A stretch of DNA of 64,000 bases, from positions 15,603-79,602 of the IMG/VR virus record IMGVR_UViG_3300023108_000014. One strand, given 5' to 3'. Numbering within the stretch: the first letter of the stretch is position 1; each line of letters begins with the position of its first letter. This stretch comes from a virus. A program made the translations under genes and the position numbers. This document shows positions 1 through 64,000 of this stretch, piece by piece. The notes under the pieces were generated by a model that saw only the letters and a list, made by a program, of their open reading frames with translations, did no database searches and was not told where the DNA came from.

Positions 1-171
1 GATCCTAGAATGGACGGATATGTAACTTGGGGATGTAAAAGAGATTTATATGAAGTTTTATTTTTTATACAAAAAGAACTAGACAAATGCGGCGACTATG
101 GTAGTACAGAAGAAGAATATCTTAAGAAACACGACCAGGAGATGATGCTCAAAGCATTAGGTAAACGATGA
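1..171 (+). CDS. Hypothetical protein, 5'-truncated by window edge
   Basis: Frame 1 is open from base 1 to TGA at 169-171, overlapping the next ATG. Confidence 0.5.
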   Translation, partial: DPRMDGYVTWGCKRDLYEVLFFIQKELDKCGDYGSTEEEYLKKHDQEMMLKALGKR

Positions 172-338
172 ATAGAGTAGAAGGTTACGAACAACGTATT
201 GTATATGTAGATGGTGACACTGCAAAGTGTTCTGGTGAAAATAACGATCATCCGCTTACATATTACAAAGTGCCGCACGATGGCTATGTAGTGTGTGGTT
301 ATTGTGACATATTATTTGCTAGAAAAGAAAACGAATGA
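168..338 (+). CDS. zf-CHCC zinc-finger protein (NDUFS6-like), 56 aa, not in ORF track
   Basis: Manual translation MNRVEGYEQRIVYVDGDTAKCSGENNDHPLTYYKVPHDGYVVCGYCDILFARKENE; C-x6-HP-x14-CGYC pattern; ATGA overlaps on both sides. Confidence 0.75.
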   Translation: MNRVEGYEQRIVYVDGDTAKCSGENNDHPLTYYKVPHDGYVVCGYCDILFARKENE

Positions 339-1081
339 AGATAGGAATTGCAGGTTACGGCTTTGTAGGACAAGCACACGAAAGTGTTTTTAGGGAATCG
401 CATACTATTATTATAAGTGACCCTGCTAAACAACACTATGGTGACTTGCGACATGCTGATATGTTGATAATTTGTGTGTCGACTCCAGAAGCAGACGACG
501 GCAGTTGTGATATAAGCAATGTTTTAGATGTGTTACGCAATGCTCCAGACGTACCTATTCTTATTAAAAGCACAATTAGTTTAGAAGGATGGAATACAAT
601 ACAAGAACTGTATCCTGATAAACAAATTAGTTTTTCACCTGAGTTTTTGAGAGCAGCATCGGCACTAGAAGATTTTAAAAAATGTGATACTATTCTTATA
701 GGAGGCAATGGTTATTATGATTGGCAAACTCTTTTCCTAGATGCATTAGGTAATATTAACATTAGAGTGTTAGATGTAGAACAACTTATACTAGTTAAAT
801 ATTTCCGTAATAGTTTTCTTGCTGCAAAAGTTGCATTTTTCAATCAAATATTTGACATGTGTCAAAAGCTTGATATTGATTATGAACCTGTTAGGAAAGA
901 GATTACACATGACGAGCGCATTGGCGAAAGTCATACAAATATTACACAGGATAGGGGGTTCGGAGGACATTGTTTTCCAAAAGATACAGCGGCTATACTT
1001 ACTACTGCAAAATCTGCAGGAGTAGATTTATCGATACTGCAAGAAGCAGTAGATTACAATAACACATTTAGGAATGACTGA
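335..1081 (+). CDS. ugd: UDP-glucose/GDP-mannose dehydrogenase family protein
   Basis: GxGxxG Rossmann start (IAGYGFVG), KST, FSPEFLR, KYFRNSFLA and GFGGHCFPKD catalytic motifs. Confidence 0.9.
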   Translation: MKIGIAGYGFVGQAHESVFRESHTIIISDPAKQHYGDLRHADMLIICVSTPEADDGSCDISNVLDVLRNAPDVPILIKSTISLEGWNTIQELYPDKQISFSPEFLRAASALEDFKKCDTILIGGNGYYDWQTLFLDALGNINIRVLDVEQLILVKYFRNSFLAAKVAFFNQIFDMCQKLDIDYEPVRKEITHDERIGESHTNITQDRGFGGHCFPKDTAAILTTAKSAGVDLSILQEAVDYNNTFRND

Positions 1082-1112
1082 TACAGTCCGGGTTGTTACG
1101 TAATAAACACGC

Positions 1113-1142
1113 AGGGGCCAACGGTAAGCCCCTCTTTCTTTC
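1113..1142 (+). terminator. Probable intrinsic terminator
   Basis: AGGGGC-caacggtaa-GCCCCT followed by CTTTCTTT. Confidence 0.55.
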
Positions 1143-1176
1143 AATATGCTAAATATAATATCAGGGAATTGAACCA

Positions 1177-1437
1177 ATGAGAAAAAGAACAAGAAGCATA
1201 CTTGAAGAACTTAATAATATACATCGCAAAGATAATAGTAACGAGTTTATTCAAACTACGGGTACTAGCATCATTGAAAGTGCAATCAATCTTTTAGGAA
1301 AAATTTACGACACCTATCCACAAGATCAAGCACTTGACTTGGAGCGCAGATTCCTTAATAGTATACGAAATTCTAATCCTAGAAAATTTTCCACAGGAGT
1401 AGAAAAAATCAAGGAGTCACAAAAAAATGATTCTTAA
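1177..1437 (+). CDS. Hypothetical phage protein
   Basis: ORF preceded by a CTAAATA late-type motif and AGGGA. Confidence 0.7.
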   Translation: MRKRTRSILEELNNIHRKDNSNEFIQTTGTSIIESAINLLGKIYDTYPQDQALDLERRFLNSIRNSNPRKFSTGVEKIKESQKNDS

Positions 1438-2224
1438 AGAAGGCGGAAATGTTTTTAAAACAGAAGAAGGTCCGCTCACACAGCGTATTCCTACATCAGC
1501 AGTAAGACCCACTGTTGATGCTATCGAAAAGATTACAGGTTTAGAGTTTGTCGACGACGACTTGTTAGGCACAACAGGTAAGAAAACAGATCCAGATGGC
1601 TCTTTTGAAAAGAACTCATCAGGAGACTTAGATCTAAACACTGACCTAAACAAGATAAGCAAAGACGAGTTAATTGCAAAACTTACTGCATGGTGCAAGA
1701 AGCAAGGTATTCCAGACAATGAAATAATGAATCAAGGTCGTAAGTTTACAAGCGGCTGGATACATAATGCTGGAGACCAAGTACACTTTCGTATGCCTAT
1801 TCAGGGTGGCGAAGGATATGTTCAAACAGACTTTATGTTTACACAAGATCCAGATTTCCAGCGTGGATCAAAGCGTGGAGGCACAGCAGCCTACAGTGGT
1901 AAAGATAGAGCAATACTTTTGTCTAGTATCGCACGAGGCAGAGGATATAAATTTAGTCCAAAGTTTGGCGTAGTTGATCCAGCCCAAGGTGATAAAGTTA
2001 TTGGCAACAATTGGAACGACATTGCAGAATTGCTTCTTGGAAAAGGTGCAACAGAAAAAGATACTCACACTGTTGAAAGTATAATTGCATTCATAAGGAA
2101 AGATCCAAATTTTGACACACTAGTCGGTCCTTGGCTAGATACAATGGAAAAAGAAGGCAAAGGCCTACCTAATGAAAGTTTATCAGATAAACACCTAAAA
2201 AGAATTAAGGAACTTATTCAGTGA
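1427..2224 (+). CDS. Nucleotidyltransferase-fold (pol-beta-like) phage protein
   Basis: LLGTTGKK...SSGDLDL (hG[ST]...DxD) and VQTDFM third acidic residue; AAGGAG RBS. Confidence 0.55.
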   Translation: MILKEGGNVFKTEEGPLTQRIPTSAVRPTVDAIEKITGLEFVDDDLLGTTGKKTDPDGSFEKNSSGDLDLNTDLNKISKDELIAKLTAWCKKQGIPDNEIMNQGRKFTSGWIHNAGDQVHFRMPIQGGEGYVQTDFMFTQDPDFQRGSKRGGTAAYSGKDRAILLSSIARGRGYKFSPKFGVVDPAQGDKVIGNNWNDIAELLLGKGATEKDTHTVESIIAFIRKDPNFDTLVGPWLDTMEKEGKGLPNESLSDKHLKRIKELIQ

Positions 2225-3309
2225 GATATAAAGAGTTTCGTTTAGTAGAAGCACAGCAAGGTAGGGAATATAATCACCTCGAAGATCTTGTGTTTTTTGA
2301 TGGTGCAGCAGGTGCAATGAAAGCTGCTGACACATTAGATCAACTAGGTCAAGGACAAGGCAAAGTTGCTATTAAATGGGACGGCAATCCAACTGTATAT
2401 TTTGGCCGCGAGCCTGACGGTACTTTCGTACTTACTGGTAAAAACGGTTGGGGCAAAAACATGAGTACTGATGCTAATGATTTAGCACAGTTTATTATGA
2501 ACACAGGCAAAGGTGCCGAACAAGAACCATGGAGGAAAGATTTTGCTGCGGAGATGTCAGATCTATTTAAAATTATTGAAGCGGGATTTCCGAAGGACTT
2601 TGAAGGATATGTTTACGGAGACTTGCTCTACACACCAAGAAAGCCGGCAACAAAGGGCAGAGCAGGAATTGAATTTACTCCTAACAAGGTTACTTACAGT
2701 GTAGATCCTAACAGTGAAATTGGTAAACGTATTGCAAATAGTAAAGTAGGCGTTGCATTACATGGCAAATATGATAGTTTTGGTGCAAAAGTAGGACAAC
2801 CTTTAGATGATGTCAAAGGCATACAAACAAATGATCTTGTTGCATTTGCACAAACATATGTGCCACATACACCTAAAGTAGATACAAAAGAAACAAATGA
2901 AATTAGACAAATGGCAAAAGCCAATGCAAAATTTATTGATAGTTTTCTAGAGCCACAACAAGGTTTATCAGATCTTAAAAATATTATCTATACATTTAGT
3001 AACCAAACTGTAAAAGCACAAAAACTAGATCAAATTAATGTAGATGGATTTTTTAATTGGTTGAAAACAAGTAAAGTTAGTCAACCAAAACAAGTAAAGA
3101 TATATGAAAAACACAAGCAAAGTCCTAAAAGTTTACCTGCAATCTTTGCGTTATTGAATAAAGTTGCAGCAGTAAAGAATCATATTATTGATCAATTAGA
3201 TGATGCGCCTGCTGATATTAAACAAATGACTGGTGCTGAAAAGGGCGGCGAAGGATACGTTACTGGTAAAGTTAAATTAGTACCTAGACACCGTTGGAGA
3301 CCTGATTAA
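2221..3309 (+). CDS. Conserved T4-like phage protein (DUF6267-like)
   Basis: HLEDL, KWDGNP, FTPN and GEGYV motifs typical of this myovirus family; N-terminal MRYKEF. Confidence 0.6.
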   Translation: MRYKEFRLVEAQQGREYNHLEDLVFFDGAAGAMKAADTLDQLGQGQGKVAIKWDGNPTVYFGREPDGTFVLTGKNGWGKNMSTDANDLAQFIMNTGKGAEQEPWRKDFAAEMSDLFKIIEAGFPKDFEGYVYGDLLYTPRKPATKGRAGIEFTPNKVTYSVDPNSEIGKRIANSKVGVALHGKYDSFGAKVGQPLDDVKGIQTNDLVAFAQTYVPHTPKVDTKETNEIRQMAKANAKFIDSFLEPQQGLSDLKNIIYTFSNQTVKAQKLDQINVDGFFNWLKTSKVSQPKQVKIYEKHKQSPKSLPAIFALLNKVAAVKNHIIDQLDDAPADIKQMTGAEKGGEGYVTGKVKLVPRHRWRPD

Positions 3310-3418
3310 ACTTCGTTTTTCAGCCATAAACCCCTATAATTTTTCCTAAATGGTAAATACAATATAAGAGTTCCACTGAGCGTGGGACAGCCATAGAGTA
3401 AATTTTAAGGAGATTAAA

Positions 3419-3802
3419 ATGGCAGACGTATATTCAGTATCAGTTGGCTCAACAACAGTTGGCGCTAACGCAAGAACAACAGAAGTTGGTTTCGACCACG
3501 GCACACCAGCACTAGGTTTTTACAAAATCACACTAACAGGTATCGAAACTTCATACACAGCAGCAAACAGCACATTTCATAAAGCAATTGCAGCACTAGA
3601 AGGTTTTGCAGAACTATATGGTGTAGGTACACCAGCATCAAGCAACGTTGTGTTTGTATGCAACGACAACTCAGCAAACGACGGTTCAACAGCAGGTGCT
3701 GCTGACGGTTCATGGGGTGCAGCAGAAGCAGCAATTGATGACGCAACAGGCGGAACATCAACAATCGCAGCAATCACAGCATCAGGTGCTTCTATCGCTT
3801 AA
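3419..3802 (+). CDS. Ala/Thr/Ser-rich small virion protein (putative)
   Basis: Strong AAGGAG RBS, TAAATA motif, 5' hairpin, strongly biased codons, terminator downstream. Confidence 0.6.
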   Translation: MADVYSVSVGSTTVGANARTTEVGFDHGTPALGFYKITLTGIETSYTAANSTFHKAIAALEGFAELYGVGTPASSNVVFVCNDNSANDGSTAGAADGSWGAAEAAIDDATGGTSTIAAITASGASIA

Positions 3803-3822
3803 TAAGCACAATAGGGCTAACC

Positions 3823-3854
3823 AGAGGGTTCACAATTTTGTGGACCCTTTTTTT
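3823..3854 (+). terminator. Intrinsic terminator
   Basis: AGGGTTCACA/TGTGGACCCT stem plus T-run. Confidence 0.85.
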
Positions 3855-3871
3855 ATGGAATAAGTATTAAC

Positions 3872-4258
3872 ATGAGATGTAGTTTATATACCCTTGTTGA
3901 TATAACTAGAACAGATGCACGTAAGGGCGATGATCCTTACGAATATAAGCAACAGCAAAATTATCTTACAGTAATTCAAACAGCAAGTTTAAGAGCAAAT
4001 GCCATCGTAAACGATGAACCTACTGTATCAGAAATAGAAACAGACAACCTAGACTTTGGAAAAAATGTAAAAGGTATGCATAGGGTATGGCAAGTGGAAT
4101 TTGAATATGAAAATGAATTTCCATTAGATGATTTAATCAACGATTTTGATTTAGTTCCAATAATAACTGATTTAGAAGAAACTAATAATTTCACGGTTTC
4201 TGCATTTTTGACTAATGGAAGTGCAGATAGAAATACTTTTGTTGTAAGAGATAAATAA
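3872..4258 (+). CDS. Hypothetical phage protein
   Basis: ORF; TAAGTA-N5-ATG. Confidence 0.7.
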   Translation: MRCSLYTLVDITRTDARKGDDPYEYKQQQNYLTVIQTASLRANAIVNDEPTVSEIETDNLDFGKNVKGMHRVWQVEFEYENEFPLDDLINDFDLVPIITDLEETNNFTVSAFLTNGSADRNTFVVRDK

Positions 4259-4331
4259 TATTAGTGTGAAACACTTAGGCATCTACACAATTAAGGCCAA
4301 CTTCGAGTTTACTTATAAGGAATAAAAAAGG

Positions 4332-4571
4332 ATGTCAACTCTCGCATCAACATCATTAGAAAAAGAATCATTAGAAGCACATGTTGATCTGTGCGCCCTC
4401 CGCTACGAGCAAATGGATAAAAGATTAACTACTGTTGAAAACAAACTAGATGACATTTCAGATCAAATGCAAGCAGGACAAAATAGTTTAACCAAAGTTA
4501 TTATCGGTGCAGCAGGAACTATTGTAGCAGGATTACTATCCACAATTGTCGTAATTATAATGCAATTATAG
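4332..4571 (+). CDS. Small coiled-coil protein with C-terminal transmembrane helix
   Basis: SLEAHVDLCALRY, heptad region, hydrophobic C-terminus. Confidence 0.7.
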   Translation: MSTLASTSLEKESLEAHVDLCALRYEQMDKRLTTVENKLDDISDQMQAGQNSLTKVIIGAAGTIVAGLLSTIVVIIMQL

Positions 4572-4583
4572 CATAAATACTAC

Positions 4584-5363
4584 ATGTTAGTAAGAGACCT
4601 CATATCAGAAAAACAAAAAATAGATGAAGTAGCAATTGCTATTCCGTTGGCTCCTATTCTAAATCAACTTTTAATAGCAGGCGGCACTGCTCTTGCAGCA
4701 TATATTACTAGCAAAGCACTTGAGCAGGCAGAAATAAAATTTCCTGATATTGATTTAGATTTTCAAAAAGATATAGAACAAAATATTGATATTCCTACAG
4801 GAATGACTTTACCTAGACAACAATATGATATTCCAGCAGAAGAAATTCAAGCCTATCTAGATAGTAGATCACCTAAAGAACCAAAAAGTCCTAAAGGTTT
4901 AGGTAGAACCTTACGCAGAGCAGGAGATATTATTGAAGATGTTATTGAATGGTTAATAGCCCTTGTCGGATTAAGAGCATTTAAAATACTTGTAGGTTTA
5001 GGTTTAGGACTTTTGGCTATCTACACAATGTACAAAATGAGCAGATGGATTTATGATTGGATTAAATCTGATAAGGGACAAGAAGAACTAGAAAAAGCAA
5101 AAGAAGAATCGCTTGATGAAAAGCAGGTATGGGGACGTACTGGTAAAAGAGTTGTCCGCAAGTATAGATGCTCTGGGGGCAGAAGACACGGCAGGATTGT
5201 TAGCAAAATGAGTCAATGTTTTGCACCACTCAACTTTAAACAAAGTGCAAGATTCAAAAGACTAAAAAAGGCAATTGGTGCAAAAATGACACGTAAAGCA
5301 AAAAGAACCAAGCGTGTCAACCCTGCAAGTAGAAGATTAAAACAGTTGAATAAAAGAAGATGA
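4584..5363 (+). CDS. Putative head-associated protein with hydrophobic segments and basic C-terminal domain
   Basis: C-terminal YRCSGGRRHGRIV...C plus K/R-rich tail, paralogous to the next ORF. Confidence 0.6.
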   Translation: MLVRDLISEKQKIDEVAIAIPLAPILNQLLIAGGTALAAYITSKALEQAEIKFPDIDLDFQKDIEQNIDIPTGMTLPRQQYDIPAEEIQAYLDSRSPKEPKSPKGLGRTLRRAGDIIEDVIEWLIALVGLRAFKILVGLGLGLLAIYTMYKMSRWIYDWIKSDKGQEELEKAKEESLDEKQVWGRTGKRVVRKYRCSGGRRHGRIVSKMSQCFAPLNFKQSARFKRLKKAIGAKMTRKAKRTKRVNPASRRLKQLNKRR

Positions 5364-5680
5364 TAGTAGCAGAAGTCATAGACATAGGTGAAAACTTTCG
5401 TGCTACTTGGGGACGTGGTCCTAAAGGCACAATGGTAAGGCGTTATAGATGTACAAGTGGCCCCAAGCGTGGTCGAGTAGTTGCTAAAGCTAGCACTTGT
5501 TCAACACCAATAAGTGGTAAAAAGAGCATTACTGCAAAGAAGACTAGACGCACACGGGCACGTAGTCAAAGTATTAGACGTTATCACACAGTCAGACGTC
5601 CTACTGCAAATAAGATAACGAGGTTAAATAAGTTACGTCCAAAGTATAGAAAAGGACTTAAAACAAAGAGAAGAAGATGA
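5360..5680 (+). CDS. Highly basic small protein (putative DNA-binding head protein)
   Basis: YRCTSGPKRGRVV...C; very R/K-rich. Confidence 0.65.
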   Translation: MIVAEVIDIGENFRATWGRGPKGTMVRRYRCTSGPKRGRVVAKASTCSTPISGKKSITAKKTRRTRARSQSIRRYHTVRRPTANKITRLNKLRPKYRKGLKTKRRR

Positions 5681-6105
5681 GAGCAGAAGAGTTTATAAAA
5701 GAAGAAGAACAATTAGACGAAATTCTGCCTCTATTGGCAGTTCCACTAGCAGTAGGTGCAGCAAAAGCAGTAGGAGGCGCAGCAAGCGCAGTGGGCGGTA
5801 TTGGAAAAGCAGTAGGCGGCCTAGCAAAAGGTGTAGGCGCAGCAGCACAGGGCGTCGGAAAAGCAGTTGGAGCAACTGGAACAGCAGCAGCATCAGCAAT
5901 AGATGCTGCAAAGGATAAATTACTACAACCAGGTAAATCAGTGAAATTACCAACAGGGCAAGCAGGTGGCCCTACAGAGTTTAAAGTAAAAGCAGTCAAA
6001 GGTGACGAAGTAGAATTAGAAAATCCAGAGGGTACAAAGTCACCATCACAACCTAATAGTGTAACATATAAAAAAGCAGATGTTAAGAGATCAATTTCAG
6101 TATGA
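5677..6105 (+). CDS. Gly/Ala-repeat protein (putative virion protein)
   Basis: KAVGG-type repeats; N-terminal MRAEEF. Confidence 0.65.
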   Translation: MRAEEFIKEEEQLDEILPLLAVPLAVGAAKAVGGAASAVGGIGKAVGGLAKGVGAAAQGVGKAVGATGTAAASAIDAAKDKLLQPGKSVKLPTGQAGGPTEFKVKAVKGDEVELENPEGTKSPSQPNSVTYKKADVKRSISV

Positions 6106-6323
6106 AGATGAACGACCTTATAACAGACTTTGATATTTTTGTCACAAATGAAGAACAAAATCTTCTTGACAAAATCAATAGTCCTTGTTATATTGATAAC
6201 TTAACAGAACGAGAAAGATTCGTTGCTGAAAATCTAGTTAAGAAAAGTCTCTTAACAAGAGTTAATTATAAAGGTATGATGGTGGTAAAACCAAATGAAA
6301 ACTCTGGCCCAAGCACTCACTGA
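6102..6323 (+). CDS. Hypothetical protein
   Basis: ATGA-coupled ORF within the operon. Confidence 0.65.
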   Translation: MKMNDLITDFDIFVTNEEQNLLDKINSPCYIDNLTERERFVAENLVKKSLLTRVNYKGMMVVKPNENSGPSTH

Positions 6324-6726
6324 ACTTCAAGAAATTGTTGATAAAAAGACAAAGGAAGTAGTCGCACCTTATAAAAAAGGCGACAAAATTCGTGTAGGTC
6401 ACTATATGATGCGTCCTAGTAGGCGTCATGGACATGTGATAATTGATACACGTAAAAACACAACTGTAGATGTTGTATTTTCTAAAATTGCAGGTATTGC
6501 ATTATCTTATGCACATTTAAACAAATCGCAAACATATACTATTAAACAACAAGATAGTATTATAGAAAAGTTTACCAACGATTGCTGTTTTTATGATGCG
6601 GTTATTGCATCTACCGAAAATGATGACAAACGTAATAATTTAGAAATCAGAAGAGACGATGCACAGGATAGAATTGACCAAGCAACAAGACTTCTAGATC
6701 AAGTAATATTATCACAAATTAGATAA
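6295..6726 (+). CDS. Hypothetical protein
   Basis: Overlapping ORF within the operon. Confidence 0.65.
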   Translation: MKTLAQALTELQEIVDKKTKEVVAPYKKGDKIRVGHYMMRPSRRHGHVIIDTRKNTTVDVVFSKIAGIALSYAHLNKSQTYTIKQQDSIIEKFTNDCCFYDAVIASTENDDKRNNLEIRRDDAQDRIDQATRLLDQVILSQIR

Positions 6727-6758
6727 ATAACTATAACAAACCCATTAGGAAGAGAATA

Positions 6759-7568
6759 ATGCAGATAAAAGAGTTCGCTACACCTATCACAGCAAAAAGT
6801 TTAAACGAGTCTCTAGGAAAGAGATTTGGTAAAAAAATTAATCTAGAGCAATTTACTTTAGAACAACTACAGGATGTTCGTAACAGAATCCGTACAAAAC
6901 TATCACAAGTTGAAATGAGTGAAAGTTTTAGTAAAGTTATCGAAAGTGATGAATACCAAAAATCAAGAATGATGCTTGATGTTCTAAATGCAGAATTATC
7001 AGAGCGTGGTGACATTGAAGAAATGGAAGAAGCAGTAGCAGTTACTGAAGGTGCAGAAGACGAAGCAGAACTAGTAATGGCAGCCAAAGACATGGTTGAT
7101 AGAGTTACAGGTTGGATGGAAGACACAGCAGAGATGCAGTCAGAATCAATGCTAGAACTTGCAGATGCAATTCGTGATGAAATGGGTACAGAAGCAGCAG
7201 AAACCTTTACACAAACAGTTAAGCCAGCACTGGATGAATTGTATGGTGCATTAGAGTCAACTCGTGCTGCATTGACAGGTGGTGTTGGTCAACTTACAGG
7301 TGAAGCAGAACCAACTGACATGATGGGCGATGACGACATGGACATGGAACCAGAAATGGAACCAACAGCAGACATGGACGACATGCCAGACTTAGATGGT
7401 GATGCAGAAGGTTCAGACGATCAGTTCGGAGCAGACGCAGCAGCAGCAGGCGGTGAAGAAGACGCAGGTCGTGAAAAGCGTGAAAGCATTGAACGCATTA
7501 CTAAAAAAGTAAAAAAAGAATCTGTTAATCCACGTAAAATTGCTCAAACACTTTCAAAAAAAAAGTAA
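6759..7568 (+). CDS. Acidic coiled-coil protein, putative prohead core/scaffold-like
   Basis: E/D/M-rich, biased codons, late motif upstream; ends in A_AAA_AAG_TAA. Confidence 0.6.
   Translation: MQIKEFATPITAKSLNESLGKRFGKKINLEQFTLEQLQDVRNRIRTKLSQVEMSESFSKVIESDEYQKSRMMLDVLNAELSERGDIEEMEEAVAVTEGAEDEAELVMAAKDMVDRVTGWMEDTAEMQSESMLELADAIRDEMGTEAAETFTQTVKPALDELYGALESTRAALTGGVGQLTGEAEPTDMMGDDDMDMEPEMEPTADMDDMPDLDGDAEGSDDQFGADAAAAGGEEDAGREKRESIERITKKVKKESVNPRKIAQTLSKKK
7559..7565 (+). other. Candidate -1 ribosomal frameshift site A_AAA_AAG
   Basis: Last two sense codons of ORF 6759; the -1 frame reads straight into ORF 7592. Confidence 0.55.
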
Positions 7569-7591
7569 GTGAAAATATTGACACTGGTAAC

Positions 7592-7885
7592 ATGTATCGT
7601 GTGATTAATATCTTACGAGATAAAGATGTGTCACAAATTAGTATTTCACAAATGGATCGTTTGATGCGCAATGCAGGCGAGACTCAATTCAACGGTGATG
7701 TTCTTATGAGGGCAATGAAAGAAGATCCTAGAATTGATGATGCTATAAAAAATGTAGATCCTAGTAGGGACATTATTGAATTCAAAACAAGTGAAACAGA
7801 TGATTTACCGCAAAAGAAGCGTAAAGAAAAAGACACTGTTTCTAAAATGGCAAAGAGGGCAACAAAGGTAGGCGACTTTGATTAA
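7592..7885 (+). CDS. Hypothetical protein, possibly the frameshifted extension of ORF 6759
   Basis: Frame open from 7538; no clear SD before ATG 7592. Confidence 0.6.
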   Translation: MYRVINILRDKDVSQISISQMDRLMRNAGETQFNGDVLMRAMKEDPRIDDAIKNVDPSRDIIEFKTSETDDLPQKKRKEKDTVSKMAKRATKVGDFD

Positions 7886-8850
7886 TGCTCCAGTTCAAAA
7901 GTAGTGTAGTAGATTTAGAAATACTACAATATTCAGATGGTAATTTTGAATTAGAAGTCCAAGATGATAAAATCTATTGGAATGCAACTAGAGAAGTTTA
8001 TGACATAGACTTCAATAAATTTGCATCCTTAGCAAAAGAAAAATACCCAAAATATAAAAATATTTTGATTGTTAATTCTTGGTATCATCCTTTGCATCCT
8101 TGTGGAAAAAAGTCTACTGATTTTTCACTATGGGATGAAGTAAGAATAATTCCTGCTTGTTTGATGTATGTTTATGATTATAATGGTAAGCCAGCACCAT
8201 ACTCTTATGGACATAAAAAGTTTTTATTTTTAATGGGTAAAGTTTGGAAAGACAATAGATATCCTGTTGCACGCCAATTACATGAAAATTGTTTACTTCA
8301 AGGTAATCTTTGGAGTTTCAATGGCGAACATTTAGATGCTCCTCCAGAATTTAAAGTTGATAAAAAATTTTTTAGATTTGCAGATAAAACTGCTCCTATA
8401 AGAGATATGAAGAAAGCGTTTGACAAAAACGGTAGTTTTAGTTCTATGGGTAGGAGAAATAAAAAATTATATAAACAAACTGATTTTGAAATAGTTGCAG
8501 AAACGTGGTGTCATTCTGTTCCTATCATAACAGAAAAAACATGGTGGCCAATTGCTAATCGTAGTCCGTTTGTTTTAATTGCCGGCAACGGCTCAAATGA
8601 GTTGTTAGAAAGTTTAGGATTTAAAACATTTGAAAAATACTTGCCATATCCTTATATAACATTTGCAAGTAATATGGATAAAATTATTGAAAGAATCAAA
8701 TTTGCAAAAGAATTATTTGCCACACAAGATTTTACTGATATAGTAAATCATAATTACAATCTTTTTGTTAGTTTAGCAAAAAGACATCAATCGTTATTCA
8801 AGGATCGTCCTATCAAAGAAATTGTTACTTTATATCATGCAACAGAATAA
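7885..8850 (+). CDS. Glycosyltransferase-like accessory protein
   Basis: FLFLMGK...R, EIVAET, ITEKTWWPI...PF...G...LESLGFKTF signature. Confidence 0.55.
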   Translation: MLQFKSSVVDLEILQYSDGNFELEVQDDKIYWNATREVYDIDFNKFASLAKEKYPKYKNILIVNSWYHPLHPCGKKSTDFSLWDEVRIIPACLMYVYDYNGKPAPYSYGHKKFLFLMGKVWKDNRYPVARQLHENCLLQGNLWSFNGEHLDAPPEFKVDKKFFRFADKTAPIRDMKKAFDKNGSFSSMGRRNKKLYKQTDFEIVAETWCHSVPIITEKTWWPIANRSPFVLIAGNGSNELLESLGFKTFEKYLPYPYITFASNMDKIIERIKFAKELFATQDFTDIVNHNYNLFVSLAKRHQSLFKDRPIKEIVTLYHATE

Positions 8851-8887
8851 TATTGACTAATCTACTATTATATGTTATAAAAATGTT

Positions 8888-9568
8888 ATGTCCTTAATAT
8901 TAGAAAAATACAAATACAATAAACTAAAACGAGTAGAAGTAAATGGCAAGCGCAGGTACGAAACCCCAGGCGGACCACCGGTAGCAAGTGTCACAACTAT
9001 TCTAGGCGAAACCAAAGATAAAACACATCTTATTGCTTGGAAGAGGCGTGTAGGTGAAAAGAAAGCACAAGAGATAGTTACAGAAGCAGCAGGTGTTGGT
9101 ACCCGTATGCACAAGTATCTTGAAGATTATATTGACACAGGCGAATGGCCTAGTGCAGGCAGCAATCCATATGCACAACAAGCACACATGATGGCAACTA
9201 CAATTAAAGTACATGCAATGGATGATGTAGATGAAATATGGGGTAGCGAAGTTCCGCTTTATGTGCCACAAATGTATGCAGGTACAACTGACCTTGTAGG
9301 TGTATACAAAGGCAATCCATGTATAATGGACTTCAAGCAAACTAATAAACCTAAGAAACTAGAATGGGTTGAAGATTATTTCCTACAACTTACTGCCTAC
9401 GCTATTGCACATAACGAAGTGCATGGCACAGACATACGTGAAGGACATATCTTTATGTGCAGTCGTGCAGGAGAGTATCAACAGTTTGATTTATGGCCAG
9501 ATGAGTTTGCAGAATGGGAACAAGAATGGTGGAACAGAGTTTATGCATATTACGAAAAACACGCATAA
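8888..9568 (+). CDS. PD-(D/E)xK exonuclease (phage Exo/Cas4-like)
   Basis: SVTTIL, GTRMH, E...YAGTTDL...IMDFKQ and QLTAYA motifs. Confidence 0.85.
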   Translation: MSLILEKYKYNKLKRVEVNGKRRYETPGGPPVASVTTILGETKDKTHLIAWKRRVGEKKAQEIVTEAAGVGTRMHKYLEDYIDTGEWPSAGSNPYAQQAHMMATTIKVHAMDDVDEIWGSEVPLYVPQMYAGTTDLVGVYKGNPCIMDFKQTNKPKKLEWVEDYFLQLTAYAIAHNEVHGTDIREGHIFMCSRAGEYQQFDLWPDEFAEWEQEWWNRVYAYYEKHA

Positions 9569-9589
9569 ATACGATACAAGGAGAAAATC

Positions 9590-9769
9590 ATGGAAGAATA
9601 TAGGGTAGGCGATACCGTAGAATTTGTTGAAGGACCGTACTCAACTTATAGAGGAACAATTTTAGAAGTGCGTAATGACGGCGACACTGGCAAGTGTTTT
9701 GTTGCTGTTACAACACCTATTACCACTGAGAATGATTGGTATCCTATGACTTACTTCGTCAAGGTATGA
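9590..9769 (+). CDS. Stand-alone NusG C-terminal (KOW)-like protein, 59 aa, not in ORF track
   Basis: MEEYRVGDTVEFVEGPYSTYRGTILEV... matches the KOW consensus; AAGGAG RBS and ATAAATA upstream. Confidence 0.65.
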   Translation: MEEYRVGDTVEFVEGPYSTYRGTILEVRNDGDTGKCFVAVTTPITTENDWYPMTYFVKV

Positions 9770-9800
9770 GGCTAAATACATTTAGCAAGGAGTAAGACGA

Positions 9801-11429
9801 GTGGCTGTTATTCAAATTTCAAGAATTCAAAACCGTAGAGGGCGTGAAGGTACAACAGGTATCCCACAACTCGCATCAGGTGAAATTGGTTGGGCAATCG
9901 ATACACAAAAATTATACATTGGTAACGGAGCAGTATCAGAAGGTGCACCGGCAGTAGGTAATACACAAATACTAACCGCCAATGACGATATATTTGACTT
10001 TACTGACTCATATAGTTTTAAAAAGACAAGTTCTATTTGGGGAACAAGTGCTCCTTACGAAAGAAGTTTACAAGATAAATTAGATGACTTTGTTTCTGTA
10101 GCAGACTTTGGTGTTATAGGCGATGGAACAAATGTTACAACAAAATTAATTCAAGCTATTGATGCTTTGTTTTTAAACGGACTTACAGACCGTGCGTTAA
10201 GATATAAATTGTATTTTCCTGCAGGAAATTATGCTATTGAATCTACAATTCCTATTCCACCGTTTGTACAGTTAATAGGCGCAGGCGTAGAAAATACAAA
10301 GATTACAATGACTAAAGCAAACACTCCAATGTTTACGACAGTCAGCAGTAATTATACAGGCAATGGTGTCATTCCTGTAGATAGTCCAGAGCCTTACAAT
10401 GCTATAAATCCACAACAGTGTAGATTTATTGGTATAAGTGATATGCATCTAGAGCACCAAGGCGAAACAGGAAGAATCCTATTCTTGAATAACTGTGCAT
10501 TTGGAGAATTTAAAAATCTTAAGATGACAGGCAAGTGGACAGTATCAGCAGTAGGAAATCAAAAGGCAATCGAAATGAATGCTGATAGCGATACTGTAAC
10601 TTGTATCGGCAATATGTTTGACAATATAATGATTGACAGTTTCGAATATCACGTGTATAGTGATCATGATATTAGAGATAATACATGGAAAGATTGTGAA
10701 TTTGTATATGGAGATGTTGCGATGGCATTTGGTGAGGCTATGAGTTTAGGTACTCCTGGTAGTAACTATGGTCCACGATTCAGCACTATCTCAAATTGTA
10801 AATTTGATCAGATAAAGCGTGAAGGTATAAAAATTGTACACGGAGAATACAACGTATCTAGAGATAATAAGTTTTTCGAAGTAGGTACAAATCTTGGTGA
10901 TACAACAGACGGCACAGTAAGTCCAGTGATTGCACTTTCAAGTAACACAAACGTTAGTGAAACAGACTTCTTTGACAGAACAGGTAAGTTACTTCCTAAC
11001 AATCCAGATGGAGGCTTCTTCTTTATTGACTCTGTATACTATCCTGAAGTAGATGGTCAAACTAAAGTAGTAGGAAAATTTACCAACCAATTTGAAATTG
11101 GTGAACAAAGCGTTCCTAAAGAAATGCTTAAAGTTCCTTTAATTGAAAATGGTGTTATTGAAGTTGAATACCTTTATACAGAAACCGGACAAGGTATCCA
11201 AAGAGAAGGCACCCTTTCGATTGTTAACAACTCAAGTTTAGCAGCACCACAGTTAAGCGATGTGTATACACATACAGGACCGGCTTTATATAACACAGCA
11301 TTTACATGGGCAGCATCTGTTGTTGATAACAACAGCGATGGCACAGATGACACTATCCATATTACTTTAAAAAACACAATCCCAGTAGCGAACGATAATT
11401 TTGTATATACAGTAAACTATAGGTCTTAA
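9801..11429 (+). CDS. Tail/virion structural protein with beta-helix (pectate-lyase-3-like) domain
   Basis: N-terminal QISRIQNRRG...LASGEIGWAIDTQKLYIGNG; VSVADFGVIGDG; LYFPAGNY. Confidence 0.75.
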   Translation: MAVIQISRIQNRRGREGTTGIPQLASGEIGWAIDTQKLYIGNGAVSEGAPAVGNTQILTANDDIFDFTDSYSFKKTSSIWGTSAPYERSLQDKLDDFVSVADFGVIGDGTNVTTKLIQAIDALFLNGLTDRALRYKLYFPAGNYAIESTIPIPPFVQLIGAGVENTKITMTKANTPMFTTVSSNYTGNGVIPVDSPEPYNAINPQQCRFIGISDMHLEHQGETGRILFLNNCAFGEFKNLKMTGKWTVSAVGNQKAIEMNADSDTVTCIGNMFDNIMIDSFEYHVYSDHDIRDNTWKDCEFVYGDVAMAFGEAMSLGTPGSNYGPRFSTISNCKFDQIKREGIKIVHGEYNVSRDNKFFEVGTNLGDTTDGTVSPVIALSSNTNVSETDFFDRTGKLLPNNPDGGFFFIDSVYYPEVDGQTKVVGKFTNQFEIGEQSVPKEMLKVPLIENGVIEVEYLYTETGQGIQREGTLSIVNNSSLAAPQLSDVYTHTGPALYNTAFTWAASVVDNNSDGTDDTIHITLKNTIPVANDNFVYTVNYRS

Positions 11430-11854
11430 TGTTTAATTTAAAATATGAGGATAGGCTCAGTGCTTGGAAGTCATTTCGAAATGGCTTAGAAACTGCTAAG
11501 GATCCAATCCAAGATGTAATAAATTTATATAATACTGCACCTATAGTCAGTATACATATTGATCCATATGATCGTTTTACGTGGCCAGATCCCTGGACAC
11601 TAATTTATGAAAATTCGTATTGCGAGTTTGCAACAATCCTAGGAAAAGCGTATACGCTTCAGTTAACCGAACGTTTTTCCCAGAAGCAATTCGAGATACA
11701 TACATGCATTGATAGGGAGAAATCAGAACTAATGCACTTGCTTCTTGTAGATAATGCTGTAATTGGCTTTGATAGAAGCAAAGCAGTAAAAGCATCTAGT
11801 TTACCTGAGCACCTTGTCATAGATAATAAATACCAATTATTACAATTACGTTAA
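11429..11854 (+). CDS. Hypothetical phage protein
   Basis: TAATG-coupled ORF. Confidence 0.65.
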   Translation: MFNLKYEDRLSAWKSFRNGLETAKDPIQDVINLYNTAPIVSIHIDPYDRFTWPDPWTLIYENSYCEFATILGKAYTLQLTERFSQKQFEIHTCIDREKSELMHLLLVDNAVIGFDRSKAVKASSLPEHLVIDNKYQLLQLR

Positions 11855-11906
11855 TCGGCATCTACTATTATTGTAGGTGCCTCATTTTATTAAAAAGGAA
11901 AAGATA

Positions 11907-14222
11907 ATGATTCAAGTTACCAAGCGAGACGGACGAAAAGAACCACTAGACATTGAAAAACTACATAAGGTTGTTTTTAATGCATGTAAAGATACAACAG
12001 GTGTTAGTCCGAGCGAGGTAGAAATCAAAAGTCAAATCCAATTTTTTAATGGTATGAAGACAAGTGAGATTCAAGAAACACTTATCAAAGCAGCAGCAGA
12101 TCTTATTTCAGAAGAAACACCGAACTACCAATATGTTGGTGGTAGATTGATTAACTATCATCTTCGCAAAGAAGTATACGGAGGCTATGAGCCATGCACA
12201 GTGGTTGAATTAGTAGAGCGTAATACAGAAGCAGGATTTTATGATCCTGAATTGCTTGGAACGTATGACGATGAAGAATGGAAAAAGATTGAAAACTTTG
12301 TAAAACACGAGCGTGATGAAAACTTAACATATGTTGCTATGGAACAGTTACGTGGCAAATATCTTTGCCAAAACAGAGTGACTGGTGAAATTTTTGAAAC
12401 ACCACAAATGTGTTATGTTCTTATTGCAGCAAGTTTGTTCGCTAACTATCCAAAAGAAACAAGATTAAAATGGGTAAAGGATTATTATGATGCTATTAGT
12501 TTACACGATATCAGTTTGCCTACTCCTGTTATGGCTGGTGTCCGCACTCCCCAAAGACAGTTCTCAAGTTGTGTACTCATTGAAACTGATGACAGTCTCG
12601 ATAGCATTAATGCTACCAGTAGTAGTATTGTTAAGTATGTAAGTCAAAAAGCAGGCATTGGCATCGGAGGCGGTAGTATCCGTGCTATTGGCAGCCCAAT
12701 ACGTAAAGGTGATGCATATCACACAGGTATTATTCCATTCTACAAAATGTTCCAAGCAGCAACAAAGTCATGCTCACAAGGTGGCGTGCGTGGCGGAGCA
12801 GCAACAATCTATTATCCAATTTGGCATTTAGAAGTAGAAGAGTTACTTGTACTAAAAAACAACAAAGGCACAGAAGAAAATCGTGTGCGTCATATGGACT
12901 ATGGTGTGCAGTTTAACAAACTAATGTATGAAAGACTTGTCAGTGGCGGTGACATTACACTATTCTCGCCTAGTGATGTACCAGGCTTATACGATGCGTT
13001 CTTTGCGGACCAAGACAAGTTCCGTGAACTATATGAAACAGCAGAAAGAAATACAAGACTACGTAAGAAAACTATTCCTGCTTCTACACTTTTTGCATTG
13101 TTTATGGAGGAGCGCAAAAGCACTGGACGTATCTACCTACAAAACGTAGACAATGCAAATGACCACGGCTCATTCTTGCCAGACGTTGCACCTATTAGAC
13201 AGAGTAACCTGTGTGCAGAAATTGACTTGCCAACTAAGCCGCTAAAGGATTTAAACGATCCAGAAGGTGAAATCAGCCTATGCACATTGAGTGCAATCAA
13301 TTGGGGCAACGTGCGCACACCAGCAGACTTTGAAAAGGCTTGTACGTTGGCAGTGCGTGGTTTAGATGCACTATTAAGCTATCAAAACTATCCAATTATT
13401 GCTGCACAACTTTCAACAGAAAAACGCCGTCCGCTAGGTGTTGGTATTATTAACTTTGCTTACTGGCTTGCAAAAAATGGGCTCAACTACCAAGACATTG
13501 ACAGCGACGGACTTGCACTAGTAGATGAATATGCAGAAGCATGGAGTTACTATCTAATCAAAGCCAGTGCTGATATTGCAGCAGAACAGGGTGCATGTCC
13601 TGGCACACCAGAAACAAAATACGGACAGGGTATTACACCTAACCAAACATACAAAAAAGATGTAGACGATCTAGTGAAACACAAAGAGCGTATGGATTGG
13701 AAAGGATTGCGTAAGCAACTAAAAGATACTGGCATTCGAAACTCAACACTAATGGCTCTAATGCCTTCGGAAACAAGTGCGCAGATTGCAAATGCTACAA
13801 ACGGCATTGAACCACCACGTGCCTATATTAGTGTAAAACAATCAAAGCATGGTGTGTTGAAACAGGTTGTACCAGAGTTCAAGCGTCTCAAGAACAAGTA
13901 TGATTTACTATGGGATCAACAGTCACCAGAAGGCTATTTAAAAATTATGGCAGTGCTACAAAAGTATATTGATCAAGGTATTTCAGTTAACACAAGTTAT
14001 AACCCTGTGTTCTACGAAGATGAAAAGATTCCTATGTCAACAATGCTACAACATATGCTTATGTTTTACAAGTATGGCGGCAAACAACTTTACTATTTCA
14101 ATACAAATGATGGGCAGGGAGAGTTAGATATTTCCAAACTTGTTGTAGAACAAGAAGAACCAGATGCAAACGGTTATACCTTAGTTGAAGATGACGAGTA
14201 CTGTGAGACATGCGTGATTTAG
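11907..14222 (+). CDS. nrdA: Class Ia ribonucleotide reductase alpha subunit
   Basis: ATP-cone VTKRDG, QFSSCVL, SNLCAEI, MPSETS, LYY, C-terminal CETC; start moved to ATG 11907 after AAGGA. Confidence 0.97.
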   Translation: MIQVTKRDGRKEPLDIEKLHKVVFNACKDTTGVSPSEVEIKSQIQFFNGMKTSEIQETLIKAAADLISEETPNYQYVGGRLINYHLRKEVYGGYEPCTVVELVERNTEAGFYDPELLGTYDDEEWKKIENFVKHERDENLTYVAMEQLRGKYLCQNRVTGEIFETPQMCYVLIAASLFANYPKETRLKWVKDYYDAISLHDISLPTPVMAGVRTPQRQFSSCVLIETDDSLDSINATSSSIVKYVSQKAGIGIGGGSIRAIGSPIRKGDAYHTGIIPFYKMFQAATKSCSQGGVRGGAATIYYPIWHLEVEELLVLKNNKGTEENRVRHMDYGVQFNKLMYERLVSGGDITLFSPSDVPGLYDAFFADQDKFRELYETAERNTRLRKKTIPASTLFALFMEERKSTGRIYLQNVDNANDHGSFLPDVAPIRQSNLCAEIDLPTKPLKDLNDPEGEISLCTLSAINWGNVRTPADFEKACTLAVRGLDALLSYQNYPIIAAQLSTEKRRPLGVGIINFAYWLAKNGLNYQDIDSDGLALVDEYAEAWSYYLIKASADIAAEQGACPGTPETKYGQGITPNQTYKKDVDDLVKHKERMDWKGLRKQLKDTGIRNSTLMALMPSETSAQIANATNGIEPPRAYISVKQSKHGVLKQVVPEFKRLKNKYDLLWDQQSPEGYLKIMAVLQKYIDQGISVNTSYNPVFYEDEKIPMSTMLQHMLMFYKYGGKQLYYFNTNDGQGELDISKLVVEQEEPDANGYTLVEDDEYCETCVI

Positions 14223-14851
14223 AAAACATTAAGCATATGAAAATCTGTCATCGTAATTTCGATGATGCTGAAGTTTCAGATCATTTTATAGATTATCTTG
14301 CAGAGTGTATAAAATGGGCAAACATGAAAGATGGCTATAATTTTGTAAAAGTGATCTTTACTAAAAATAAAGATTTAATAAAAAATATTTATAGCCTATC
14401 AGGTCACCCTGATGAACAAACACATGTAAGAGAGTACAACGAGTTTTTTAAAGAACAAACTGATCCTAAAGCAGTATTTTTAGGTAATCCGCAGTTAGAT
14501 GCTCCATGTGTTGCAATCCTATGCCAAAATACTGCTACAGATAAGCGCAAGTATTGGAATGATGATGAAGAATATGAACAATTCAAAAACATCGCTATAG
14601 GAACAATTACAGGTATTATAAACTTTGAAGCAAATAGAATTGGTCTAAGAACAGGTAATTGTATTTGTTTAGATCACCAAGGATTAGCAGATTTATTATA
14701 TGGATATACTAATAAAAAATTCAATCCTATGATGGCAATCGGGATAGGACATCCCAATAAAAGATTAAATCCAAGGCAACACCCAGTTCATAAGAAAAAA
14801 TTTTACTCTCTCGAGAAACAATCCAAACCTTTAGAGATAATTAAAGTATAG
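14210..14851 (+). CDS. Nitroreductase-fold protein
   Basis: K-C-HRNF, NPQLDAP, GLRTGNCIC and IGIGHP; paralogous to 30757 and 46643. Confidence 0.65.
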   Translation: MRDLENIKHMKICHRNFDDAEVSDHFIDYLAECIKWANMKDGYNFVKVIFTKNKDLIKNIYSLSGHPDEQTHVREYNEFFKEQTDPKAVFLGNPQLDAPCVAILCQNTATDKRKYWNDDEEYEQFKNIAIGTITGIINFEANRIGLRTGNCICLDHQGLADLLYGYTNKKFNPMMAIGIGHPNKRLNPRQHPVHKKKFYSLEKQSKPLEIIKV

Positions 14852-14852
14852 G

Positions 14853-14880
14853 TTGACAAATAACCTAAAATCGTTATAAT
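14853..14880 (+). promoter_or_regulatory. Sigma70-type promoter for nrdB
   Basis: TTGACA-N16-TATAAT. Confidence 0.75.
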
Positions 14881-14901
14881 AATAAAAAAGGATAGACAGA
14901 C

Positions 14902-16029
14902 ATGAGCGTTTTTGACACAACTAACCGTGCCGACCATACACAGGTTCTAGCATTTTTAGATCCTACAGGCGGCCCAACTATTCAACGGTACGACACGTTG
15001 AAGTATAAACAATTTGATAATCTTACAGATAAACAGTTGGGTTTCTTTTGGCGTCCGGAAGAAGTTGATATCTATAAAGATGCAAAAGACTTCAAAGGCT
15101 TGACTGACTTTGAACAGCATATCTTTACTTCAAATCTAAAACGCCAAATTCTATTAGACTCAGTACAAGGGAGAGCACCAGTAGAAGCATTTGCTCCGAT
15201 TGTATCCTTACCGGAGTTAGAAAACTGGATCCAAACATGGACCTTTTCAGAAACTATTCACTCACGTTCATATACACATATCATCCGTAATGTTTACAGC
15301 AATCCAAGTAAGATTTTTGATGAATTAATGAACATCGAAGAGATTGTTGATTGCGCCGGCGACATTTCAAAGTATTATGATGAACTGATTGAAACAAGTA
15401 TGTATTACAACTTGTTGGGTGAAGGCACACATACAGTAAATGGTAAAAAGGTTGTGGTAGATCTTTACGAATTAAAGAAAAGTTTGTGGCTTACATTGAT
15501 GAGCGTGAACATCCTTGAAGGTGTGCGTTTCTATGTATCATTTGCATGTAGTTGGGCATTTGCTGAACTTAAGAAGATGGAAGGCAATGCCAAGATCATT
15601 AAACTAATCGCACGTGATGAGAACCTGCACCTAGCAAGCACACAAATGTTGTTAAAGATCCTTAAAAAAGATGATCCTGACTTTGCTAAAATTGCAGAAG
15701 AAACAGAAGAAGAATGCATTCAGATGTTTGTAGACGCAGTTGATCAAGAAAAAGCATGGGCAGAATATTTGTTTAAAGATGGTTCAATGATTGGACTTAA
15801 CACACAACTACTAAGCGACTACATTGAATTTATTTGCACACGCAGAATGACAAACGTTGCGTTGAAGTCACCTTACACAATTAAAACAAACCCGCTACCT
15901 TGGACACAGAAGTGGATTAGTGGTGCAGACGTTCAAGTTGCTCCACAAGAAACAGAAATCACAAGTTACATCAACGGTGGTACAAAACAAGATGTAACAG
16001 AAGATACATTCAAAGGATTTTCGCTATGA
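14902..16029 (+). CDS. nrdB: Class Ia ribonucleotide reductase beta subunit
   Basis: FFWRPEEVD, ETIHSRSY, EGVRFYVSF, RDENLH and VAPQETEITSY. Confidence 0.97.
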   Translation: MSVFDTTNRADHTQVLAFLDPTGGPTIQRYDTLKYKQFDNLTDKQLGFFWRPEEVDIYKDAKDFKGLTDFEQHIFTSNLKRQILLDSVQGRAPVEAFAPIVSLPELENWIQTWTFSETIHSRSYTHIIRNVYSNPSKIFDELMNIEEIVDCAGDISKYYDELIETSMYYNLLGEGTHTVNGKKVVVDLYELKKSLWLTLMSVNILEGVRFYVSFACSWAFAELKKMEGNAKIIKLIARDENLHLASTQMLLKILKKDDPDFAKIAEETEEECIQMFVDAVDQEKAWAEYLFKDGSMIGLNTQLLSDYIEFICTRRMTNVALKSPYTIKTNPLPWTQKWISGADVQVAPQETEITSYINGGTKQDVTEDTFKGFSL

Positions 16030-16277
16030 TATACATTTGGGGTAAACCAGCATGTCCATCATGCTTAAAAGCAAAGGCAATATGCGAAAAATACAATTAT
16101 ATGTTTGAATACAGAGAACTGGGTAAAGACTTTGATAGAGAAGAAGTTCTAACAGAGTTTCCAGAAGCACGTACATTTCCACAGATTGTTGTAAACGGCC
16201 TTAAAGTAGGAGGCTACGAGCAATTTGTAAAATATATTGAAGACACAGGCTATAACGGAACAGGATACACATTATAA
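16026..16277 (+). CDS. Glutaredoxin
   Basis: CPSC active site, RTFPQI, VGGY. Confidence 0.92.
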   Translation: MIYIWGKPACPSCLKAKAICEKYNYMFEYRELGKDFDREEVLTEFPEARTFPQIVVNGLKVGGYEQFVKYIEDTGYNGTGYTL

Positions 16278-16567
16278 TGTTAATTGAAGCACCATATAAA
16301 AAACACGACACTATTACTGTAAAAATTACTAGCGGTGATGAAATTGTCGGACGTTTTGTAGAAGAAAATGATACAACACTTACAATTCAAAAACCTCTTG
16401 CTCTAATGGCAACACAACAAGGTATTGGACTAGGTCCATATGCTTTCACTGTACCTCAAGGTGCAGATATTAGGTTAAATAAACATAGTATTCTGTTTGT
16501 TGCCAAAACTGATACAGAAATGGCCAAGCAGTATATTACAAGTACAACCGGAGTACAAATGGTATAA
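16277..16567 (+). CDS. Conserved phage protein (Sm-like fold possible)
   Basis: KITSGDEIVGR motif. Confidence 0.6.
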   Translation: MLIEAPYKKHDTITVKITSGDEIVGRFVEENDTTLTIQKPLALMATQQGIGLGPYAFTVPQGADIRLNKHSILFVAKTDTEMAKQYITSTTGVQMV

Positions 16568-16899
16568 TGACGACATTGGTTGCAAGAAAAACAGATACTT
16601 GTACAACAGGTCATTCTTGCGACACTACGACTACACTCAACGTAAGTCAAAGTACTGTTTACGCTGAGGGATTACTTATAGCCAGAAAAGGTGATCCAAC
16701 CGTTTCGCACGATGTTCCAACTCCGGTACCAGATGGCATGGGTGGAACAACAATTGTGTGTTTGCCTCACACAGGTTCTGTTTCAACTGCAAACGGCACT
16801 GTTTATGCTGAAGGCGCACTAGTAACAAGAATTAACGAAACTGTAAATTGCAGCGGCGGAAAAATCACAAGTTCGGCTTCAACTGTATACGCAGAATAA
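16567..16899 (+). CDS. PAAR-like spike tip protein
   Basis: VARKTD, IARKGD, STVYAE repeats with His/Cys ligands. Confidence 0.75.
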   Translation: MTTLVARKTDTCTTGHSCDTTTTLNVSQSTVYAEGLLIARKGDPTVSHDVPTPVPDGMGGTTIVCLPHTGSVSTANGTVYAEGALVTRINETVNCSGGKITSSASTVYAE

Positions 16900-16912
16900 T
16901 AAGTGGTGATTA

Positions 16913-17092
16913 ATGACTGACTTACATGATGAACTAAAAGCCCTATTCACAACCTATATTAGAGAATCAGAAAAATTTGAACACGAAGGCGTTAAAGTCA
17001 GTGCTGTCAGAGCACGGCAAGCATTAAATGAATTAAAGGCTCTTATACCTCAAAGACGTAAACAAATCCAAGATAAGAAAATGGAAATGTAA
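16913..17092 (+). CDS. Hc1-like (histone H1-like) nucleoid protein, 59 aa, not in ORF track
   Basis: MTDLHDELK...GVKVSAVRARQALNELKALIPQRRKQIQDKK. Confidence 0.65.
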   Translation: MTDLHDELKALFTTYIRESEKFEHEGVKVSAVRARQALNELKALIPQRRKQIQDKKMEM

Positions 17093-17114
17093 TAAATACA
17101 TGTAGGAGATATAA

Positions 17115-17393
17115 ATGGATACCGTAGAAGATTTAAGATTGCTATTATTAGCAGAGTATAATGTACACCCTACAGAATATGATGGGGAAACTTTAGATTA
17201 TAAATTTATCCGATTCAGAAGATCTAAGCCTGGTTATGTGTTTAACGAAGGCGGTAGTGATAATTGGGAAGTACACATGCACGGACACACTCCTACGTTT
17301 TACAGAACTGACGATCTATTGAAACAATTAGAAGCTGGCGGTAGTCTTCTGTACTGGTTCCATCCTGATTCTCCGCTGGTAAAAAATGGATAG
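17115..17393 (+). CDS. Hypothetical protein
   Basis: AGGAG RBS and ATAAATA upstream. Confidence 0.65.
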   Translation: MDTVEDLRLLLLAEYNVHPTEYDGETLDYKFIRFRRSKPGYVFNEGGSDNWEVHMHGHTPTFYRTDDLLKQLEAGGSLLYWFHPDSPLVKNG

Positions 17394-17712
17394 AGAAAAC
17401 GTAAAATACCTAAATGATTTGGCAGCAAGAGCCAATTACTATACTCAAGTAAGACGTAATGTCATTGAGTATATTACCAAACGAAAAATTGATGAAAAAC
17501 CTTTAACTGTATCTTTACTTCTAATGTCAGCACTTTGGGCAGCAGATAAAAGACAAGAAGATATTGATGAAGATGACTTAACCATTTATTTTGGTTTACA
17601 TAAACGAGATGAAGATGAAGAACCGGGGGCCGTTGTAAAATTAAATCCTCAATATCGAGGAATGAGTTTACAACAAGTGTTAGATATAACGGTCCAGAGT
17701 CATGTTGAATGA
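17386..17712 (+). CDS. Hypothetical protein
   Basis: Overlapping ORF. Confidence 0.6.
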   Translation: MDRENVKYLNDLAARANYYTQVRRNVIEYITKRKIDEKPLTVSLLLMSALWAADKRQEDIDEDDLTIYFGLHKRDEDEEPGAVVKLNPQYRGMSLQQVLDITVQSHVE

Positions 17713-18442
17713 ACACGTAAAATTAAAATCATATGACCAACTAGTAGAACTATTTACAGACTTTGATAATTTCTGTGGTACTAAAACCTACGTAGCAAAA
17801 TCAACGCTTGAAGATGTAGGACTTGTTAGAAATAAACCATACAGTGGCATTTCAGATGACATAGAAGAAATAGTAAGTGATATGACAAAACGTTGTGGAC
17901 CTAAATTTCTGTCTAACCATCCTAGAGCCAATGCTGACTTACTAGAAAAGTCAAACACAATTTCAGTAATAGGAAAAGATATTGCCAAAGGCGGAAAGAT
18001 TACACATCCGATGTGTATACACTACTTTGGCAAGAAAGTAGCGTGTCATCCTGGTAATAGTAGATTATATTTTCAAAGAGTATATCCCTATCCTGTGTAC
18101 ACTATTTTTACAGACTACAAAGGAGATATCCAACAACGTTTTCCGCACATTAAATTTTGTAACCCTAAGGAACATGAATTTAGTGTCAAAGGTTTAAACT
18201 ATGTATGTTTTGATAATCTTGCCGAAAAGTGTCCGCGAGGAATACAAAAGGTTACAAAAGATAGACTTTGTTATATTCAAGAAGTAATAGAAGATTGGCC
18301 TCAAGAACTAGGCGATCCTACACTTTACCATCCTCCAAAAGAATTTAAGGTTGTAAAAGGAAGAGTGTATGTTGATAATCAATTGATATATCAAAAATTT
18401 AGAACAGAATGGAGAGTAGTAATTGATATTAAACACAGTTAA
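17702..18442 (+). CDS. Hypothetical protein
   Basis: 246-aa ORF within the operon. Confidence 0.65.
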   Translation: MLNEHVKLKSYDQLVELFTDFDNFCGTKTYVAKSTLEDVGLVRNKPYSGISDDIEEIVSDMTKRCGPKFLSNHPRANADLLEKSNTISVIGKDIAKGGKITHPMCIHYFGKKVACHPGNSRLYFQRVYPYPVYTIFTDYKGDIQQRFPHIKFCNPKEHEFSVKGLNYVCFDNLAEKCPRGIQKVTKDRLCYIQEVIEDWPQELGDPTLYHPPKEFKVVKGRVYVDNQLIYQKFRTEWRVVIDIKHS

Positions 18443-18962
18443 TGTAGGTTACACAATTTGGCAGTTTAAAAACCTTATAAGTGATGATCTTATAAGATGC
18501 ATTATCAACGAATCTGAAGTGCTTTCCTGGGGATCGTTGAATGGTAAACGCACAGATAAAAATGTAAGGCATTGGATGCATCATTATGAACATCCTTGTT
18601 TTTGGGATGTAATAGAGTTTTTTGATTCATACGAAACAAGAAAAATGTTTGGCGAAACTGTAGGTAAAGATTATACAACTGATAGATTGAGAATTGAACT
18701 TTGTAAAGATCTTAAAGGCAGTTGGTTAGAAGATCACTGCGACGACGATGCTAAAACTTTTACATTGCAATTATATTTAAATTATCAAGAAACCAGTACA
18801 ACTTTTAACAATATAAAAACAAGAGCTACAAGAGGCAGTGGTTGGTTTTTTGTAAACACTGGTAATGAACCGCATAAATTAGATCCTCTGGAAGATGATA
18901 GAGTCAGCATAATTGTAAATTATGTAAATGATAATTGGCAAGATGAAAGTGTGCTTGTATGA
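18423..18962 (+). CDS. 2OG-Fe(II) oxygenase-like protein
   Basis: HxD (DHCDD), LQLYL, distal H, R-x-S-I-I-V-N-Y. Confidence 0.7.
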   Translation: MILNTVNVGYTIWQFKNLISDDLIRCIINESEVLSWGSLNGKRTDKNVRHWMHHYEHPCFWDVIEFFDSYETRKMFGETVGKDYTTDRLRIELCKDLKGSWLEDHCDDDAKTFTLQLYLNYQETSTTFNNIKTRATRGSGWFFVNTGNEPHKLDPLEDDRVSIIVNYVNDNWQDESVLV

Positions 18963-19459
18963 TCGTAGAGAAAATACAAGACCCTTATACACAATATCTC
19001 ATACATAATTTTTTACCTCAAGATGTGTTTGATGAATTTAATGAGTATAGTAAAAACTTACCTCGATATGAAGCACGTACAATGCATCCTTTTAAAGAAG
19101 GCAAGTGGCATGATTTGCTAGAAGAACCTATGGCAGATTTGTCTGATATAATAAAGTATGACTTTGCTAGACACTACCTAGAATTACAATTTGATAATAT
19201 TGATATAGACTGGCAATACAATAAAGTTCATACAGACAATCCTAAAAAGATTTTTACTTTTGTTTTAGGTTTAGCAGACACAGGCACAGGTACAAAAATC
19301 TATAAAAATAAAACAGAGTTTTCTCATCAAAATCCCTATATAAAAAATGGTGGTACAGCATTCTTTAGAGGCGAGCAAACTTGGCACGACTTTGATGCTA
19401 TCGATTGTATAGAGCAAAGACGTACATTAATAATAATGGTTTGCAAAAAACCACTATAA
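18959..19459 (+). CDS. 2OG-Fe(II) oxygenase-like protein
   Basis: VHTD, GTKIY, TWHD and RRTL. Confidence 0.7.
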   Translation: MIVEKIQDPYTQYLIHNFLPQDVFDEFNEYSKNLPRYEARTMHPFKEGKWHDLLEEPMADLSDIIKYDFARHYLELQFDNIDIDWQYNKVHTDNPKKIFTFVLGLADTGTGTKIYKNKTEFSHQNPYIKNGGTAFFRGEQTWHDFDAIDCIEQRRTLIIMVCKKPL

Positions 19460-19466
19460 ATAATAT

Positions 19467-20036
19467 ATGAATACAATTTTCATACATGGCGCTACAGCAA
19501 GCGAAAGAAGTTTTGCTTTTATTCAAAAAGAAATAAAAGTAAAAGATCCTATTTTTCTGAATTACGATAAAGAAACAACTGCTGAAGAAAATCTACAAGA
19601 AATGAAACAAATCATTAGGGAAAACAAGGGGCCTTTTAGTATCATTGCGCATAGTTTAGGCGGAGTATATGCAACTTACTTGCAAAATGAATTTGATATT
19701 AAAGGCGTTGTAAGTCTTGCTACACCGTTCAATGGCAGCGAGATAGCAACTTGGGGTGGTTTACTAAATCCAGGATATCAATTATTTAGAGATATCACGC
19801 CACACAGTGCATTTATAAAAGGCAGTAGAAAACTTTCAATAAAAGTTCCTTGGTTACAAATTGTTACTACAACAGGTGATGTTCCTTGGTTATCAGGAAA
19901 GAATGATGGTATTGTTACACGACATTCAATGACTTGCAGAGGCGATGTAGAATACACAACAATTGATAGAAACCATTACGAAATTGTTTTAAGTAAAAGA
20001 GTGGTTGACACTATCAAATATAGACTGTATAAATAA
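19467..20036 (+). CDS. Alpha/beta hydrolase
   Basis: FIHGA, AHSLGG nucleophile elbow, NDGIV, NH. Confidence 0.85.
   Translation: MNTIFIHGATASERSFAFIQKEIKVKDPIFLNYDKETTAEENLQEMKQIIRENKGPFSIIAHSLGGVYATYLQNEFDIKGVVSLATPFNGSEIATWGGLLNPGYQLFRDITPHSAFIKGSRKLSIKVPWLQIVTTTGDVPWLSGKNDGIVTRHSMTCRGDVEYTTIDRNHYEIVLSKRVVDTIKYRLYK
20005..20035 (+). promoter_or_regulatory. Composite sigma70/late promoter for tmRNA
   Basis: TTGACA-N17-TATAAA, with the -10 embedded in TATAAATA. Confidence 0.7.
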
Positions 20037-20040
20037 AAGG

Positions 20041-20251
20041 TAGGCGTTACAAAGCGTATTTGGACCCCGGGGCGGTACCGGGCGCCTCCACCATAAACAC
20101 TTTGACACAGAGTTTTTATGATGGGGGCGAAACAGGTTTCGACAGGTAGGCAAGTTTACAAAACACAACTGCAAACGATAACTTTGCACCTTCTGGTTAC
20201 GCTCTAGCAGCATAATTAAGGGGGCGGGTACTGCCTAGCAACAGAAGTGCC
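20041..20251 (+). ncRNA. ssrA: Circularly permuted two-piece tmRNA (alphaproteobacterial type); tag ANDNFAPSGYALAA at 20171-20215
   Basis: Acceptor piece CCCGG-GGCGGTA-CCGGG-CGCCTCC-ACCA (ends 20093); intervening hairpin; GGGGGCG at 20123; tag ORF ending LAA-stop; ends approximate. Confidence 0.93.
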
Positions 20252-20270
20252 ATAACTTATAGTATGCTTA

Positions 20271-20948
20271 ATGATAAAAAAACAAATTAATGCTTTTGAT
20301 ATAACTATTTCTAGTTATTGTCAAGCCTTCTGTGTAGGCTGTCAAAGAAATGAAGAAGACGGTACTCCTTCTGATTGGATTACAAAAAATCAATTTCACA
20401 TGGACCCATCTAACTTTAAAAAATTTTTAGACAGTGGCTATAATAAATGGCAACAGTTTGGCCATTTACAACTATGCGGAGAGTTAGGCGATCCTATGAT
20501 GCATCCTCGTATAGACGAAATTTTAGATATTGCTTTTGACTATAATTTAATAAATGGTGTTCTAATTAATACAAACGGAGGGATACGCCGACCGGAATGG
20601 TATGCAGCACAGGCAAAAAAGAATAGAAATCTAACTATTGCATTTGGAATTGATGGAATAAATCATGAAATGAATTGGAAATACAGAAAAGGTGTAAAGT
20701 TCCAACAAGCATGGGATAACATGATTGCATTTCATGAAAACGGCGGCAGGATAGAATGGCATTATATTCTTTTTAATTGGAACTACAAAGCAATACCAGA
20801 AGTAGTCAACATTGCTAAAGACCTAAAGCTTGAAAAAAAGCAACTAGTTTTCAAAATTACTAGGACAGATAATCCTGCCGAAGGGTTATGTGATGAATTA
20901 ATAATAGACGAAGCAACATCATTATTAGAGGAATATGGATATGTATAA
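20271..20948 (+). CDS. Radical SAM protein
   Basis: CQAFCVGC (CxxxCxxC), GDPMMHP, NTNGG, FGIDG. Confidence 0.88.
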   Translation: MIKKQINAFDITISSYCQAFCVGCQRNEEDGTPSDWITKNQFHMDPSNFKKFLDSGYNKWQQFGHLQLCGELGDPMMHPRIDEILDIAFDYNLINGVLINTNGGIRRPEWYAAQAKKNRNLTIAFGIDGINHEMNWKYRKGVKFQQAWDNMIAFHENGGRIEWHYILFNWNYKAIPEVVNIAKDLKLEKKQLVFKITRTDNPAEGLCDELIIDEATSLLEEYGYV

Positions 20949-21285
20949 TATAGATTGCCATACCTATGACGAATATGAAGATGATATACAACGTGATTGG
21001 GAAATTAATATTGATGGAAAACTATGGCCTTGTTGTCATTACCTGGTAGAAAGTTATAAACATCCTAAAGATAAAGATAACACTTTAATGTCCGACGAAG
21101 CATTGAACAAGGCTTTCGAGCAAGATCCTAATTGGAACAACTTAAATTACCATGATTTATATGATATTGTAAATCATGATTACTACCAAAATCATTGTTG
21201 TAAAAAATCATGGAATAGTGATAATCCTCCTCCTCTATGTGTTAAAATGTGTCAAAGTGGAAAGCAAGTTCGTAATATAGAATAA
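20935..21285 (+). CDS. Stand-alone SPASM/twitch-like Fe-S domain
   Basis: INIDGKLWPCC...PPLCVKMC; own GAGGA RBS. Confidence 0.7.
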   Translation: MDMYNIDCHTYDEYEDDIQRDWEINIDGKLWPCCHYLVESYKHPKDKDNTLMSDEALNKAFEQDPNWNNLNYHDLYDIVNHDYYQNHCCKKSWNSDNPPPLCVKMCQSGKQVRNIE

Positions 21286-21314
21286 CTGCTACAATTTAAC
21301 ACACCCTAGTCAGG

Positions 21315-21343
21315 TTGACATTACACTGTAAACATGCTATATA
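21315..21343 (+). promoter_or_regulatory. Sigma70-type promoter
   Basis: TTGACA-N17-TATATA with extended TG. Confidence 0.6.
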
Positions 21344-21370
21344 TTATTACATAGACACACGGAGATTAGT

Positions 21371-21730
21371 ATGAATCAGAAACCAAAGCCCATTGGTTGG
21401 GCAACAACTATTACTTCACTTCGCAGCGAACTAGGACTTATGTGGTCAAGTTTTATGACTATTGAAAACTCACCATTGCGTAAACTAGATCCAAGAGTTG
21501 CACACATGATATTTCAATGCCTAGCATTTATTTGGAGTGGATTATTTGCTATTATGATTGGCAGTTATATGGCATTTGGCATTAGTGCAATATTCCACGT
21601 AAGTTTGATAGCAGGCGTTTTTATCACAGCAGTGACAATGAACGAAGCAGACAAGCGTCCACAAACTGTAAACCGTTTTGTAAAAGACAATGTAATCAAC
21701 AGCAGAGGCATTGGTGGTGAGCATGAGTGA
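21371..21730 (+). CDS. Membrane protein (2 TM)
   Basis: Hydrophobic helices; GGAG RBS. Confidence 0.7.
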   Translation: MNQKPKPIGWATTITSLRSELGLMWSSFMTIENSPLRKLDPRVAHMIFQCLAFIWSGLFAIMIGSYMAFGISAIFHVSLIAGVFITAVTMNEADKRPQTVNRFVKDNVINSRGIGGEHE

Positions 21731-21944
21731 TGATGTAAGAGCAGCAGCACAAAAGCAAGCCGAAGAAGCAATGGATGGATTTATCCTTTGGAGTAAACGT
21801 GCTACACTGTGGAGTGCTCTATTTTTATGTGTTGTTGTATTTGCTTGCAACTCGGGCGTGGAAACTGGACCTAATGCAACTGGTTCAGGTTATAACGGAG
21901 AACAATATTCTCCTTCAAATCTTAATGTAAAGGATAAAAAATGA
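21723..21944 (+). CDS. Small membrane protein resembling aa3-type cytochrome c oxidase subunit IV
   Basis: QAEEAMDGFILWSKR followed by one TM helix; resemblance by eye only. Confidence 0.4.
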   Translation: MSDDVRAAAQKQAEEAMDGFILWSKRATLWSALFLCVVVFACNSGVETGPNATGSGYNGEQYSPSNLNVKDKK

Positions 21945-22372
21945 GATTTACACTAGCGGCAATTTTGATTGCTATTGGCATGGGTACTGCCCACGCAGAA
22001 GACATTACCATTGATATGTTGAACAAACGTGACGATGGCGCTAAGATGGTGTACTCACAAGACATTGCGACTATTGATGTTGGTGACACCATTACTTGGC
22101 TACCAACACAAAAGGGTCACAACGTAGAATTTATTGCTGGCCCAGATGGTTGGGAAGCACCAAAGAAATCAAAACTATCAAAAGAATACGCATACACATT
22201 TGACACACCGGGTGTCTACTTGTATCAATGCACACCACACAAGTCAATGGGTATGATTGCCATTGTAGTTGTAGGCGATCTGACACAAGAAGGTGTAGAT
22301 GCTATCCGTGATGCGAAAGTAAAAGGCAAGTCAAAAAAGAAACTTAAAAAGTTGTTGGCAGAACTACCATGA
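21941..22372 (+). CDS. Pseudoazurin (type-1 copper cupredoxin) with signal peptide
   Basis: GHNV, YLYQCTPHKSMGM copper ligands, MLNK...MVY. Confidence 0.92.
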   Translation: MRFTLAAILIAIGMGTAHAEDITIDMLNKRDDGAKMVYSQDIATIDVGDTITWLPTQKGHNVEFIAGPDGWEAPKKSKLSKEYAYTFDTPGVYLYQCTPHKSMGMIAIVVVGDLTQEGVDAIRDAKVKGKSKKKLKKLLAELP

Positions 22373-22426
22373 CAGCATTAGCACAGAGAATTACCTCCGC
22401 AATGCACTAAGAGGAAACAGAACATA

Positions 22427-22621
22427 ATGTTTAGTAAACAATGTAAAGCACACTTAGATGAAGTAGGCGAAACAGGTCTACAACATATGGCAGTAGCACT
22501 AAAAACCGCAGTGAAATTACAACTGTTAGTGCCTGCACTTATCATTCACAGTGTTGCTCCTAGATTTTTCACACATACAGCATCGGATGTAATGAGTAAA
22601 ATCTTAAAGGACAGAAAATGA
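22427..22621 (+). CDS. DUF6356-like small protein
   Basis: HLDEVGET...HM...IIHSVAP.FF..TAS. Confidence 0.6.
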   Translation: MFSKQCKAHLDEVGETGLQHMAVALKTAVKLQLLVPALIIHSVAPRFFTHTASDVMSKILKDRK

Positions 22622-22730
22622 TTAAAATTGTAGGATATTTTAAAGACAAGACAGTGTCACAAGTGTTTGATAATGTGCTTGATGCAATTGACTACAGAGA
22701 TTACTTAGATGCTCATTATGCAAAAGTAAA

Positions 22731-22979
22731 ATGGATACAACAATGAAGTGGCTTATTGTATTCGTTATGTTGGAAGCAGAACCTTTTGCACTAAAGACTC
22801 TGCCGTTTGAAACACAGAACGAATGCAAAGCCTATATAAATGATCCTGTTAACAGCGACAGACTTGCTATAGAAGTTATAAATGTTGCGGGATTTAATGA
22901 TACAATAGTTAAAGTTGCTTGTATGCCAGCAAACAAAATAACGAGGGAGATGTTGAATGAAACCAAATCTAAAGTTTGA
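22731..22979 (+). CDS. Hypothetical secreted/membrane protein
   Basis: Hydrophobic N-terminus, two Cys. Confidence 0.55.
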   Translation: MDTTMKWLIVFVMLEAEPFALKTLPFETQNECKAYINDPVNSDRLAIEVINVAGFNDTIVKVACMPANKITREMLNETKSKV

Positions 22980-23175
22980 ACTAACTGTAAGAGACATTGA
23001 CATAATTGAAAAAGCTCTTACAGCAAAAGCAGGACGCAGAGGGTTGCGTTTGATGCAAGGTGAAGACCACGCAGAACTTAAACAAGAGATGCGAGACATA
23101 CAAAATTTATTAGGGAGATTACACGAACAAAAAGTTTGGTATCGTCCTAAGAAGAAAATTTATGTAGGCGGATAG
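22957..23175 (+). CDS. Hypothetical protein
   Basis: ORF with GGGAG RBS. Confidence 0.65.
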   Translation: MKPNLKFELTVRDIDIIEKALTAKAGRRGLRLMQGEDHAELKQEMRDIQNLLGRLHEQKVWYRPKKKIYVGG

Positions 23176-23315
23176 TGTTGTATATTTGCAACAAATGTAA
23201 ATATTGGTTTACTAATTGTGCAGTTGCAGCATGAGGTTTATATAAATAAAACGTGGGCAAGAAATGGTTCTTCTTGCCCACTTATTTTAACACATAACAA
23301 ATAAAGGAAAATATT

Positions 23316-24092
23316 ATGCGCAAAGTATTTAGTATTATAGTAGCACTTTTATTTGCAGGATCAGCCTATGCACAAGAAGTAACACCAGTTATTTCAGGTG
23401 AAGTAGAACTAGATTTTACCCAAGACGCTAATGACGACTGGGGTGGAGCAATGGGTCTAGACTTAGGTATTGATGTTGCAGGTGCAGCAGATATCGATTT
23501 AGATTTTTCAGCAACAGATGGAAATTCAGTAGTCCTTGATAGTTGGACAGTTGGTACAACTGTAAACGCTATTGGAATCGCAATTGGTGACGACAATGGT
23601 GTTATGCCAGATGCAGAAGGCAACCACACACTAGCAGCACCAGCAATGACTGAATCAGTCAAAGTAACAGCAGGTGCAGCAGAAGTTGCAATTGGCTTTA
23701 CAGACTGGACAACAGATGTAACAGACATCAGCAACATTCAAGGTGCATACACATTGGGTGTAGCAGGTCTTGATGTAACAGCAGCAGGTGACTATAATAT
23801 GGACACAGAAAACACTGTACTAGGTGCAGGTGTTAGTGGTCTTACACTAGGTTCAATTTTAGTAGGCGGTGCTTTTTCATATGATCTAGACGCTGAAAAC
23901 ATTGGCTTCGAAGGTACAGTTGAAACAGGTGGTATCACAGCATACCTAAACGGCGACCAAGATGACACGCTACAAAACGTAGGTGGTGAGTATGTTTATG
24001 CAATCGGCGGTGCTGAAGTTACAGCAGGTGCAAACTACAACCTAGATTCAGAAGATCTTACTCCAACAGTTGGTGTAAGTTTTAGTTTCTAA
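23316..24092 (+). CDS. Outer-membrane porin-like beta-barrel
   Basis: Signal peptide (SAYA|Q), alternating beta-strands, C-terminal SFSF, acidic composition; 5' hairpin at 23253-23282 and own terminator. Confidence 0.8.
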   Translation: MRKVFSIIVALLFAGSAYAQEVTPVISGEVELDFTQDANDDWGGAMGLDLGIDVAGAADIDLDFSATDGNSVVLDSWTVGTTVNAIGIAIGDDNGVMPDAEGNHTLAAPAMTESVKVTAGAAEVAIGFTDWTTDVTDISNIQGAYTLGVAGLDVTAAGDYNMDTENTVLGAGVSGLTLGSILVGGAFSYDLDAENIGFEGTVETGGITAYLNGDQDDTLQNVGGEYVYAIGGAEVTAGANYNLDSEDLTPTVGVSFSF

Positions 24093-24122
24093 TAAACGAG
24101 ATAGGCTATACGCCGTTCGCTT

Positions 24123-24149
24123 AAAAAGAGTCCACCGGGCTCTTTTTTT
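24123..24149 (+). terminator. Intrinsic (possibly bidirectional) terminator
   Basis: AAAAAGAGTCC-ACC-GGGCTCTTTTTTT. Confidence 0.8.
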
Positions 24150-24195
24150 GTGACTATAACAATAAATACACATATAATAAGAGAGGGTCATTATT

Positions 24196-24390
24196 ATGTC
24201 AGAACAAGACGATAAAGGAAAACTCGAAGTAAGTGTTCGAATCCTTGGAAATGAACTTGTAGCATTACGCATGGACGTAGACGATTTCAAAATGAAATGG
24301 CTAGTTATGGGTGTGATTGCTATTGTAGCACTAGGTTGGGCAGCAGGGAGTTTTGGTCCAGAACTGATCAGCATGTTCTCATCTGACTGA
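24196..24390 (+). CDS. Small membrane protein
   Basis: One TM helix. Confidence 0.65.
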   Translation: MSEQDDKGKLEVSVRILGNELVALRMDVDDFKMKWLVMGVIAIVALGWAAGSFGPELISMFSSD

Positions 24391-24722
24391 TGTGGCAAAA
24401 AATCAAAAAGAAGTTCAATATTGATTCCATAGTGGATGTCAGTGTTGATTTATTTTTGATACTGTTTGATGTATTGAGTTCACCTATACTAATTGTAATG
24501 AGAATTATACGTTATGTTGTAGGAAAGTATTTGATGGATGGTGTTAAGAACAGGATCAAACAGTTATTACACTGGCTGGAACACAAACCACGTTGGGTGA
24601 GTTTTGTTGTAATACCAGTGTTGTTAGTAATAGTTGCTCACTTGCTTGTGTTGATGTGGATATTTGGACAAGCATTTGGAGAAGTAATAATGGAATTATG
24701 GGGGAATACAGATAATGTATGA
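24390..24722 (+). CDS. Membrane protein
   Basis: Hydrophobic segments; TGATG coupling. Confidence 0.6.
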   Translation: MWQKIKKKFNIDSIVDVSVDLFLILFDVLSSPILIVMRIIRYVVGKYLMDGVKNRIKQLLHWLEHKPRWVSFVVIPVLLVIVAHLLVLMWIFGQAFGEVIMELWGNTDNV

Positions 24723-25152
24723 ATATAAATGTAAAATTTTAAGAGTAGTTGATGGAGATACTGTTGACATTGATATAGATTTAGGTTTTGGTGTTTGGAT
24801 GCACAAAGAAAGAGTACGAATGATGGGTATCGATACTCCAGAATCTAGAACAAGAGATAAAGTGGAGAAAGCATTTGGACTCGCAAGCAAATCTAGACTC
24901 AAAGAACTACTGCCAGTCGGATCTATTCAAATTCTCAAAACAGAGATTGATAAAAGCGGAGAAGATAAAAAAGGTAAGTTCGGACGAATTTTGGGAGACT
25001 TCCTTATCGACGATAGAAGAGCCACTGACATACTTATTGAAGAGGGACATGCTGTAGCATACTTTGGCGGAAGCAAAGAAGAAATTGCAATGAAACACAT
25101 GGCCAACAGAGAAAAGCTTTTACGTGAGGGTATTGTAGTTCTTGATAGTTGA
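24715..25152 (+). CDS. Thermonuclease (SNase-like)
   Basis: RVVDGDT, RMMGIDTPE, GKFGRILG, EEGHA. Confidence 0.9.
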   Translation: MYEYKCKILRVVDGDTVDIDIDLGFGVWMHKERVRMMGIDTPESRTRDKVEKAFGLASKSRLKELLPVGSIQILKTEIDKSGEDKKGKFGRILGDFLIDDRRATDILIEEGHAVAYFGGSKEEIAMKHMANREKLLREGIVVLDS

Positions 25153-25708
25153 TGTAAGAGATAAAATTTTACAGGAACCGTTTAACACAGATCCTTTCCT
25201 TCATTTTGTAGTTAAGGATCTGTTTCCATTAGAATTCCAAAAACTTATAAAGTCAGAATATAAAAAAGAAAAAATGACAAGGCGTAATTACAACAATGAG
25301 AGTATGTGGCAAGGTTTGTTGGAAGGAGAGTTGTTTGATTTTTTTGCTATAGATATTGCACCAATACTACAGGAAAAATTTAAATCAAAAACACTAATTA
25401 GACAAGATAATCAAGGACCTGTATTTAAAAAGGACAGACCATGGATGAAACTTCAAAGAGTACATAGAGATTTATGGGATCATATCGAAGGAAGAAGTTT
25501 TACATTTCAATATTTTTTTAGCGTAGCAGACCGTCCTGATGGAGGCACAATATTACATGATAAAAAACGCAAGCCAGTCCTTGAATTACCTTTAATTAAT
25601 AATAGTTGTACTGTATTTGAAAATAGTGATATATCCTATCATAGTGTTGCACAAAGAGGTTATGATAGAAATAGCGTATTAGTAAGATTTAAAGAGGTTG
25701 ACAAATAA
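25142..25708 (+). CDS. 2OG-Fe(II) oxygenase-like protein
   Basis: VHRD, GGTIL, SYHSV, RNS. Confidence 0.6.
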   Translation: MIVDVRDKILQEPFNTDPFLHFVVKDLFPLEFQKLIKSEYKKEKMTRRNYNNESMWQGLLEGELFDFFAIDIAPILQEKFKSKTLIRQDNQGPVFKKDRPWMKLQRVHRDLWDHIEGRSFTFQYFFSVADRPDGGTILHDKKRKPVLELPLINNSCTVFENSDISYHSVAQRGYDRNSVLVRFKEVDK

Positions 25709-25725
25709 TTTTAAGATGCTATATT
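25698..25725 (+). promoter_or_regulatory. Sigma70-type promoter
   Basis: TTGACA-N16-TATATT with TG. Confidence 0.6.
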
Positions 25726-25756
25726 AAACAAGTAGTAACACAACTAGGAGTTTATT

Positions 25757-26119
25757 ATGTCGATGCATCTTGTAGGTCCTTATATGACCACCACCAAGTA
25801 CAATCGTAAGCAGAAAAAATCTAAAAACAAAAGACTACAACGTGCGCAAGCAGAGCATGAAACATGGCTTGCGTCTATGGGCTATACTGGCAAAGGTTCA
25901 GACTACCGTTATGCAATGCCAGACTATAGTAATCCAAGTGCTAACACAGTTCCAACTAGTGATCGTATTGACGGACATGCACCACAAAAAGAACGCAATG
26001 TATATTCAGGCGAGCGTACATTGTTAGGTGTTGCAACAATGCATAAGAGCAATATGGTTCCTGTGTTTGCAGATAAGAAAGATGATGCTAAAGATATAGC
26101 ACAAATGCGTAGAAACTAA
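25757..26119 (+). CDS. Conserved hypothetical phage protein
   Basis: YSG..LLGVATMHKSNMVPV motif. Confidence 0.7.
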   Translation: MSMHLVGPYMTTTKYNRKQKKSKNKRLQRAQAEHETWLASMGYTGKGSDYRYAMPDYSNPSANTVPTSDRIDGHAPQKERNVYSGERTLLGVATMHKSNMVPVFADKKDDAKDIAQMRRN

Positions 26120-26171
26120 TCTACGCATAAAAAACATGCAAAAAACCACTTAAATATATAACGAGGCAAAA

Positions 26172-26693
26172 ATGAAACGAGTAATCTTAGGCTTAATTGC
26201 GGTTATGCTTACAACAAGTGTACACGCAACAACAGAAAAAACAGAGTTATACAGCGAAGAAGTACATCCGCAAGAGTATTGTCTTGCACTAAATATATAT
26301 TATGAATCAAGGGGAAGTAATTACGCAGACCAAGTAGCAGTTGCAGATGTTGTGATGAATCGTGTTGAAGATACACGTTATCCAAACACAATTTGCGAAG
26401 TCGTTAAACAAGGAAAACAAAAGCCTTCATGGAAAGATCCAAACCAAATGGTTATGGTTCGTGACGCATGTCAATTCAGTTGGTATTGTGATGGAAAAAG
26501 CGACGAACCCCAAGATCGAAATGCTTGGATAAACGCACAACAAATTGCATGGTTTATGATTTGGGATAGAAAGCACAGAGGTATTACCGAAGGCGCTACC
26601 CACTATCATGCCAAGTATGTTAGTCCTAGATGGGCAAAAGATTTACAATTAGTAGGAAGGATTGGTGTGCATATTTTTTATAGGTGGGAATAG
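26172..26693 (+). CDS. SleB-like cell wall hydrolase (Hydrolase_2)
   Basis: CLALNIYYESRG, VMNRV, YPNTICEVV, CQFSW, GATHYHA, IGVHIFY; signal peptide. Confidence 0.92.
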   Translation: MKRVILGLIAVMLTTSVHATTEKTELYSEEVHPQEYCLALNIYYESRGSNYADQVAVADVVMNRVEDTRYPNTICEVVKQGKQKPSWKDPNQMVMVRDACQFSWYCDGKSDEPQDRNAWINAQQIAWFMIWDRKHRGITEGATHYHAKYVSPRWAKDLQLVGRIGVHIFYRWE

Positions 26694-28877
26694 ATGGCAT
26701 TAGGTTTTTTAGTATTTTTTACTGCACTAGCAATTTCAGCAGTAGCAATTTATTATAGCATCGCAGGGTTAGTCGCAATATTTGCGGCTGCCGCTATACC
26801 TATTATGGTAATGGGCGGTGCACTTGAAATTGGCAAACTGGTTACAGCGGTTTGGCTACATAGGTATTGGTCACAAGCAAAGTGGTGGCTCAGGACCTAT
26901 CTTGCTCTTGCAGTTGTTGTTCTTATGTTTATTACTAGTATGGGTATTTTTGGCTTCTTGTCAAAAGCACATATCGAACAAACAAGTGCAAGTATTGAAA
27001 GTGTAGAACAAGTAGAAAGACTAGAAACTGAAATTGCAAGACAAGAATCGCTAGTTGTTCGTGCTGAACAAAAGATACAGAAAGCAGAGGAAAGCACAGG
27101 CAATCAAAATGCAGACATTCAATCTCAAATTGATAAAGAACAAGAACGTATAGACAGTGCTTATCAAAGAATTCAACCTGCCATAGATGAACAGAATGCT
27201 ATTATACAGACACAACTTACTATATTAGAAGATAGAGTTGCTGTTTATGAAGATGAAATAAAAAGTCTTGATACTGAGTTAACAAGACTTAACAGTGTTG
27301 TTTCAGATTTAAGAAGTGAAATTGAAGGTACAAGTGTTGCTAGTATTGAAGAACAAGTACAGCCATATATTGACCAAATAGCACAATTAGATGAAGATTT
27401 GGAACGAATCAACACACAAGCAAATGAATATGAACAACGTATTTCTAATTTAGAAATTGACACAAGTGCAATTGAAAGTTTAAAAACTAGAATTGCAGCA
27501 ATAGAAGAATCTATTGTTGTAACAACGAATAAATTACAAAGTACAGAGCGTGATAAAATTCGTGAAGGACAAGCAGTCATTGGTGTAACAGATGATGGAG
27601 TGTTCGGCGGTAATACTAGACGTGCATTAACTGCATGGGTAGAAGCACAACAAGATCGCATTGCACAATTACAGTCACAAGAAACAGATTTAAGAGCACA
27701 AGCAACTCAAACACTAGATAACGAAAGAAATCGTTTGACAGATCTAGTTAAAGATTTGCGTGGAACACAGACAGATAGTATTAACACACGTAAGCAAAAC
27801 TTATTAGATGCAATTGATAGTATAAGAGCAAGTGCAATTGAAGATAGTAAAACTGCTAAACAAGATATACAGAATAAGATTGATACAGTTTTAAACACAG
27901 ATATTCCTGCTAATAGGAGCGCAAGGCAAACAGCACAAGAGCAAATCACTGCCTTGCGTCAAGCAGATGATCCTCGTATTAATGCAGCACGAGATACAAT
28001 TAAACAACTTCGTGAAGGTGCAGATGCACAAATTGCTGCAAGTAACGATTTAATACAGAGGTTAAGAGATAGAATTAGAGTCGATGGTGGTGCAGACATA
28101 GATGCTATTATTGACGAACAGACACAGCGTATTCGAGATGCAAATGCATTGATTGATGAAATGACTGAACAAAAATATGCCATAGAGGCAGAGTACAGAA
28201 AGCTAGAAGCAGAAGTAGGTCCTATCAAATACATTGCAGAATTTATCTATGAAGACGCAGACAGAGATGTATTAGAAGAGGCAGTGCGTTGGGTTATCAT
28301 CACAATTATTTTTGTATTTGATCCGCTTGCCGTTTTATTGCTAATCGCAAGCCAATACACTTTTGAATTTCACAGAAAACAAAAACCAAACGATAAGCAA
28401 TATTGGAAAGACTACGATCGTGCTAGGGCAGAGCGCATGGTAGCAAATAAGGGATTTAAAGTTGACAGCGGAGGAGAAGTTGAAACAACTATTAGCGAAC
28501 ATACCACTGGAGCCACCGATTCGGGAAGAGACTCTTCCGAAAGAGTGGTTGTGGCCGAAGAAGAAACGACACCAATAGAATTAGAGCCTGAAGCAAAAGA
28601 AGATGAAACTAATAATGAAAGCACTGAATCTAAAAAAGATACAGAAGCAGTAATTCAAAAAAAAAGAACTGAAAGACTAGCATTACTAGAAACTGATCTA
28701 GGTTATCAAAATAGCAAACAAGAATGGAAAAAACTTCATCCAGATCAGACAATTAAATTTTGGAAAGACCAATATATAAAAGGTAAGATTGATGAACTTC
28801 CTTGGGAGCAATCTTACACTCAAAATGAGGAACAAAGTGCAAATTCAATTTGGCAGCGTATAAAAGACAATGAGTGA
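26694..28877 (+). CDS. Membrane-anchored long coiled-coil protein with central peptidoglycan-binding-like motif
   Basis: 3 N-terminal TM helices, ~430-aa coiled coil, DGVFGGNTRRAL, TM VFDPLAV. Confidence 0.7.
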   Translation: MALGFLVFFTALAISAVAIYYSIAGLVAIFAAAAIPIMVMGGALEIGKLVTAVWLHRYWSQAKWWLRTYLALAVVVLMFITSMGIFGFLSKAHIEQTSASIESVEQVERLETEIARQESLVVRAEQKIQKAEESTGNQNADIQSQIDKEQERIDSAYQRIQPAIDEQNAIIQTQLTILEDRVAVYEDEIKSLDTELTRLNSVVSDLRSEIEGTSVASIEEQVQPYIDQIAQLDEDLERINTQANEYEQRISNLEIDTSAIESLKTRIAAIEESIVVTTNKLQSTERDKIREGQAVIGVTDDGVFGGNTRRALTAWVEAQQDRIAQLQSQETDLRAQATQTLDNERNRLTDLVKDLRGTQTDSINTRKQNLLDAIDSIRASAIEDSKTAKQDIQNKIDTVLNTDIPANRSARQTAQEQITALRQADDPRINAARDTIKQLREGADAQIAASNDLIQRLRDRIRVDGGADIDAIIDEQTQRIRDANALIDEMTEQKYAIEAEYRKLEAEVGPIKYIAEFIYEDADRDVLEEAVRWVIITIIFVFDPLAVLLLIASQYTFEFHRKQKPNDKQYWKDYDRARAERMVANKGFKVDSGGEVETTISEHTTGATDSGRDSSERVVVAEEETTPIELEPEAKEDETNNESTESKKDTEAVIQKKRTERLALLETDLGYQNSKQEWKKLHPDQTIKFWKDQYIKGKIDELPWEQSYTQNEEQSANSIWQRIKDNE

Positions 28878-29256
28878 CGTAACTATTATTACCACACCTG
28901 ATGTTATTTCTAACGACTGTTATAGTATTCTTTTAATTTGTCCAAGTCAAAATCTTCGTACAGATTTGCAGGACATTTTAAGAAGAATTGATATTCCTGT
29001 GAATATATACCTTTATGTAGGAACAGAAGAAGAACCTGCTTGGTTTTTAAGACTATGCAAAATGGTAGACTTAACAATAATTGATGTTGACAATTTAGAT
29101 TTGTTAACTACAAATTTTGTATCACATTTAATTGCACAACCAAATACATATTATACACTACAAGAAGATAGAGTAGGATTTCATCACATAAGTAAAAACA
29201 GATTTTATGACCTTGCATGGTTTGAAAAGAATTTACTTGACAAAGTTTCTAATTGA
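28870..29256 (+). CDS. Hypothetical protein
   Basis: Overlapping ORF. Confidence 0.65.
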   Translation: MSDVTIITTPDVISNDCYSILLICPSQNLRTDLQDILRRIDIPVNIYLYVGTEEEPAWFLRLCKMVDLTIIDVDNLDLLTTNFVSHLIAQPNTYYTLQEDRVGFHHISKNRFYDLAWFEKNLLDKVSN

Positions 29257-29284
29257 TATTATCATATAAAAAATGGAGTAATTA

Positions 29285-29533
29285 ATGGCTAATAAAATGA
29301 GACGCCGTGGGGACAACGAGTTCCGCGGATTATATGTGGAAGTACACAATAACGATGTTAACAAAGCACTTCGCAGATTTAAGAAGAAAGTTGCAGAAGA
29401 CGGTATTCTTCAAGAACTTCGTAAACGTGAATTCTACGAATCAAAAGGCACTAAACGCCGTAAATCAAAAGAAGCAGCAATTAGACGTTATAAGAAAAAT
29501 GAAGCAAAACGTAAGTTAGAAATGGGTTATTGA
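29285..29533 (+). CDS. rpsU: Ribosomal protein bS21
   Basis: [16 protein letters not shown]...[13 protein letters not shown]...[11 protein letters not shown]. Confidence 0.9.
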
Positions 29534-29536
29534 TAA

Positions 29537-30760
29537 ATGCGTTTAGAAGAAGATTTAAAACTTGATTATAAAGATGTGCTCATTCGTCCAAAGCGTAGTA
29601 CCTTACATAGTCGTAAGCAAGTTAAACTTAATCGTAAGTTTCAGTTTAGAAATTACAAACCAGGTTATCCTGATCATGCAATCCATGAACATTATATTGG
29701 TATTCCTATTATGGCAAGCAACATGGACGGTGTTGGTACTATGCGTATGGCAGATAAACTTGCCGAAGGTGAGATGTTTACTTGTCTTGTAAAGACTTAC
29801 AGCGCAGAAGAACTTATTGTGTACTTTAACGGTGAAGACTTAGACGGGGACGGTTTAGAACGTACAGAAAATGTTGCTATGAGCATAGGCACAAGTGACA
29901 GTGATTACAACAAACTTATTCAAGTTAAGAAAGAATGTGATTATAGACTTAAATATGTATGTATGGATATTGCTAATGGTTATAGCGACCACTTTGCAGC
30001 ACATGTTCGCAAAGTAAGAGAAGAATTTCCAGATCTAGTAATTATTGCTGGCAATGTTGTTACAAGAGAAATGACAGAGGAGTTAATTTTAAGTGGAGCA
30101 GATATTGTTAAAGTGGGTATTGGTCCCGGGAGTGTTTGCACTACTCGCATACAAACTGGTGTTGGATATCCGCAGTTATCGGCAGTTATCGAATGTGCAG
30201 ATGCCGCCCATGGACTTGGGGGTCACATTATTGCTGACGGTGGGTGTACTTGCCCTGGAGATGTCGCTAAGGCCTTTGCTGCCGGTGCAGATTTTGTTAT
30301 GCTTGGTGGCATGCTTGCTGGGCACAATGAAGGCGGTGGCGAAATAATAACCAAAACATATCAAACTATGGAAGCAAAGATGCAACCCTTTCCGCAAGAC
30401 ATGCCGGAAGAAGAAAGACAAAAAGCACTCGAAGCAGTTGAAAAGGGAGAATTTGATCCTCCTATGCAGCCTGTTTTTGAAAAAAAGAAATTCGTACAAT
30501 TCTACGGTATGAGTAGTGAAAGTGCAAACGATAAGCATTTTGGTGGACTTAAAGATTATCGTTCATCAGAAGGACGCACAGTGTTGGTACCTTACAGAGG
30601 TCCTGTGGCTAGAACAGTGCAGGAAATTCTAGGAGGTGTGCGTAGTACATGTACCTATGCAGGTGCAATGAAACTCAAACAACTAAGTAAATGTGCAACA
30701 TTTATTCGTTGCACACAAACACACAATTCGGTGTATGAATCGAGTACAATAGGCAAATGA
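29537..30760 (+). CDS. guaC: GMP reductase
   Basis: [47 protein letters not shown]. Confidence 0.95.
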
Positions 30761-31509
30761 TAAAAAAGTTAATAGAAGCAATGCATGTAAGTAGGAGGTG
30801 CCAGCGTAATTGGACATCTCAAAATATTGACGAAGAAACAATTAATGGATTAATAGAAATAGCAATAAATGCACCTTCTAAACAAAATGAAGTTCATTTT
30901 GCATTAGCAGTCGTAACTAATAAAGATATTTTAAAAGATATTTACGACGATTTTGTTTGGGGATTTCATGCATATGACTATAATAGTGCTATGCGTAATA
31001 CTCAAATGGGAGCACCGGCTCTTTTCATTTATGGATATACGACACAAACTGATATACACGGCGACTCCCATGGCAATGTTACGTCAAATGTAGTCAGTAT
31101 TGGTTTTGAAGACAGGATGGATCTAGCAGCAGAACGAAGTATTGGTATCAGTTCAGGACAATTGGTGCTTGCAGCCAACATGTTAGGATTGAAGACAGGT
31201 TTTTGCCAAAATCTTTACTATAATGATAAAGAAGAACAAGACTGGAAAGATGTCCTACAGTTATCTAAAGGCATAGACTTTTGTCCTTCACTGGCAGTTG
31301 GTATAGGATATCCAGATACTTCATTAGAATGGTATGAAACTACAGATTTAGAATATCTTGTTGCTACTAAAAAAGAAAAAAATCTAAGAGAAAATACAGT
31401 ATTAGATTATGCATCTACAGATAGAAGAATATTAAAAGACAGAAAAGTTTTTAAGTTTGGTCCTAAAAGCACAAAGGAAAAAAACGTTCCTTTACATTAT
31501 ATTAAATGA
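30757..31509 (+). CDS. Nitroreductase-fold protein
   Basis: RRCQRNW, APSKQN, NTQMGAP, GLKTGFC, VGIGYP. Confidence 0.7.
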
Positions 31510-31554
31510 TAGATAGGACTTGACAAAAATTTATAAATAATGTATAAATAAAAT

Positions 31555-31607
31555 GTGCGCCGAAAAGGGCACATAACATATCTTGCTTAATAAGGAGAAA
31601 TGAAATG
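31555..31607 (+). promoter_or_regulatory. ROSE-like RNA thermometer in hsp20 5' UTR
   Basis: 5' hairpin GTGC...GCAC, then UCUU(G)CUU-AAU-AAGGAGA pairing the SD with a bulged G (UUGCU motif). Confidence 0.65.
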
Positions 31608-32051
31608 ACAAGATTAACAACACTAGACTTACCCCATCTACATCGTGCAACTATTGGATTTGATAGAATCTTTAATGAAATGACACGAGATTTTGCAAAC
31701 AGCAAATCAAACGGGTATCCACCTTACAACATTGCACAAATCAACGAAGACGAATATATGATTAGTATTGCAGTCGCAGGATTTGGTATGGACAACTTAG
31801 ACATTACAGTAGAAAAGAATGTAATGACTGTAGAAGGTACTGCTCCAAAAGGTGATGAGGAAGTAAACTATCTTCATAAAGGAATTGGCGGGCGTAACTT
31901 CCGCAGACAGTTTACACTTGCAGAGCATGTAGAAGTTGCTAATGCTACTTTAGAACTAGGAATGTTAAATATTCATCTAGTACGTGAAGTACCAGAAGCA
32001 CAAAAACCAAAGAAAATTAGTATCCGTGAAGTTGGAACTATTGAAGGCTAA
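31605..32051 (+). CDS. Small heat shock protein Hsp20 (IbpA-like)
   Basis: IGFDRIF, YPPYNI, IAVAGF, YLHKGI..RNFRRQF, GMLNIHL..VPE..KPKKI. Confidence 0.95.
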   Translation: MTRLTTLDLPHLHRATIGFDRIFNEMTRDFANSKSNGYPPYNIAQINEDEYMISIAVAGFGMDNLDITVEKNVMTVEGTAPKGDEEVNYLHKGIGGRNFRRQFTLAEHVEVANATLELGMLNIHLVREVPEAQKPKKISIREVGTIEG

Positions 32052-32056
32052 GGGTT

Positions 32057-32082
32057 TGGGGGGAGTAACATCCCCCCATTTT
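32057..32082 (+). terminator. Probable terminator hairpin
   Basis: TGGGGGGA-gtaaca-TCCCCCCA-TTTT. Confidence 0.65.
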
Positions 32083-32089
32083 AGGAGGT

Positions 32090-32407
32090 ATGATGACTAA
32101 TATTTTAGAAGATATCAAAATTGATGAAAAAATCAAAATCGAATATAAAGAACCTGGTCAATACAAAGTTGTATTTCTAAATGATGACCAGACTCCTATG
32201 GACTTTGTTGTAAGTTTGCTTGTTGAAGTTTTTAAACATTCAGAAGATCAAGCACACAATATTACACTGCAAATACATGAAGAAGGATCGGGCATTGTAG
32301 GAATTTATAGTTTTGAGATTGCAGAACAAAAAGCATTGGAAGCGACAGGTGTTTCTAGAGAAAATGGCTTTCCTTTAAGAGTAAGGGTAGAAGAACTAGA
32401 TTCATGA
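32090..32407 (+). CDS. clpS: ClpS N-degron adaptor
   Basis: YKVVFLNDDQTPMDFVV, IHEEG, EIAEQK, GFPL. Confidence 0.93.
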   Translation: MMTNILEDIKIDEKIKIEYKEPGQYKVVFLNDDQTPMDFVVSLLVEVFKHSEDQAHNITLQIHEEGSGIVGIYSFEIAEQKALEATGVSRENGFPLRVRVEELDS

Positions 32408-33348
32408 TTTTCTATATGGAAAATGAATTTAAAACTATTGTAAAATCCATCCGAAAGAACAACTTAAAAGAAATTACATTACTTTGGCCACAAGAATGGG
32501 AGCCGTGGGCTCCCAAAAAGTTTATAGAAACAATAAAACAATATGATGTAAAAATTAATTGGGTGCTAGGCTGTTTTGAATCTGAGACTGTTGCAAAACG
32601 AGTAAAAAAATTAGGATTAAAAGATAACGTAAATTTATTATATTGGCCTACATTTTGGTGCGCATCTCAATTCTTAGATGGCAGCACAAAACGTATTAAA
32701 ATGCCAAAAAAGTTTTCAAACAAAATTATTTGTTTAAATTGTCAACCCCATTTACATAGATGCATTTCGATTGAAGAAATAGTAAAGAATGGACTACATC
32801 AAATGCCTGGTGTATCATTGAGTTTTATCTTGCCTCAAAATGCTAACTATGACTGGAAATATCATACAGGTTTACCTATCAATAGAGATATGATGAGTCA
32901 TCATTTGGATCATTCAGTATTGCCTAAAGCCTATAAAAATTCTTTCTGGGACTTTGTGACCGAGAGCAGTCATTTTATACCTTTTGTAACAGAAAAATTC
33001 TATAGAGGTACATATCAATTTAAAATTCCTGTTACACTAGGCTGTGTAGGATATAATACAAATTACATAAAAAATTTAGGCTTTGAGTTATATGACGAAT
33101 ATATAGATTATAGTTTTGATACTATAGATGATTTAGAGACAAGATGTAAGATGTATGTAGAACAAATGTCTACAGTGGTAGATATGGAGCAAAATGTAAT
33201 TTACAATGAATCTAAAGAAAAAATAATTCACAATAGAGAAATTGTAAAATCATTAGTAGATAATTACACTTACATTCCAGAAGAAATACAACATATTGAC
33301 TGGGTCAAAAATACAATAACGAAAGCAAAGCACTTTGTCCAAACTTAA
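32404..33348 (+). CDS. Glycosyltransferase-like accessory protein
   Basis: CLNCQPHLHR, FVTES, FVTEKFY, LGFELYDEYIDYSFD; related to 7885. Confidence 0.55.
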   Translation: MIFYMENEFKTIVKSIRKNNLKEITLLWPQEWEPWAPKKFIETIKQYDVKINWVLGCFESETVAKRVKKLGLKDNVNLLYWPTFWCASQFLDGSTKRIKMPKKFSNKIICLNCQPHLHRCISIEEIVKNGLHQMPGVSLSFILPQNANYDWKYHTGLPINRDMMSHHLDHSVLPKAYKNSFWDFVTESSHFIPFVTEKFYRGTYQFKIPVTLGCVGYNTNYIKNLGFELYDEYIDYSFDTIDDLETRCKMYVEQMSTVVDMEQNVIYNESKEKIIHNREIVKSLVDNYTYIPEEIQHIDWVKNTITKAKHFVQT

Positions 33349-33871
33349 AGAACTTACTTGGGAAAATCACCAAAAAGCAGAACGCACAGAACATGCTCGT
33401 AAATTGCTAAAAGGCATGGAACCACACGAGTATCACAAGTACATTTACAATCAATTTTGTTTATACTCTGTTTTAGAAACAAAAGCAAAAGAACTTAATG
33501 TACTTGAAGGCATAGAAGGCATCGCACGAGCAGCAAACATTAGAGCAGACATGGAAGAACTAGAAGAAGAATATGATATCCAAAGAGATGCTAGTTTATT
33601 ATGTCCTGTAATTGCTGACTACACTCAATATGTTATGAGTATGACAGAACAAGATGAAATTCTAGCACATTTGTATGTAAGACATTTTGGAGATATGTAT
33701 GGCGGACAAATGATTAAAAAACGCAATCCTGGATCTGGATACATGTACCAGTTTGCAAATGTAGAAAAATTAAAAGAAACAGTAAGAGAACGTTTACACG
33801 ACGGAATGGCAGACGAAGCAAATAGATGCTTTGAATTTGCTATGCAACTATTTGAGGAGTTAGATCAATGA
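33335..33871 (+). CDS. hemO: Heme oxygenase
   Basis: LKELTWENHQKAE, AHLYVRHFGDMYGGQMI, EANRCF; TTG start. Confidence 0.9.
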   Translation: MSKLKELTWENHQKAERTEHARKLLKGMEPHEYHKYIYNQFCLYSVLETKAKELNVLEGIEGIARAANIRADMEELEEEYDIQRDASLLCPVIADYTQYVMSMTEQDEILAHLYVRHFGDMYGGQMIKKRNPGSGYMYQFANVEKLKETVRERLHDGMADEANRCFEFAMQLFEELDQ

Positions 33872-34554
33872 GCATGATTTGGGAAAAGTTAATTGACTGT
33901 CAAAATAGGATTATTGAAATATTTGACAGCAATGCAAAAGAAATACAAGAAGATGGATTAGAATATTTCAACAGAGATGGTTGGATTAATCGTGTATGGG
34001 CTAATGATGCTGTTCGTCGTGCGCACATTGATGTTGTAGATGCAAGAGAGTCAAAAGGACTTTGGATGATGCATGTATGTGTGTTTCCTGTGTTAAACAA
34101 TGATGGACCGATTTATGGCTTTGATGTCATTGCAGGTAAGACTAAAATGACAGGAGCGTTCCATGATTTTTCGCCAAGTAGTGATCCTAATCATCCTATG
34201 ATTGAAGGTTATTATATGAGTGTTGAAGATATTATACCTAGCAAACAAAGAGAACTACCAGAATGGGCTCAGGCTATTTTTACAGATAAAATGTTAGCAG
34301 CAGGTAACGTTAAGACAGAAGAAGAAGCAGATGCTATTATTAAAAAGGCATTGAGCAACCTTGAAGCATACATGATGGAAATTGGAGATTTTACAGGAAA
34401 CGGAAACAGAGATTTAGTACTAGCATCTCAAAATCATTACTGCGAAAATCAGCGTAAAAATCCACACACTCCTGCTGTAATGAAATCACTTGGCTTACCT
34501 GAAGAAGACGTTGACAAGTTTTGCAAAGACATGTTGTTTCCTGATGTGAGATAA
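33868..34554 (+). CDS. pcyX: Ferredoxin-dependent bilin reductase, PcyX type
   Basis: RRAHIDVVDAR..KGLWMMHVC.FP, PIYGFDVIAG, GAFHDFSP, RELPEWA..IF, NPHT; adjacent to hemO. Confidence 0.85.
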   Translation: MSMIWEKLIDCQNRIIEIFDSNAKEIQEDGLEYFNRDGWINRVWANDAVRRAHIDVVDARESKGLWMMHVCVFPVLNNDGPIYGFDVIAGKTKMTGAFHDFSPSSDPNHPMIEGYYMSVEDIIPSKQRELPEWAQAIFTDKMLAAGNVKTEEEADAIIKKALSNLEAYMMEIGDFTGNGNRDLVLASQNHYCENQRKNPHTPAVMKSLGLPEEDVDKFCKDMLFPDVR

Positions 34555-34576
34555 ATATTGTATCAGGAGTTTTATT

Positions 34577-35548
34577 ATGCGCTATAGAGAAATAAAAGAA
34601 GTCACAGACCAGCAGAAAAAAGATAGAGTTATAAGAGCATTATCAAAAAAACGTGCAGACGATCCTTTATTTGACAAAACTTACAAGTTGATTGTGGGAC
34701 CACAAATTGGCTCACGTATCGAAAACTATATTAAAGCACATGAAGATCCTGATATCGGTGCAGAAGAAATTGCATATCTTGTAAAAACTATTCCCGATCT
34801 AGGTACAACTAATGAAGTAAAAGATTTTGTTGAAAGATGGAACGATGGAGAAGAGTTTATTAATATTAATGCACTTATTCCAGCGACCGGTATGAAAGGA
34901 CCTGCACCTTTACTAGATGCAATTGCAGACGGAATTCCTGAAAAACTTTTCGTTAACCTTACAAGACAAAATTTCTCTAAGAGTGATGCAGGTCCAGCAG
35001 AAGCTGCTCTTGCTATAATGAGTCAAAACGTCCGCTATGTAGGCGAAAACGAAGGCGGCGATCTTATTATCGATAACAAGAAAATTGAAATTAAAGGCGG
35101 CGGCAAAAGTCTTACATCCGGAGGCGGACGTATCTATAATGATAGACATAAACTAGATATTACGCCTATGGCTCAAGCACTAGCAGGTACACCATACGAA
35201 GGTAAATCAGTTAGTGTAGTTGCAGCAAGCCAGCCCCTGCCTGAAGATTTCCCTACAGCAGAATTTGCACAAGCAGTAAACCAAGCATGGTTTAACGGCA
35301 AACGTAGTGAAATAGAAAGTACATTTGGAACTGATAAATTTAGAATGGCATGGAACCAAGCAATGTTTGATGATTATAAAGCAGCAGCAGGGCATGATGG
35401 CATTCTAATTATAGGTGTTTCGCAATATCAGTACATTATAAGTGGCGAACAGTTACATGATTTTGTCAAACAAACTTCAAAAGGTGTAGTTTACAATCCT
35501 AAGAGTAGACAGATGCGTGATTTAGGAATACAAGTCAGCACAGGCTAA
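34577..35548 (+). CDS. Hypothetical protein with PD-(D/E)xK-like motif
   Basis: GPAE...GGDLIIDNKKIEIKG; N-terminal MRYREI; late motif upstream. Confidence 0.55.
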   Translation: MRYREIKEVTDQQKKDRVIRALSKKRADDPLFDKTYKLIVGPQIGSRIENYIKAHEDPDIGAEEIAYLVKTIPDLGTTNEVKDFVERWNDGEEFININALIPATGMKGPAPLLDAIADGIPEKLFVNLTRQNFSKSDAGPAEAALAIMSQNVRYVGENEGGDLIIDNKKIEIKGGGKSLTSGGGRIYNDRHKLDITPMAQALAGTPYEGKSVSVVAASQPLPEDFPTAEFAQAVNQAWFNGKRSEIESTFGTDKFRMAWNQAMFDDYKAAAGHDGILIIGVSQYQYIISGEQLHDFVKQTSKGVVYNPKSRQMRDLGIQVSTG

Positions 35549-35559
35549 ATAGTAATGTT

Positions 35560-36036
35560 ATGCGTTACTTTCTACTAATAATAATATCTTTATTTTTTTT
35601 AACTAAGCCTGGTATTACAGGTGCAGATTTAGTACATAGTTTTAAATCACCAGCGTTCAGCGGACAAGGTTATAGTTCTCACATGTTGAGCCTTGAACAA
35701 CTTACTTTCAATAGAAAAAAAGACATAGAAGACGAAGCAAAACGAGAAGCGGAACGTATTGAGCGTGAACTTGAAAACACAGTCCTTAATAAGTTTATTC
35801 GTAACTTAGAATCACGTATATATGCCACACTTTCTAAACAACTTGTAGATAATATGTTTGCAGCATGTGGAGATGAAGATCAACCAGCGTGTGCTAATTC
35901 AGGTACCACAGAAGTAGAAGGTGCTGAAATTACGTGGACAAAGGACGAAACAACAGGAAGTATTACGCTTATTGTAGATGGCCCTGACGGTTATACAGAA
36001 ATCACAATACCGGGCCCGGGAGAATTCAATTTTTGA
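35560..36036 (+). CDS. csgF: Curli assembly component CsgF
   Basis: Signal peptide, then DLVHSFKSPAFSG, F.RNLESRIY..LS.QL, TEITIP. Confidence 0.85.
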   Translation: MRYFLLIIISLFFLTKPGITGADLVHSFKSPAFSGQGYSSHMLSLEQLTFNRKKDIEDEAKREAERIERELENTVLNKFIRNLESRIYATLSKQLVDNMFAACGDEDQPACANSGTTEVEGAEITWTKDETTGSITLIVDGPDGYTEITIPGPGEFNF

Positions 36037-36836
36037 AGTACTTAGTATTAATAGCAAGTTTGATCCTGACAGGGTGTGCTGCAAAAGGTAACCTGCCGAA
36101 AAGTTTACAACAAGGTCCTGTGGTCCAAGAAAATCCAATGGTGCAAGAACTTAATGACTTGCCACCTATAAATGGACCTAAAATGACAATCGGTGTTTAT
36201 GAATTTAACGATAAAACAGGACAGCGTAAACCAGCAGACAATGTAGCAAATTTAAGCAGTGCTGTCACTCAAGGTGCAGAAGCATGGGTAATAGATGCAC
36301 TTCTGCAAGCAGGCGATGGCAGTTGGTTTGAAGTTGTAGAGCGTGGCGGTATGGATCATGTTATTAAAGAACGTCAACTAATTCGCAATACTAGAGAGAA
36401 CTACGAAAAAGATAATCCTACTCCATTAGCAGCAATGAAATTTGCAGGTATATTATTGGAAGGTGGCATTATTGGATATGATAGTAATATAGAAACAGGT
36501 GGCAACGGTGCTATGTATTTAGGTGTAGGAACTGCAACTGAATACAGAGTTGATACTGTTACAGTTTCTATGCGTTTAGTAAGTGTTAGCACAGGCCGTG
36601 TTCTAGTAAGTGTCGCTGCACAAAAATCTATAGCAAGTTTTAGACAAGGTGGTAATGTTTTTAAATTTTTAGATCTAGGTACAGAAGCACTAGAAATTGA
36701 AACAGGTTATACTGTAAATGAAGCAACAAACTATGCAGTAAGAGCGGCTATAGAGGCAGCAGTAATAGAATTAGTTTATCAAGGTGAAGCATTACACCTG
36801 TGGAAGTTTAAGCCAAACAATACTTCTTCATCTTAG
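36033..36836 (+). CDS. csgG: Curli secretion pore lipoprotein CsgG
   Basis: Lipobox LTGC, VYEFNDKTGQRKP, SSAVTQGA, WFEVVER, ERQLIR, EGGIIGYDSN. Confidence 0.93.
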   Translation: MKYLVLIASLILTGCAAKGNLPKSLQQGPVVQENPMVQELNDLPPINGPKMTIGVYEFNDKTGQRKPADNVANLSSAVTQGAEAWVIDALLQAGDGSWFEVVERGGMDHVIKERQLIRNTRENYEKDNPTPLAAMKFAGILLEGGIIGYDSNIETGGNGAMYLGVGTATEYRVDTVTVSMRLVSVSTGRVLVSVAAQKSIASFRQGGNVFKFLDLGTEALEIETGYTVNEATNYAVRAAIEAAVIELVYQGEALHLWKFKPNNTSSS

Positions 36837-37080
36837 CCAAAAGTGTTTCTCTTTTAATTCCAAGTTTATCAGCAGTATGAGTTCTGTTATGATTACACTC
36901 TTTTAGTGCTGCGGCAATTTTATCTATTATAAAATCATCAACTTCTTCATGTAAGCATCTATCTTCAACATGTCTTTCTTCTGTGGGCCATATCTCGTCA
37001 AACGTGTCCCAGAACGCTTGTTGTTCTTCATGTATTTTTTGTCCATTTTCTAATGTTTTCATAATTGTATTTATATTCAT
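36808..37080 (-). CDS. Fis-family HTH_8 protein
   Basis: IAAALKECNHNRTHTADKLGIKRETLLAKMKKY. Confidence 0.8.
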   Translation of the reverse strand: MNINTIMKTLENGQKIHEEQQAFWDTFDEIWPTEERHVEDRCLHEEVDDFIIDKIAAALKECNHNRTHTADKLGIKRETLLAKMKKYCLA

Positions 37081-37184
37081 TATATGCTCGCTTTACTGTA
37101 AAAATATTTACACTAAATACCTTTGTATTTATAAAACAATTATCTGTTATAAATACGTATGGCGAAAGCCGGAGGTGAAAAAAT

Positions 37185-37919
37185 ATGAGGGCAATACTAT
37201 ACGGGGGAATCCTGTCATTGGTTCTCGCAAGTGCAGCATACGCAAACGAGATTTACATCACACAAATTGGTGACACACTAGATTTGGATATTACCCAAGA
37301 CGGATCAGGAAATGAGTTTGGTGATTCAACAACAGATGTAACTCTAGACGGCGATGATATGACGTTTAGTATTACGCAAACTGGTGATAGCAACGTGATT
37401 GATGCTGTGATCAAGGGCAACACTTATACAGGTACATGGCAGTTTACAGGCAACAGCAACACAGTGGATTTAAAGTGTGATGCTACTTCAGGTGTCAATT
37501 GTGAAAATGTAACACTGAATATTACAACAACAGGTGACAGTAATGAGTTTGTGCTGCAAATTGGCGAAACAGCAGATGCTGATGCCGCTCAAGTAGATTT
37601 CACAATTGATGGCGATGGAAACGTATTGATAACAGACGTAGATGGAACAAGTGCTGTGGTAAATGTTACAATTGATAACAGTGCTACACTAAGCACAGCA
37701 ACATCATCAGATTCTACAACGACATATACATCAGGACAAGGCGGTGTGCTAGTTGAGATAGATCAAGATGGTGATGGTACGACAGGACACAGCGTAACAT
37801 TAGACATCACCGGCGGCGGCAGCAACTACTATATTAAACAAAGTGGTGTAAACGACAACACTGTAGATGCTACATTCTCAGGTGATGGTCATGACGTTGA
37901 TATTACGCAGTCTGATTAG
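37185..37919 (+). CDS. Curlin-like repeat protein (CsgA/B-like) 1
   Basis: Signal peptide; repeats ITQDGSGN, ITQTGDSN, FTGNSN, TTGDSN, IKQSG..N; GGAGG RBS. Confidence 0.75.
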   Translation: MRAILYGGILSLVLASAAYANEIYITQIGDTLDLDITQDGSGNEFGDSTTDVTLDGDDMTFSITQTGDSNVIDAVIKGNTYTGTWQFTGNSNTVDLKCDATSGVNCENVTLNITTTGDSNEFVLQIGETADADAAQVDFTIDGDGNVLITDVDGTSAVVNVTIDNSATLSTATSSDSTTTYTSGQGGVLVEIDQDGDGTTGHSVTLDITGGGSNYYIKQSGVNDNTVDATFSGDGHDVDITQSD

Positions 37920-39003
37920 TGCTTTATTATTAAGCACACCTGTATACGCAAGCATTGGCGAAATAGCACAGCACAAAGGCAGCAGTGTTGTAGAACGTGA
38001 ATCAGAAAAATATGACGGTGAAGTAGGCTTAGACCTTGAGATGAACGATAAGATTATCACAGGCAAGGGTAGTATGCGTATGGACTTTGTTGATGACACT
38101 AGAGTAGATGTTACTGAACATAGCCGTATGACCATAGATGAATTTATCTACGATCCTAACACAAAAACTGGTGCGCTAAGTATGAAAGCAACACTAGGCG
38201 CAGTGCGTTATGCATCAGGACAAATAGCAAAGAATTCAAGACAAAGAGTCAACATAAGAACACCAAGTGCAACCATCGCTGTGCGAGGCACAGACTTTAT
38301 GATGATCATAGATGAAATAGGTGGTTCAATGATCACGCTATTACCAAGTTGTGATGTGTCTGGTGCTTGTGTCATTGGAGAAATATCAGTGGAATCTGAT
38401 GTTGGACAGGTTATTATGAACCAAGCATATCAAACCACTGTAGTGCCACATAGAGGTGCTATACCTGGTCCTACAGTGATACTAGATTTGCCAGAAAATA
38501 TGCTCACAGCAATGTTGATCATACGCAAGGTGGATCCATATGAAGAAGAAATCGTAAAACGCTATCCAGACACAAATTTGTTGGACATTGACTTCCTAAA
38601 ATTTGATGAACTGGATAAAGATCCACTTGTAGAAGGTATTAAAAACATTTGGGTCACAGACTTAGATAATACAACATATCTCAATCCGGTTTGGGTTGAT
38701 GAAATGGAAAAACAATTGGCAGCTATTTTAGCACAATGGATTGACGAATTAGGTGTACAAAACGTAGAATTTTTTGCTGAAAAGTTTTTTGGTTTAGATC
38801 CAGAAACAAATATATTTTATGATGAAGAATATCCTAACTTTGTAGTGCGTAGACAAGAAGGTGATCAGCACATTTTCCAACTTAGGCTTAGCCAGGGAAA
38901 TAGTTATACAATAGACATGGAACAAGGAGGATTTAGTGCGTACAATTACCGTGTTGGCGTTGGCGGTGCTAATAGCATCACTATCAAGCAAAGCAACTTC
39001 TAA
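37891..39003 (+). CDS. FecR-domain periplasmic protein
   Basis: Signal peptide; D.I.TG...MDFVDDTRVDVTEHS, IRTPSATIAVRGTDF; C-terminus ends in a curlin-like NSITIKQ. Confidence 0.8.
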   Translation: MTLILRSLISALLLSTPVYASIGEIAQHKGSSVVERESEKYDGEVGLDLEMNDKIITGKGSMRMDFVDDTRVDVTEHSRMTIDEFIYDPNTKTGALSMKATLGAVRYASGQIAKNSRQRVNIRTPSATIAVRGTDFMMIIDEIGGSMITLLPSCDVSGACVIGEISVESDVGQVIMNQAYQTTVVPHRGAIPGPTVILDLPENMLTAMLIIRKVDPYEEEIVKRYPDTNLLDIDFLKFDELDKDPLVEGIKNIWVTDLDNTTYLNPVWVDEMEKQLAAILAQWIDELGVQNVEFFAEKFFGLDPETNIFYDEEYPNFVVRRQEGDQHIFQLRLSQGNSYTIDMEQGGFSAYNYRVGVGGANSITIKQSNF

Positions 39004-39991
39004 CGAAATTTATGTTAATCAAGTAGGTGACAATATTGATCTCACCATTACACAGGATGGAGAAAATAACAAGATTGGTGATTTGAATAATCTATCAAAC
39101 AAAGGTTTGCTAGGAAGTCTTGGTCCTTCTACATTTTCTTATACACAAACAGGTAACAACAATACGCTTGGATTTTACAATGCTGATATAGGAGATAGTA
39201 GTAGCACTCTAACACAGACTGGCGATAATAATGATGCTGTAATAGATTGTCAAGGCGAAGACTGCACAATGACCGTTACACAACTAGGTGATGGCAATGA
39301 TGCTCACGCTGAAACTGGCAGTAGTTACAATGATGTTGGCAATACAATTACTGTATATCAAAAAGGTGATTACAACGAATCTTATGCAGAAGCCGACGGA
39401 ATCAGTAATGACGTAGACAGTTATCAAGAATCAGACAATAACTTTAGCCGTGTTGTAGTAACAGGCGATTACAATGCTGTCAATGCTTGGCAAGGCAAAC
39501 ACGATGATAACACTGTAGACGGTGACGAAATTGGTGATCACGAAGTATACTGGACTGTCACAGGCGATAATAATATGCTAGACAGTTATCAAACAGACAC
39601 CAACAGAGGTGGTGGAGGTGGCGCTGGACATCACATAGCAAATGTTGTAAATGGTGACAATAATGGTGTAACGCATACACAAATGGGCAAAGCAGGACAC
39701 GATGGCTTTATTGAAATACAAGGTGACAACAATGATGTTACACTAGAGCAAAGAGGCAATGGTGGTCAACAATGGGCAGACATAGTGCTTACAGGTGATG
39801 ATCATAGTGTTGATGCTAGTCAACGTGGAACTATGGCACATTCATTTGAAGTTGATCTTACAAACAGCGGCGGTGCTTATTCAGTGATCAGCAATCAAAC
39901 AACTAACAATACAGCCACAAGCAAGACCTACAGCCTTACAGGTATTTGCACCAATGCCAACGGTTGTTCAGTAACAGTTTCACAAAATTAA
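38936..39991 (+). CDS. Curlin-like repeat protein 2
   Basis: Signal peptide; >10 QxGxxN repeats (TQDGENN, TQTGNNN, TQTGDNN, TQLGDGN, YQKGDYN, IQGDNN). Confidence 0.8.
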   Translation: MRTITVLALAVLIASLSSKATSNEIYVNQVGDNIDLTITQDGENNKIGDLNNLSNKGLLGSLGPSTFSYTQTGNNNTLGFYNADIGDSSSTLTQTGDNNDAVIDCQGEDCTMTVTQLGDGNDAHAETGSSYNDVGNTITVYQKGDYNESYAEADGISNDVDSYQESDNNFSRVVVTGDYNAVNAWQGKHDDNTVDGDEIGDHEVYWTVTGDNNMLDSYQTDTNRGGGGGAGHHIANVVNGDNNGVTHTQMGKAGHDGFIEIQGDNNDVTLEQRGNGGQQWADIVLTGDDHSVDASQRGTMAHSFEVDLTNSGGAYSVISNQTTNNTATSKTYSLTGICTNANGCSVTVSQN

Positions 39992-40176
39992 ACCGTATTA
40001 TTATTTTACAAAATTATCCACTAAATATTACTGTAAAAATATTTACAGAGGGCACTGATTTTGGAAAATGTTCTAGTCTACTTTGCTATAGGCTTTTTTA
40101 CCGCATTTGGGTGGTGGGCAGCCGACAAAGTGACAAACAATATCGACTCTCAGTATGAACAAAGAGAGAAAGATTG

Positions 40177-40530
40177 ATGGAACAGTTTGTATGGGCACTA
40201 GCACTTAGCACTCATTTTGGAATGGAAGGGGATTACAATAGTGTACATCCTCACGTTAGATTTCTAGAGGATGGAGCGATTGCTGGTGCCTATTATAACA
40301 GCGTGGAAAGGTTAAGTTTTTATACAGGTTATAGATTAGAGATTGATAACTTTGGTATAGAACTTGCTGGGGTCACGGGTTATCCGGCATTTGGGGATAT
40401 TGCCCCATACGTAAGAGGAACATATGATTTCACGGACAATGTAAGATTATTTGCCGCACCGTCATATGAAGACAAAGGAGACGAACTAGGAGTTGGCATA
40501 GTTGCTGGCGTCGAGTTTGTGTTTAGATAA
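40177..40530 (+). CDS. Small outer-membrane beta-barrel-like protein
   Basis: Aromatic/Gly alternating strands; C-terminal VEFVFR. Confidence 0.55.
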   Translation: MEQFVWALALSTHFGMEGDYNSVHPHVRFLEDGAIAGAYYNSVERLSFYTGYRLEIDNFGIELAGVTGYPAFGDIAPYVRGTYDFTDNVRLFAAPSYEDKGDELGVGIVAGVEFVFR

Positions 40531-40540
40531 GGAATACACA

Positions 40541-42454
40541 ATGAAAAAAATAATGATTGCTAGTTTAATGGCAACACTACTTGGAACTACAGCATTGGCA
40601 GACACTTCAAGTATGAACACAGATGTATCAGGTATGGGTTTACTTGAAAATGAATGGGTCAAGGCTGGTGTAAACGGTAACACAGGTACACTAGGGTCAG
40701 GCGGAAGCACAAGTCCTGGTCTATTATTTGATCCAGAAGGTACAGGAACATTCAATTCAAGTTACGACTATCTAACACCAGGATCACCGTTTGACGGGTT
40801 TGCTGTTAAAGTAGATGGCACAAACCATGCGAACAATAACACAGGTAGCGTAGGTGTCACTAAAGACACAGACGGCTTTGTAGATGGTACTGATACGCTA
40901 ACATGGAGTGGCGGTGTTACAGATAAATTTAACATTGACAACACTTACACACTAGAAGCAAACAAACCATTTATTGATATTAACACTCGTATTGAAATGT
41001 TAGTAGATGCTGGCGAAGTAAACTTTGCAAAGTTTATTGATCCAGATAGCCAAGGTATGCCGGGCGACAGTTCAAGTACAGACAATGTGCTAGGTTATGG
41101 AGTTATTCCAGATACTAATGTTGCGTTCAGTGAAGCAACCACAAGCCGTTACGCATTGGGTATCTACACAACAGATACAAATGTAACAGCAGGTGTTGAA
41201 AGTTGGACACAAGAAGCAGACGGTTATGAAGGCACAAACTACACTGATGCTGAAGGCAATCCAGTAAACTTCGGTAACAGTGACGATACTATTGGTATTA
41301 GTTGGACATGGACAGGCGTTACAACCGGCGATATACTAGAAGCAAACTATGCGTACATTTTTGGCCCAAGTGCTTTTGATGCAGCAGAAGATGCTATTAG
41401 TGGCGGCGCAGGTGGCGGTGACACCACAACAACAGACGGTTGGGGAACACTAGAAGATGTTGGTTCAGCAACAGATGCGGCAAGTGGTGCAAGCGATCCA
41501 GTTATTACAACTGAAACAGTGGTCGACACAAGTCGTCCAGTACTTACAGCAAGTATTACAACACATGAATCAAGTGTAGCAGACGGTGTACAAACTATTG
41601 ATAGAGAAAAAACTACAACTACAACTACACCTATGAAAACTGTAACATATACAGACGGTGTTGAAACATCAAGTGCAGTAGCAGATAGTGTTATAACTTC
41701 AGCAGTTACAGATCCAGGTTCATTTACAGGTCGTATGGACACAGGCAAAAAGATTGGTCACGCAGTTGACTTACACAGTTTAGGTTTTGCTGATTATGTA
41801 GCAGGTAGCCGTATTAACAGTGACTTAGGCGATGGATGTAGTGCTGAAAGCCGTGTGCTAGGCATTGGTGGATCAACTACTACAGATGATCTAGTTACAA
41901 TCGAAGGCGGCATAAATAGAATTACTACAAGTGCAGACGCTTGTAGCACAGGAGATATGACAACGCTACATATGGGCATAGGCGCAAGTAAAGCACTAGA
42001 AAAATTCACTGTCCGTGGCACAATAAATCGTGCTAGCCAAGATATTACATATGAAAGACACATTGGAGACTTTACAAACCAAGGTGAATATTCTACAAGT
42101 GATACTTGGGTGAATGTAGAAGTTGAACCAAACACAGGTCAAGTTCGTCCAGTAGTTGGAGTTGTAGCAGGCAAGCGTTCAACAGATGCTTACACTGAAA
42201 CAGGCAGCATACAAAGTGCCATTGCTCACGAAGCAACTGACGAATCATATCGTTATGCTACACTAGGTGTTAACTTTGATTTAGATATCGGAACAGCACA
42301 CATCAGCAGAAGCACAGAAGGCACAACACGCATTGGTATTGGAGTTGATCATCACATCAATGAGAAAGTATCATTTGCAGGTGACTTTAGTAGAAGCATG
42401 TCAGATGATGCATCAACAAATACATTAAGTGTAGGATTTAAAATTAGGTTTTAA
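40541..42454 (+). CDS. Autotransporter-like outer-membrane protein
   Basis: Signal MKKIMIASLMATLLGTTALA; D/T/G-rich passenger; Thr-rich linker; barrel with YTETGS ending GFKIRF. Confidence 0.75.
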   Translation: MKKIMIASLMATLLGTTALADTSSMNTDVSGMGLLENEWVKAGVNGNTGTLGSGGSTSPGLLFDPEGTGTFNSSYDYLTPGSPFDGFAVKVDGTNHANNNTGSVGVTKDTDGFVDGTDTLTWSGGVTDKFNIDNTYTLEANKPFIDINTRIEMLVDAGEVNFAKFIDPDSQGMPGDSSSTDNVLGYGVIPDTNVAFSEATTSRYALGIYTTDTNVTAGVESWTQEADGYEGTNYTDAEGNPVNFGNSDDTIGISWTWTGVTTGDILEANYAYIFGPSAFDAAEDAISGGAGGGDTTTTDGWGTLEDVGSATDAASGASDPVITTETVVDTSRPVLTASITTHESSVADGVQTIDREKTTTTTTPMKTVTYTDGVETSSAVADSVITSAVTDPGSFTGRMDTGKKIGHAVDLHSLGFADYVAGSRINSDLGDGCSAESRVLGIGGSTTTDDLVTIEGGINRITTSADACSTGDMTTLHMGIGASKALEKFTVRGTINRASQDITYERHIGDFTNQGEYSTSDTWVNVEVEPNTGQVRPVVGVVAGKRSTDAYTETGSIQSAIAHEATDESYRYATLGVNFDLDIGTAHISRSTEGTTRIGIGVDHHINEKVSFAGDFSRSMSDDASTNTLSVGFKIRF

Positions 42455-42574
42455 TGTGGAGTCATAGAGATACAACAGCAATGCAATACATATGGGTAGT
42501 AATAATAGTGCTAGCCATATGTGTTCTTGCTTATGTATCAGTTTTTGCCGGATAAATACTTTGAGGGTAAAAAT

Positions 42575-43036
42575 ATGATAGATCCGGTTACAGCGATAGG
42601 TCTCGCCACGACAGCCTACAACGGCATAAAACAAGCCATAAATATGGGCAAAGAAATACAAGATATGGGCTCGCAACTCAGTCAATGGTCAAAAGCAATT
42701 TCAGATTTAGATTATGCACACAGCAAAGCAGAAAAACCGCCATGGTATAAAAAACTTGGCGGAGGCATTGAAGCCAATGCTATGGAAGTTTGGATGCACA
42801 AGAAAAAGGCACAAGAAATGAGAGAAGAACTACGTCAATATATTTCTCTCTATTATGGTCCTAGTGCATGGGATGAAATCATACGTATAGAAGCACAAAT
42901 GCGTAAAGATCAAAAAGAAGCAGTTTATGCTGCACAAGAACGTAAAGAAACAATCATAGCTTGGTTAGTTGGTATACTTGTGTTTGGTATTGGAGTTGCT
43001 ACAATGGTTTGGATAATATGGCTGATGACAATTTAA
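42575..43036 (+). CDS. Hypothetical protein with C-terminal TM
   Basis: MIDPVTAIGLA start after GAGG; hydrophobic C-terminus. Confidence 0.7.
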   Translation: MIDPVTAIGLATTAYNGIKQAINMGKEIQDMGSQLSQWSKAISDLDYAHSKAEKPPWYKKLGGGIEANAMEVWMHKKKAQEMREELRQYISLYYGPSAWDEIIRIEAQMRKDQKEAVYAAQERKETIIAWLVGILVFGIGVATMVWIIWLMTI

Positions 43037-43203
43037 AAGACTTAGGTCCTTTCGCTAGAGTTATGAGAATGCCTCAATTAATGTTTGTGCCACATGATAG
43101 GAATCTAGCTGCTGAAATGAGAAGATTCCGTATTGCTTCTAAACAATCAAGAGACGAACAAAAGCGTAAGAATTTTGAAAAATTAAATCCCCCAGAGAAA
43201 TAA
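43018..43203 (+). CDS. Hypothetical protein
   Basis: Short coupled ORF (MADDNLK...); start uncertain. Confidence 0.4.
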   Translation: MADDNLKDLGPFARVMRMPQLMFVPHDRNLAAEMRRFRIASKQSRDEQKRKNFEKLNPPEK

Positions 43204-43210
43204 ATACCGT

Positions 43211-43420
43211 ATGAGGGACGAACTCGACATTCTTGAAGACAGAATCAATGATATTAAACGCCGTATTTCTGAAATAAAAAAACGGAATGGTTGGGAATAT
43301 AATACTAAACCTGTAATAAAAGATTCAATAGATGTTGAAGGAAAAGCAAAAGTTATTAAATCTAATAACAGTGCAGAAATGGATGCCTTAAAAGCAAAAC
43401 TGATGGGAAAGAAAAAATGA
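43211..43420 (+). CDS. Hypothetical coiled-coil protein
   Basis: TAAATA-N4-ATG. Confidence 0.6.
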   Translation: MRDELDILEDRINDIKRRISEIKKRNGWEYNTKPVIKDSIDVEGKAKVIKSNNSAEMDALKAKLMGKKK

Positions 43421-43747
43421 AATTTGAAAGAGGGGTTGTGATTGCAGAGAGGTTGCCTGCAAACACAGAAATGATTGGAGAAGAAATGCCATTACTTACA
43501 GATGCAAGCAATAAACATATTAAAGATTTTCTTGATAAAAATGGCGAACATCTAAAATCAGCATTATTGGAGAAAGTTTTATGTGGGCATTAGTTTGGTT
43601 AGCATTATCTAGCACTCAACACATGGAAACATATCATCTCGGAAATTATAAAGAAAAAGAAACTTGTGTACAAGAAATGAGTAAAGCAAGTGTTCTTGTA
43701 ACAGACAGAAATCAAACTGTCGATTGTATATGGATAGATTTAGATAA

Positions 43748-45793
43748 ATGAAACGTTTAATATTTTCACCTTTATGGAGTATACTAGTCTTAGGTATTCT
43801 AAGTTATGTATTTTATATAAATCCTAATTTTGTAGAAAGTCTAAGACTAAGATATTTTGACCAACTTATAATAAATCAACAACCAGTTGAAAACAACATC
43901 TACACAGTAGACATAGATGAAGCAACTATAAATGCATACGGACAATGGCCATTTCCAAGAGGTGACTATGCAGAACTTATAAACGACTTGTACAATCGTG
44001 GTGCAGGTTTAGTTGTTTTCAATGTGCTTATGAGTGAGCCAGATCGTTCAGGCGAAGATCAAATACTAGCAGAAACAATGCAGCAACTTCCTGTTATTGT
44101 TACTATGTTAGGTGCGGAGGAGAATAAAAATGAACCAATTAATCCTGGTGCTACTATCGTTAACAGTGATTACATTTATACTATTCCTAGTGTTCCAGGA
44201 ATCATTGCCAATATCAACGATATCGAAAATTCAGCAGTTGGATCAGGCATTACAAACAGTTGGCCAGAAATAGATGGTGTAACAAGACGTATTCCGTTAG
44301 TAGTAGAAAGCGGAGGCACATTGTATCCAAATGTTACAATGGAAGTTCTGCGTGTATTAGCAGGCGATCCTTCATTCCAAATCAAACTATCTCCTATGGG
44401 TGTAGACAAATTGCGCATACCACAGTTTGGTATTATACAAACAAGCCCTACAGGAGAAGTATGGATAGACTGGAGTCAACGTAGCAAACGTTACAGCGCA
44501 GTAGACTTACCAGATGATTTTGCTGGCGGTATAGTATTTGTAGGACCAACAGCAGCAGGTGTAACACAGCCACTGGCAACAGCAGCAGGCAGTGTATTCC
44601 CGCATCAAATACAAGCAGCGATGCTTGGAACAGTTTTTAATGAATCAAATATAAGCAGACATCCTGACGCAAAACAATGGGCTGAACTCGCAGCATTGAT
44701 AGGTGCAGGTATTCTGTTAATCGCACTCGCCCGATGGACATATGTAGGTATAGCCTTTTTTATTATGTCAGTAGGCGGCTTTATTGGAGTAAGTATCTAT
44801 GTATTCAATACACAAAACATTCTTATTGATGGCGCTACTATCAGTGCTTTCCTCTTGCTCGTGGGTCTCAAACGATACGTGCTTAAATTCCTCGACGAGT
44901 TCCTGCAAAAGCAAGCCATTAAAAAACAATTCGAAGGATACGCCAGCCCAGCAGTGGTACGAATACTACAGGAATCTCCAGAACTTGTTAAGCAGGGCAT
45001 AAAGAAAGATGTGAGTATTGTATTTTCAGACTTGCGTGGCTTTACACCACTAGGTGAAAGTTTTGGCGACGATGTGCAAGGACTTACAAGAATAATGAAT
45101 GGCTATATGGATGCCATTACAGAACCTGTGCTAGACGCAGACGGAATGATTATAAAGTATATCGGCGATGCTAGTATGCACATACACAATGCGCCTATTG
45201 ATGATCCGCATCATCCTAAGACAGCAGTACAGTGTGGCTTAGACATGCTTAAAGCAGTGGAGAAGTTTAATGAAGAAGTTATTATACCTGATGGCCGTCC
45301 TCCTGTTGGTATGGGCGCTGGCATCAACACAGGGTTGGGGTACCTTGGTGAGATGGGAAGTACTAAACGTCATTCATATGATGTCCTTGGAGACGCTGTC
45401 AGCACCGCAGCAAGAGTAGAAAGCAAGTGTAAAGAATACGGATGCTTGTTACTAGTAGGCGAAGCAACCTATGAAGAAACAAAAACAGATTTCTTCTACC
45501 TCAAAGTAGACGACTTGCAAGTCAAAGGCAAAAGTGTAGGACTTAAAATTTATACAGTGTTAGATGATACTGCTCCTGCTTGGCGCACAGCACAGAAGAA
45601 ACACGAACAAATGCACGAAGATTATCGTGCGCAAAGATTTGATGATGCTATAGACAAATGTCGTTTGTTATATACACACTTTGATCACAAGATGGAAGGC
45701 TACTACGATATGTGGATTGAACGTTGTGAGTATATGAAAACACAAGATTTACCAGAGGATTGGAACGGAGTTTTCGTCGCTACTTCGAAGTAG
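43748..45793 (+). CDS. CHASE2-domain class III adenylate/guanylate cyclase
   Basis: CHASE2 (VDIDE...GQWPFPR, DGVTRRIPL), 3 TM helices, FSDLRGFT, KYIGDA, GAGINTG, YDVLGDAVSTAARVE, VKGK; K and D specificity residues favour ATP. Confidence 0.92.
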   Translation: MKRLIFSPLWSILVLGILSYVFYINPNFVESLRLRYFDQLIINQQPVENNIYTVDIDEATINAYGQWPFPRGDYAELINDLYNRGAGLVVFNVLMSEPDRSGEDQILAETMQQLPVIVTMLGAEENKNEPINPGATIVNSDYIYTIPSVPGIIANINDIENSAVGSGITNSWPEIDGVTRRIPLVVESGGTLYPNVTMEVLRVLAGDPSFQIKLSPMGVDKLRIPQFGIIQTSPTGEVWIDWSQRSKRYSAVDLPDDFAGGIVFVGPTAAGVTQPLATAAGSVFPHQIQAAMLGTVFNESNISRHPDAKQWAELAALIGAGILLIALARWTYVGIAFFIMSVGGFIGVSIYVFNTQNILIDGATISAFLLLVGLKRYVLKFLDEFLQKQAIKKQFEGYASPAVVRILQESPELVKQGIKKDVSIVFSDLRGFTPLGESFGDDVQGLTRIMNGYMDAITEPVLDADGMIIKYIGDASMHIHNAPIDDPHHPKTAVQCGLDMLKAVEKFNEEVIIPDGRPPVGMGAGINTGLGYLGEMGSTKRHSYDVLGDAVSTAARVESKCKEYGCLLLVGEATYEETKTDFFYLKVDDLQVKGKSVGLKIYTVLDDTAPAWRTAQKKHEQMHEDYRAQRFDDAIDKCRLLYTHFDHKMEGYYDMWIERCEYMKTQDLPEDWNGVFVATSK

Positions 45794-46115
45794 TATCTTT
45801 TTTCTTACCTGAACTATTAAACGATTCTTTACTGCTTTTGTACTCGTCTACTAATCTTTGTAATTCGTCTTGTCTTTGAGGATTAAGTTTTGCTCTGTAT
45901 TCTAAAACCATAGATAGTTTTTGATTGAGACGTATCATATCATTGTCTAACATGCGAATACGATCAACTAGTTTGATAAGTGTACCCATTGTTTCACCTA
46001 TTACAGGATCGATAGTTTCAGTAACCCATTTCCAAATGTAGAATATAAAATATCCTAGCCCCATTGCAGCAACAATAGGAAACCCATACTCGCTAACTAT
46101 CTGTGCTATGTCCAT
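45780..46115 (-). CDS. YvrJ-like small membrane/coiled-coil protein
   Basis: IVSEYGFPI followed by TM and heptads; paralog of 46332. Confidence 0.65.
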   Translation of the reverse strand: MDIAQIVSEYGFPIVAAMGLGYFIFYIWKWVTETIDPVIGETMGTLIKLVDRIRMLDNDMIRLNQKLSMVLEYRAKLNPQRQDELQRLVDEYKSSKESFNSSGKKKDTTSK

Positions 46116-46329
46116 TTATTTTGTCCTCGTACTTCATTAACAGTGCGTTTACTTGATCAGTTTTCTTCAACCATCCATTTTCGTCAACAATAAAAACATC
46201 TCCTGGTCTATAAAGGAAATGTTCTTTTTTTCTACCGTCTTGTAAAAGGCCCATAACTTCACCAGGCCAATCACCTTTTACTCTAAAGTGTGGACCTGCT
46301 TGTTCTATAATGTAATCTACCCACATCAT
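46093..46329 (-). CDS. Hypothetical protein
   Basis: ORF coupled between the two GFPI paralogs. Confidence 0.6.
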   Translation of the reverse strand: MMWVDYIIEQAGPHFRVKGDWPGEVMGLLQDGRKKEHFLYRPGDVFIVDENGWLKKTDQVNALLMKYEDKINGHSTDS

Positions 46330-46331
46330 TT

Positions 46332-46610
46332 TTAGTCTCTCCTTGCATCTTCTTTGCCCTCGTTTGCTGCGATCCTATCTGTATTAGGCCGCACGTTTAA
46401 GGTATAACTTAGCAATGCATCAATTTTGACTAAATCATTATTCATAGTTTGGACTCTATTGTCTAGTTGTCCTATTATGTTTTTTAATGTTGTAACACTT
46501 CCTGTAACACCTGCTAGAATAAATTTAAGTGTTAAGAATACAAACGATCCTGCCGCTATTGCCCCTGCGATAGGAAAGCCTACGTCTGATACAAGTTGTA
46601 AAAAATCCAT
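46332..46610 (-). CDS. YvrJ-like small membrane/coiled-coil protein
   Basis: LVSDVGFPI, TM, LDNRVQTMNNDL. Confidence 0.65.
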   Translation of the reverse strand: MDFLQLVSDVGFPIAGAIAAGSFVFLTLKFILAGVTGSVTTLKNIIGQLDNRVQTMNNDLVKIDALLSYTLNVRPNTDRIAANEGKEDARRD

Positions 46611-46642
46611 ACAAACGCCCTCACGCTCTGTTATGTATGTAT

Positions 46643-47209
46643 TTATTCTTTTACTGTTATATTATGCACTGTAGGTTTAGTTTCTATAATAAAATTACCT
46701 TGAGGTCCTTCTATTTCATTGTATGCAAGATTTGGATTAGGCTTTCCAATTCCAACACCCAGGCTAACTTCGCCACCAAGTTTTTTACTAAAATCTTTAC
46801 CAAAACATGCACAGTATCCAGTAGCATATCCTAATTGATTTGCTATTGTTTTTACAGCACCGGCTGCAAATCCTATTGCCATTTCAACTGCACCGTGATC
46901 CCACCTTCTATTATAATTTGCAATAAACAAAATTAACAAAGGAGCGCCAATTTGAGCGTTTCTATAAGTCTGTTTGTATCTAAATAAATCAGTCCAATTA
47001 CGTGTATCTTCGTCCATTGAGAATCTTTCAGCAAGTGGAATCATACTTTTGTTCCATGCTTGATCTTGCGAAACGAAAATTCTAAAATAGTCAAGGCTTT
47101 GTTTAGTAGGAGTCTTTTCCAGTGTAGAAATAATTTTTTCATAATCATCTTCTGCAACAGGCTCATCTAACCAGTTTCTTTGACAGCGAGAAAAAATATC
47201 ATAATCCAT
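46643..47209 (-). CDS. Nitroreductase-fold protein
   Basis: RCQRNW, PTKQS, NAQIGAP, GYATGYC, VGIGKP. Confidence 0.7.
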   Translation of the reverse strand: MDYDIFSRCQRNWLDEPVAEDDYEKIISTLEKTPTKQSLDYFRIFVSQDQAWNKSMIPLAERFSMDEDTRNWTDLFRYKQTYRNAQIGAPLLILFIANYNRRWDHGAVEMAIGFAAGAVKTIANQLGYATGYCACFGKDFSKKLGGEVSLGVGIGKPNPNLAYNEIEGPQGNFIIETKPTVHNITVKE

Positions 47210-47221
47210 AAAAATATTTAG

Positions 47222-47250
47222 TTGACAAACTTTTTAAAAGGTAGTATAAT
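47222..47250 (+). promoter_or_regulatory. Sigma70 consensus promoter
   Basis: TTGACA-N17-TATAAT. Confidence 0.85.
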
Positions 47251-47272
47251 GAAGTCAGAATGGAGTGTAAGA

Positions 47273-47956
47273 ATGGCTACGACCTTTGAGAAACAGGAAC
47301 TAGTTGAAGATATTAAATATCCAACACGTTATTATCGTGTGTCTATTAGAGGATATGGCGGTGAATTTGTATTTGATAATTTAGATCCACTAGTATATGA
47401 ATATTGGAAAGCAGTTCCTAATGATTTAATGATTGATTATCTAATAGATCCTGAAGAATATAGACTAAAACATAAAGTACCTACGGATATGGATTTTCTA
47501 AATGACGACGATTATGATATCGGTTGGCATGATATGGATGCTTTAGGACACTATAACGGCGCAGGTTATTCTAGTGCATACATTATGATTGAACAAGTTG
47601 AAAATGAAGAATATGCAGCAGATGTTATTAAAGAAATTTGCGATAAAAGTGTTAGCGATCTTTCAGATTGCGAAGAATACTGGGGAGATTTTGGTTATGA
47701 TGATCAAGGCGAAAAGAATCCTAACTTAGATTTTCCAACAATTGAAATTGCAAGTATTGAAAAAGGTGAATTCTTTTCAGGTTTAATTACAACTAATCAT
47801 AGTTTAGACTTATCTAAGTTAGAAATTTGGGTTACAGAAATGCCCAGTGGTGATGAGATTATCGATATGATCAGATATGATGGTGAAATAATTGACAACG
47901 ACGGTGGCGATGTAAACGGCAAGTCTTTTATGGTAAACCTATATGAAAAGTTATAA
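47273..47956 (+). CDS. Acidic hypothetical protein
   Basis: Start moved to ATG 47273 after GGAG. Confidence 0.7.
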   Translation: MATTFEKQELVEDIKYPTRYYRVSIRGYGGEFVFDNLDPLVYEYWKAVPNDLMIDYLIDPEEYRLKHKVPTDMDFLNDDDYDIGWHDMDALGHYNGAGYSSAYIMIEQVENEEYAADVIKEICDKSVSDLSDCEEYWGDFGYDDQGEKNPNLDFPTIEIASIEKGEFFSGLITTNHSLDLSKLEIWVTEMPSGDEIIDMIRYDGEIIDNDGGDVNGKSFMVNLYEKL

Positions 47957-47963
47957 ATAACAC

Positions 47964-48137
47964 ATGCTTGAATATAAAGTAGAAGATATTTTCGAAGATG
48001 ATCCGGATAATCCAGATAATGTTCTTATGAAGATTCCACCTGAAATTATGTATCAGATTGGTGTTAAAGAAGGCGATACTGTAAAAATTGTGCAAGAAAA
48101 CGGCGGCTTAGTCATTACAAAGGTAGAGAATGGCTAA
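47964..48137 (+). CDS. AbrB/MazE/SpoVT-like small DNA-binding protein, 57 aa, not in ORF track
   Basis: [34 protein letters not shown]. Confidence 0.7.
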
Positions 48138-48345
48138 AGAAGGAATTCTAGAATTCGAAGGTGCTATTGTTGACGTTCTGCCTAATCAAATGTTCAAAGT
48201 AAAATTAGATAATGATCATATGGTTACCTGTTATACAGGTGGCAAGATGCGACAATTTAGAATACGTTTAGTACAAGGCGACAGAGTTAAAGTTGAAATG
48301 ACACCATATGATTTAGATAAAGGCAGAATTGTTTATAGATTTTAG
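48130..48345 (+). CDS. infA: Translation initiation factor IF-1
   Basis: MAKE..LEFEG...[13 protein letters not shown]...GKMR...[24 protein letters not shown]. Confidence 0.97.
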
Positions 48346-48374
48346 TTGACAGGTGGTATTAGTTATGCTATATT
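48346..48374 (+). promoter_or_regulatory. Sigma70-type promoter
   Basis: TTGACA-N17-TATATT with TG. Confidence 0.7.
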
Positions 48375-48405
48375 GTATTTGTAATTAGGCAATACAGAGG
48401 CACAA

Positions 48406-49095
48406 ATGACAGTTCTATCACTAAGAGTTGTAAACACACAAGAGGCTCTTGCAGTTGCACATGCTGCATATCGTATTAATGAAGGTTATGTAAAAGACAC
48501 TCGGCGTTACAGTGAAGGTAAAGCAACTACTTTTTCTAACAAAGAACTTGTACGTTTCTTTTTTGAACAAAACGCAGATTACTTACCTCATGATTACATG
48601 CCGTTTAAACTTGAAGCACAAGACTTTGAAGCAGTTGCTGAATCACAAAAATGGCTAAAGCGTTATATTATGCTAGGTCTTGGAGACTTAGACTCATTTA
48701 AACGTGACATGATCGATGCTGTAATGAAAGATGATGTACCAGTCAACAACCTAGGTAGAATTGCTTTTATTCCTGAGTTTGTTAAGCGTGATAAACACGA
48801 AAGCAGTCTCAAGAAAGAAATCAGGGTGGAGTATAGAGATAGTCAATATCTTGGCAATAAAAAAGATGAAGTTGAAGGTGTAGTCAAAATTCTTGATAAA
48901 CGTTACAGTCCGCAATGGGAAAGTTATAACTATGTGGCAGTAATGGATGGCAACTTGCTATCATTTATGAACAAGTTTGATCACGCTGTAGGCGACATGA
49001 AACGTATAAAAGGCAAGGTAAAATCTCAAACTACAAATCGTTTGTTTGGTGCAAACGAAACTAGACTAAACTATGTGAAACTATATAAGGTATAA
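48406..49095 (+). CDS. Conserved hypothetical phage protein (C-terminal OB-fold-like)
   Basis: Ends IKGKVK...ETRLNYVK. Confidence 0.65.
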   Translation: MTVLSLRVVNTQEALAVAHAAYRINEGYVKDTRRYSEGKATTFSNKELVRFFFEQNADYLPHDYMPFKLEAQDFEAVAESQKWLKRYIMLGLGDLDSFKRDMIDAVMKDDVPVNNLGRIAFIPEFVKRDKHESSLKKEIRVEYRDSQYLGNKKDEVEGVVKILDKRYSPQWESYNYVAVMDGNLLSFMNKFDHAVGDMKRIKGKVKSQTTNRLFGANETRLNYVKLYKV

Positions 49096-49099
49096 GAAC

Positions 49100-49342
49100 A
49101 TGAAAAATCGAGTAATTAAAAAATTCTTACAAAAATTATGGCCTCCAGCGGCTATAATGGTATATGTAGTAACAGTCATGGAAATTGCAGGCTTGTTTAC
49201 TAATCCAATGCAAAGTATTGCTTTTGTAGGTATAATGATTTTCCTACCTATTTTGGTTTACATTCTCAGAGAAACTTGGATGCAAGCCAAACGTGAAGTA
49301 GATTACGAAAATGAAATGATGTTAAATACACTAAAGGATTAA
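49100..49342 (+). CDS. Small membrane protein
   Basis: Two hydrophobic helices. Confidence 0.6.
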   Translation: MKNRVIKKFLQKLWPPAAIMVYVVTVMEIAGLFTNPMQSIAFVGIMIFLPILVYILRETWMQAKREVDYENEMMLNTLKD

Positions 49343-49346
49343 CAAC

Positions 49347-49532
49347 ATGTGGATTAACGAATTATGGCTTTTAGGAACAGCATCAATCTTTACATATGTA
49401 GGTTGGTGGTTTGGTAGAGGCGATACGAAAACTATCATTGCTGACACTATTGATAGTCTTATCCGTGAAGGATATTTAAGGACAAGGCTTACTGACGGTG
49501 ATATAGAGGTTCTTAAATTAGACGAGGACTAG
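49347..49532 (+). CDS. Small membrane protein
   Basis: N-terminal TM; IDSLIREGYL. Confidence 0.55.
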   Translation: MWINELWLLGTASIFTYVGWWFGRGDTKTIIADTIDSLIREGYLRTRLTDGDIEVLKLDED

Positions 49533-49533
49533 T

Positions 49534-49725
49534 ATGGCAGAACCAATTTCGTTTGAAGATTCGTTAGAGGAAGATGATTGGGGATTAATCATTGGATCAG
49601 ATGGTTCGCTTAAAGGACTTTATGTTCCAGAAGGATATGAAGATGCTGATGTTCCAGATTCGATTGTTCTAATCTGTGAAAAGTTTTTTGGTATTGATCC
49701 AACTGAAAAGGTAACACTTCATTGA
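49534..49725 (+). CDS. Hypothetical protein
   Basis: GAGGA RBS. Confidence 0.6.
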   Translation: MAEPISFEDSLEEDDWGLIIGSDGSLKGLYVPEGYEDADVPDSIVLICEKFFGIDPTEKVTLH

Positions 49726-49961
49726 TACCCGTTGAAATTTTCGAATATAAACAGCGTTGGAAGCCTGGCTATTCTGTCAGGCTTCACAGCGATTTAAGAT
49801 CACAAGGTAAAGATTTCTGTAAGATACAAATGTTTAAACAGCAATGGGATATTGCTGAATACACAGACGTATATGAAGATACATTCTATTTTGAATATAA
49901 ACAAGATGCAGAAAGCTTTTTAGCAAAATATAGACAGTATGCAGAAAAAAATTACGATTGA
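49722..49961 (+). CDS. Hypothetical protein
   Basis: Coupled ORF. Confidence 0.6.
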   Translation: MIPVEIFEYKQRWKPGYSVRLHSDLRSQGKDFCKIQMFKQQWDIAEYTDVYEDTFYFEYKQDAESFLAKYRQYAEKNYD

Positions 49962-50181
49962 ACAACTTGCAGATCTAGCGCAAGAAGCAGAATCTATGGA
50001 TCCTATAGATTGGCAAGAATTTAATACTACAAAAGAATTTGTTTACAGACTAATGGCTAGTGCTGTTATTGAGCAAATTGAAGCACAAAAAGATGATCAA
50101 AAAATGTTCATCGCAATGGCAAGTTTGACTAAATTATTAGTAGAGAACTTTGTGTTAAATGCACGGCTAAAAACTAAATGA
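49939..50181 (+). CDS. Hypothetical protein
   Basis: Coupled ORF. Confidence 0.6.
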   Translation: MQKKITIEQLADLAQEAESMDPIDWQEFNTTKEFVYRLMASAVIEQIEAQKDDQKMFIAMASLTKLLVENFVLNARLKTK

Positions 50182-51383
50182 ATCAATCTTTTTGTCCCTT
50201 ACCATTTATTGAATATTGCAACACAACAGCAAATAGGCTGAAATTGTGTTGTGAATCATATGATATAGGAGACAAAGAATATGACAGCATTACAGAAGAC
50301 TTTGAAAAGAATTCTATTTTAAATGAAGTAAGACGAAAAATGCTCGCTGGTGAGCGGGTAGAGTTTTGTTCAAATTGTTATGATTGGGAAGACAGCGGCA
50401 GTGATAGTCCTAGAAAAGATAGGTTACGAGAAACAAATCCTATACTGTTGCAAAAGGCAATGAAAGGACAAATCGAACTTACATCTTTAGATTTAAAGTT
50501 TGGTAATGTATGCAATCTTGCTTGTACTATGTGTGAGGCTACTAATAGCAGTCTTATAAGCGATCACTTAAAAAAAGATCCCGGCAATGATCTTAAAAAA
50601 TTTGATACTATAGACAGTAAACCGTTATATCATAAATTTGAAATGTCTGCACTAGATGAACTTGATTTCTCTAAAATTACTAGAGTAAAGAGCACTGGCG
50701 GCGAACCAATGTTGCAAGAAGGATTTCATCAATTTGTAGACAAACTAGACGAGAATTGTGCGTTGAGAATGGTAACAAATGGAACTATTGACTTAGTGCC
50801 ATATTGGAATAAGTTTTCTTCTATCAAACAGGTTAATCTAAATTTTAGTGTAGAAGGAATACACGAAACATATCATTACAACAGATGGCCAAGTAAGTTT
50901 AGTAAAATTGAACGTAATATCAGAAAGATATTAGAAAAGAAAAAGCAGGAAAAAAATACAAGCGTTAATCTAATTATTGCAACAGCAGTAGGAATTATTA
51001 CATTTAGTGAAACGCATAAATTAATGCAATGGATAATAGATTTAAATAAAGAATTTGCGTTTAACGATATGCCAATTATAGAATTAGATCTTAATTTAAT
51101 AAGAGATCCATTGCATAGTGTTCCTGCACTTGCTCCTAAAGAATCTATACAAATAGCAGTAGAGGAAATGCAAAATCTTAAGGGCGTTGACAATTTAGCA
51201 TTTCCTAACATTGATGATTTTATTAAAGTTATACAAAGACAGTCAGATAATATTCATCCTAAAGAAAAACAAAAAGGCTTGCGACAACTTAAAAGTGCGT
51301 GTGCTTGGTGGTCACGTAATAGAAATTTAGATTATTTTTCTTTGCCAATTATTCAAAAAACACTTGACCAACTTGAAGAATGA
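50178..51383 (+). CDS. Radical SAM protein with N-terminal twitch-like domain
   Basis: FCPLPF...CC...CSNC; CNLACTMC; TGGEPML; VTNGT. Confidence 0.88.
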   Translation: MNQSFCPLPFIEYCNTTANRLKLCCESYDIGDKEYDSITEDFEKNSILNEVRRKMLAGERVEFCSNCYDWEDSGSDSPRKDRLRETNPILLQKAMKGQIELTSLDLKFGNVCNLACTMCEATNSSLISDHLKKDPGNDLKKFDTIDSKPLYHKFEMSALDELDFSKITRVKSTGGEPMLQEGFHQFVDKLDENCALRMVTNGTIDLVPYWNKFSSIKQVNLNFSVEGIHETYHYNRWPSKFSKIERNIRKILEKKKQEKNTSVNLIIATAVGIITFSETHKLMQWIIDLNKEFAFNDMPIIELDLNLIRDPLHSVPALAPKESIQIAVEEMQNLKGVDNLAFPNIDDFIKVIQRQSDNIHPKEKQKGLRQLKSACAWWSRNRNLDYFSLPIIQKTLDQLEE

Positions 51384-51422
51384 TAGTATTATATAAGAGT
51401 AATTAATAACTCAGAGGGTAAC

Positions 51423-51971
51423 ATGAAAGATATATTTTTCATAAGTGACACTCACTTTAACCACGAGGCTATCTTGCAATTCGTTGATCATGCAAAACCT
51501 ACGGAACTAATTCGTGCGGGTTTTGAAAACATTGAACACATGAATGAAACTATGATAGAGCGTTGGAACAGTGTTGTCAAGCCAACTGATGTTGTTTATC
51601 ACCTTGGCGATGTTGTGTTTGGAGAAAACAAACCTGATTGGTTAGAAACTAACATGCCGCGACTAAATGGCAAAAAGTTTTTAGTGTTAGGCAATCATGA
51701 TCGTCCTAAAATTTTGCAGCCATACTTCAAAGAAATTAGTGTATGGGCAGAGTTTCATGATCATAACTTTATTGCAACACATATTCCGATGCATAAAGAA
51801 GCAACCAAGCGTGGTCGTCCGGGTTACAGTTTAGCAGATCCAAAAGTAAATTATATGCATAATGTACATGGACATATCCACCAAAATAAATCTTGGGAAC
51901 CTTGGATGAAATGTGTAAGTGTAGAACAAACAAACTACACGCCAGTACACATAGAGGAGTTATTTGTATGA
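51423..51971 (+). CDS. Metallophosphoesterase
   Basis: SDTHFNH, YHLGD, GNHD, THIP, HGHIH. Confidence 0.9.
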   Translation: MKDIFFISDTHFNHEAILQFVDHAKPTELIRAGFENIEHMNETMIERWNSVVKPTDVVYHLGDVVFGENKPDWLETNMPRLNGKKFLVLGNHDRPKILQPYFKEISVWAEFHDHNFIATHIPMHKEATKRGRPGYSLADPKVNYMHNVHGHIHQNKSWEPWMKCVSVEQTNYTPVHIEELFV

Positions 51972-52261
51972 TACTAGAATACAAAAGTTTTGAACCGCAG
52001 CCAATGATGGATGGAACACAAGTTGTATTAAAGTTCGGTGAGCAATACAACCTAAGTATTGTTAGTCATGGATTTTCTTATGGTGGTAAGCAAGGCTTGT
52101 ATGAAATTGCCGTGATTGACGCTAAAGCATGTGAACAAGTCAACTTTCCTGGAATTACAGAAGAACACGATACTGTAAAAGGCTGGTTGACAACTGATGA
52201 TGTTGACACTATAATAAAGAAAATGTACTTTTTAACCGGCGTAAGCCCTAAGCAAGTATAA
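51968..52261 (+). CDS. Hypothetical phage protein
   Basis: SYGGKQGLYEIAV; ATG 51968 after GAGGAG. Confidence 0.65.
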   Translation: MILEYKSFEPQPMMDGTQVVLKFGEQYNLSIVSHGFSYGGKQGLYEIAVIDAKACEQVNFPGITEEHDTVKGWLTTDDVDTIIKKMYFLTGVSPKQV

Positions 52262-52270
52262 GAGGTCAAC

Positions 52271-52471
52271 ATGTCTAAATATGGTCCTAGAGTTTATGCA
52301 AGTGACATTATTAAAACAAAAGGTCACTGGGCTGTAGGTTTAATTTGGAATGCTGAAGGTAGCAAAGGCATTTATAATATTGAAATGAAGGACAATGGCT
52401 TTACGTGCGATTGTCCTGCATTCAAAAAATGTAAACATATAAAAGCAGTAGAAGAGGCATTCGATGCTTGA
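52271..52471 (+). CDS. SWIM-type zinc finger protein
   Basis: TCDCPAFKKCKHI. Confidence 0.7.
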   Translation: MSKYGPRVYASDIIKTKGHWAVGLIWNAEGSKGIYNIEMKDNGFTCDCPAFKKCKHIKAVEEAFDA

Positions 52472-52781
52472 TGACCATATTGCAAAACTTTTTGCTAAAA
52501 ATATCAACATGATGGTGCCTTGGTATCTTATGGCATCATACGCATACTATGAACAAGATGATGCTATTTTCTCAGATGCGTTTTTTGATGAAATGGGTAA
52601 AACTATGTTAGCCTGTTGGGATGATATCAAACACTTTCACAAAGAGTATATCACAAAAGGCGATTTAGAAGCAGGCACTTTCCTAGGAAAATATCCAAGT
52701 CGTGTTGAAGGTGCTTTAAAAAGTGTAAGAGAAACATATTACACCAAAAGTGGTTCAGTCAGAAAAAATATTAAAATTTAG
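52464..52781 (+). CDS. Stand-alone NAD-dependent DNA ligase domain Ia-like protein
   Basis: SYAYYEQDDAIFSDAFFD. Confidence 0.6.
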   Translation: MLDDHIAKLFAKNINMMVPWYLMASYAYYEQDDAIFSDAFFDEMGKTMLACWDDIKHFHKEYITKGDLEAGTFLGKYPSRVEGALKSVRETYYTKSGSVRKNIKI

Positions 52782-52838
52782 GTTGACTAGATCAATAAAC
52801 CAGTGTATAAATAATCATAGACAGGTAAGGAGAATACT

Positions 52839-53348
52839 ATGAAACGTCTACTAGCAAGTGTTGTATTTTGTGCTGTTGCTACTCCTGTACTAGCAGAACA
52901 AACACCGTTGGCTACTATTACAAGCGTAACACCCAACTACACAACACAAGTTATTCGCAATCCATATCAAAAATGCAACATTGTTGATGTACCAGTTTAT
53001 GGGCAAATCAACAATGGTGGTGGAGCAAATGCAGGTGATGTACTAGGTGGCATGATTATCGGAGGCATCTTAGGTAAAGGTGTTTCGGGTAATGATAAAG
53101 GTGCAGCCGCAGGTGCAGTACTAGGTGGTATGATTGCTGCTGATAACAAAAACAACAGTCAACAAGGCATTGTAGGTTATCGACAAGAACAGCGTTGTGA
53201 AACATATTATAACGAAGAACGTGTTAATACTCTTAAGAATTACACAATTCGTTATGAATGGAATGGTGTAAAAGGAAAGAGTTTTACCTACAATCAATAT
53301 AACGTAGGCGATCGAATTCCTATCTCCGTTAGCATTAACGCAATGTAG
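52839..53348 (+). CDS. Glycine-zipper 2TM secreted protein
   Basis: Signal peptide; GMIIGGILG...GAAAGAVLGG. Confidence 0.75.
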   Translation: MKRLLASVVFCAVATPVLAEQTPLATITSVTPNYTTQVIRNPYQKCNIVDVPVYGQINNGGGANAGDVLGGMIIGGILGKGVSGNDKGAAAGAVLGGMIAADNKNNSQQGIVGYRQEQRCETYYNEERVNTLKNYTIRYEWNGVKGKSFTYNQYNVGDRIPISVSINAM

Positions 53349-53353
53349 TAAAT

Positions 53354-53441
53354 GGTCGGGGGGCAGGATGGTAATGCAGCAGATTGCTAATCTGTACAAC
53401 CTGAAAGGGTTGACTGGGTTCGATTCCCAGTCCGACCGCCA
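53354..53441 (+). tRNA. tRNA-Ser(GCT)
   Basis: GGTCGGG/TCCGACC acceptor, GCAGA-TTGCTAA-TCTGT, long V-arm, TTCGATT, G73-CCA. Confidence 0.93.
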
Positions 53442-53465
53442 CTACTAAATGATAATTAGTTTAAT

Positions 53466-53541
53466 GCTCCTATAGCTCAGTTGGTAGAGCAATTGATTTG
53501 TAATCAATAGGTCCGCGGTTCAAGTCCGTGTGGGAGCACCA
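53466..53541 (+). tRNA. tRNA-Thr(TGT)
   Basis: Canonical cloverleaf; ATTGA-TTTGTAA-TCAAT; CCA encoded. Confidence 0.95.
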
Positions 53542-53557
53542 TATAAAGGAAAGATAA

Positions 53558-53839
53558 ATGGATTTAAGAGACACACTATTAAATGCGTTCCGTAATCATG
53601 CACAGGGTCATATTGATAAACACGTTGCTAACGTAGAAGTTTATCTTGCTAATCCTGCCGGTATCGGTGAGCATTCTGATATTATTGAAGCAATGGAAAT
53701 CGAAGTAGAAGCAATTGCAAAGTACATGGATCAAATTGATGTAATTGAGCGTTGGTTCCCACTACCAGAATGGGAAGTGCATCATGATGAAGACCATGAT
53801 GACGACGATGACGACCACGACGATCACGACGACGATTAA
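53558..53839 (+). CDS. Small phage protein with His/Asp-rich tail
   Basis: NVEVYL.NPAGIGEH core; C-terminal HHDEDHDDDDDDHDDHDDD. Confidence 0.75.
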   Translation: MDLRDTLLNAFRNHAQGHIDKHVANVEVYLANPAGIGEHSDIIEAMEIEVEAIAKYMDQIDVIERWFPLPEWEVHHDEDHDDDDDDHDDHDDD

Positions 53840-53845
53840 AAAATA

Positions 53846-53930
53846 GCGCATGTGGTGAAATTGGTAGACACGCTAGATTTAGGTTCTAGTTCCGCGAGGA
53901 GTGGGGGTTCAAGTCCCTCCATGCGCACCA
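53846..53930 (+). tRNA. tRNA-Leu(TAG)
   Basis: GCGCATG/CATGCGC, CTAGA-TTTAGGT-TCTAG, V-arm, CCA. Confidence 0.95.
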
Positions 53931-53936
53931 TACAAT

Positions 53937-54671
53937 ATGTATAGACATAACGAACAGCGTACAGAACAATATAGCAATAACTTTACGGATGACAAGGTTT
54001 ACAAAAAACTGTTGCCTGACTGTAAAGTTATTTTTGATATCGGCGCTAACTTTGGTCAAAGTATTAAAAAGTTTAAATCAATTTGGCCTGACTGCGTTAT
54101 TCACGCTTTCGAACCTTTACCGGAATGTCAAAAGACACTGAAAGAACTGTCCGATCAGTATCACGATGTTCATATACATGAAATGGCTGTTGGAGCAGTA
54201 TGTGATTACAAACAGTTTTACAAACCCGAAGTGCAAATTGCACTAACTAGCATATATAGAATTAATCCTAACAGCAAAGATAGTTTAGCAATTAATGCTC
54301 CTGACCTTGCTGGCGTAACTAGTGAAGAATATTTAAAAGGTATAAACAATACTTTTTCAGCAAATGTTACCACACTAGACGATTTTTGTAAGAAGAATAG
54401 TATAGTTCCTGATTTTGTAAAAATGGATATACAAGGTAGTGAAAGTGCTGTTCTTGCAGGTGCTATAAACACACTACCTAGTGTGCGTATGTTACAGATG
54501 GAAGTTATGTTATATGATCTATACGAACACAAAACTTCTTTCTTTGATATTGAAAAATATACAAGGAGCGATTTTGAACTTTACGATATTTTTCATATTG
54601 CAAAAAATCCTATGAACGGGCGTACAGATTGGATTGATGTAATTTATAAAAATATTAAAAAAAGTGGTTGA
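53937..54671 (+). CDS. FkbM-family methyltransferase
   Basis: FDIGANFG, AFEP, TLDDF, KMDIQGSE; start moved out of tRNA-Leu to ATG 53937. Confidence 0.88.
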   Translation: MYRHNEQRTEQYSNNFTDDKVYKKLLPDCKVIFDIGANFGQSIKKFKSIWPDCVIHAFEPLPECQKTLKELSDQYHDVHIHEMAVGAVCDYKQFYKPEVQIALTSIYRINPNSKDSLAINAPDLAGVTSEEYLKGINNTFSANVTTLDDFCKKNSIVPDFVKMDIQGSESAVLAGAINTLPSVRMLQMEVMLYDLYEHKTSFFDIEKYTRSDFELYDIFHIAKNPMNGRTDWIDVIYKNIKKSG

Positions 54672-54698
54672 CACTTATAAATAACAATGTTATAAATA
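54668..54698 (+). promoter_or_regulatory. Composite sigma70/late promoter of leader-tRNA operon
   Basis: TTGACA-N17-TATAAA with TG; -10 within TATAAATA. Confidence 0.75.
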
Positions 54699-54724
54699 AT
54701 TTATTAAAAAGAAAGAGTAGATAC

Positions 54725-54784
54725 ATGATCAAGACTAACAAAATATGTATAATATATTGGCCACCTAAAGGGGGTATGTCTTGA
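54725..54784 (+). CDS. Putative attenuator leader peptide MIKTNKICIIYWPPKGGMS (19 aa)
   Basis: GAAAGAG RBS; codons ATA-TGT-ATA-ATA-TAT-TGG-CCA-CCT; 3' end overlaps the antiterminator. Confidence 0.65.
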   Translation: MIKTNKICIIYWPPKGGMS

Positions 54785-54811
54785 CGTGACTTTTTAAAAA
54801 GTTATTTCAAC

Positions 54812-54846
54812 AGCCCCTAGCACTAATAATGTTAGGGGCTTTTTTT
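54812..54846 (+). terminator. Intrinsic terminator (attenuator), mutually exclusive with antiterminator 54769-54818
   Basis: AGCCCCTAGCA-ctaataa-TGTTAGGGGCT plus T6. Confidence 0.85.
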
Positions 54847-54848
54847 AT

Positions 54849-54924
54849 GACTACACTACGCCTTACTGCAATAAGGTGTCTTTGCAGGGACAGAGACCTC
54901 GAAAGGGTCAAAGATAGTGTAGTT
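54849..54924 (+). ncRNA. Unidentified structured RNA (multi-stem, kissing-loop candidate)
   Basis: Closing stem GACTACACTA/TAGTGTAGTT; CGCCTTA-CTGCAA-TAAGGTG; TTGCAG complementary to that loop; GNRA hairpin. Confidence 0.6.
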
Positions 54925-54938
54925 TTAAAAAAAGTTAT

Positions 54939-55023
54939 GCCGGTGCGGTACAGTAGGAGAGGTACGCTGGTCTCCAAAACCAGTTCCTAGGATTAGCGAG
55001 TTCGAATCTCGCCACCGGTGCCA
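54939..55023 (+). tRNA. tRNA-Trp(CCA), atypical (12-nt variable region)
   Basis: GCCGGTG/CACCGGT, CTGGT-CTCCAAA-ACCAG, GCGAG-TTCGAAT-CTCGC, G73-CCA. Confidence 0.85.
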
Positions 55024-55039
55024 AACAAAAAGGAACATT

Positions 55040-55207
55040 ATGCGCAGAGGAAATAAACCTGAAGCAGAAGATTATATAAAGGTAAGGTTAGAGTTTCTTC
55101 ACGAAGAAAAGAAAAAGAACGATAACGAAACTGCTCATCTAGTATTAGATAAAGCAATTTATGAATTAAGTATTGTTCTTGATCTTTTGACAAGAAACGG
55201 GGATTAG
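55040..55207 (+). CDS. Small hypothetical protein (55 aa) between tRNAs, not in ORF track
   Basis: AAGGA RBS; MRRGNKPEAEDYIKVRLEFL...; stop lies in the 5' end of tRNA-Pro. Confidence 0.5.
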   Translation: MRRGNKPEAEDYIKVRLEFLHEEKKKNDNETAHLVLDKAIYELSIVLDLLTRNGD

Positions 55208-55275
55208 GAAAGTCTGGTTAATCCGTCTGCTTTGGGAGCAGAAGATCGCAAGTTCGAATCTTGCATCCCCGACCA
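55198..55275 (+). tRNA. tRNA-Pro(TGG)
   Basis: CGGGGAT/ATCCCCG, TCTGC-TTTGGGA-GCAGA, CCA. Confidence 0.93.
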
Positions 55276-55280
55276 AATAT

Positions 55281-55374
55281 AGTCCCGTAGTTTAGCGGTA
55301 AAACACCTGGCTTATATCCAGCATCGTCTCCAGATTAGAGAGCGTCCCCGGTTCGAATCCGGGCGGGACTACCA
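55281..55374 (+). tRNA. tRNA-Ile(TAT) with long variable arm
   Basis: AGTCCCG/CGGGACT, CTGG-CTTATAT-CCAG, ~24-nt V region, CCCGG-TTCGAAT-CCGGG, A73-CCA. Confidence 0.82.
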
Positions 55375-55395
55375 ACTAAAAAAAATAATTACAAT

Positions 55396-56472
55396 ATGTT
55401 CGAAACTGCTCACGTAGAAATAACTAGTAGGTGTAATGCACAGTGTCCAGGATGTGCAAGAGTAGACGAAGATGATTTTACTCTACAACCTATTCTTAAA
55501 GAAAACAAACTAGACTGGACACTGGAAGACTTCAAAAGAATTTTTCCTCCGCATCTTGTTCAAGACAAGAAGTTTCAATTTGGTGTCGTTGTAGACGAAC
55601 CGTTCATGAATCCTAATTTAGCAGACATTGTAGAGTACGCATTACGTAGTGGTGCAGAAGAAGTTTATATCTATACAAATGGTGGAGCAGGTACAAGTCT
55701 TGTTTGGGAACGAATTGCTGCTATGAGCAAACGATTTTATCCTAAATTGTTTGTAGAGTTTAGTATAGATGGCCACAAGGAAACAAATCATATCTATAGA
55801 AGATTTGTTAAATGGAAAAACGTACAACGCAATATTAATTTATATTGCACTATTGCTAGACATGACGGCAAGGTAAATGGACGTTGGGTTTATCTAGTAT
55901 TTGACCACAACGAAAAGGATATTAAGAACGCAGAAGCATTTGCTGAAACACTAGGTATTGATTTCCTGATTAGAGCAAACACAAGAAACACAGACTCTTG
56001 GTTTGTTGATGATGAAAAAGATTCTTACGAAGTAAAACCGACTACAAATGAAAACTTTCAACACAGTCAATTAGAAGAAAAACGTAAGTTTGACAAAAAG
56101 CCTAAGACAAATTTATCATTAGAAGATATAGAAAGTATAGGTTGTTATCATTTTCACGAAAAAGAAATTTTTGTAGATTGGAATCAAAATGTATTTCCAT
56201 GCTGTTGGTGGGGTTCATCTTACTACTACGATGGCAAAGACAAGAAAGAAAAAATTTATAAACCTATTGAAGATAAGTACGGTAGCAATTGGTGCTCTTT
56301 GAAATACAATAGCCTTGAAGAAATTCTACAAGGGTTTTACAAAGAAGATCTTGCAAAAGGTTGGAGTACAACTAGCGAATTTAATCACGGCGAAATGTGT
56401 TTTAAAAAGTGCGGCGATTGTGGTATTAGACAAAAATATGAATGGTTTGATTCAGATGGAAACAGTATATAA
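55396..56472 (+). CDS. Radical SAM/SPASM-like protein
   Basis: CNAQCPGC, EPFMNP, YTNGG, FSIDG, VFPCC, CFKKC. Confidence 0.88.
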   Translation: MFETAHVEITSRCNAQCPGCARVDEDDFTLQPILKENKLDWTLEDFKRIFPPHLVQDKKFQFGVVVDEPFMNPNLADIVEYALRSGAEEVYIYTNGGAGTSLVWERIAAMSKRFYPKLFVEFSIDGHKETNHIYRRFVKWKNVQRNINLYCTIARHDGKVNGRWVYLVFDHNEKDIKNAEAFAETLGIDFLIRANTRNTDSWFVDDEKDSYEVKPTTNENFQHSQLEEKRKFDKKPKTNLSLEDIESIGCYHFHEKEIFVDWNQNVFPCCWWGSSYYYDGKDKKEKIYKPIEDKYGSNWCSLKYNSLEEILQGFYKEDLAKGWSTTSEFNHGEMCFKKCGDCGIRQKYEWFDSDGNSI

Positions 56473-56631
56473 ATGTTTACAGTAGTAAAAGAAATTATTT
56501 GGCATTTAACATGTAATAATTGTAAAGGCTGGTTCACTTACGCAACAATGGAAAAAATGTGCATCGATCGATATACATTTCATTGCCCGCATTGTGGACA
56601 AAAAGCTGGATGTACATTACAGGATAAGTAA
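56473..56631 (+). CDS. Small zinc-ribbon protein, not in ORF track
   Basis: MFTVVKEIIWHLTCNNCKGW...FHCPHCGQK. Confidence 0.55.
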   Translation: MFTVVKEIIWHLTCNNCKGWFTYATMEKMCIDRYTFHCPHCGQKAGCTLQDK

Positions 56632-56861
56632 TGCCGCAAAAAATTAAAACCATTAGGGCTCGCACTGGCGTGTTGGAGCGGGAAAACATATCCGTAGAAA
56701 TTCGAGTAAACAGACGTAAGAAAAAATGTAGATTTAGATTCTGGCAAGATCAAGAATTTTTAAAACAATATGATTATAATTTGCAGGAAGCAAATCATCA
56801 ATATAATGAAATGGTTAGAAACGGGTATTGTGTTGTAAAAACTGAACCTGAAACCATTTAA
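56631..56861 (+). CDS. Hypothetical protein
   Basis: TAATG-coupled ORF. Confidence 0.55.
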   Translation: MPQKIKTIRARTGVLERENISVEIRVNRRKKKCRFRFWQDQEFLKQYDYNLQEANHQYNEMVRNGYCVVKTEPETI

Positions 56862-56863
56862 GG

Positions 56864-56892
56864 TTGACAAACTACTGTGTAGAATATATATT
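56864..56892 (+). promoter_or_regulatory. Sigma70-type promoter
   Basis: TTGACA-N17-TATATT. Confidence 0.65.
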
Positions 56893-56921
56893 ATGAATAA
56901 GTTAAACAGGAGGGTATAGAT

Positions 56922-58124
56922 ATGGCACTACCTAAGCGTACAAAAAAGAAAACAGTTCGTGCTCGTCGCAGAGGCAGCGAATGGGATAACATGCCAACAA
57001 AGACATGGCATGGAGCACATTATTATGTGCATTATGAAATTGAATCTAAAAGTTGGGGCAATAAATGTCGAGAATGGTTCAAAGCAAATCTTGACAAGAA
57101 AACTATTGCAAAAATTAACAAACTGCCAAACTGGAAAGTAGATGGTAAGAGTCACTATGCACTAGCAGCACATTGTGAAATGCATCATCCTGAATTAATT
57201 CACACGTCTTATGTCGGTGCTATGCAGCGTTGGGCAGAAAAACTTGCTGCTGAAGGTGAGTTAGTTGTAGAAGAAAAGAAAACAGAAGAAAAGAAAAAAG
57301 ACGTATATGTTCCTACAATCCAAGAACGTATTACAGAACAGTCTTGGAATCTTGCTGAAGATATTGACGAATGGCTTGAAGGCTTTGTGTCAGATAAAGA
57401 TAATTTTGATCCTAAAGGATTTGATTTCAAGCAACATTTTGCTGGCAAAAAAATTACACAAGCACATGCACGTAAGATGAAAACGTTTTTTGCAAACGAA
57501 CTTGCAGACTTTGATGAATTGGAGCGTATGCCAACAGCAGGTCAACTTAAAAAAATGGACGAGACTGAAGCAGATCAATGGGCTCAACTCAAGGAAGGTT
57601 ATAGTCATCTTAAAAAGAGCGATATCAAAAAGTATCGAGAGGCTATCGGTAATTTGATGACTGCACTAGATTTTATTATCGACAGTGCTAAAGCAACACG
57701 CAAACCACGTAAGCCAAAAGTTTACTCAGCAGACAAACTTGTAAGCAAACTTAAATTCTGTGTCACAGATGAGAAGTTTAAACTTGCTAGTATTTCTCCT
57801 ACAGAAATTATTGGTGCAAACGAACTTTGGGTGTTTAACAGAAAAACTCGCAAGATTGGCAAATATATTGCCGCCAACCCTGATCCGACAGGCATGGGTA
57901 GAGACGGTAGTGGGTTACAAGTAAAAGGTACTACAGTTACAGGCTTTAAAGAAAATGAAAGCATACAAAAGACACTTCGTAAGCCTGAAGAGCAACTCAA
58001 AGAGTTTAAGGCAGCAGGCAAAGTTAAATTACGAAAGTATCTTGATGAAATCAAAACAACTGATACAAAACTAAATGGACGTATCAATCCTGACACAATT
58101 TTATTAAAGGTTGTCACAAAATGA
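56922..58124 (+). CDS. Conserved hypothetical phage protein (basic)
   Basis: 400-aa ORF with AGGAGG RBS; VKGTT, KTLRKPEEQL, LNGRIN. Confidence 0.8.
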   Translation: MALPKRTKKKTVRARRRGSEWDNMPTKTWHGAHYYVHYEIESKSWGNKCREWFKANLDKKTIAKINKLPNWKVDGKSHYALAAHCEMHHPELIHTSYVGAMQRWAEKLAAEGELVVEEKKTEEKKKDVYVPTIQERITEQSWNLAEDIDEWLEGFVSDKDNFDPKGFDFKQHFAGKKITQAHARKMKTFFANELADFDELERMPTAGQLKKMDETEADQWAQLKEGYSHLKKSDIKKYREAIGNLMTALDFIIDSAKATRKPRKPKVYSADKLVSKLKFCVTDEKFKLASISPTEIIGANELWVFNRKTRKIGKYIAANPDPTGMGRDGSGLQVKGTTVTGFKENESIQKTLRKPEEQLKEFKAAGKVKLRKYLDEIKTTDTKLNGRINPDTILLKVVTK

Positions 58125-58151
58125 AATTAGAATTACATAGAAAGGTTTTAG

Positions 58152-58346
58152 ATGAACAGTAAACTAGACGGACCATTAGTGTCTGCATTTGAAGCAGATG
58201 TAGAAGGTGTAGTAAAACAAGAATTTATTACATATCGTATCAAAAACGGTATGCTTAGAAAAGAAACTACAGTTAGGACGTTTACCAAAGATCATACTGA
58301 TTGGATTGACACTTCAACTGTACATCCACTAGCGGAGGTAAAATAA
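58152..58346 (+). CDS. Hypothetical protein
   Basis: ORF within the operon. Confidence 0.6.
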   Translation: MNSKLDGPLVSAFEADVEGVVKQEFITYRIKNGMLRKETTVRTFTKDHTDWIDTSTVHPLAEVK

Positions 58347-58509
58347 TGCCAGAACCGGTAGATGTTTCAAAAAAGCATTTTTATCTAAGTTTAGTTAAAA
58401 GTGCAGTAAGACTAGCCGGATGCCTTTGGGCGGCTGGTACAGGCTCAGTTGTAGTTCTAGCACTATTTTTTGCTATTGCTGAATTTATCGGAATTTGGGA
58501 GGAATTATA

Positions 58510-59097
58510 ATGCCATTAATACCTATGGTAGTAGAATCAGAATCAAAAGGAGAACGATCCTACGACATTTACAGTCGACTGCTTAAAGATCGAATTGTAA
58601 TGTTAAACGGCCCAGTTGAAGATAATAGTGCCAATATTGTTGTTGCACAGTTGTTATTTTTAGAAGCACAAAATTCCCAAAAGCCTATTAAGTTTTATAT
58701 TAATTCACCGGGAGGTGTTATTACGAGTGGTATGGGCATTTATGATACAATGCAATACATTCAATCGCCTGTGCATACAATTGTATTAGGACAGGCATGT
58801 TCAATGGGTAGTTTCCTAGCTCAAGCAGGTCATCCAGGAAAACGCTTCTTGTTGCCTAATGCTAGACATATGATTCACCAACCAAGTGGTGGTGCTCGTG
58901 GTATGGCAAGCGACATTGAGATTTCATATCGTGAAATTCAATATTGGAAAAAACGTTTGACTGAACTTTATGTGCAACATAACACTAAAGGTAAGACTTA
59001 CGAAGATTTCGAAAGAGACATGGATCGAGATACATTTATGAGTGCAGAAGAAGCAGTCAATTATGGATTAGCAGATAGTATTATTCAGCCAAGATAA
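58510..59097 (+). CDS. clpP: ATP-dependent Clp protease proteolytic subunit
   Basis: [42 protein letters not shown]; start ATG 58510 after GGAGG. Confidence 0.96.
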
Positions 59098-59111
59098 CTT
59101 ATAAATATCGT

Positions 59112-59417
59112 ATGAAGGCAAATATTGATAAGGCAAACAAGATAGACAAACAAGTTGCCCGTTGGGATGTATATGCTAAAATAGCACCAACGGTTTTTTT
59201 GTCGGGGTGTTTTGTTTCACTCAGTTATGGGATAAGTAGTTTTAACACACTATTCAATGTTGGAATGGTGTTGTTTGCTATGACAGCAGTAGTGTGGTGG
59301 TTTTGGACTATTTTTACAGTAAGGTTTATTGTAAAAACTATGAGTAATGCTACCAAAGAACTTCTTGAAGTAAAAGATGAACTATCTGCTATAAAAGACG
59401 AACTGAGGAAACAATGA
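59112..59417 (+). CDS. Membrane protein (2 TM plus coiled coil)
   Basis: Hydrophobic helices; TAAATA-N4-ATG. Confidence 0.65.
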   Translation: MKANIDKANKIDKQVARWDVYAKIAPTVFLSGCFVSLSYGISSFNTLFNVGMVLFAMTAVVWWFWTIFTVRFIVKTMSNATKELLEVKDELSAIKDELRKQ

Positions 59418-59884
59418 AATACCTAGCAGTAATAAGTATAAACATAATAAGTGGCATCAGTCTTGCCACTTTGATAATAATGGGTGTAACATACCTAAGT
59501 TTCAAAAATACGAATGTATTCCAAAATGTTAAAATAGAGATTGTTAACAATCCTGTAAGTGGCCACGATGATATTGTGTTCCATATGCAAGGATTTAAAC
59601 CATACGAATGCGCAAGCACAGATGTCTACGGTATAGCACATGCAGCAGATGGAAGTCATAGTCATAAACTACACACATTTACAAAACAATACATACGCAA
59701 TACTCGTCCTGGTGAAGAAGTTCCTAATGCTTGGGCAATGGAACGACCAGAAGATATGGACAAAGGTGGCAGATATTTTGTCACAATGACTGGCGAATTT
59801 GTGTGCAATCACTGGGCATTCAAAGTTCCTAAAACACAATCATATCATAACATACTTTTAATAGCATTACCAGTTGACAAATAA
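59414..59884 (+). CDS. Membrane-anchored hypothetical protein
   Basis: N-terminal TM. Confidence 0.65.
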   Translation: MKYLAVISINIISGISLATLIIMGVTYLSFKNTNVFQNVKIEIVNNPVSGHDDIVFHMQGFKPYECASTDVYGIAHAADGSHSHKLHTFTKQYIRNTRPGEEVPNAWAMERPEDMDKGGRYFVTMTGEFVCNHWAFKVPKTQSYHNILLIALPVDK

Positions 59885-59912
59885 ATTAAAATATTGTAAT
59901 ATAAGTAACAAC

Positions 59913-59948
59913 AGTGGACTAGCGTCGACCCACTTTAAATACTCCGCC
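59913..59948 (+). promoter_or_regulatory. Candidate preQ1-I-like riboswitch upstream of queD
   Basis: AGTGG-12-nt loop-CCACT plus A-rich tail with CGC able to pair loop GCG; just after a TTGACA-N17-TAATAT promoter (59874-59902). Confidence 0.4.
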
Positions 59949-59976
59949 GTGTAGCCAACAGTATAGGAGATTTAAT

Positions 59977-60453
59977 ATGGCATATTACAGTACAAAAACA
60001 TACGGGCACAACATTGGATTGAGTGCCTGCTTTAGACAACCTAAAGCACATTCGCATTGTAAGTTCTTACATGGTTATAGTCTAGCATTTAAATTTACAT
60101 TTGGTGCAAGTGAACTTGACGAACGCAACTGGGTTGTAGACTTTGGTGGATTGAAACCACTGAAAGCATGGCTTGAAGATACATTTGATCACAAGGTTGT
60201 GTTAGATTATGACGATCCAGAAATGATAACATTTGAATTGTTACAAGAAAAAGGTCTTGCTGAACTAACACTGTTAAATGGTGTAGGTGTAGAACGTTTT
60301 GCTTTCCACGCTTGGGTATTCGCAAACAATCTTGTGCGTGAAATGACAGATGGTCGTTGCTGGTGCGAAAGTGTTGAGTGTATGGAGCATGGCGCTAACA
60401 GTGCTATCTACACACCATTTACTACACAAAAAATGACTTATGCCGAAGATTGA
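59977..60453 (+). CDS. queD: 6-carboxytetrahydropterin synthase (QueD/PTPS)
   Basis: SHCKFLHGYS, WVVDFGGLK, FDH, EHGANSA. Confidence 0.88.
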   Translation: MAYYSTKTYGHNIGLSACFRQPKAHSHCKFLHGYSLAFKFTFGASELDERNWVVDFGGLKPLKAWLEDTFDHKVVLDYDDPEMITFELLQEKGLAELTLLNGVGVERFAFHAWVFANNLVREMTDGRCWCESVECMEHGANSAIYTPFTTQKMTYAED

Positions 60454-61249
60454 TAAAACTAACCTAACAAAAGAAGAATGGCGTATTATACGTGATCAGC
60501 GTAGAAGAGAAAAGGATGCTGACTTTGTCTCTTATGAAAATGACGGACACGAACGTCATGTTATTTGTTTAAAACATGGAAACAAATACGGACCTGAATA
60601 TGTAAACAAACTTTATAATATGGTCAAGCGTAATCTAACGCTTGATCATAAATTTATATGCTTTACAGAAGATACTAGAGGAATAGATAGCCATATTGAA
60701 TGTCATCCTTTACCGGGCATCAAAGCACAAGGCTGGTGGTATAAACCTTGGTTTTTAAGCACACAACTTCCTTTTAAAGGAACCTTTTTGTATCTTGATT
60801 TAGACTTAATTGTTTTTAACAATATAGATAAACTGTTTACCTATCAACCTGATGTTGGCTTTATTATAATTAGAGATTTTAATAGACAGATTAGATCTAA
60901 TTGGGATAGAATGAATTCTAGTGTATTCCGTTGTAAAGTAGGTAGTCAATATAATGCTTGGGCAGAATTTGAAAAGAATGCAATGAATCATATGCGAAGA
61001 TTTCCAGGTGATCAAGATTTTATGTATAGAATGATAAAAAATGATTATGCATTTTTTCCTGATTCTTGGATACAAAGTTACAAATGGGAAATGCGTGGGC
61101 GTGATACACTTACTGTTACAGCAGGAGGTAGAAATTTTAAAACACCGGGCAAGCCTAAAATATTAAAAGATACAAGTATTGCAGTCTTTCATGGTCTTCC
61201 TAATATACCTGATGCAGTTGATGACTGGCCTAAGGAGCACTGGTATTGA
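60440..61249 (+). CDS. Glycosyltransferase (GT-A, DxD)
   Basis: KYGPEYVNKL, CFTED, GWWYK, YLDLD, NSSV, GDQD, VFHG.P. Confidence 0.8.
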   Translation: MPKIDKTNLTKEEWRIIRDQRRREKDADFVSYENDGHERHVICLKHGNKYGPEYVNKLYNMVKRNLTLDHKFICFTEDTRGIDSHIECHPLPGIKAQGWWYKPWFLSTQLPFKGTFLYLDLDLIVFNNIDKLFTYQPDVGFIIIRDFNRQIRSNWDRMNSSVFRCKVGSQYNAWAEFEKNAMNHMRRFPGDQDFMYRMIKNDYAFFPDSWIQSYKWEMRGRDTLTVTAGGRNFKTPGKPKILKDTSIAVFHGLPNIPDAVDDWPKEHWY

Positions 61250-61373
61250 ATAGAATAAAAGATTTTTTCACATGGTACAAAAACTTGACAAAACACGGCT
61301 ATGGTCGTATAATGAGTATTGAAATGGCATGGTACAATAGTAAATATTATGACACAGACGGTAATTACAAATA

Positions 61374-62495
61374 ATGAATGATTTAAAATTTACAAGTGCA
61401 GGAGATTATATGAAAAGTATGCAAAAGCGTATTGGTTTTGCTTGCAAATATATGCATCCTGATCAAACACAAAAGAAAAAGTTGCTAGAGGAAATACAGC
61501 GTCCGCTAAATACTAGAGCAACTACAGTAGCATGGCTTAATAGGCAAACGGTTGCTGATGCAGAAGAACGCTTGTGGGAACTTATGGTTCACAACATTGC
61601 GTCATACAAAAGGTTGATTGAATATGTTGGAAGCCTTCCTCAAGAGTTACGTATGGTACGATTGGGCTCTGATGTTCTTCCTGTTTATACCGAGCCTACT
61701 TGGTGCTATTTCTGGCGTTTGTCTAGCGTGGTTGAATACTGTGAAAGAGAATTCGCAAAAGTTGGTGAACGAGCCAGAGAACTTGATGTTAGGCTCTCAA
61801 TGCACCCAGGCCAATTTACAGTCCTTGCTTCAGATAGTCCAGAAATCGTCGAAAGATCAATCGAAGAATTCGAATACCACATAGATGTAGCGAGGTGGAT
61901 GGGTTATGGTAACAAGTTTCAAGATTTCAAGTGCAATGTCCACATATCAGGCCGCAAAGGTCCAGCCGGTATCAAAGACGCACTTAAACGTCTCTCGCCA
62001 GAAGCAAGAAACTGTATTACTATCGAAAACGACGAAAACAAATGGGGACTCGAACACAGTCTCGAGCTTGCAGACGATCTCGCTCTGGTGCTAGATATCC
62101 ATCATCATTGGTGTAGAGAAGGAGAATATATTGAACCTACTGACGATCGCTTTTACCGTGTTGTCGATAGTTGGCGTGGTGTGCGTCCTGTTATCCATTA
62201 CAGTGTTAGCCGTGAAGATGTACTCACAGACTTTGACACCGATGTACGACCAGACATGAACACACTACTTGAATCCGGATATAAAAAAGCAAAACTAAGA
62301 GCGCACTCAGACTTTATGTGGAACAATGCTGTTAACGACTGGGCATTAGAATTTTTGCCTTATGCTGATATTATGGTAGAATCCAAATGTAAGAACCTTG
62401 CTAGTATTGACCTATATAAATACTATATGGAGGAGAACAATGAACTTACTGAGTACAATGTACGCTCGTACAGCCCAGACCCAGTCATCATCTAA
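61374..62495 (+). CDS. uvsE: UV damage endonuclease
   Basis: RIGFACKY, RLGSD, RLSMHPGQF, TIENDE, LDIHHH, HSD, DIMVESK.KN; true start may be a downstream ATG. Confidence 0.92.
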   Translation: MNDLKFTSAGDYMKSMQKRIGFACKYMHPDQTQKKKLLEEIQRPLNTRATTVAWLNRQTVADAEERLWELMVHNIASYKRLIEYVGSLPQELRMVRLGSDVLPVYTEPTWCYFWRLSSVVEYCEREFAKVGERARELDVRLSMHPGQFTVLASDSPEIVERSIEEFEYHIDVARWMGYGNKFQDFKCNVHISGRKGPAGIKDALKRLSPEARNCITIENDENKWGLEHSLELADDLALVLDIHHHWCREGEYIEPTDDRFYRVVDSWRGVRPVIHYSVSREDVLTDFDTDVRPDMNTLLESGYKKAKLRAHSDFMWNNAVNDWALEFLPYADIMVESKCKNLASIDLYKYYMEENNELTEYNVRSYSPDPVII

Positions 62496-62688
62496 CAAAA
62501 ATCCTAACAGGGTTTTAGGAGGATTACGTGGTCAAGGTGTAGACAGCATTACAGTTCTAGGAGAAGATGGTGTAGAACATTCTTTGCCTTCCAAGGCTTA
62601 TATTCAAGGACTAGAAGAAAAAATCCGTACTATGGATGCTAAAATCCAAGTGCTTGAAAAGCAAATGAGGAGATCAAAAAATGCTTAA
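62440..62688 (+). CDS. Hypothetical coiled-coil protein
   Basis: GGAGGAG RBS and TATAAATA inside the uvsE 3' end. Confidence 0.7.
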   Translation: MNLLSTMYARTAQTQSSSNKNPNRVLGGLRGQGVDSITVLGEDGVEHSLPSKAYIQGLEEKIRTMDAKIQVLEKQMRRSKNA

Positions 62689-62838
62689 AAATTTAATTAA
62701 AAAGAAAATAGAAGAACGCTCTACTATTGACGGTGTGCTAATGGTCGCAGCAGGCGCAGCCATTATTATTTTTTCACCACTTACTAAACTAATTGCATAT
62801 GCAGCAATTGCATACGGTGCTTACACTATTTGGCGTAA

Positions 62839-63126
62839 CTAAAGCTTACTAATAGGTATAGCACTACTTGCCGTTAGTTTCCAAACTTTTTTAGCATTGA
62901 CTCCACGTTGTTGCGCAAAACGTTTTGCGTCACAGTTTTCACACACATGAAAGTAGTTATTATTAAGACGCTTAGGGTCCATGCTACCTCTTGGGCGTGT
63001 GAACTCATCTCCGCAACTATCACAGCGTAAAACTACCATTGTTTTCTTACGATTATAAGTATGATGCTTTCCTAGTTTACTACGGCGCATATGCCAGGTA
63101 TCTATTAAATATTCTTTTATAAACAT
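62839..63126 (-). CDS. Zinc-binding hypothetical protein
   Basis: CDSC...HVCENC; TAAATA-N5-ATG. Confidence 0.65.
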   Translation of the reverse strand: MFIKEYLIDTWHMRRSKLGKHHTYNRKKTMVVLRCDSCGDEFTRPRGSMDPKRLNNNYFHVCENCDAKRFAQQRGVNAKKVWKLTASSAIPISKL

Positions 63127-63182
63127 AACTATATTTACATTAAGATTATAAAAACAACCGATAAATATTAGAAAGGAACACT

Positions 63183-63545
63183 ATGAGCATACTAACTTTG
63201 ACCCCAGCAGCAGAGAAACAAATAGACTTTTTGAGCGAAGAGAACGATTGCTACGGCATTACTCTTAACATCAAGGGGGGCGGTTGTGCAGGTTTTGAGT
63301 ATGATTGGGGTACTATTGCAAGCCCTGCAGACTTAGAAGACGGCGACGAAGTAGTAAAAACTGCAAACGGATGTGCATTTGTAGTGGGTTCACACAGTTT
63401 AATGTTCCTAATAGGAACAGAAGTAGATTATGTAAAAAGTTTGGTTGGCGCAAACTTTGAAATACGCAATCCAAATGCGCATAGTAGTTGTGGTTGTGGA
63501 GTAAGTGTAAACTTTGATATGGACAATCTGGTACCACAGTTTTAA
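63183..63545 (+). CDS. A-type Fe-S cluster carrier (IscA/HesB family)
   Basis: GGGCAGFEY, GTEVDY, NPNA.SSCGCG.S. Confidence 0.92.
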   Translation: MSILTLTPAAEKQIDFLSEENDCYGITLNIKGGGCAGFEYDWGTIASPADLEDGDEVVKTANGCAFVVGSHSLMFLIGTEVDYVKSLVGANFEIRNPNAHSSCGCGVSVNFDMDNLVPQF

Positions 63546-63557
63546 AAGGAATAAAAA

Positions 63558-64000
63558 ATGGCTAAACAAGAAATTGATATTGGTTTAGAAGGCAACGACG
63601 GTACAGGCGATAGTATTCGTGAGTCGTTTCGTAAAGTAAACGAAAACTTTACTGAAGTATATGCAGTATTTGGGTTAGGTGGTCAAATTAGTTTTACATC
63701 ACTAGATGACACACCTGATAGTTTTGTAGGTAACGAAGGTAAAGTACCCCTAGTTAATGCAGCAGGTACAAAACTAGACTTTTATGAACTAGTATCTGAT
63801 GCAGGTACAAACGATCCTAGCGACACTGACAATACTATTACTTTTGAAGTAAGTGGTAATAAACTTATTGTAAAATCAATCAACACTAAATTATCAACAG
63901 ATGCTACTCCTGCTGTTCTTAATCCATTAAGTGTTGGCGCAGCGGCAGCATATACAAATAGTATCAATTCATTACTACGTGGATCAACTGCTGATGTAGA
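63558..64000 (+). CDS. Baseplate/tail-fibre protein N-terminus (T4 gp9/gp10-like), truncated by window edge
   Basis: MAKQEIDIGLEGNDGTGDSIRESFRKVNENFTEVY; AAGGA RBS. Confidence 0.8.
   Translation, partial: MAKQEIDIGLEGNDGTGDSIRESFRKVNENFTEVYAVFGLGGQISFTSLDDTPDSFVGNEGKVPLVNAAGTKLDFYELVSDAGTNDPSDTDNTITFEVSGNKLIVKSINTKLSTDATPAVLNPLSVGAAAAYTNSINSLLRGSTADV

Follow-up and report, generated by a model that had tools for sequence, protein, structure and literature searches.

A putative leader-peptide attenuator ahead of a phage tRNA operon, with leader codons that match the downstream tRNAs

The short element that precedes tRNA-Trp in the phage tRNA operon described here is likely to be a ribosome-mediated (leader-peptide) transcription attenuator that gates the operon, a reading to which we give a probability of about 0.65. 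The anatomy of the element, its conservation, its covariation and the matching between its codons and the anticodons downstream were established by computation. Such an attenuator had been proposed in a preliminary description made from the letters of the sequence, and the comparative tests of ORF conservation, structures, geometry and codon matching support that interpretation. The phage would probably produce these tRNAs only while the matching codons are being read slowly by ribosomes. The window, that is, the whole stretch of 64,000 nt analysed (all features below lie on its plus strand), comes from an uncultured marine phage.

All the features listed in the preliminary description were found where it had placed them, namely the promoter, the 19-codon ORF with UGG, CCA and three AUA codons, and then three tRNAs. 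The promoter is of the sigma-70 type (54668..54696; TTGACA at 54668-73, a 17-nt spacer and TATAAA at 54691-96) and was missed by a simple scanner because its -10 box ends in A; across 101 aligned homologues the -35 box hardly varies, and the -10 box never does in its first two bases. At 54676-83 and 54691-98 the promoter is overlapped by T4-late-like TATAAATA motifs. The ribosome-binding site AGAGU (54714..54718) is weak and degenerate in the window copy; the family consensus is AAGGAAU, 5-8 nt ahead of the start codon. The leader ORF (54725..54784, MIKTNKICIIYWPPKGGMS*) has AUA at 54743, 54749 and 54752, the invariant Trp codon UGG at 54758-60 and CCA CCU at 54761-66, and the proposed sensing window, placed by the position of the codon-anticodon matching, is AUA UGU AUA AUA UAU UGG (54743..54760). 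Downstream of it lie region 2 (54770..54788, GGGGGUAUGUCUUGA plus CGUG, delimited by folding and pair counts), which includes the stop codon (54782-84), the inner hairpin GUGACUUU-UUAA-AAAGUUAU (54786..54805), predicted by folding to be the tip of the antiterminator, and region 3 (UCAACAGCCCCU, 54807..54818), the 3' strand of the antiterminator, which overlaps the 5' arm of the terminator. The intrinsic terminator (54812..54847) has the 11-bp stem described before, with a 7-nt loop (54812-54840), but its T run consists of seven residues (54841-47) and not six. A 76-nt RNA with a four-way junction (54849..54924), found in only part of the family, is inserted between the terminator and tRNA-Trp(CCA) (54939..55023), the first gene proposed as regulated. 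It is followed by tRNA-Pro(UGG) (55198..55275) and by a 94-nt tRNA with a long variable arm and the anticodon UAU, which reads AUA (55281..55374); the three genes were called by tRNA prediction and match the Rfam tRNA family.

About 180 homologous copies with the whole layout, giving 92 distinct leaders, were collected from marine viral and metagenome contigs. They were gathered mainly by a pattern containing GGGG and the stop region, so that the invariance of these two parts is partly built in. In the codon ahead of GGU the GG is invariant and the first base may be any of the four letters (G, R or W); this GG is also invariant in copies found without the GGGG requirement, including L180 and L371. 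A looser hairpin pattern returned mostly random matches, from which nhmmer extracted six divergent copies, and L182, a chance match within a methyltransferase gene, was dropped. Against cultured phages, blastn with the element gave no match; none of 185,579 species genomes scanned for the motif had a match, megablast of 24 kb against cultured phages and cellular genomes matched only tRNA-Thr, and the flanking proteins yielded no useful relatives as search anchors. Among the contigs compared the flanks are not conserved, and only the element and tRNA-Trp are. The Rfam search of 52500-56500 returned tRNAs only, with no match to Trp_leader (RF00513) at E<=1, and a Spot_42 match (21 bits, E=0.85) was rejected as noise; at the level of sequence the element is analogous to Trp_leader, not homologous.

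The TTGACA/-10 promoter, the ribosome-binding site, an ORF of 18-22 codons, the invariant Trp codon and the terminator are kept across the family. Of 185 family matches, 179 retain the leader ORF; among the other six, contig ends truncate three, the SD filter rejected two that are intact, and one (L291) has an extra G, so only about one of some 180 copies is frameshifted. The leaders fall into five length classes (18-22 codons), none of which breaks the frame, indels being of whole codons only; the start codon is always ATG or GTG, synonymous variation is seen, and the Trp codon occurs in every distinct leader peptide. The in-frame indels, the synonymous variation and the rarity of frameshifts suggest that the leader ORF is translated. 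A leader ORF that is not conserved had been named beforehand as an observation against attenuation; in the 92 distinct leaders the ribosome-binding site, start, frame and stop position are all conserved.

Structures were judged by per-sequence folding and counts for named structures, chosen over RNAalifold on MAFFT alignments because the 3' ends were misaligned in the latter. In the window copy, the minimum-energy fold of the nascent RNA is the antiterminator, a 20-bp interrupted hairpin (54770-54818; -19.0 kcal/mol vs -18.2 for the terminator), and it coincides with the pairing that the preliminary description had taken to be exclusive with the terminator. The two exclusive folds of that scheme are retained, but a third had been overlooked, the start-to-stop helix P1, predicted by minimum-energy folding, in which the 5' strand (54724..54735, the start codon and codons 2-4) pairs with 54778-54788 and buries the start codon. 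Region 2 serves both helices: its part at 54778-88 is the 3' strand in P1, and 54770-84 supplies the antiterminator with its 5' strand. P1 is the upstream pairing (the 1:2 equivalent) that competes with the antiterminator. The C run of the Pro codons had been considered as this competitor for GGGG; its equilibrium probability is only 0.06 and P1 was taken instead. The mean family energies are -19.8 kcal/mol for P1, -19.8 for the antiterminator and -16.6 for the terminator, and the three competing folds are, as modelled, balanced in stability.

In 98 homologues the predicted pairing probability of the leader GGGG with CCCC is 0.93-0.99, and the start codon is fully paired in predicted P1 in 98/98. 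The P1 pair at the start codon covaries perfectly, being AU in 66 and GC in 35 cases and unpaired in 0, and start and stop codons are coupled, with ATG+TGA in 59 leaders and GTG+TAA in 32; this P1 covariation and coupling may stem from no more than two or three events in evolution. In the terminator stem one pair shows compensatory changes (CG 53, UA 33). Cells changed on both sides of pairs number 100 against 32±4 in shuffles, and 90% of antiterminator cells are paired against 39-70% in slid controls. The check for compensatory changes that had been proposed was thus positive for the terminator and the start-to-stop helix, but not for the antiterminator, which is well conserved with scarce covariation and whose key helix GGGG:CCCC cannot show any; a compensated change is present in L097, where the GGGG motif is altered to GAGGGC (GAGGGC/GCCCUC).

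From these structures we infer that read-through would change with ribosome stalling. The promoter, of constitutive type, would start a leader RNA of ~140 nt with three mutually exclusive folds: P1, in which the start codon and codons 2-4 are bound by the region of the stop codon; the antiterminator, which pairs the leader GGGG and stop region with UCAA..CCCCU of the terminator 5' arm; and the terminator itself. When translation is fast, a ribosome at the last codons would cover GGGG, the terminator would form and transcription would stop before tRNA-Trp. If the ribosome pauses on the Trp codon or on any of the ~8 codons that precede it (in the window AUA, UGU, AUA, AUA, UAU and UGG), GGGG would be free, the antiterminator would form first and RNA polymerase could read into tRNA-Trp, tRNA-Pro and tRNA(UAU). 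Footprint folding of 98 homologues gave an antiterminator probability of 0.98-0.99 for every A-site position as far as W, then 0.77 at W+1, 0.45 at W+2, 0.17 at W+3 and 0 from W+4 onward. This reproduces the geometry suggested earlier, in which ribosomes at the Ile and Trp positions permit the antiterminator and those at the Pro positions start to cover it. Equilibrium folding without a ribosome still gives the antiterminator (P=0.93), so the state without translation rests on folding order, in which P1 would form first and favour termination. The sensed codons are read by the very tRNAs being made, and the element could therefore act as a negative-feedback gauge of charged-tRNA supply.

The matching of leader codons with downstream tRNAs was analysed in 75 leaders with complete tRNA arrays. 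The matched codons number 239, compared with 164±8 after permutation and 189±6 when the permutation is stratified by family. For at least two AUA codons against a UAU or CAU tRNA the two-by-two counts are 11, 3 and 1, 60 (p=8.5e-10), CAU tRNAs being counted by hypothesis as possible AUA readers (tRNA-Ile2 type); with UAU tRNAs only, the association has p=1.5e-6. The codon-tRNA associations for Gln, Ser(UCN), Cys, Tyr and Gly are likewise significant, and Pro codons show none in these leaders. The matching clusters at W-8 to W-1 (z 3-7.6) and is missing at codons 2-4, and it includes amino-acid replacements: T->I goes with UAU/CAU tRNAs, C->Y with tRNA-Tyr, and L->F with the sole tRNA-Phe. Of the phylogenetically independent sister pairs, pooled over traits, about 15.5 run in the same direction and 0.3 in the opposite one; this pooled figure alone is significant, the single-trait tests being underpowered (p 0.125-1). 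The proposed co-variation of leader codons with anticodons is borne out, but sensing of AUA is no feature of the family as a whole: across the leaders compared, the Ile(AUA) link, though genuine, is confined to particular lineages, and Trp alone is universal.

In addition, tRNA-Trp follows the element in practically all copies: in 137 of 148 contexts it is the nearest tRNA downstream, the exceptions being contig ends, a missed tRNA-Trp or insertions. The terminator and tRNA-Trp lie <10 nt apart in 80 copies out of 154, and <30 nt apart in 114, which leaves no space for a separate promoter in most copies, so that read-through would be the sole route to tRNA-Trp there. An independent tRNA promoter after the terminator, the other observation named beforehand as speaking against attenuation, has no room in most relatives. 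In salt-marsh metatranscriptomes, three contigs cross the U-tract into tRNA-Trp, although contigs show no transcript ends and may derive from DNA.

It could be argued that the attenuator responds to Trp alone, or just to the presence of translation, with the progress of ribosomes along the leader setting termination, and that the remaining codon tuning is inherited co-occurrence. W is indeed the sole universal codon, the Pro codons have no association, the single-trait pair tests are individually non-significant and the same fold is predicted for any stall before W+2. Against this, the matching persists within leader families (239 observed, 189±6 expected), the pooled sister pairs run about 15 to 0, the replacements of amino acids go beyond synonymous drift, and the matching is restricted to W-8 to W-1; we regard this simpler sensor as unlikely. 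The fuller reading is that lineages rewrite the ~8 codons before the fixed Trp to match their own tRNA array, so that the leader would be an evolvable multi-channel gauge of charged tRNAs, turning on tRNA supply only if host tRNAs run short, do not suit phage codon usage or are cut by host anticodon nucleases. We put this forward tentatively, at somewhat less than even odds.

Two further explanations dispense with attenuation. The ORF could be a micropeptide gene in its own right, closed by a normal terminator, with the 19-residue peptide as its functional product and the tRNAs arising from constitutive leak or from the upstream transcript. The conserved ORF and ribosome-binding site would agree with this, as would the conserved T4, W, P and C-terminal GMS of the peptide and one contig of the salt-marsh metatranscriptomes that begins 47 nt upstream of the -35 box, where DNA carry-over is possible. 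However, the C-terminal residues are fixed even at wobble bases and conservation continues past the stop codon, which indicates a constraint at the RNA level; the start and stop codons co-vary as pairing partners, nearly all other peptide residues differ between the two leader families, and the codon-anticodon matching and the strict adjacency of tRNA-Trp would be left unexplained, which makes a peptide gene improbable. Still less probable, to a point where we give it very little weight, is an element with an incidental ORF that acts as a small non-coding RNA or in the processing or stability of the tRNA cluster. The T4 tRNA region holds stable RNAs of unknown function, and the element is strongly structured (z = -4.0), ends with a terminator hairpin as small RNAs do, and can lie inside tRNA clusters, as in L089 and L078, where it directly follows tRNA-Leu. 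Indels only in frame, a well-spaced ribosome-binding site, a constant ATG/GTG and synonymous variation are not expected from this explanation, and no Rfam family was matched, Spot_42 (E=0.85) being the best.

Leader-peptide attenuators are represented by E. coli trpL and by his, leu, phe, thr, ilvGMEDA and pheST. The phage element resembles this class in its promoter-proximal short ORF with codons for the regulated commodity, in three overlapping pairings that would serve as anti-antiterminator, antiterminator and terminator, and in a stop codon within region 2, and a stalled ribosome would likewise favour read-through; as in the ilv and thr attenuators, several amino acids are apparently sensed. 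It differs in that it is phage-encoded, has one Trp codon instead of a run, buries its start codon in the first pairing, has no sequence similarity to the class (and no Rfam Trp_leader match), and would regulate tRNAs instead of biosynthetic enzymes or synthetases, so that the product would act directly on the sensor codon. Our literature search found no publication of leader-peptide attenuation or demand-sensing control of tRNA genes; the published cases of leader-peptide attenuation that it yielded all concern amino-acid or aminoacyl-tRNA-synthetase genes. The trn operon of Anabaena sp. PCC 7120 is a stress-induced tRNA array (PMC8421152, PMC10272220), comparable as an accessory array that is silent until translation is impaired, but it is cellular and is controlled by the repressor TrcR on direct repeats of its promoter, with no leader peptide, attenuation or terminator mentioned in these two articles. 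The abstract of PMC10264068 deals with the reasons for which phages carry tRNAs, seen as codon compensation or counter-defence; what it shares with the present element is the subject of phage-borne tRNAs assumed to make up for host tRNAs that are scarce or cleaved.

If the attenuator reading is true, a textbook mechanism would here regulate viral tRNA genes with sensor codons tuned to the products, which would answer directly how and when phages express tRNA arrays and would favour tRNAs made on demand over constitutive supply. At ~180 nt the element would also be compact and portable as a reporter of decoding speed at codons of choice, and with its sigma-70 promoter and standard ribosome-binding site it should be testable in E. 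coli or a cell-free system.

No terminator was found 3' of the tRNAs, and the downstream protein genes may thus share the same control. Inside the operon, a 55-codon ORF from the ORF list (55040..55207) has a good ribosome-binding site and no PHROG match. The variable region of tRNA-Trp(CCA) is unusually long, and tRNAs like tRNA(UAU) occur at 90-96% identity in many other viral contigs.

Comparative and folding evidence supports the preliminary description's interpretation of 54668-55374 as a ribosome-stalling attenuator of the tRNA genes, a reading to which we assign a probability of about 0.65, with the response to stalling itself being predicted by modelling. The element lies directly after an FkbM-type methyltransferase gene (end 54671) and comprises a promoter (TTGACA, 17 nt, TATAAA; 54668-54696), a weak ribosome-binding site AGAGU (54714-54718), a 19-codon leader ORF encoding MIKTNKICIIYWPPKGGMS and ending in a stop codon (54725-54784), an 8-bp A/U-rich hairpin (54786-54805), a terminator of 11 bp and seven Us (54812-54847) and a 76-nt structured RNA (54849-54924), which is followed in order by tRNA-Trp(CCA), a 55-codon ORF, tRNA-Pro(UGG) and a tRNA of 94 nt whose anticodon is UAU. 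Between 53000 and 57000, no further terminator-like site was found. The coordinates and codon counts described earlier were correct on re-reading, and only the T run had been miscounted (seven, not six). T4-late-type TATAAATA or GATAAATAA motifs lie within the spacer of the sigma-70-type promoter (54676-54698) and are kept in many relatives (columns ~36-46 of alignment A1); the tRNA operon may be served by early and late promoters that overlap. The source contig in IMG/VR is 79.6 kb long and rated 27% complete; the closest relatives of its ribonucleotide reductase (56–62% identity) are those of jumbo myoviruses of Gammaproteobacteria, and this similarity weakly suggests a large marine phage with a proteobacterial host.

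The flanking proteins yielded no relatives when used as anchors; relatives were located by anchoring on the tRNA-Trp anticodon arm followed by BLAST comparison, in which the 195 nt at 54654-54848 recurred with 72–92% identity immediately 5' of tRNA-Trp in viral contigs that are otherwise unrelated; in two of these contigs, the element stands directly downstream of a tRNA-Leu. The element thus travels with the tRNA cluster and not with the methyltransferase gene. A motif search with 23 nt from the 3' end of the leader ORF gave 57 viral loci and at least 119 from metagenomes, every one of marine or estuarine origin, and a profile search added a further seven divergent copies; no copy was present in 50,697 records of cultured phages or in prokaryotes sampled at one genome per species.

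The leader ORF, on whose conservation the attenuator reading depends, is kept in 92 distinct leaders of 18–22 codons, every one of which starts with ATG or GTG 5–8 nt after AAGGAAU; the five length classes all keep the frame, and synonymous changes occur (ACA/ACU, CCA/CCG/CCU, UGU/UGC). The frame is shifted in one copy only (L291:2656-2860), where the GGGG run has one additional G and the frame ends 6 nt later, either through a sequencing error or as a natural frameshift variant. Two leader families, M-x-K-T-N-T-T-Y-I-T-C-W-P-P-x-G-G-M-S and V-L-R-T-V-Q-Q-S-S-L-Q-N-W-C-P-P-K-G-R-G-M-S, share nothing but T4, W, P and the C-terminal G-M-S. The wobble bases of these C-terminal residues are fixed, conservation extends beyond the stop codon, and the codon before GGU always ends in GG with any of the four letters as its first base; this is a constraint on the RNA and not on the peptide. 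The GG invariance is partly built into the motif search pattern, and it is also found in most copies located via the tRNA or the hairpin, with the motif of the most divergent copy, L097, altered compensatorily.

At the RNA level, three structures compete. The start-to-stop helix, P1, pairs CAUG-A-UCAAGAC (54724-54735) with GUCUUGA-CGUG (54778-54788) in the full-length minimum-energy fold, and in an alignment of 101 sequences the pair between the first base of the start codon and 54787 is A-U in 66, G-C in 35 and never unpaired; a C at 54787 keeps the P1 pair and breaks one pair of the inner hairpin. Start and stop codons occur only in fixed combinations (ATG with TGA in 59, GTG with TAA in 32, mixed in none), which fits pairing of the middle base of the stop codon with C or U in codons 2-3, and the fold of the P1 domain has every base of the start codon paired in 98/98 homologues. 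The antiterminator proposed in the preliminary description is exactly the minimum-energy fold of RNA ending 5' of the terminator's 3' arm, a 20-bp interrupted hairpin (-19.0 kcal/mol) in which GGGGGU, UGU and UGA pair with UCA, ACA and GCCCCU around an inner hairpin; 90% of its alignment cells are paired, against 39–70% with the partner slid. Compensatory changes are clear in the terminator stem (CG 53/UA 33 at one pair, AU 50/CG 6/GC 4 at the next), and P1 and the terminator jointly have 100 cells changed on both sides, compared with 32±4 in shuffles. Covariation in the antiterminator is scarce, GGGG and CCCC being invariant, and L097 carries GAGGGC:GCCCUC instead of AGGGGU:GCCCCU. The mean stabilities over the 98 homologues are -19.8 kcal/mol for both the P1 domain and the antiterminator and -16.6 kcal/mol for the terminator, and the full-length RNA of the window gives -26.3 in the terminator and -23.5 in the antiterminator configuration; such balanced alternative folds are what a switch requires.

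The effect of ribosome position was modelled in the 98 homologues by removing the RNA to 12 nt beyond the A-site codon and folding the nascent remainder. The probability that CCCC pairs with the leader GGGG is 0.98–0.99 with the A site at any codon up to the invariant Trp codon (W), then 0.77 at W+1, 0.45 at W+2, 0.17 at W+3 and 0 from W+4 to the stop, so that in the model a completed leader frees the 5' arm of the terminator and a ribosome stalled no later than W does not. The model thereby reproduces the suggestion of partial covering of the antiterminator by a ribosome stalled at the Pro codons. In ribosome-free equilibrium folding the antiterminator is still preferred (0.93). Since P1 is transcribed ~30 nt before the antiterminator and cannot coexist with it, the order of folding suggests that untranslated transcripts would terminate, by analogy with the trp operon.

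The codons of the leaders follow the tRNA arrays behind them. The arrays vary from Trp alone to Trp with Pro(UGG), Cys(GCA), Ser(UGA), Gln(UUG), Ile(UAU), CAU, Tyr(GUA), Gly(UCC) and others, and the 75 distinct leaders with complete arrays contain 239 codons cognate to their own non-Trp tRNAs, compared with 164±8 when arrays are permuted and 189±6 when they are permuted within leader families (p<2e-4). Two or more AUA codons go with a UAU or CAU tRNA (11, 3; 1, 60; p=8.5e-10; for UAU tRNAs only, p=1.5e-6), and the associations for Gln, Ser(UCN), Cys, Tyr and Gly are significant; that for Pro, whose codons are in nearly all leaders, is not. Several of the matches are amino-acid replacements: Y-I-T becomes x-I-I (AUA AUA) with a UAU or CAU tRNA, C-W becomes Y-W where tRNA-Tyr takes the place of tRNA-Cys, and the sole leader with F beside the sensing codons lies ahead of the sole tRNA-Phe. 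Common ancestry was controlled for with a tree built from the promoter, 3' structure and tRNA-Trp, excluding the leader body, on which independent pairs differing in one tRNA changed in the same versus the opposite direction 3.4 to 0 for AUA readers, 2.4 to 0 for Gln, 3.6 to 0.2 for Ser, 2.1 to 0.1 for Cys, 1 to 0 for Tyr and 3 to 0 for Gly; the single tests are underpowered, and our pooled count is ~15.5 to 0.3. The matching is strongest from W-8 to W-1 (z 3–7.6; peak at W-3 and W-2), which is the zone where a stall keeps the antiterminator in the footprint model, is weak beyond W+2 and is absent at codons 2-4. The window has the sensing codons AUA UGU AUA AUA UAU UGG and an array of Trp, Pro and an AUA reader, with no tRNA-Cys or tRNA-Tyr. 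Trp sensing is the universal core of the family, and AUA sensing, like that of Cys, Tyr, Gln, Ser and Gly in other lineages, appears tuned to the array of each phage. A role in countering host anticodon nucleases, as raised in the preliminary description, is hypothetical. The CAU tRNAs, called Met by ARAGORN, occur only behind leaders with AUA AUA (e.g., L307, L246, L226 and L261) and may be tRNA-Ile2 of the lysidine type instead of tRNA-Met.

The Trp codon is present in every leader peptide, 13, 16 or 19 nt before GGGG, and Trp(CCA) is the first downstream tRNA in 137 of 148 distinct contexts, the others being contig ends, a tRNA-Trp missed by ARAGORN, an inserted tRNA-Cys or small ORF, and one broken contig. 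The preliminary description named an independent promoter behind the terminator as evidence against its reading; the gap from U-tract to tRNA-Trp is below 10 nt in 80/154 copies and below 30 nt in 114/154, so in most relatives, at the family level, there is no room for one and tRNA-Trp can be transcribed only through the terminator. The 92-nt gap of the window contains the structured RNA and no promoter-like site. Salt-marsh metatranscriptome assemblies contain the stretch, with contigs in three runs passing from within or before the terminator via the U-tract into tRNA-Trp; being assembled at a depth of ~3–6, they cannot show RNA ends and may reflect DNA carry-over, and were given no weight.

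In layout and predicted function the element is of the same type as the trp, his and ilv leader-peptide attenuators, all of whose defining structural features it has, and it has no sequence relationship to the Rfam Trp_leader family. In full-text literature of incomplete coverage we found no account of attenuation controlling tRNA genes, phage or cellular, which is an absence of finds and not proof. The nearest published demand-regulated tRNA genes are those of the Anabaena trn operon, where the repressor TrcR acts on repeats in the promoter and a leader peptide or attenuation is mentioned in neither paper (PMC8421152, PMC10272220). The element is of high interest because it is easily tested at the bench.

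In the fold of the 76-nt RNA (-25.6 kcal/mol, z = -2.6), three hairpins are closed by a 10-bp stem, and the RNA has no tRNA or Rfam call; inserts longer than ~30 nt occupy this gap in ~40 of 154 copies, and the 24 distinct inserts above 60 nt listed, all but L204, fall into three types with a common closing stem and differing interiors. The tRNA-Trp(CCA) (54939-55023), with G1.U72 and G73, and the UAU tRNA (55281-55374) have variable regions of ~12 and ~23 nt, long for Trp and Ile tRNAs, and copies of the latter at 90–96% identity occur in many unrelated viral contigs. The 55-codon ORF (55040-55207) is preceded by a good ribosome-binding site, AAGGA, extends over the first 10 nt of tRNA-Pro and has no PHROG match. 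Radical-SAM proteins are encoded on both sides of the tRNA region (50178-51383 and 55396-56472), and the latter gene begins 21 nt downstream of the UAU tRNA without an intervening terminator, so it may also be under the control of the attenuator.

What the first reader, a model, noticed from the sequence alone, without database searches (positions are those of the whole stretch)
55281..55374. tRNA-Ile(UAU) with an extra arm whose 7-nt loop carries a second Ile triplet (GAU)
SEEN: the anticodon loop is CU-UAU-AU (55311-55317) on a 4-bp stem with a C.C mismatch on top. A ~24-nt variable region forms TCTC-CAGATTA-GAGA, with GAT centred in the 7-nt loop (55333-55335). KNOWN: most bacteria decode AUA with lysidine-modified tRNA-Ile(CAU) made by TilS. 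UAU tRNAs are rare, tRNA-Ile is normally class I, and IleRS reads the GAU anticodon. INFERENCE: this could be a TilS-independent AUA decoder whose extra arm aids IleRS charging or resists tRNases. The loop lacks U33 and A37, so the GAU may be coincidental.
Basis: partly seen in the sequence, partly recalled or inferred. Interest (0 to 1): 0.7.

Follow-up and report, generated by a model that had tools for sequence, protein, structure and literature searches.

The report
Five-armed phage isoleucine tRNA (UAU)
This phage gene encodes a real transfer RNA for the isoleucine codon AUA with an extra, strictly conserved hairpin shaped like a second anticodon arm; over 160 phage contigs share the design, I found no paper describing it, and what the arm does is untested.

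Summary
Window 55281-55374 is a 94-nt tRNA gene (ARAGORN Ile-UAU; Rfam tRNA 59.3 bits). It has a class-I, tRNA-Ile-like body: A1-U72, A73, C4-G69, U12-A23 and an encoded CCA. A 19-nt insertion in the variable loop forms a fifth arm.

The design is a family. I found 163 gene copies in 162 loci, nearly all uncultured viral contigs. Five cultured Lactobacillus phages and one rhizobial chromosome also carry it. Every copy found through the arm has anticodon UAU.

The arm's 4-bp stem shows compensatory changes. Its 7-nt loop is CAGAUUA in 93 of 98 distinct genes. The G and A of the loop, and a C-G pair at the anticodon-stem 29-41 equivalent, never vary. GAU is lost in only two Lactobacillus phages. 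Ordinary long variable arms in the same contigs mostly have 3-5-nt loops.

AUA makes up 28% of the phage's isoleucine codons and substitutes like AUU/AUC, not like Leu codons.

Most likely this is a working AUA decoder that does not need the lysidine enzyme TilS. The arm is selected, but its partner is unknown. An IleRS "handle" is attractive but unproven (about 0.25).

This scan met the same design earlier on other DNA (e1-4045950, e1-1192678).

The parts
55281..55374 (+). Whole tRNA-Ile(UAU) gene, 94 nt including the encoded CCA (55372-55374) and discriminator A73 (55371)
   Evidence: ARAGORN; Rfam RF00005 at 59.3 bits; cloverleaf fold
55281..55287 (+). Acceptor stem 5' strand AGUCCCG. It pairs with 55364-55370 and includes A1-U72 and C4-G69.
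   Evidence: Sequence. All 7 pairs covary in the family and 100% of cells are paired. C4-G69 is present in 62 of 70 members.
55290..55304 (+). D arm: 4-bp stem GUUU/AAAC (includes U12-A23) and 7-nt loop AGCGGUA with G18 G19. This is class-I type.
   Evidence: Position 15 covaries with position 48 in 70 of 70 members (A-U 46, G-C 24).
55306..55322 (+). Anticodon arm CCUGG-CUUAUAU-CCAGC: C27.C43 mismatch, U33, anticodon UAU (55313-55315), A37
   Evidence: C27.C43 occurs in 63 of 70 members and C.U in 5. C28-G42 is invariant.
55323..55346 (+). 24-nt variable region AUCGUCUCCAGAUUAGAGAGCGUC. It equals the 5-nt loop AU|GUC with a 19-nt insertion between positions 45 and 46.
   Evidence: A class-I phage tRNA-Ile(UAU) with the same anticodon arm has the V loop AUGUC (L025).
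55326..55342 (+). Fifth arm, 17 nt: G.G closing mismatch, 4-bp stem UCUC/GAGA, 7-nt loop CAGAUUA (55331-55337) with GAU at 55333-55335
   Evidence: The four stem pairs are paired in every cell with letters on both sides, and three of them change on both sides. The third pair from the top is C-G in 69 of 69. The outermost position is never a standard pair.
55347..55363 (+). T arm CCCGG-UUCGAAU-CCGGG
   Evidence: Four of its five pairs covary.
54725..54846 (+). Upstream context of the tRNA operon. A 19-codon leader ORF (54725-54784) reads M I K T N K I C I I Y W P P K G G M S and has three AUA, one UGG and one CCA codon. A hairpin plus T-run terminator follows (about 54812-54846). Downstream lie tRNA-Trp (54939-55023), tRNA-Pro (55198-55275) and this tRNA.
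   Evidence: Read directly. The attenuator reading comes from scan notes and was not tested here.

Best explanation
This is a working phage elongator tRNA that reads the codon AUA as isoleucine with a genomically encoded UAU anticodon, so it does not need the host lysidine enzyme TilS. It supplies a codon that the AT-rich phage uses heavily.

It is built on an ordinary class-I, tRNA-Ile-type body. A 19-nt insertion between positions 45 and 46 adds a fifth arm. The arm is not a generic long variable arm. It is a 17-nt hairpin the size of an anticodon arm (4 bp plus a closing mismatch, 7-nt loop), and its loop sequence and one stem pair are held constant while the rest of the stem drifts by compensatory change. 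It therefore acts as a sequence-specific recognition element.

Shown here: the gene, the fold, the family, the covariation, the exclusive link to UAU in viral contigs, and the Ile-like behaviour of AUA codons. Inferred: charging by host IleRS (about 0.8) and an unmodified U34.

For the arm's partner my first choice is IleRS. The arm displays G34, A35, U36, A38 and C29-G41, which are IleRS determinants of the anticodon arm. The true anticodon has U in place of the preferred G or lysidine at position 34. I give that specific step only about 0.25.
For: Gene and fold:
- ARAGORN and Rfam both call it a tRNA.
- All five helices are supported on 70 distinct members: 92% of cells paired against 73% in shuffles, and 21 of 26 pairs change on both sides.
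- The tertiary Levitt pair 15-48 covaries in 70 of 70, so the core folds as a normal tRNA with the arm as an insertion.

Ile-type features (identity set from PMC9976931):
- In 106 distinct genes: A73 in 99 and an encoded CCA in 99.
- In 70 aligned members: C4-G69 in 62, U12-A23 in 68, U33 and A37 in all.

Family:
- There are 163 copies in 162 loci.
- All 126 hits to the arm's 17-mer have the anticodon loop YUUAUAN.
- A scan keyed on the D arm alone found no UAU member without the arm.

The arm:
- The loop is CAGAUUA in 93 of 98 distinct genes, and the 29-41-equivalent pair is C-G in 98 of 98.
- G and A of the loop are invariant, and U follows in 68 of 70.
- Ser, Leu and Tyr variable arms in the same loci mostly have 3-5-nt loops. 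A 7-nt loop occurs in 1 of 99 Ser, 3 of 131 Leu and 0 of 21 Tyr arms, against 80 of 100 here.

Decoding:
- AUA is 20 per 1000 codons and 28% of Ile codons.
- In homologous genes of related contigs AUA aligns with AUU, AUA or AUC in 58% of cases, the same as AUU does. It aligns with Leu codons in about 12%.
- The operon leader holds three AUA codons.
- Contigs from RNA libraries span the gene with the arm intact.

Literature:
- Unmodified U34 reads AUA well and AUG weakly. IleRS variants differ in how well they accept UAU (PMC3575796, PMC3919564).
Against: - No charging, modification or decoding data exist for any member.
- From memory, and not checkable here: Tomikawa 2018 (J Biochem) reported that a Lactobacillus plantarum tRNA-Ile(UAU) is expressed but not charged by its IleRS. 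If that RNA belongs to this family it argues against simple IleRS charging.
- Against the IleRS-handle step: the arm's loop lacks U33 and A37, and t6A37 is a strong determinant for bacterial IleRS.
- IleRS is a class I enzyme, towards which the variable region normally points to the solvent.
- Two Lactobacillus phages have GAA or GAC in the loop.
- Other class-I tRNAs in these phage contigs also carry small variable-arm hairpins. A general pressure unrelated to IleRS may therefore favour such arms.
- The RNA evidence consists of assembled contigs that could include carried-over DNA.
Confidence: 0.55

Rival explanations
1. The arm is a shield or antideterminant. The tRNA is charged through its normal features. 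The extra arm, together with the C27.C43 mismatch, keeps unwanted host factors off. It could block U34-modifying enzymes whose products would widen reading to AUG, or block tRNA-cleaving defence nucleases or non-cognate enzymes that approach from the variable-loop side.
For: - Unmodified U34 is what restricts UAU tRNAs to AUA (PMC3919564).
- The variable region faces away from class I synthetases, so an arm there is tolerated (established structural knowledge).
- Many other class-I isoacceptors in these phage contigs (Trp, Cys, Lys, Asn, Pro, Gly, Thr) also have added variable-arm hairpins, which suggests a general phage-side pressure.
- The non-Watson-Crick 27-43 position is conserved in 68 of 70 members.
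Against: - A steric shield does not need an invariant 7-nt loop or an invariant C-G pair.
- The other phage tRNAs use short hairpins, mostly capped with GNRA-type loops, and not this motif.
- No nuclease or modification enzyme with this specificity is identified.
Confidence: 0.22
2. The arm is the docking site of another partner: a phage-encoded protein, a ribosomal or translation-factor contact, or an RNA. That partner would tune the use or processing of this one tRNA.
For: The conservation is sequence-specific while the stem covaries. The loop differs more in Lactobacillus phages (CAGAUGG, UAGAAAA, CGGACAG) than among marine phages, as expected if partners differ between lineages.
Against: - The family spans very different carriers: marine myovirus-like contigs, Herelleviridae of Lactobacillus and a rhizobial chromosome. 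A shared phage protein is therefore unlikely.
- The motif CCAGATTAG occurs nowhere else in the window.
- No conserved neighbouring gene was seen. Neighbours here are a radical SAM gene, and in two of the Lactobacillus phages (Semele, 3-521) HNH endonuclease genes.
Confidence: 0.13
3. The arm is a tolerated historical insertion. It could be a duplicated or captured tRNA-Ile(GAU) anticodon arm, now kept only because it contributes to folding stability and with no specific partner.
For: The hairpin GUCUC-CAGAUUA-GAGAG resembles real phage tRNA-Ile(GAU) anticodon arms such as CUCAC-CUGAUUA-GUGAG. One of these lies next to the UAU gene in L088. The insertion sits exactly between positions 45 and 46 of an otherwise normal AUGUC loop.
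Against: Neutral sequence would not keep a 7-nt loop identical across genes whose acceptor, T and arm stems have all diverged. The arm is never lost among UAU members found through the D arm.
Confidence: 0.07
4. It is not an isoleucine tRNA in practice. It could be a class-II-like tRNA mischarged with Leu or Ser, as nematode nev-tRNA-Ile(UAU) and bacterial allo-tRNA(UAU) are. It could also be a tRNA-like RNA that is not used in translation, or an RNA whose insertion is cut out after transcription.
For: - V-arm tRNAs with a UAU anticodon are charged with Leu in vitro in nematodes (PMC3333845, PMC4300185).
- Most allo-tRNA(UAU) species appear not to be used for translation (PMC5389517).
- From memory, an uncharged L. 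plantarum tRNA-Ile(UAU) has been reported.
Against: - The body is class I: a 4-bp D stem and a 7-nt D loop, with A73 rather than G73, a 7/5 rather than 8/4 acceptor/T arrangement, and U11-A24 rather than C11-G24.
- AUA codons substitute like Ile codons, not Leu, Ser or Met codons.
- U33, A37 and CCA are conserved.
- RNA-library contigs show no joint that removes the arm.
- No bacterial mechanism is known for removing a 19-nt variable-loop hairpin.
Confidence: 0.06

Closest known systems
Bacterial tRNA-Ile(UAU) ('tRNA-Ile3') of Mycoplasma mobile, Bifidobacterium and Neorickettsia, and the Bacillus subtilis tilS-bypass suppressor (PMC3575796, PMC3919564, PMC8450103)
   Same: A genomically encoded UAU anticodon reads AUA without lysidine or TilS. 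It has an Ile-type acceptor and discriminator. The problems to solve are the same: IleRS acceptance of U34 and avoidance of AUG.
   Different: As far as I know (not checked here) those are ordinary class-I tRNAs with a short variable loop. This family always carries a 19-nt fifth arm and a conserved C27.C43 mismatch. It is overwhelmingly phage-borne, and its one bacterial carrier examined also has a TilS-type gene.
Class II tRNAs (bacterial tRNA-Ser, tRNA-Leu, tRNA-Tyr)
   Same: A base-paired arm emerges from the variable region.
   Different: Class II tRNAs have a different D arm. Their arm loops are mostly 3-5 nt, and I know of no conserved arm-loop sequence in them (measured loop lengths only). 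Here the body is class I, and the arm is a 4-bp stem with a 7-nt loop of fixed sequence.
Nematode nev-tRNA-Ile(UAU) (PMC3333845, PMC4300185) and bacterial allo-tRNA(UAU) (PMC5389517)
   Same: A UAU anticodon is combined with a long variable arm.
   Different: Those are Leu-like or Ser/Sec-like class II bodies that acquired a foreign anticodon (allo-tRNAs: 8/4 or 9/3, G73 or U73). They are mischarged or apparently unused. Here an Ile-like class-I 7/5 body with A73 acquired an arm, and AUA stays isoleucine.
Viral tRNA-like structures with displaced anticodon mimics (for example the brome mosaic virus TLS with TyrRS, PMC11791061)
   Same: They are a precedent for a synthetase engaging an anticodon-like hairpin that is not in the canonical position.
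   Different: Those are 3'-UTR elements of plant RNA viruses and do not decode. This is a bona fide decoding tRNA with a true anticodon arm as well.

Membership tests
Bacterial elongator tRNA-Ile (IleRS identity set of E. coli, as listed in PMC9976931) | Discriminator A73 | tested here: met
   A at 55371; A73 in 99 of 106 distinct members.
Bacterial elongator tRNA-Ile (IleRS identity set of E. coli, as listed in PMC9976931) | Anticodon A35, U36 and A37 (the site of t6A) | tested here: met
   The loop is CUUAUAU. U33, U34, A35, U36 and A37 are invariant in 70 of 70 members. The t6A modification itself cannot be tested.
Bacterial elongator tRNA-Ile (IleRS identity set of E. coli, as listed in PMC9976931) | G34 or lysidine-34 at the wobble position | tested here: not met
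   U34 in the true anticodon. A G lies at the equivalent place of the fifth arm's loop in 70 of 70 members.
Bacterial elongator tRNA-Ile (IleRS identity set of E. coli, as listed in PMC9976931) | Stem determinants C4-G69, U12-A23 and C29-G41 | tested here: inconclusive
   C4-G69 and U12-A23 are present in the window and in 62 and 68 of 70 members. The 29-41 pair is U-A in the window's anticodon stem (C-G in 52 of 70 members), but it is C-G at the equivalent pair of the fifth arm in 69 of 69.
Bacterial elongator tRNA-Ile (IleRS identity set of E. coli, as listed in PMC9976931) | A38 | tested here: not met
   U38 in the window. The family has C 48, U 13, A 8 and G 1. The fifth arm's loop ends in A in 66 of 70.
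Bacterial elongator tRNA-Ile (IleRS identity set of E. coli, as listed in PMC9976931) | Aminoacylation with isoleucine | not testable with these tools
   Indirect evidence only: AUA codons behave as Ile codons in substitution patterns.
Class II tRNA (Ser, Leu, Tyr) | Long base-paired variable arm | tested here: met
   24-nt variable region with a covarying 4-bp stem.
Class II tRNA (Ser, Leu, Tyr) | Class II core (3-bp D stem with an enlarged D loop) and a short arm loop | tested here: not met
   4-bp D stem and 7-nt D loop. The arm loop is 7 nt, against mostly 3-5 nt in Ser, Leu and Tyr tRNAs of the same loci.
allo-tRNA (PMC5389517) | 8/4 or 9/3 acceptor/T branch, G73 or U73, Sec-like D arm | tested here: not met
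   7/5 branch and A73 with an ordinary D arm.
nev-tRNA-Ile(UAU) of nematodes (PMC3333845) | Leu-type class II body with a UAU anticodon | tested here: not met
   The UAU anticodon is met, but the body is class I and Ile-like. The carriers are phages, not nematodes.
Intron-containing tRNA gene | The insertion is removed from the mature RNA, and sits at a canonical intron site such as 37/38 | tested here: inconclusive
   The insertion lies between positions 45 and 46, not in the anticodon loop. RNA-library contigs keep it and show no joints, but contigs cannot exclude a processed minor form.

The most novel reading that the evidence does not exclude
A 'two-headed' tRNA. The fifth arm is a non-decoding copy of the tRNA-Ile(GAU) anticodon arm. 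It carries G34, A35, U36, A38 and C29-G41, but lacks U33 and A37, so the ribosome and the t6A enzymes ignore it. Host IleRS reads this arm as the identity signal, and the neighbouring UAU arm does the decoding. Identity and decoding would then be split between two arms of one tRNA. This would let phages deliver an AUA decoder that needs neither TilS nor an IleRS adapted to U34. The weak C27.C43 and G.G closing positions may allow the two arms to exchange places in the junction.
Probability: 0.25. Interest if true: 0.9.

Novelty: new variant of a known kind. Interest (0 to 1): 0.62.

Why it matters
How to read AUA as isoleucine without reading AUG is a classic problem of the genetic code. Bacteria normally solve it with lysidine made by the essential enzyme TilS. 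Here a large and widespread group of phage genes solves it with a plain UAU anticodon and always adds the same anticodon-arm-like hairpin.

If the arm is an identity handle, it would be the first natural tRNA in which recognition by the synthetase and decoding are assigned to separate arms. That would offer a portable way to build orthogonal or TilS-independent AUA decoders. If the arm is a shield, it points to a host activity against U34 tRNAs or phage tRNAs that is not yet described.

Cultured Lactobacillus phages carry the design, so the question can be tested at the bench now.

Tried and rejected
- Genome-wide pattern scan GGTAAAACACCNNNNTTATA over bacterial and archaeal genomes: 118 of 120 rows were chance matches in coding DNA. 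Only L217 (Allomesorhizobium) and L304 (a 2.9-kb contig in a Flavobacteriales bin, probably phage) were real.
- BLAST of the gene against plasmids: no match.
- BLAST in 301 genomes of the Allomesorhizobium order: only that genome matched. In 401 Bacilli genomes: none. These are samples, and blastn is weak on 90-nt tRNAs, so I write 'not found in those searched'.
- I could not reach a Lactobacillus plantarum or L. casei chromosome to see whether their published tRNA-Ile(UAU) genes have this arm. Tomikawa 2018 and Uesugi 2022 are not held.
- Other copies of the hairpin motif in the window: none (one exact match, the tRNA itself).
- Excision of the arm: no joints in four metatranscriptome runs, but these are contigs only.
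- Leu, Ser or Met recoding of AUA: rejected by codon substitution profiles.
- Pairing of the arm's loop with the anticodon loop or T loop: inspected by eye, with no convincing complementarity.
- The folding-energy z-score is -1.12 and not significant.
- Seven literature searches found no description of a tRNA-Ile(UAU) with a long variable arm in phages or bacteria. The library lacks most subscription journals.

Full report
**The object.** Window 55281-55374 (+) is called tRNA-Ile(tat) by ARAGORN. It matches Rfam's tRNA model end to end at 59.3 bits, with about 20 extra nucleotides placed in the variable region. From the sequence the parts are as follows.
- Acceptor stem AGUCCCG/CGGGACU (A1-U72, C4-G69), then U8 A9.
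- A 4-bp D stem GUUU/AAAC with the 7-nt loop AGCGGUA, then A26.
- Anticodon arm CCUGG-CUUAUAU-CCAGC, with a C27.C43 mismatch, U33, UAU and A37.
- A 24-nt variable region AUCGUCUCCAGAUUAGAGAGCGUC.
- T arm CCCGG-UUCGAAU-CCGGG, then A73 and an encoded CCA.

The minimum-free-energy fold is this cloverleaf plus a hairpin UCUC-CAGAUUA-GAGA. The gene is the last of a cluster of six tRNAs (Ser-GCU, Thr-UGU, Leu-UAG, Trp-CCA, Pro-UGG, Ile-UAU). The cluster lies in a 79.6-kb fragment of an uncultured virus record. That fragment is AT-rich (36-39% G+C), has nearly all long ORFs on one strand (58 of 59), and carries phage-type ribonucleotide reductase, ClpP and structural genes.

**It is a family.** I ran three exact-pattern scans of the viral contig collection.
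- The 17-nt anticodon arm gave 60 loci.
All 126 occurrences carry the anticodon loop YUUAUAN.
- A D-arm pattern that says nothing about the variable region gave 167 occurrences. Of these, 117 have the identical arm core. Most of the rest are members with altered arm stems or unrelated tRNAs with other anticodons. No UAU member lacked the arm.

ARAGORN on all loci finds 163 long tRNA-Ile(tat) genes in 162 loci, with 100 distinct well-parsed sequences.

Outside uncultured contigs the design occurs in these places.
- Five cultured Lactobacillus Herelleviridae phages carry it: ENFP1, 3-521, Semele, Lpa804 and LpeD. ENFP1, 3-521 and Semele annotate it as plain 'tRNA-Ile'; Lpa804 and LpeD leave it unannotated.
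- One chromosomal copy lies in Allomesorhizobium camelthorni, among ordinary housekeeping genes (ABC transporter, DoxX, epimerase, BacA, QueG, MepA).
- That genome was the only hit among 301 genomes of its order, and it also has a TilS-type gene.
- 401 Bacilli genomes gave no hit, and plasmids gave none.

**Structure and selection.** I aligned 70 distinct members and counted the pairs of the five-helix structure.
- 92% of cells are standard pairs, against 73% in shuffles. 21 of 26 pairs change on both sides. Sliding the partners by one to three columns collapses the signal.
- The acceptor and T stems vary freely and always compensate.
- The arm's four stem pairs are paired in every sequence. 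Three of them show changes on both sides (12, 21 and 3 sequences). The pair third from the top is C-G in 69 of 69.
- The arm's outermost position is never a standard pair (G.G 60, G.A 8). The top of the anticodon stem is likewise non-standard in 68 of 70 (C.C 63, C.U 5).
- Position 15 in the D loop covaries perfectly with the base just before the T stem (A-U 46, G-C 24). This is the Levitt pair. It shows that the core folds like a normal tRNA and that the arm is an insertion between positions 45 and 46.
- A class-I phage tRNA-Ile(UAU) with the same anticodon arm has exactly the uninterrupted loop AUGUC (L025).

**The arm's loop.** It is CAGAUUA in 93 of 98 distinct genes. The variants seen are UAGAUGG, UAGAUUA, CGGAUUA, CAGAUGG (ENFP1), UAGAAAA (Semele) and CGGACAG (3-521).
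- The third and fourth loop bases, G and A, are therefore invariant.
- The fifth base is U in 68 of 70.
- The second is always a purine, never the U of a U-turn.
- The sixth is rarely a purine.

In anticodon-arm numbering the hairpin shows G34, A35, U36, A38 and C29-G41. All of these belong to the E. coli IleRS identity set (PMC9976931). It lacks U33 and A37. Its 5+7+5 size is that of an anticodon arm. Ser, Leu and Tyr variable arms in the same loci have mostly 3-5-nt loops, with a 7-nt loop in only 1 of 99, 3 of 131 and 0 of 21. Real phage tRNA-Ile(GAU) genes with the anticodon loop CUGAUUA exist. One lies next to the UAU gene in L088, with the arm CUCAC-CUGAUUA-GUGAG against GUCUC-CAGAUUA-GAGAG here. 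The two Lactobacillus exceptions show that GAU is not absolute.

**What the tRNA does.** AUA is frequent in the window: 307 codons, 20 per 1000, and 28% of Ile codons. The six phage tRNAs match codons the phage favours (ACA, CUA, AGU/AGC, CCA/CCU, UGG, AUA). In tblastn alignments of window proteins to related viral loci, AUA aligns with AUU, AUA or AUC in 58% of cases, with Val codons in about 13%, with Leu codons in about 12% and with AUG in 3%. This is the same profile as AUU. UUA and CUA align mainly with Leu codons. So AUA means isoleucine in these phages, and a Leu- or Ser-charging tRNA of the nev-tRNA or allo-tRNA kind is unlikely. The body is also not class II: 4-bp D stem, A73, 7/5 branch.

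The operon is preceded by a 19-codon ORF with three AUA, one UGG and one CCA codon, followed by a terminator. Scan notes read this as an attenuator. I did not test that, but it fits a decoding role. Contigs from four salt-marsh metatranscriptome runs cover the gene. Two span it with no difference and no gap, and contigs of sister genes with the same arm are present too. No joint removes the arm. This evidence is weak, because contigs hide rare forms and DNA can be carried over.

**Mechanism.** The shown facts are the gene, the fold, the family, selection on the arm, the exclusive tie to UAU in viral contigs, and AUA read as Ile. It is inferred that host IleRS charges the tRNA and that U34 stays unmodified.

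Published work shows that unmodified U34 reads AUA strongly and AUG weakly. It also shows that tRNA context matters, and that IleRS enzymes with Trp at the wobble-sensing site are expected to accept UAU poorly while Arg-type enzymes accept it (PMC3575796, PMC3919564). A phage tRNA that must work in many hosts therefore faces two problems: being charged, and staying AUA-specific. The arm and the C27.C43 mismatch are the two conserved peculiarities, and they plausibly answer these problems.

An invariant loop with an invariant C-G pair next to freely covarying pairs argues for sequence-specific recognition rather than bulk. The match of those invariant positions to IleRS determinants makes IleRS my first candidate (about 0.25). 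Three points count against it: the absence of U33 and A37, the usual solvent-facing position of the variable region in class I synthetase complexes, and the two loop exceptions.

A shield or antideterminant role (about 0.22) is supported by the many other phage tRNAs in these contigs that have gained small variable-arm hairpins. The remaining options are another partner (0.13), a merely structural legacy (0.07), and a role that is not Ile or not translational (0.06).

**Known relatives and novelty.** tRNA-Ile(UAU) is known from a few bacteria and from a B. subtilis suppressor. Long variable arms are known from class II tRNAs. UAU with a long arm is known from nematode nev-tRNAs and from allo-tRNAs, both on foreign bodies. 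None of these matches a class-I Ile body with an anticodon-arm-like fifth arm, and seven literature searches found no description. The cultured phage records call it simply tRNA-Ile.

From memory, Tomikawa 2018 and Uesugi 2022 describe an uncharged 'tRNA-Ile(UAU)-like RNA' in L. plantarum. I could not obtain the sequence. If it is a member, experimental data already exist and bear against simple charging.

This scan has met the same design before on other DNA (e1-4045950 and e1-1192678). Later checks noted there kept the observation and priced the IleRS reading at 42/100 and 13/100. They also reported exceptions to the UAU tie in bacteria, which I could not test. In my viral sample the tie is complete.

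I rate it a new variant of a known kind, with a minority chance of a genuinely new principle.

Noticed in passing
window 54939-55023: The tRNA-Trp(CCA) is 85 nt, with a 12-nt variable region UUCCUAGGAUUA, a G1.U72 first pair and C8. Rfam scores it 45 bits. Other viral loci have tRNA-Trp genes with clear variable-arm hairpins (L066, L140, L169, L003).
   Followed up: partly
loci L007, L018, L024, L028, L032, L037, L057, L080, L131, L168, L175, L190, L195: Many normally class-I isoacceptors in these phage contigs (Cys, Lys, Asn, Pro, Gly, Glu, Thr, Met) carry short variable-arm hairpins, often capped by GNRA-type loops. Variable-arm gain looks like a general habit of these phage tRNAs.
   Followed up: no
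L078, L142, L107: These are class-II-like tRNAs of 100-102 nt with G73 and an enlarged anticodon loop, which ARAGORN reads as 'atc' or 'tta'. They may be Ser-type ochre suppressors or recoding tRNAs.
   Followed up: no
L088 277-352, L106 1612-1687, L080 1900-1974, L153 1641-1715: Phage tRNA-Ile(GAU) genes have the anticodon loop CUGAUUA, that is U37 instead of the near-universal A37. In L088 the gene lies directly beside the five-armed UAU gene.
   Followed up: partly
window 54725-54846: A 19-codon leader ORF with AUA x3, UGG and CCA is followed by an 8-bp hairpin plus T7 terminator, upstream of tRNA-Trp, Pro and Ile(UAU). Scan notes already flag it as an attenuator candidate.
   Followed up: no
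G001:C48:7892-7938 (L339): A decayed copy of the 3' half of the five-armed tRNA (arm plus T arm) sits on another contig of the Allomesorhizobium genome. It may be the scar of an element that used the tRNA gene as an attachment site.
   Followed up: no
window 11907-16029 versus 43748-45793: AUA is almost absent from the ribonucleotide reductase genes (1 in 771 codons, 0 in 375). It is abundant in accessory genes (25 in the CHASE2 cyclase, 18 in the 727-aa ORF at 26694). This suggests expression-class-specific codon use.
   Followed up: no
window 55396-56472; L333 330-491; L335 324-493: A radical SAM gene starts 22 nt after the tRNA in the window. In Lactobacillus phages Semele and 3-521 an HNH endonuclease gene follows the same tRNA.
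   Followed up: no
window 20001-20257: Rfam finds a phage-borne alphaproteobacterial-type (permuted, two-piece) tmRNA at 84.6 bits.
   Followed up: no
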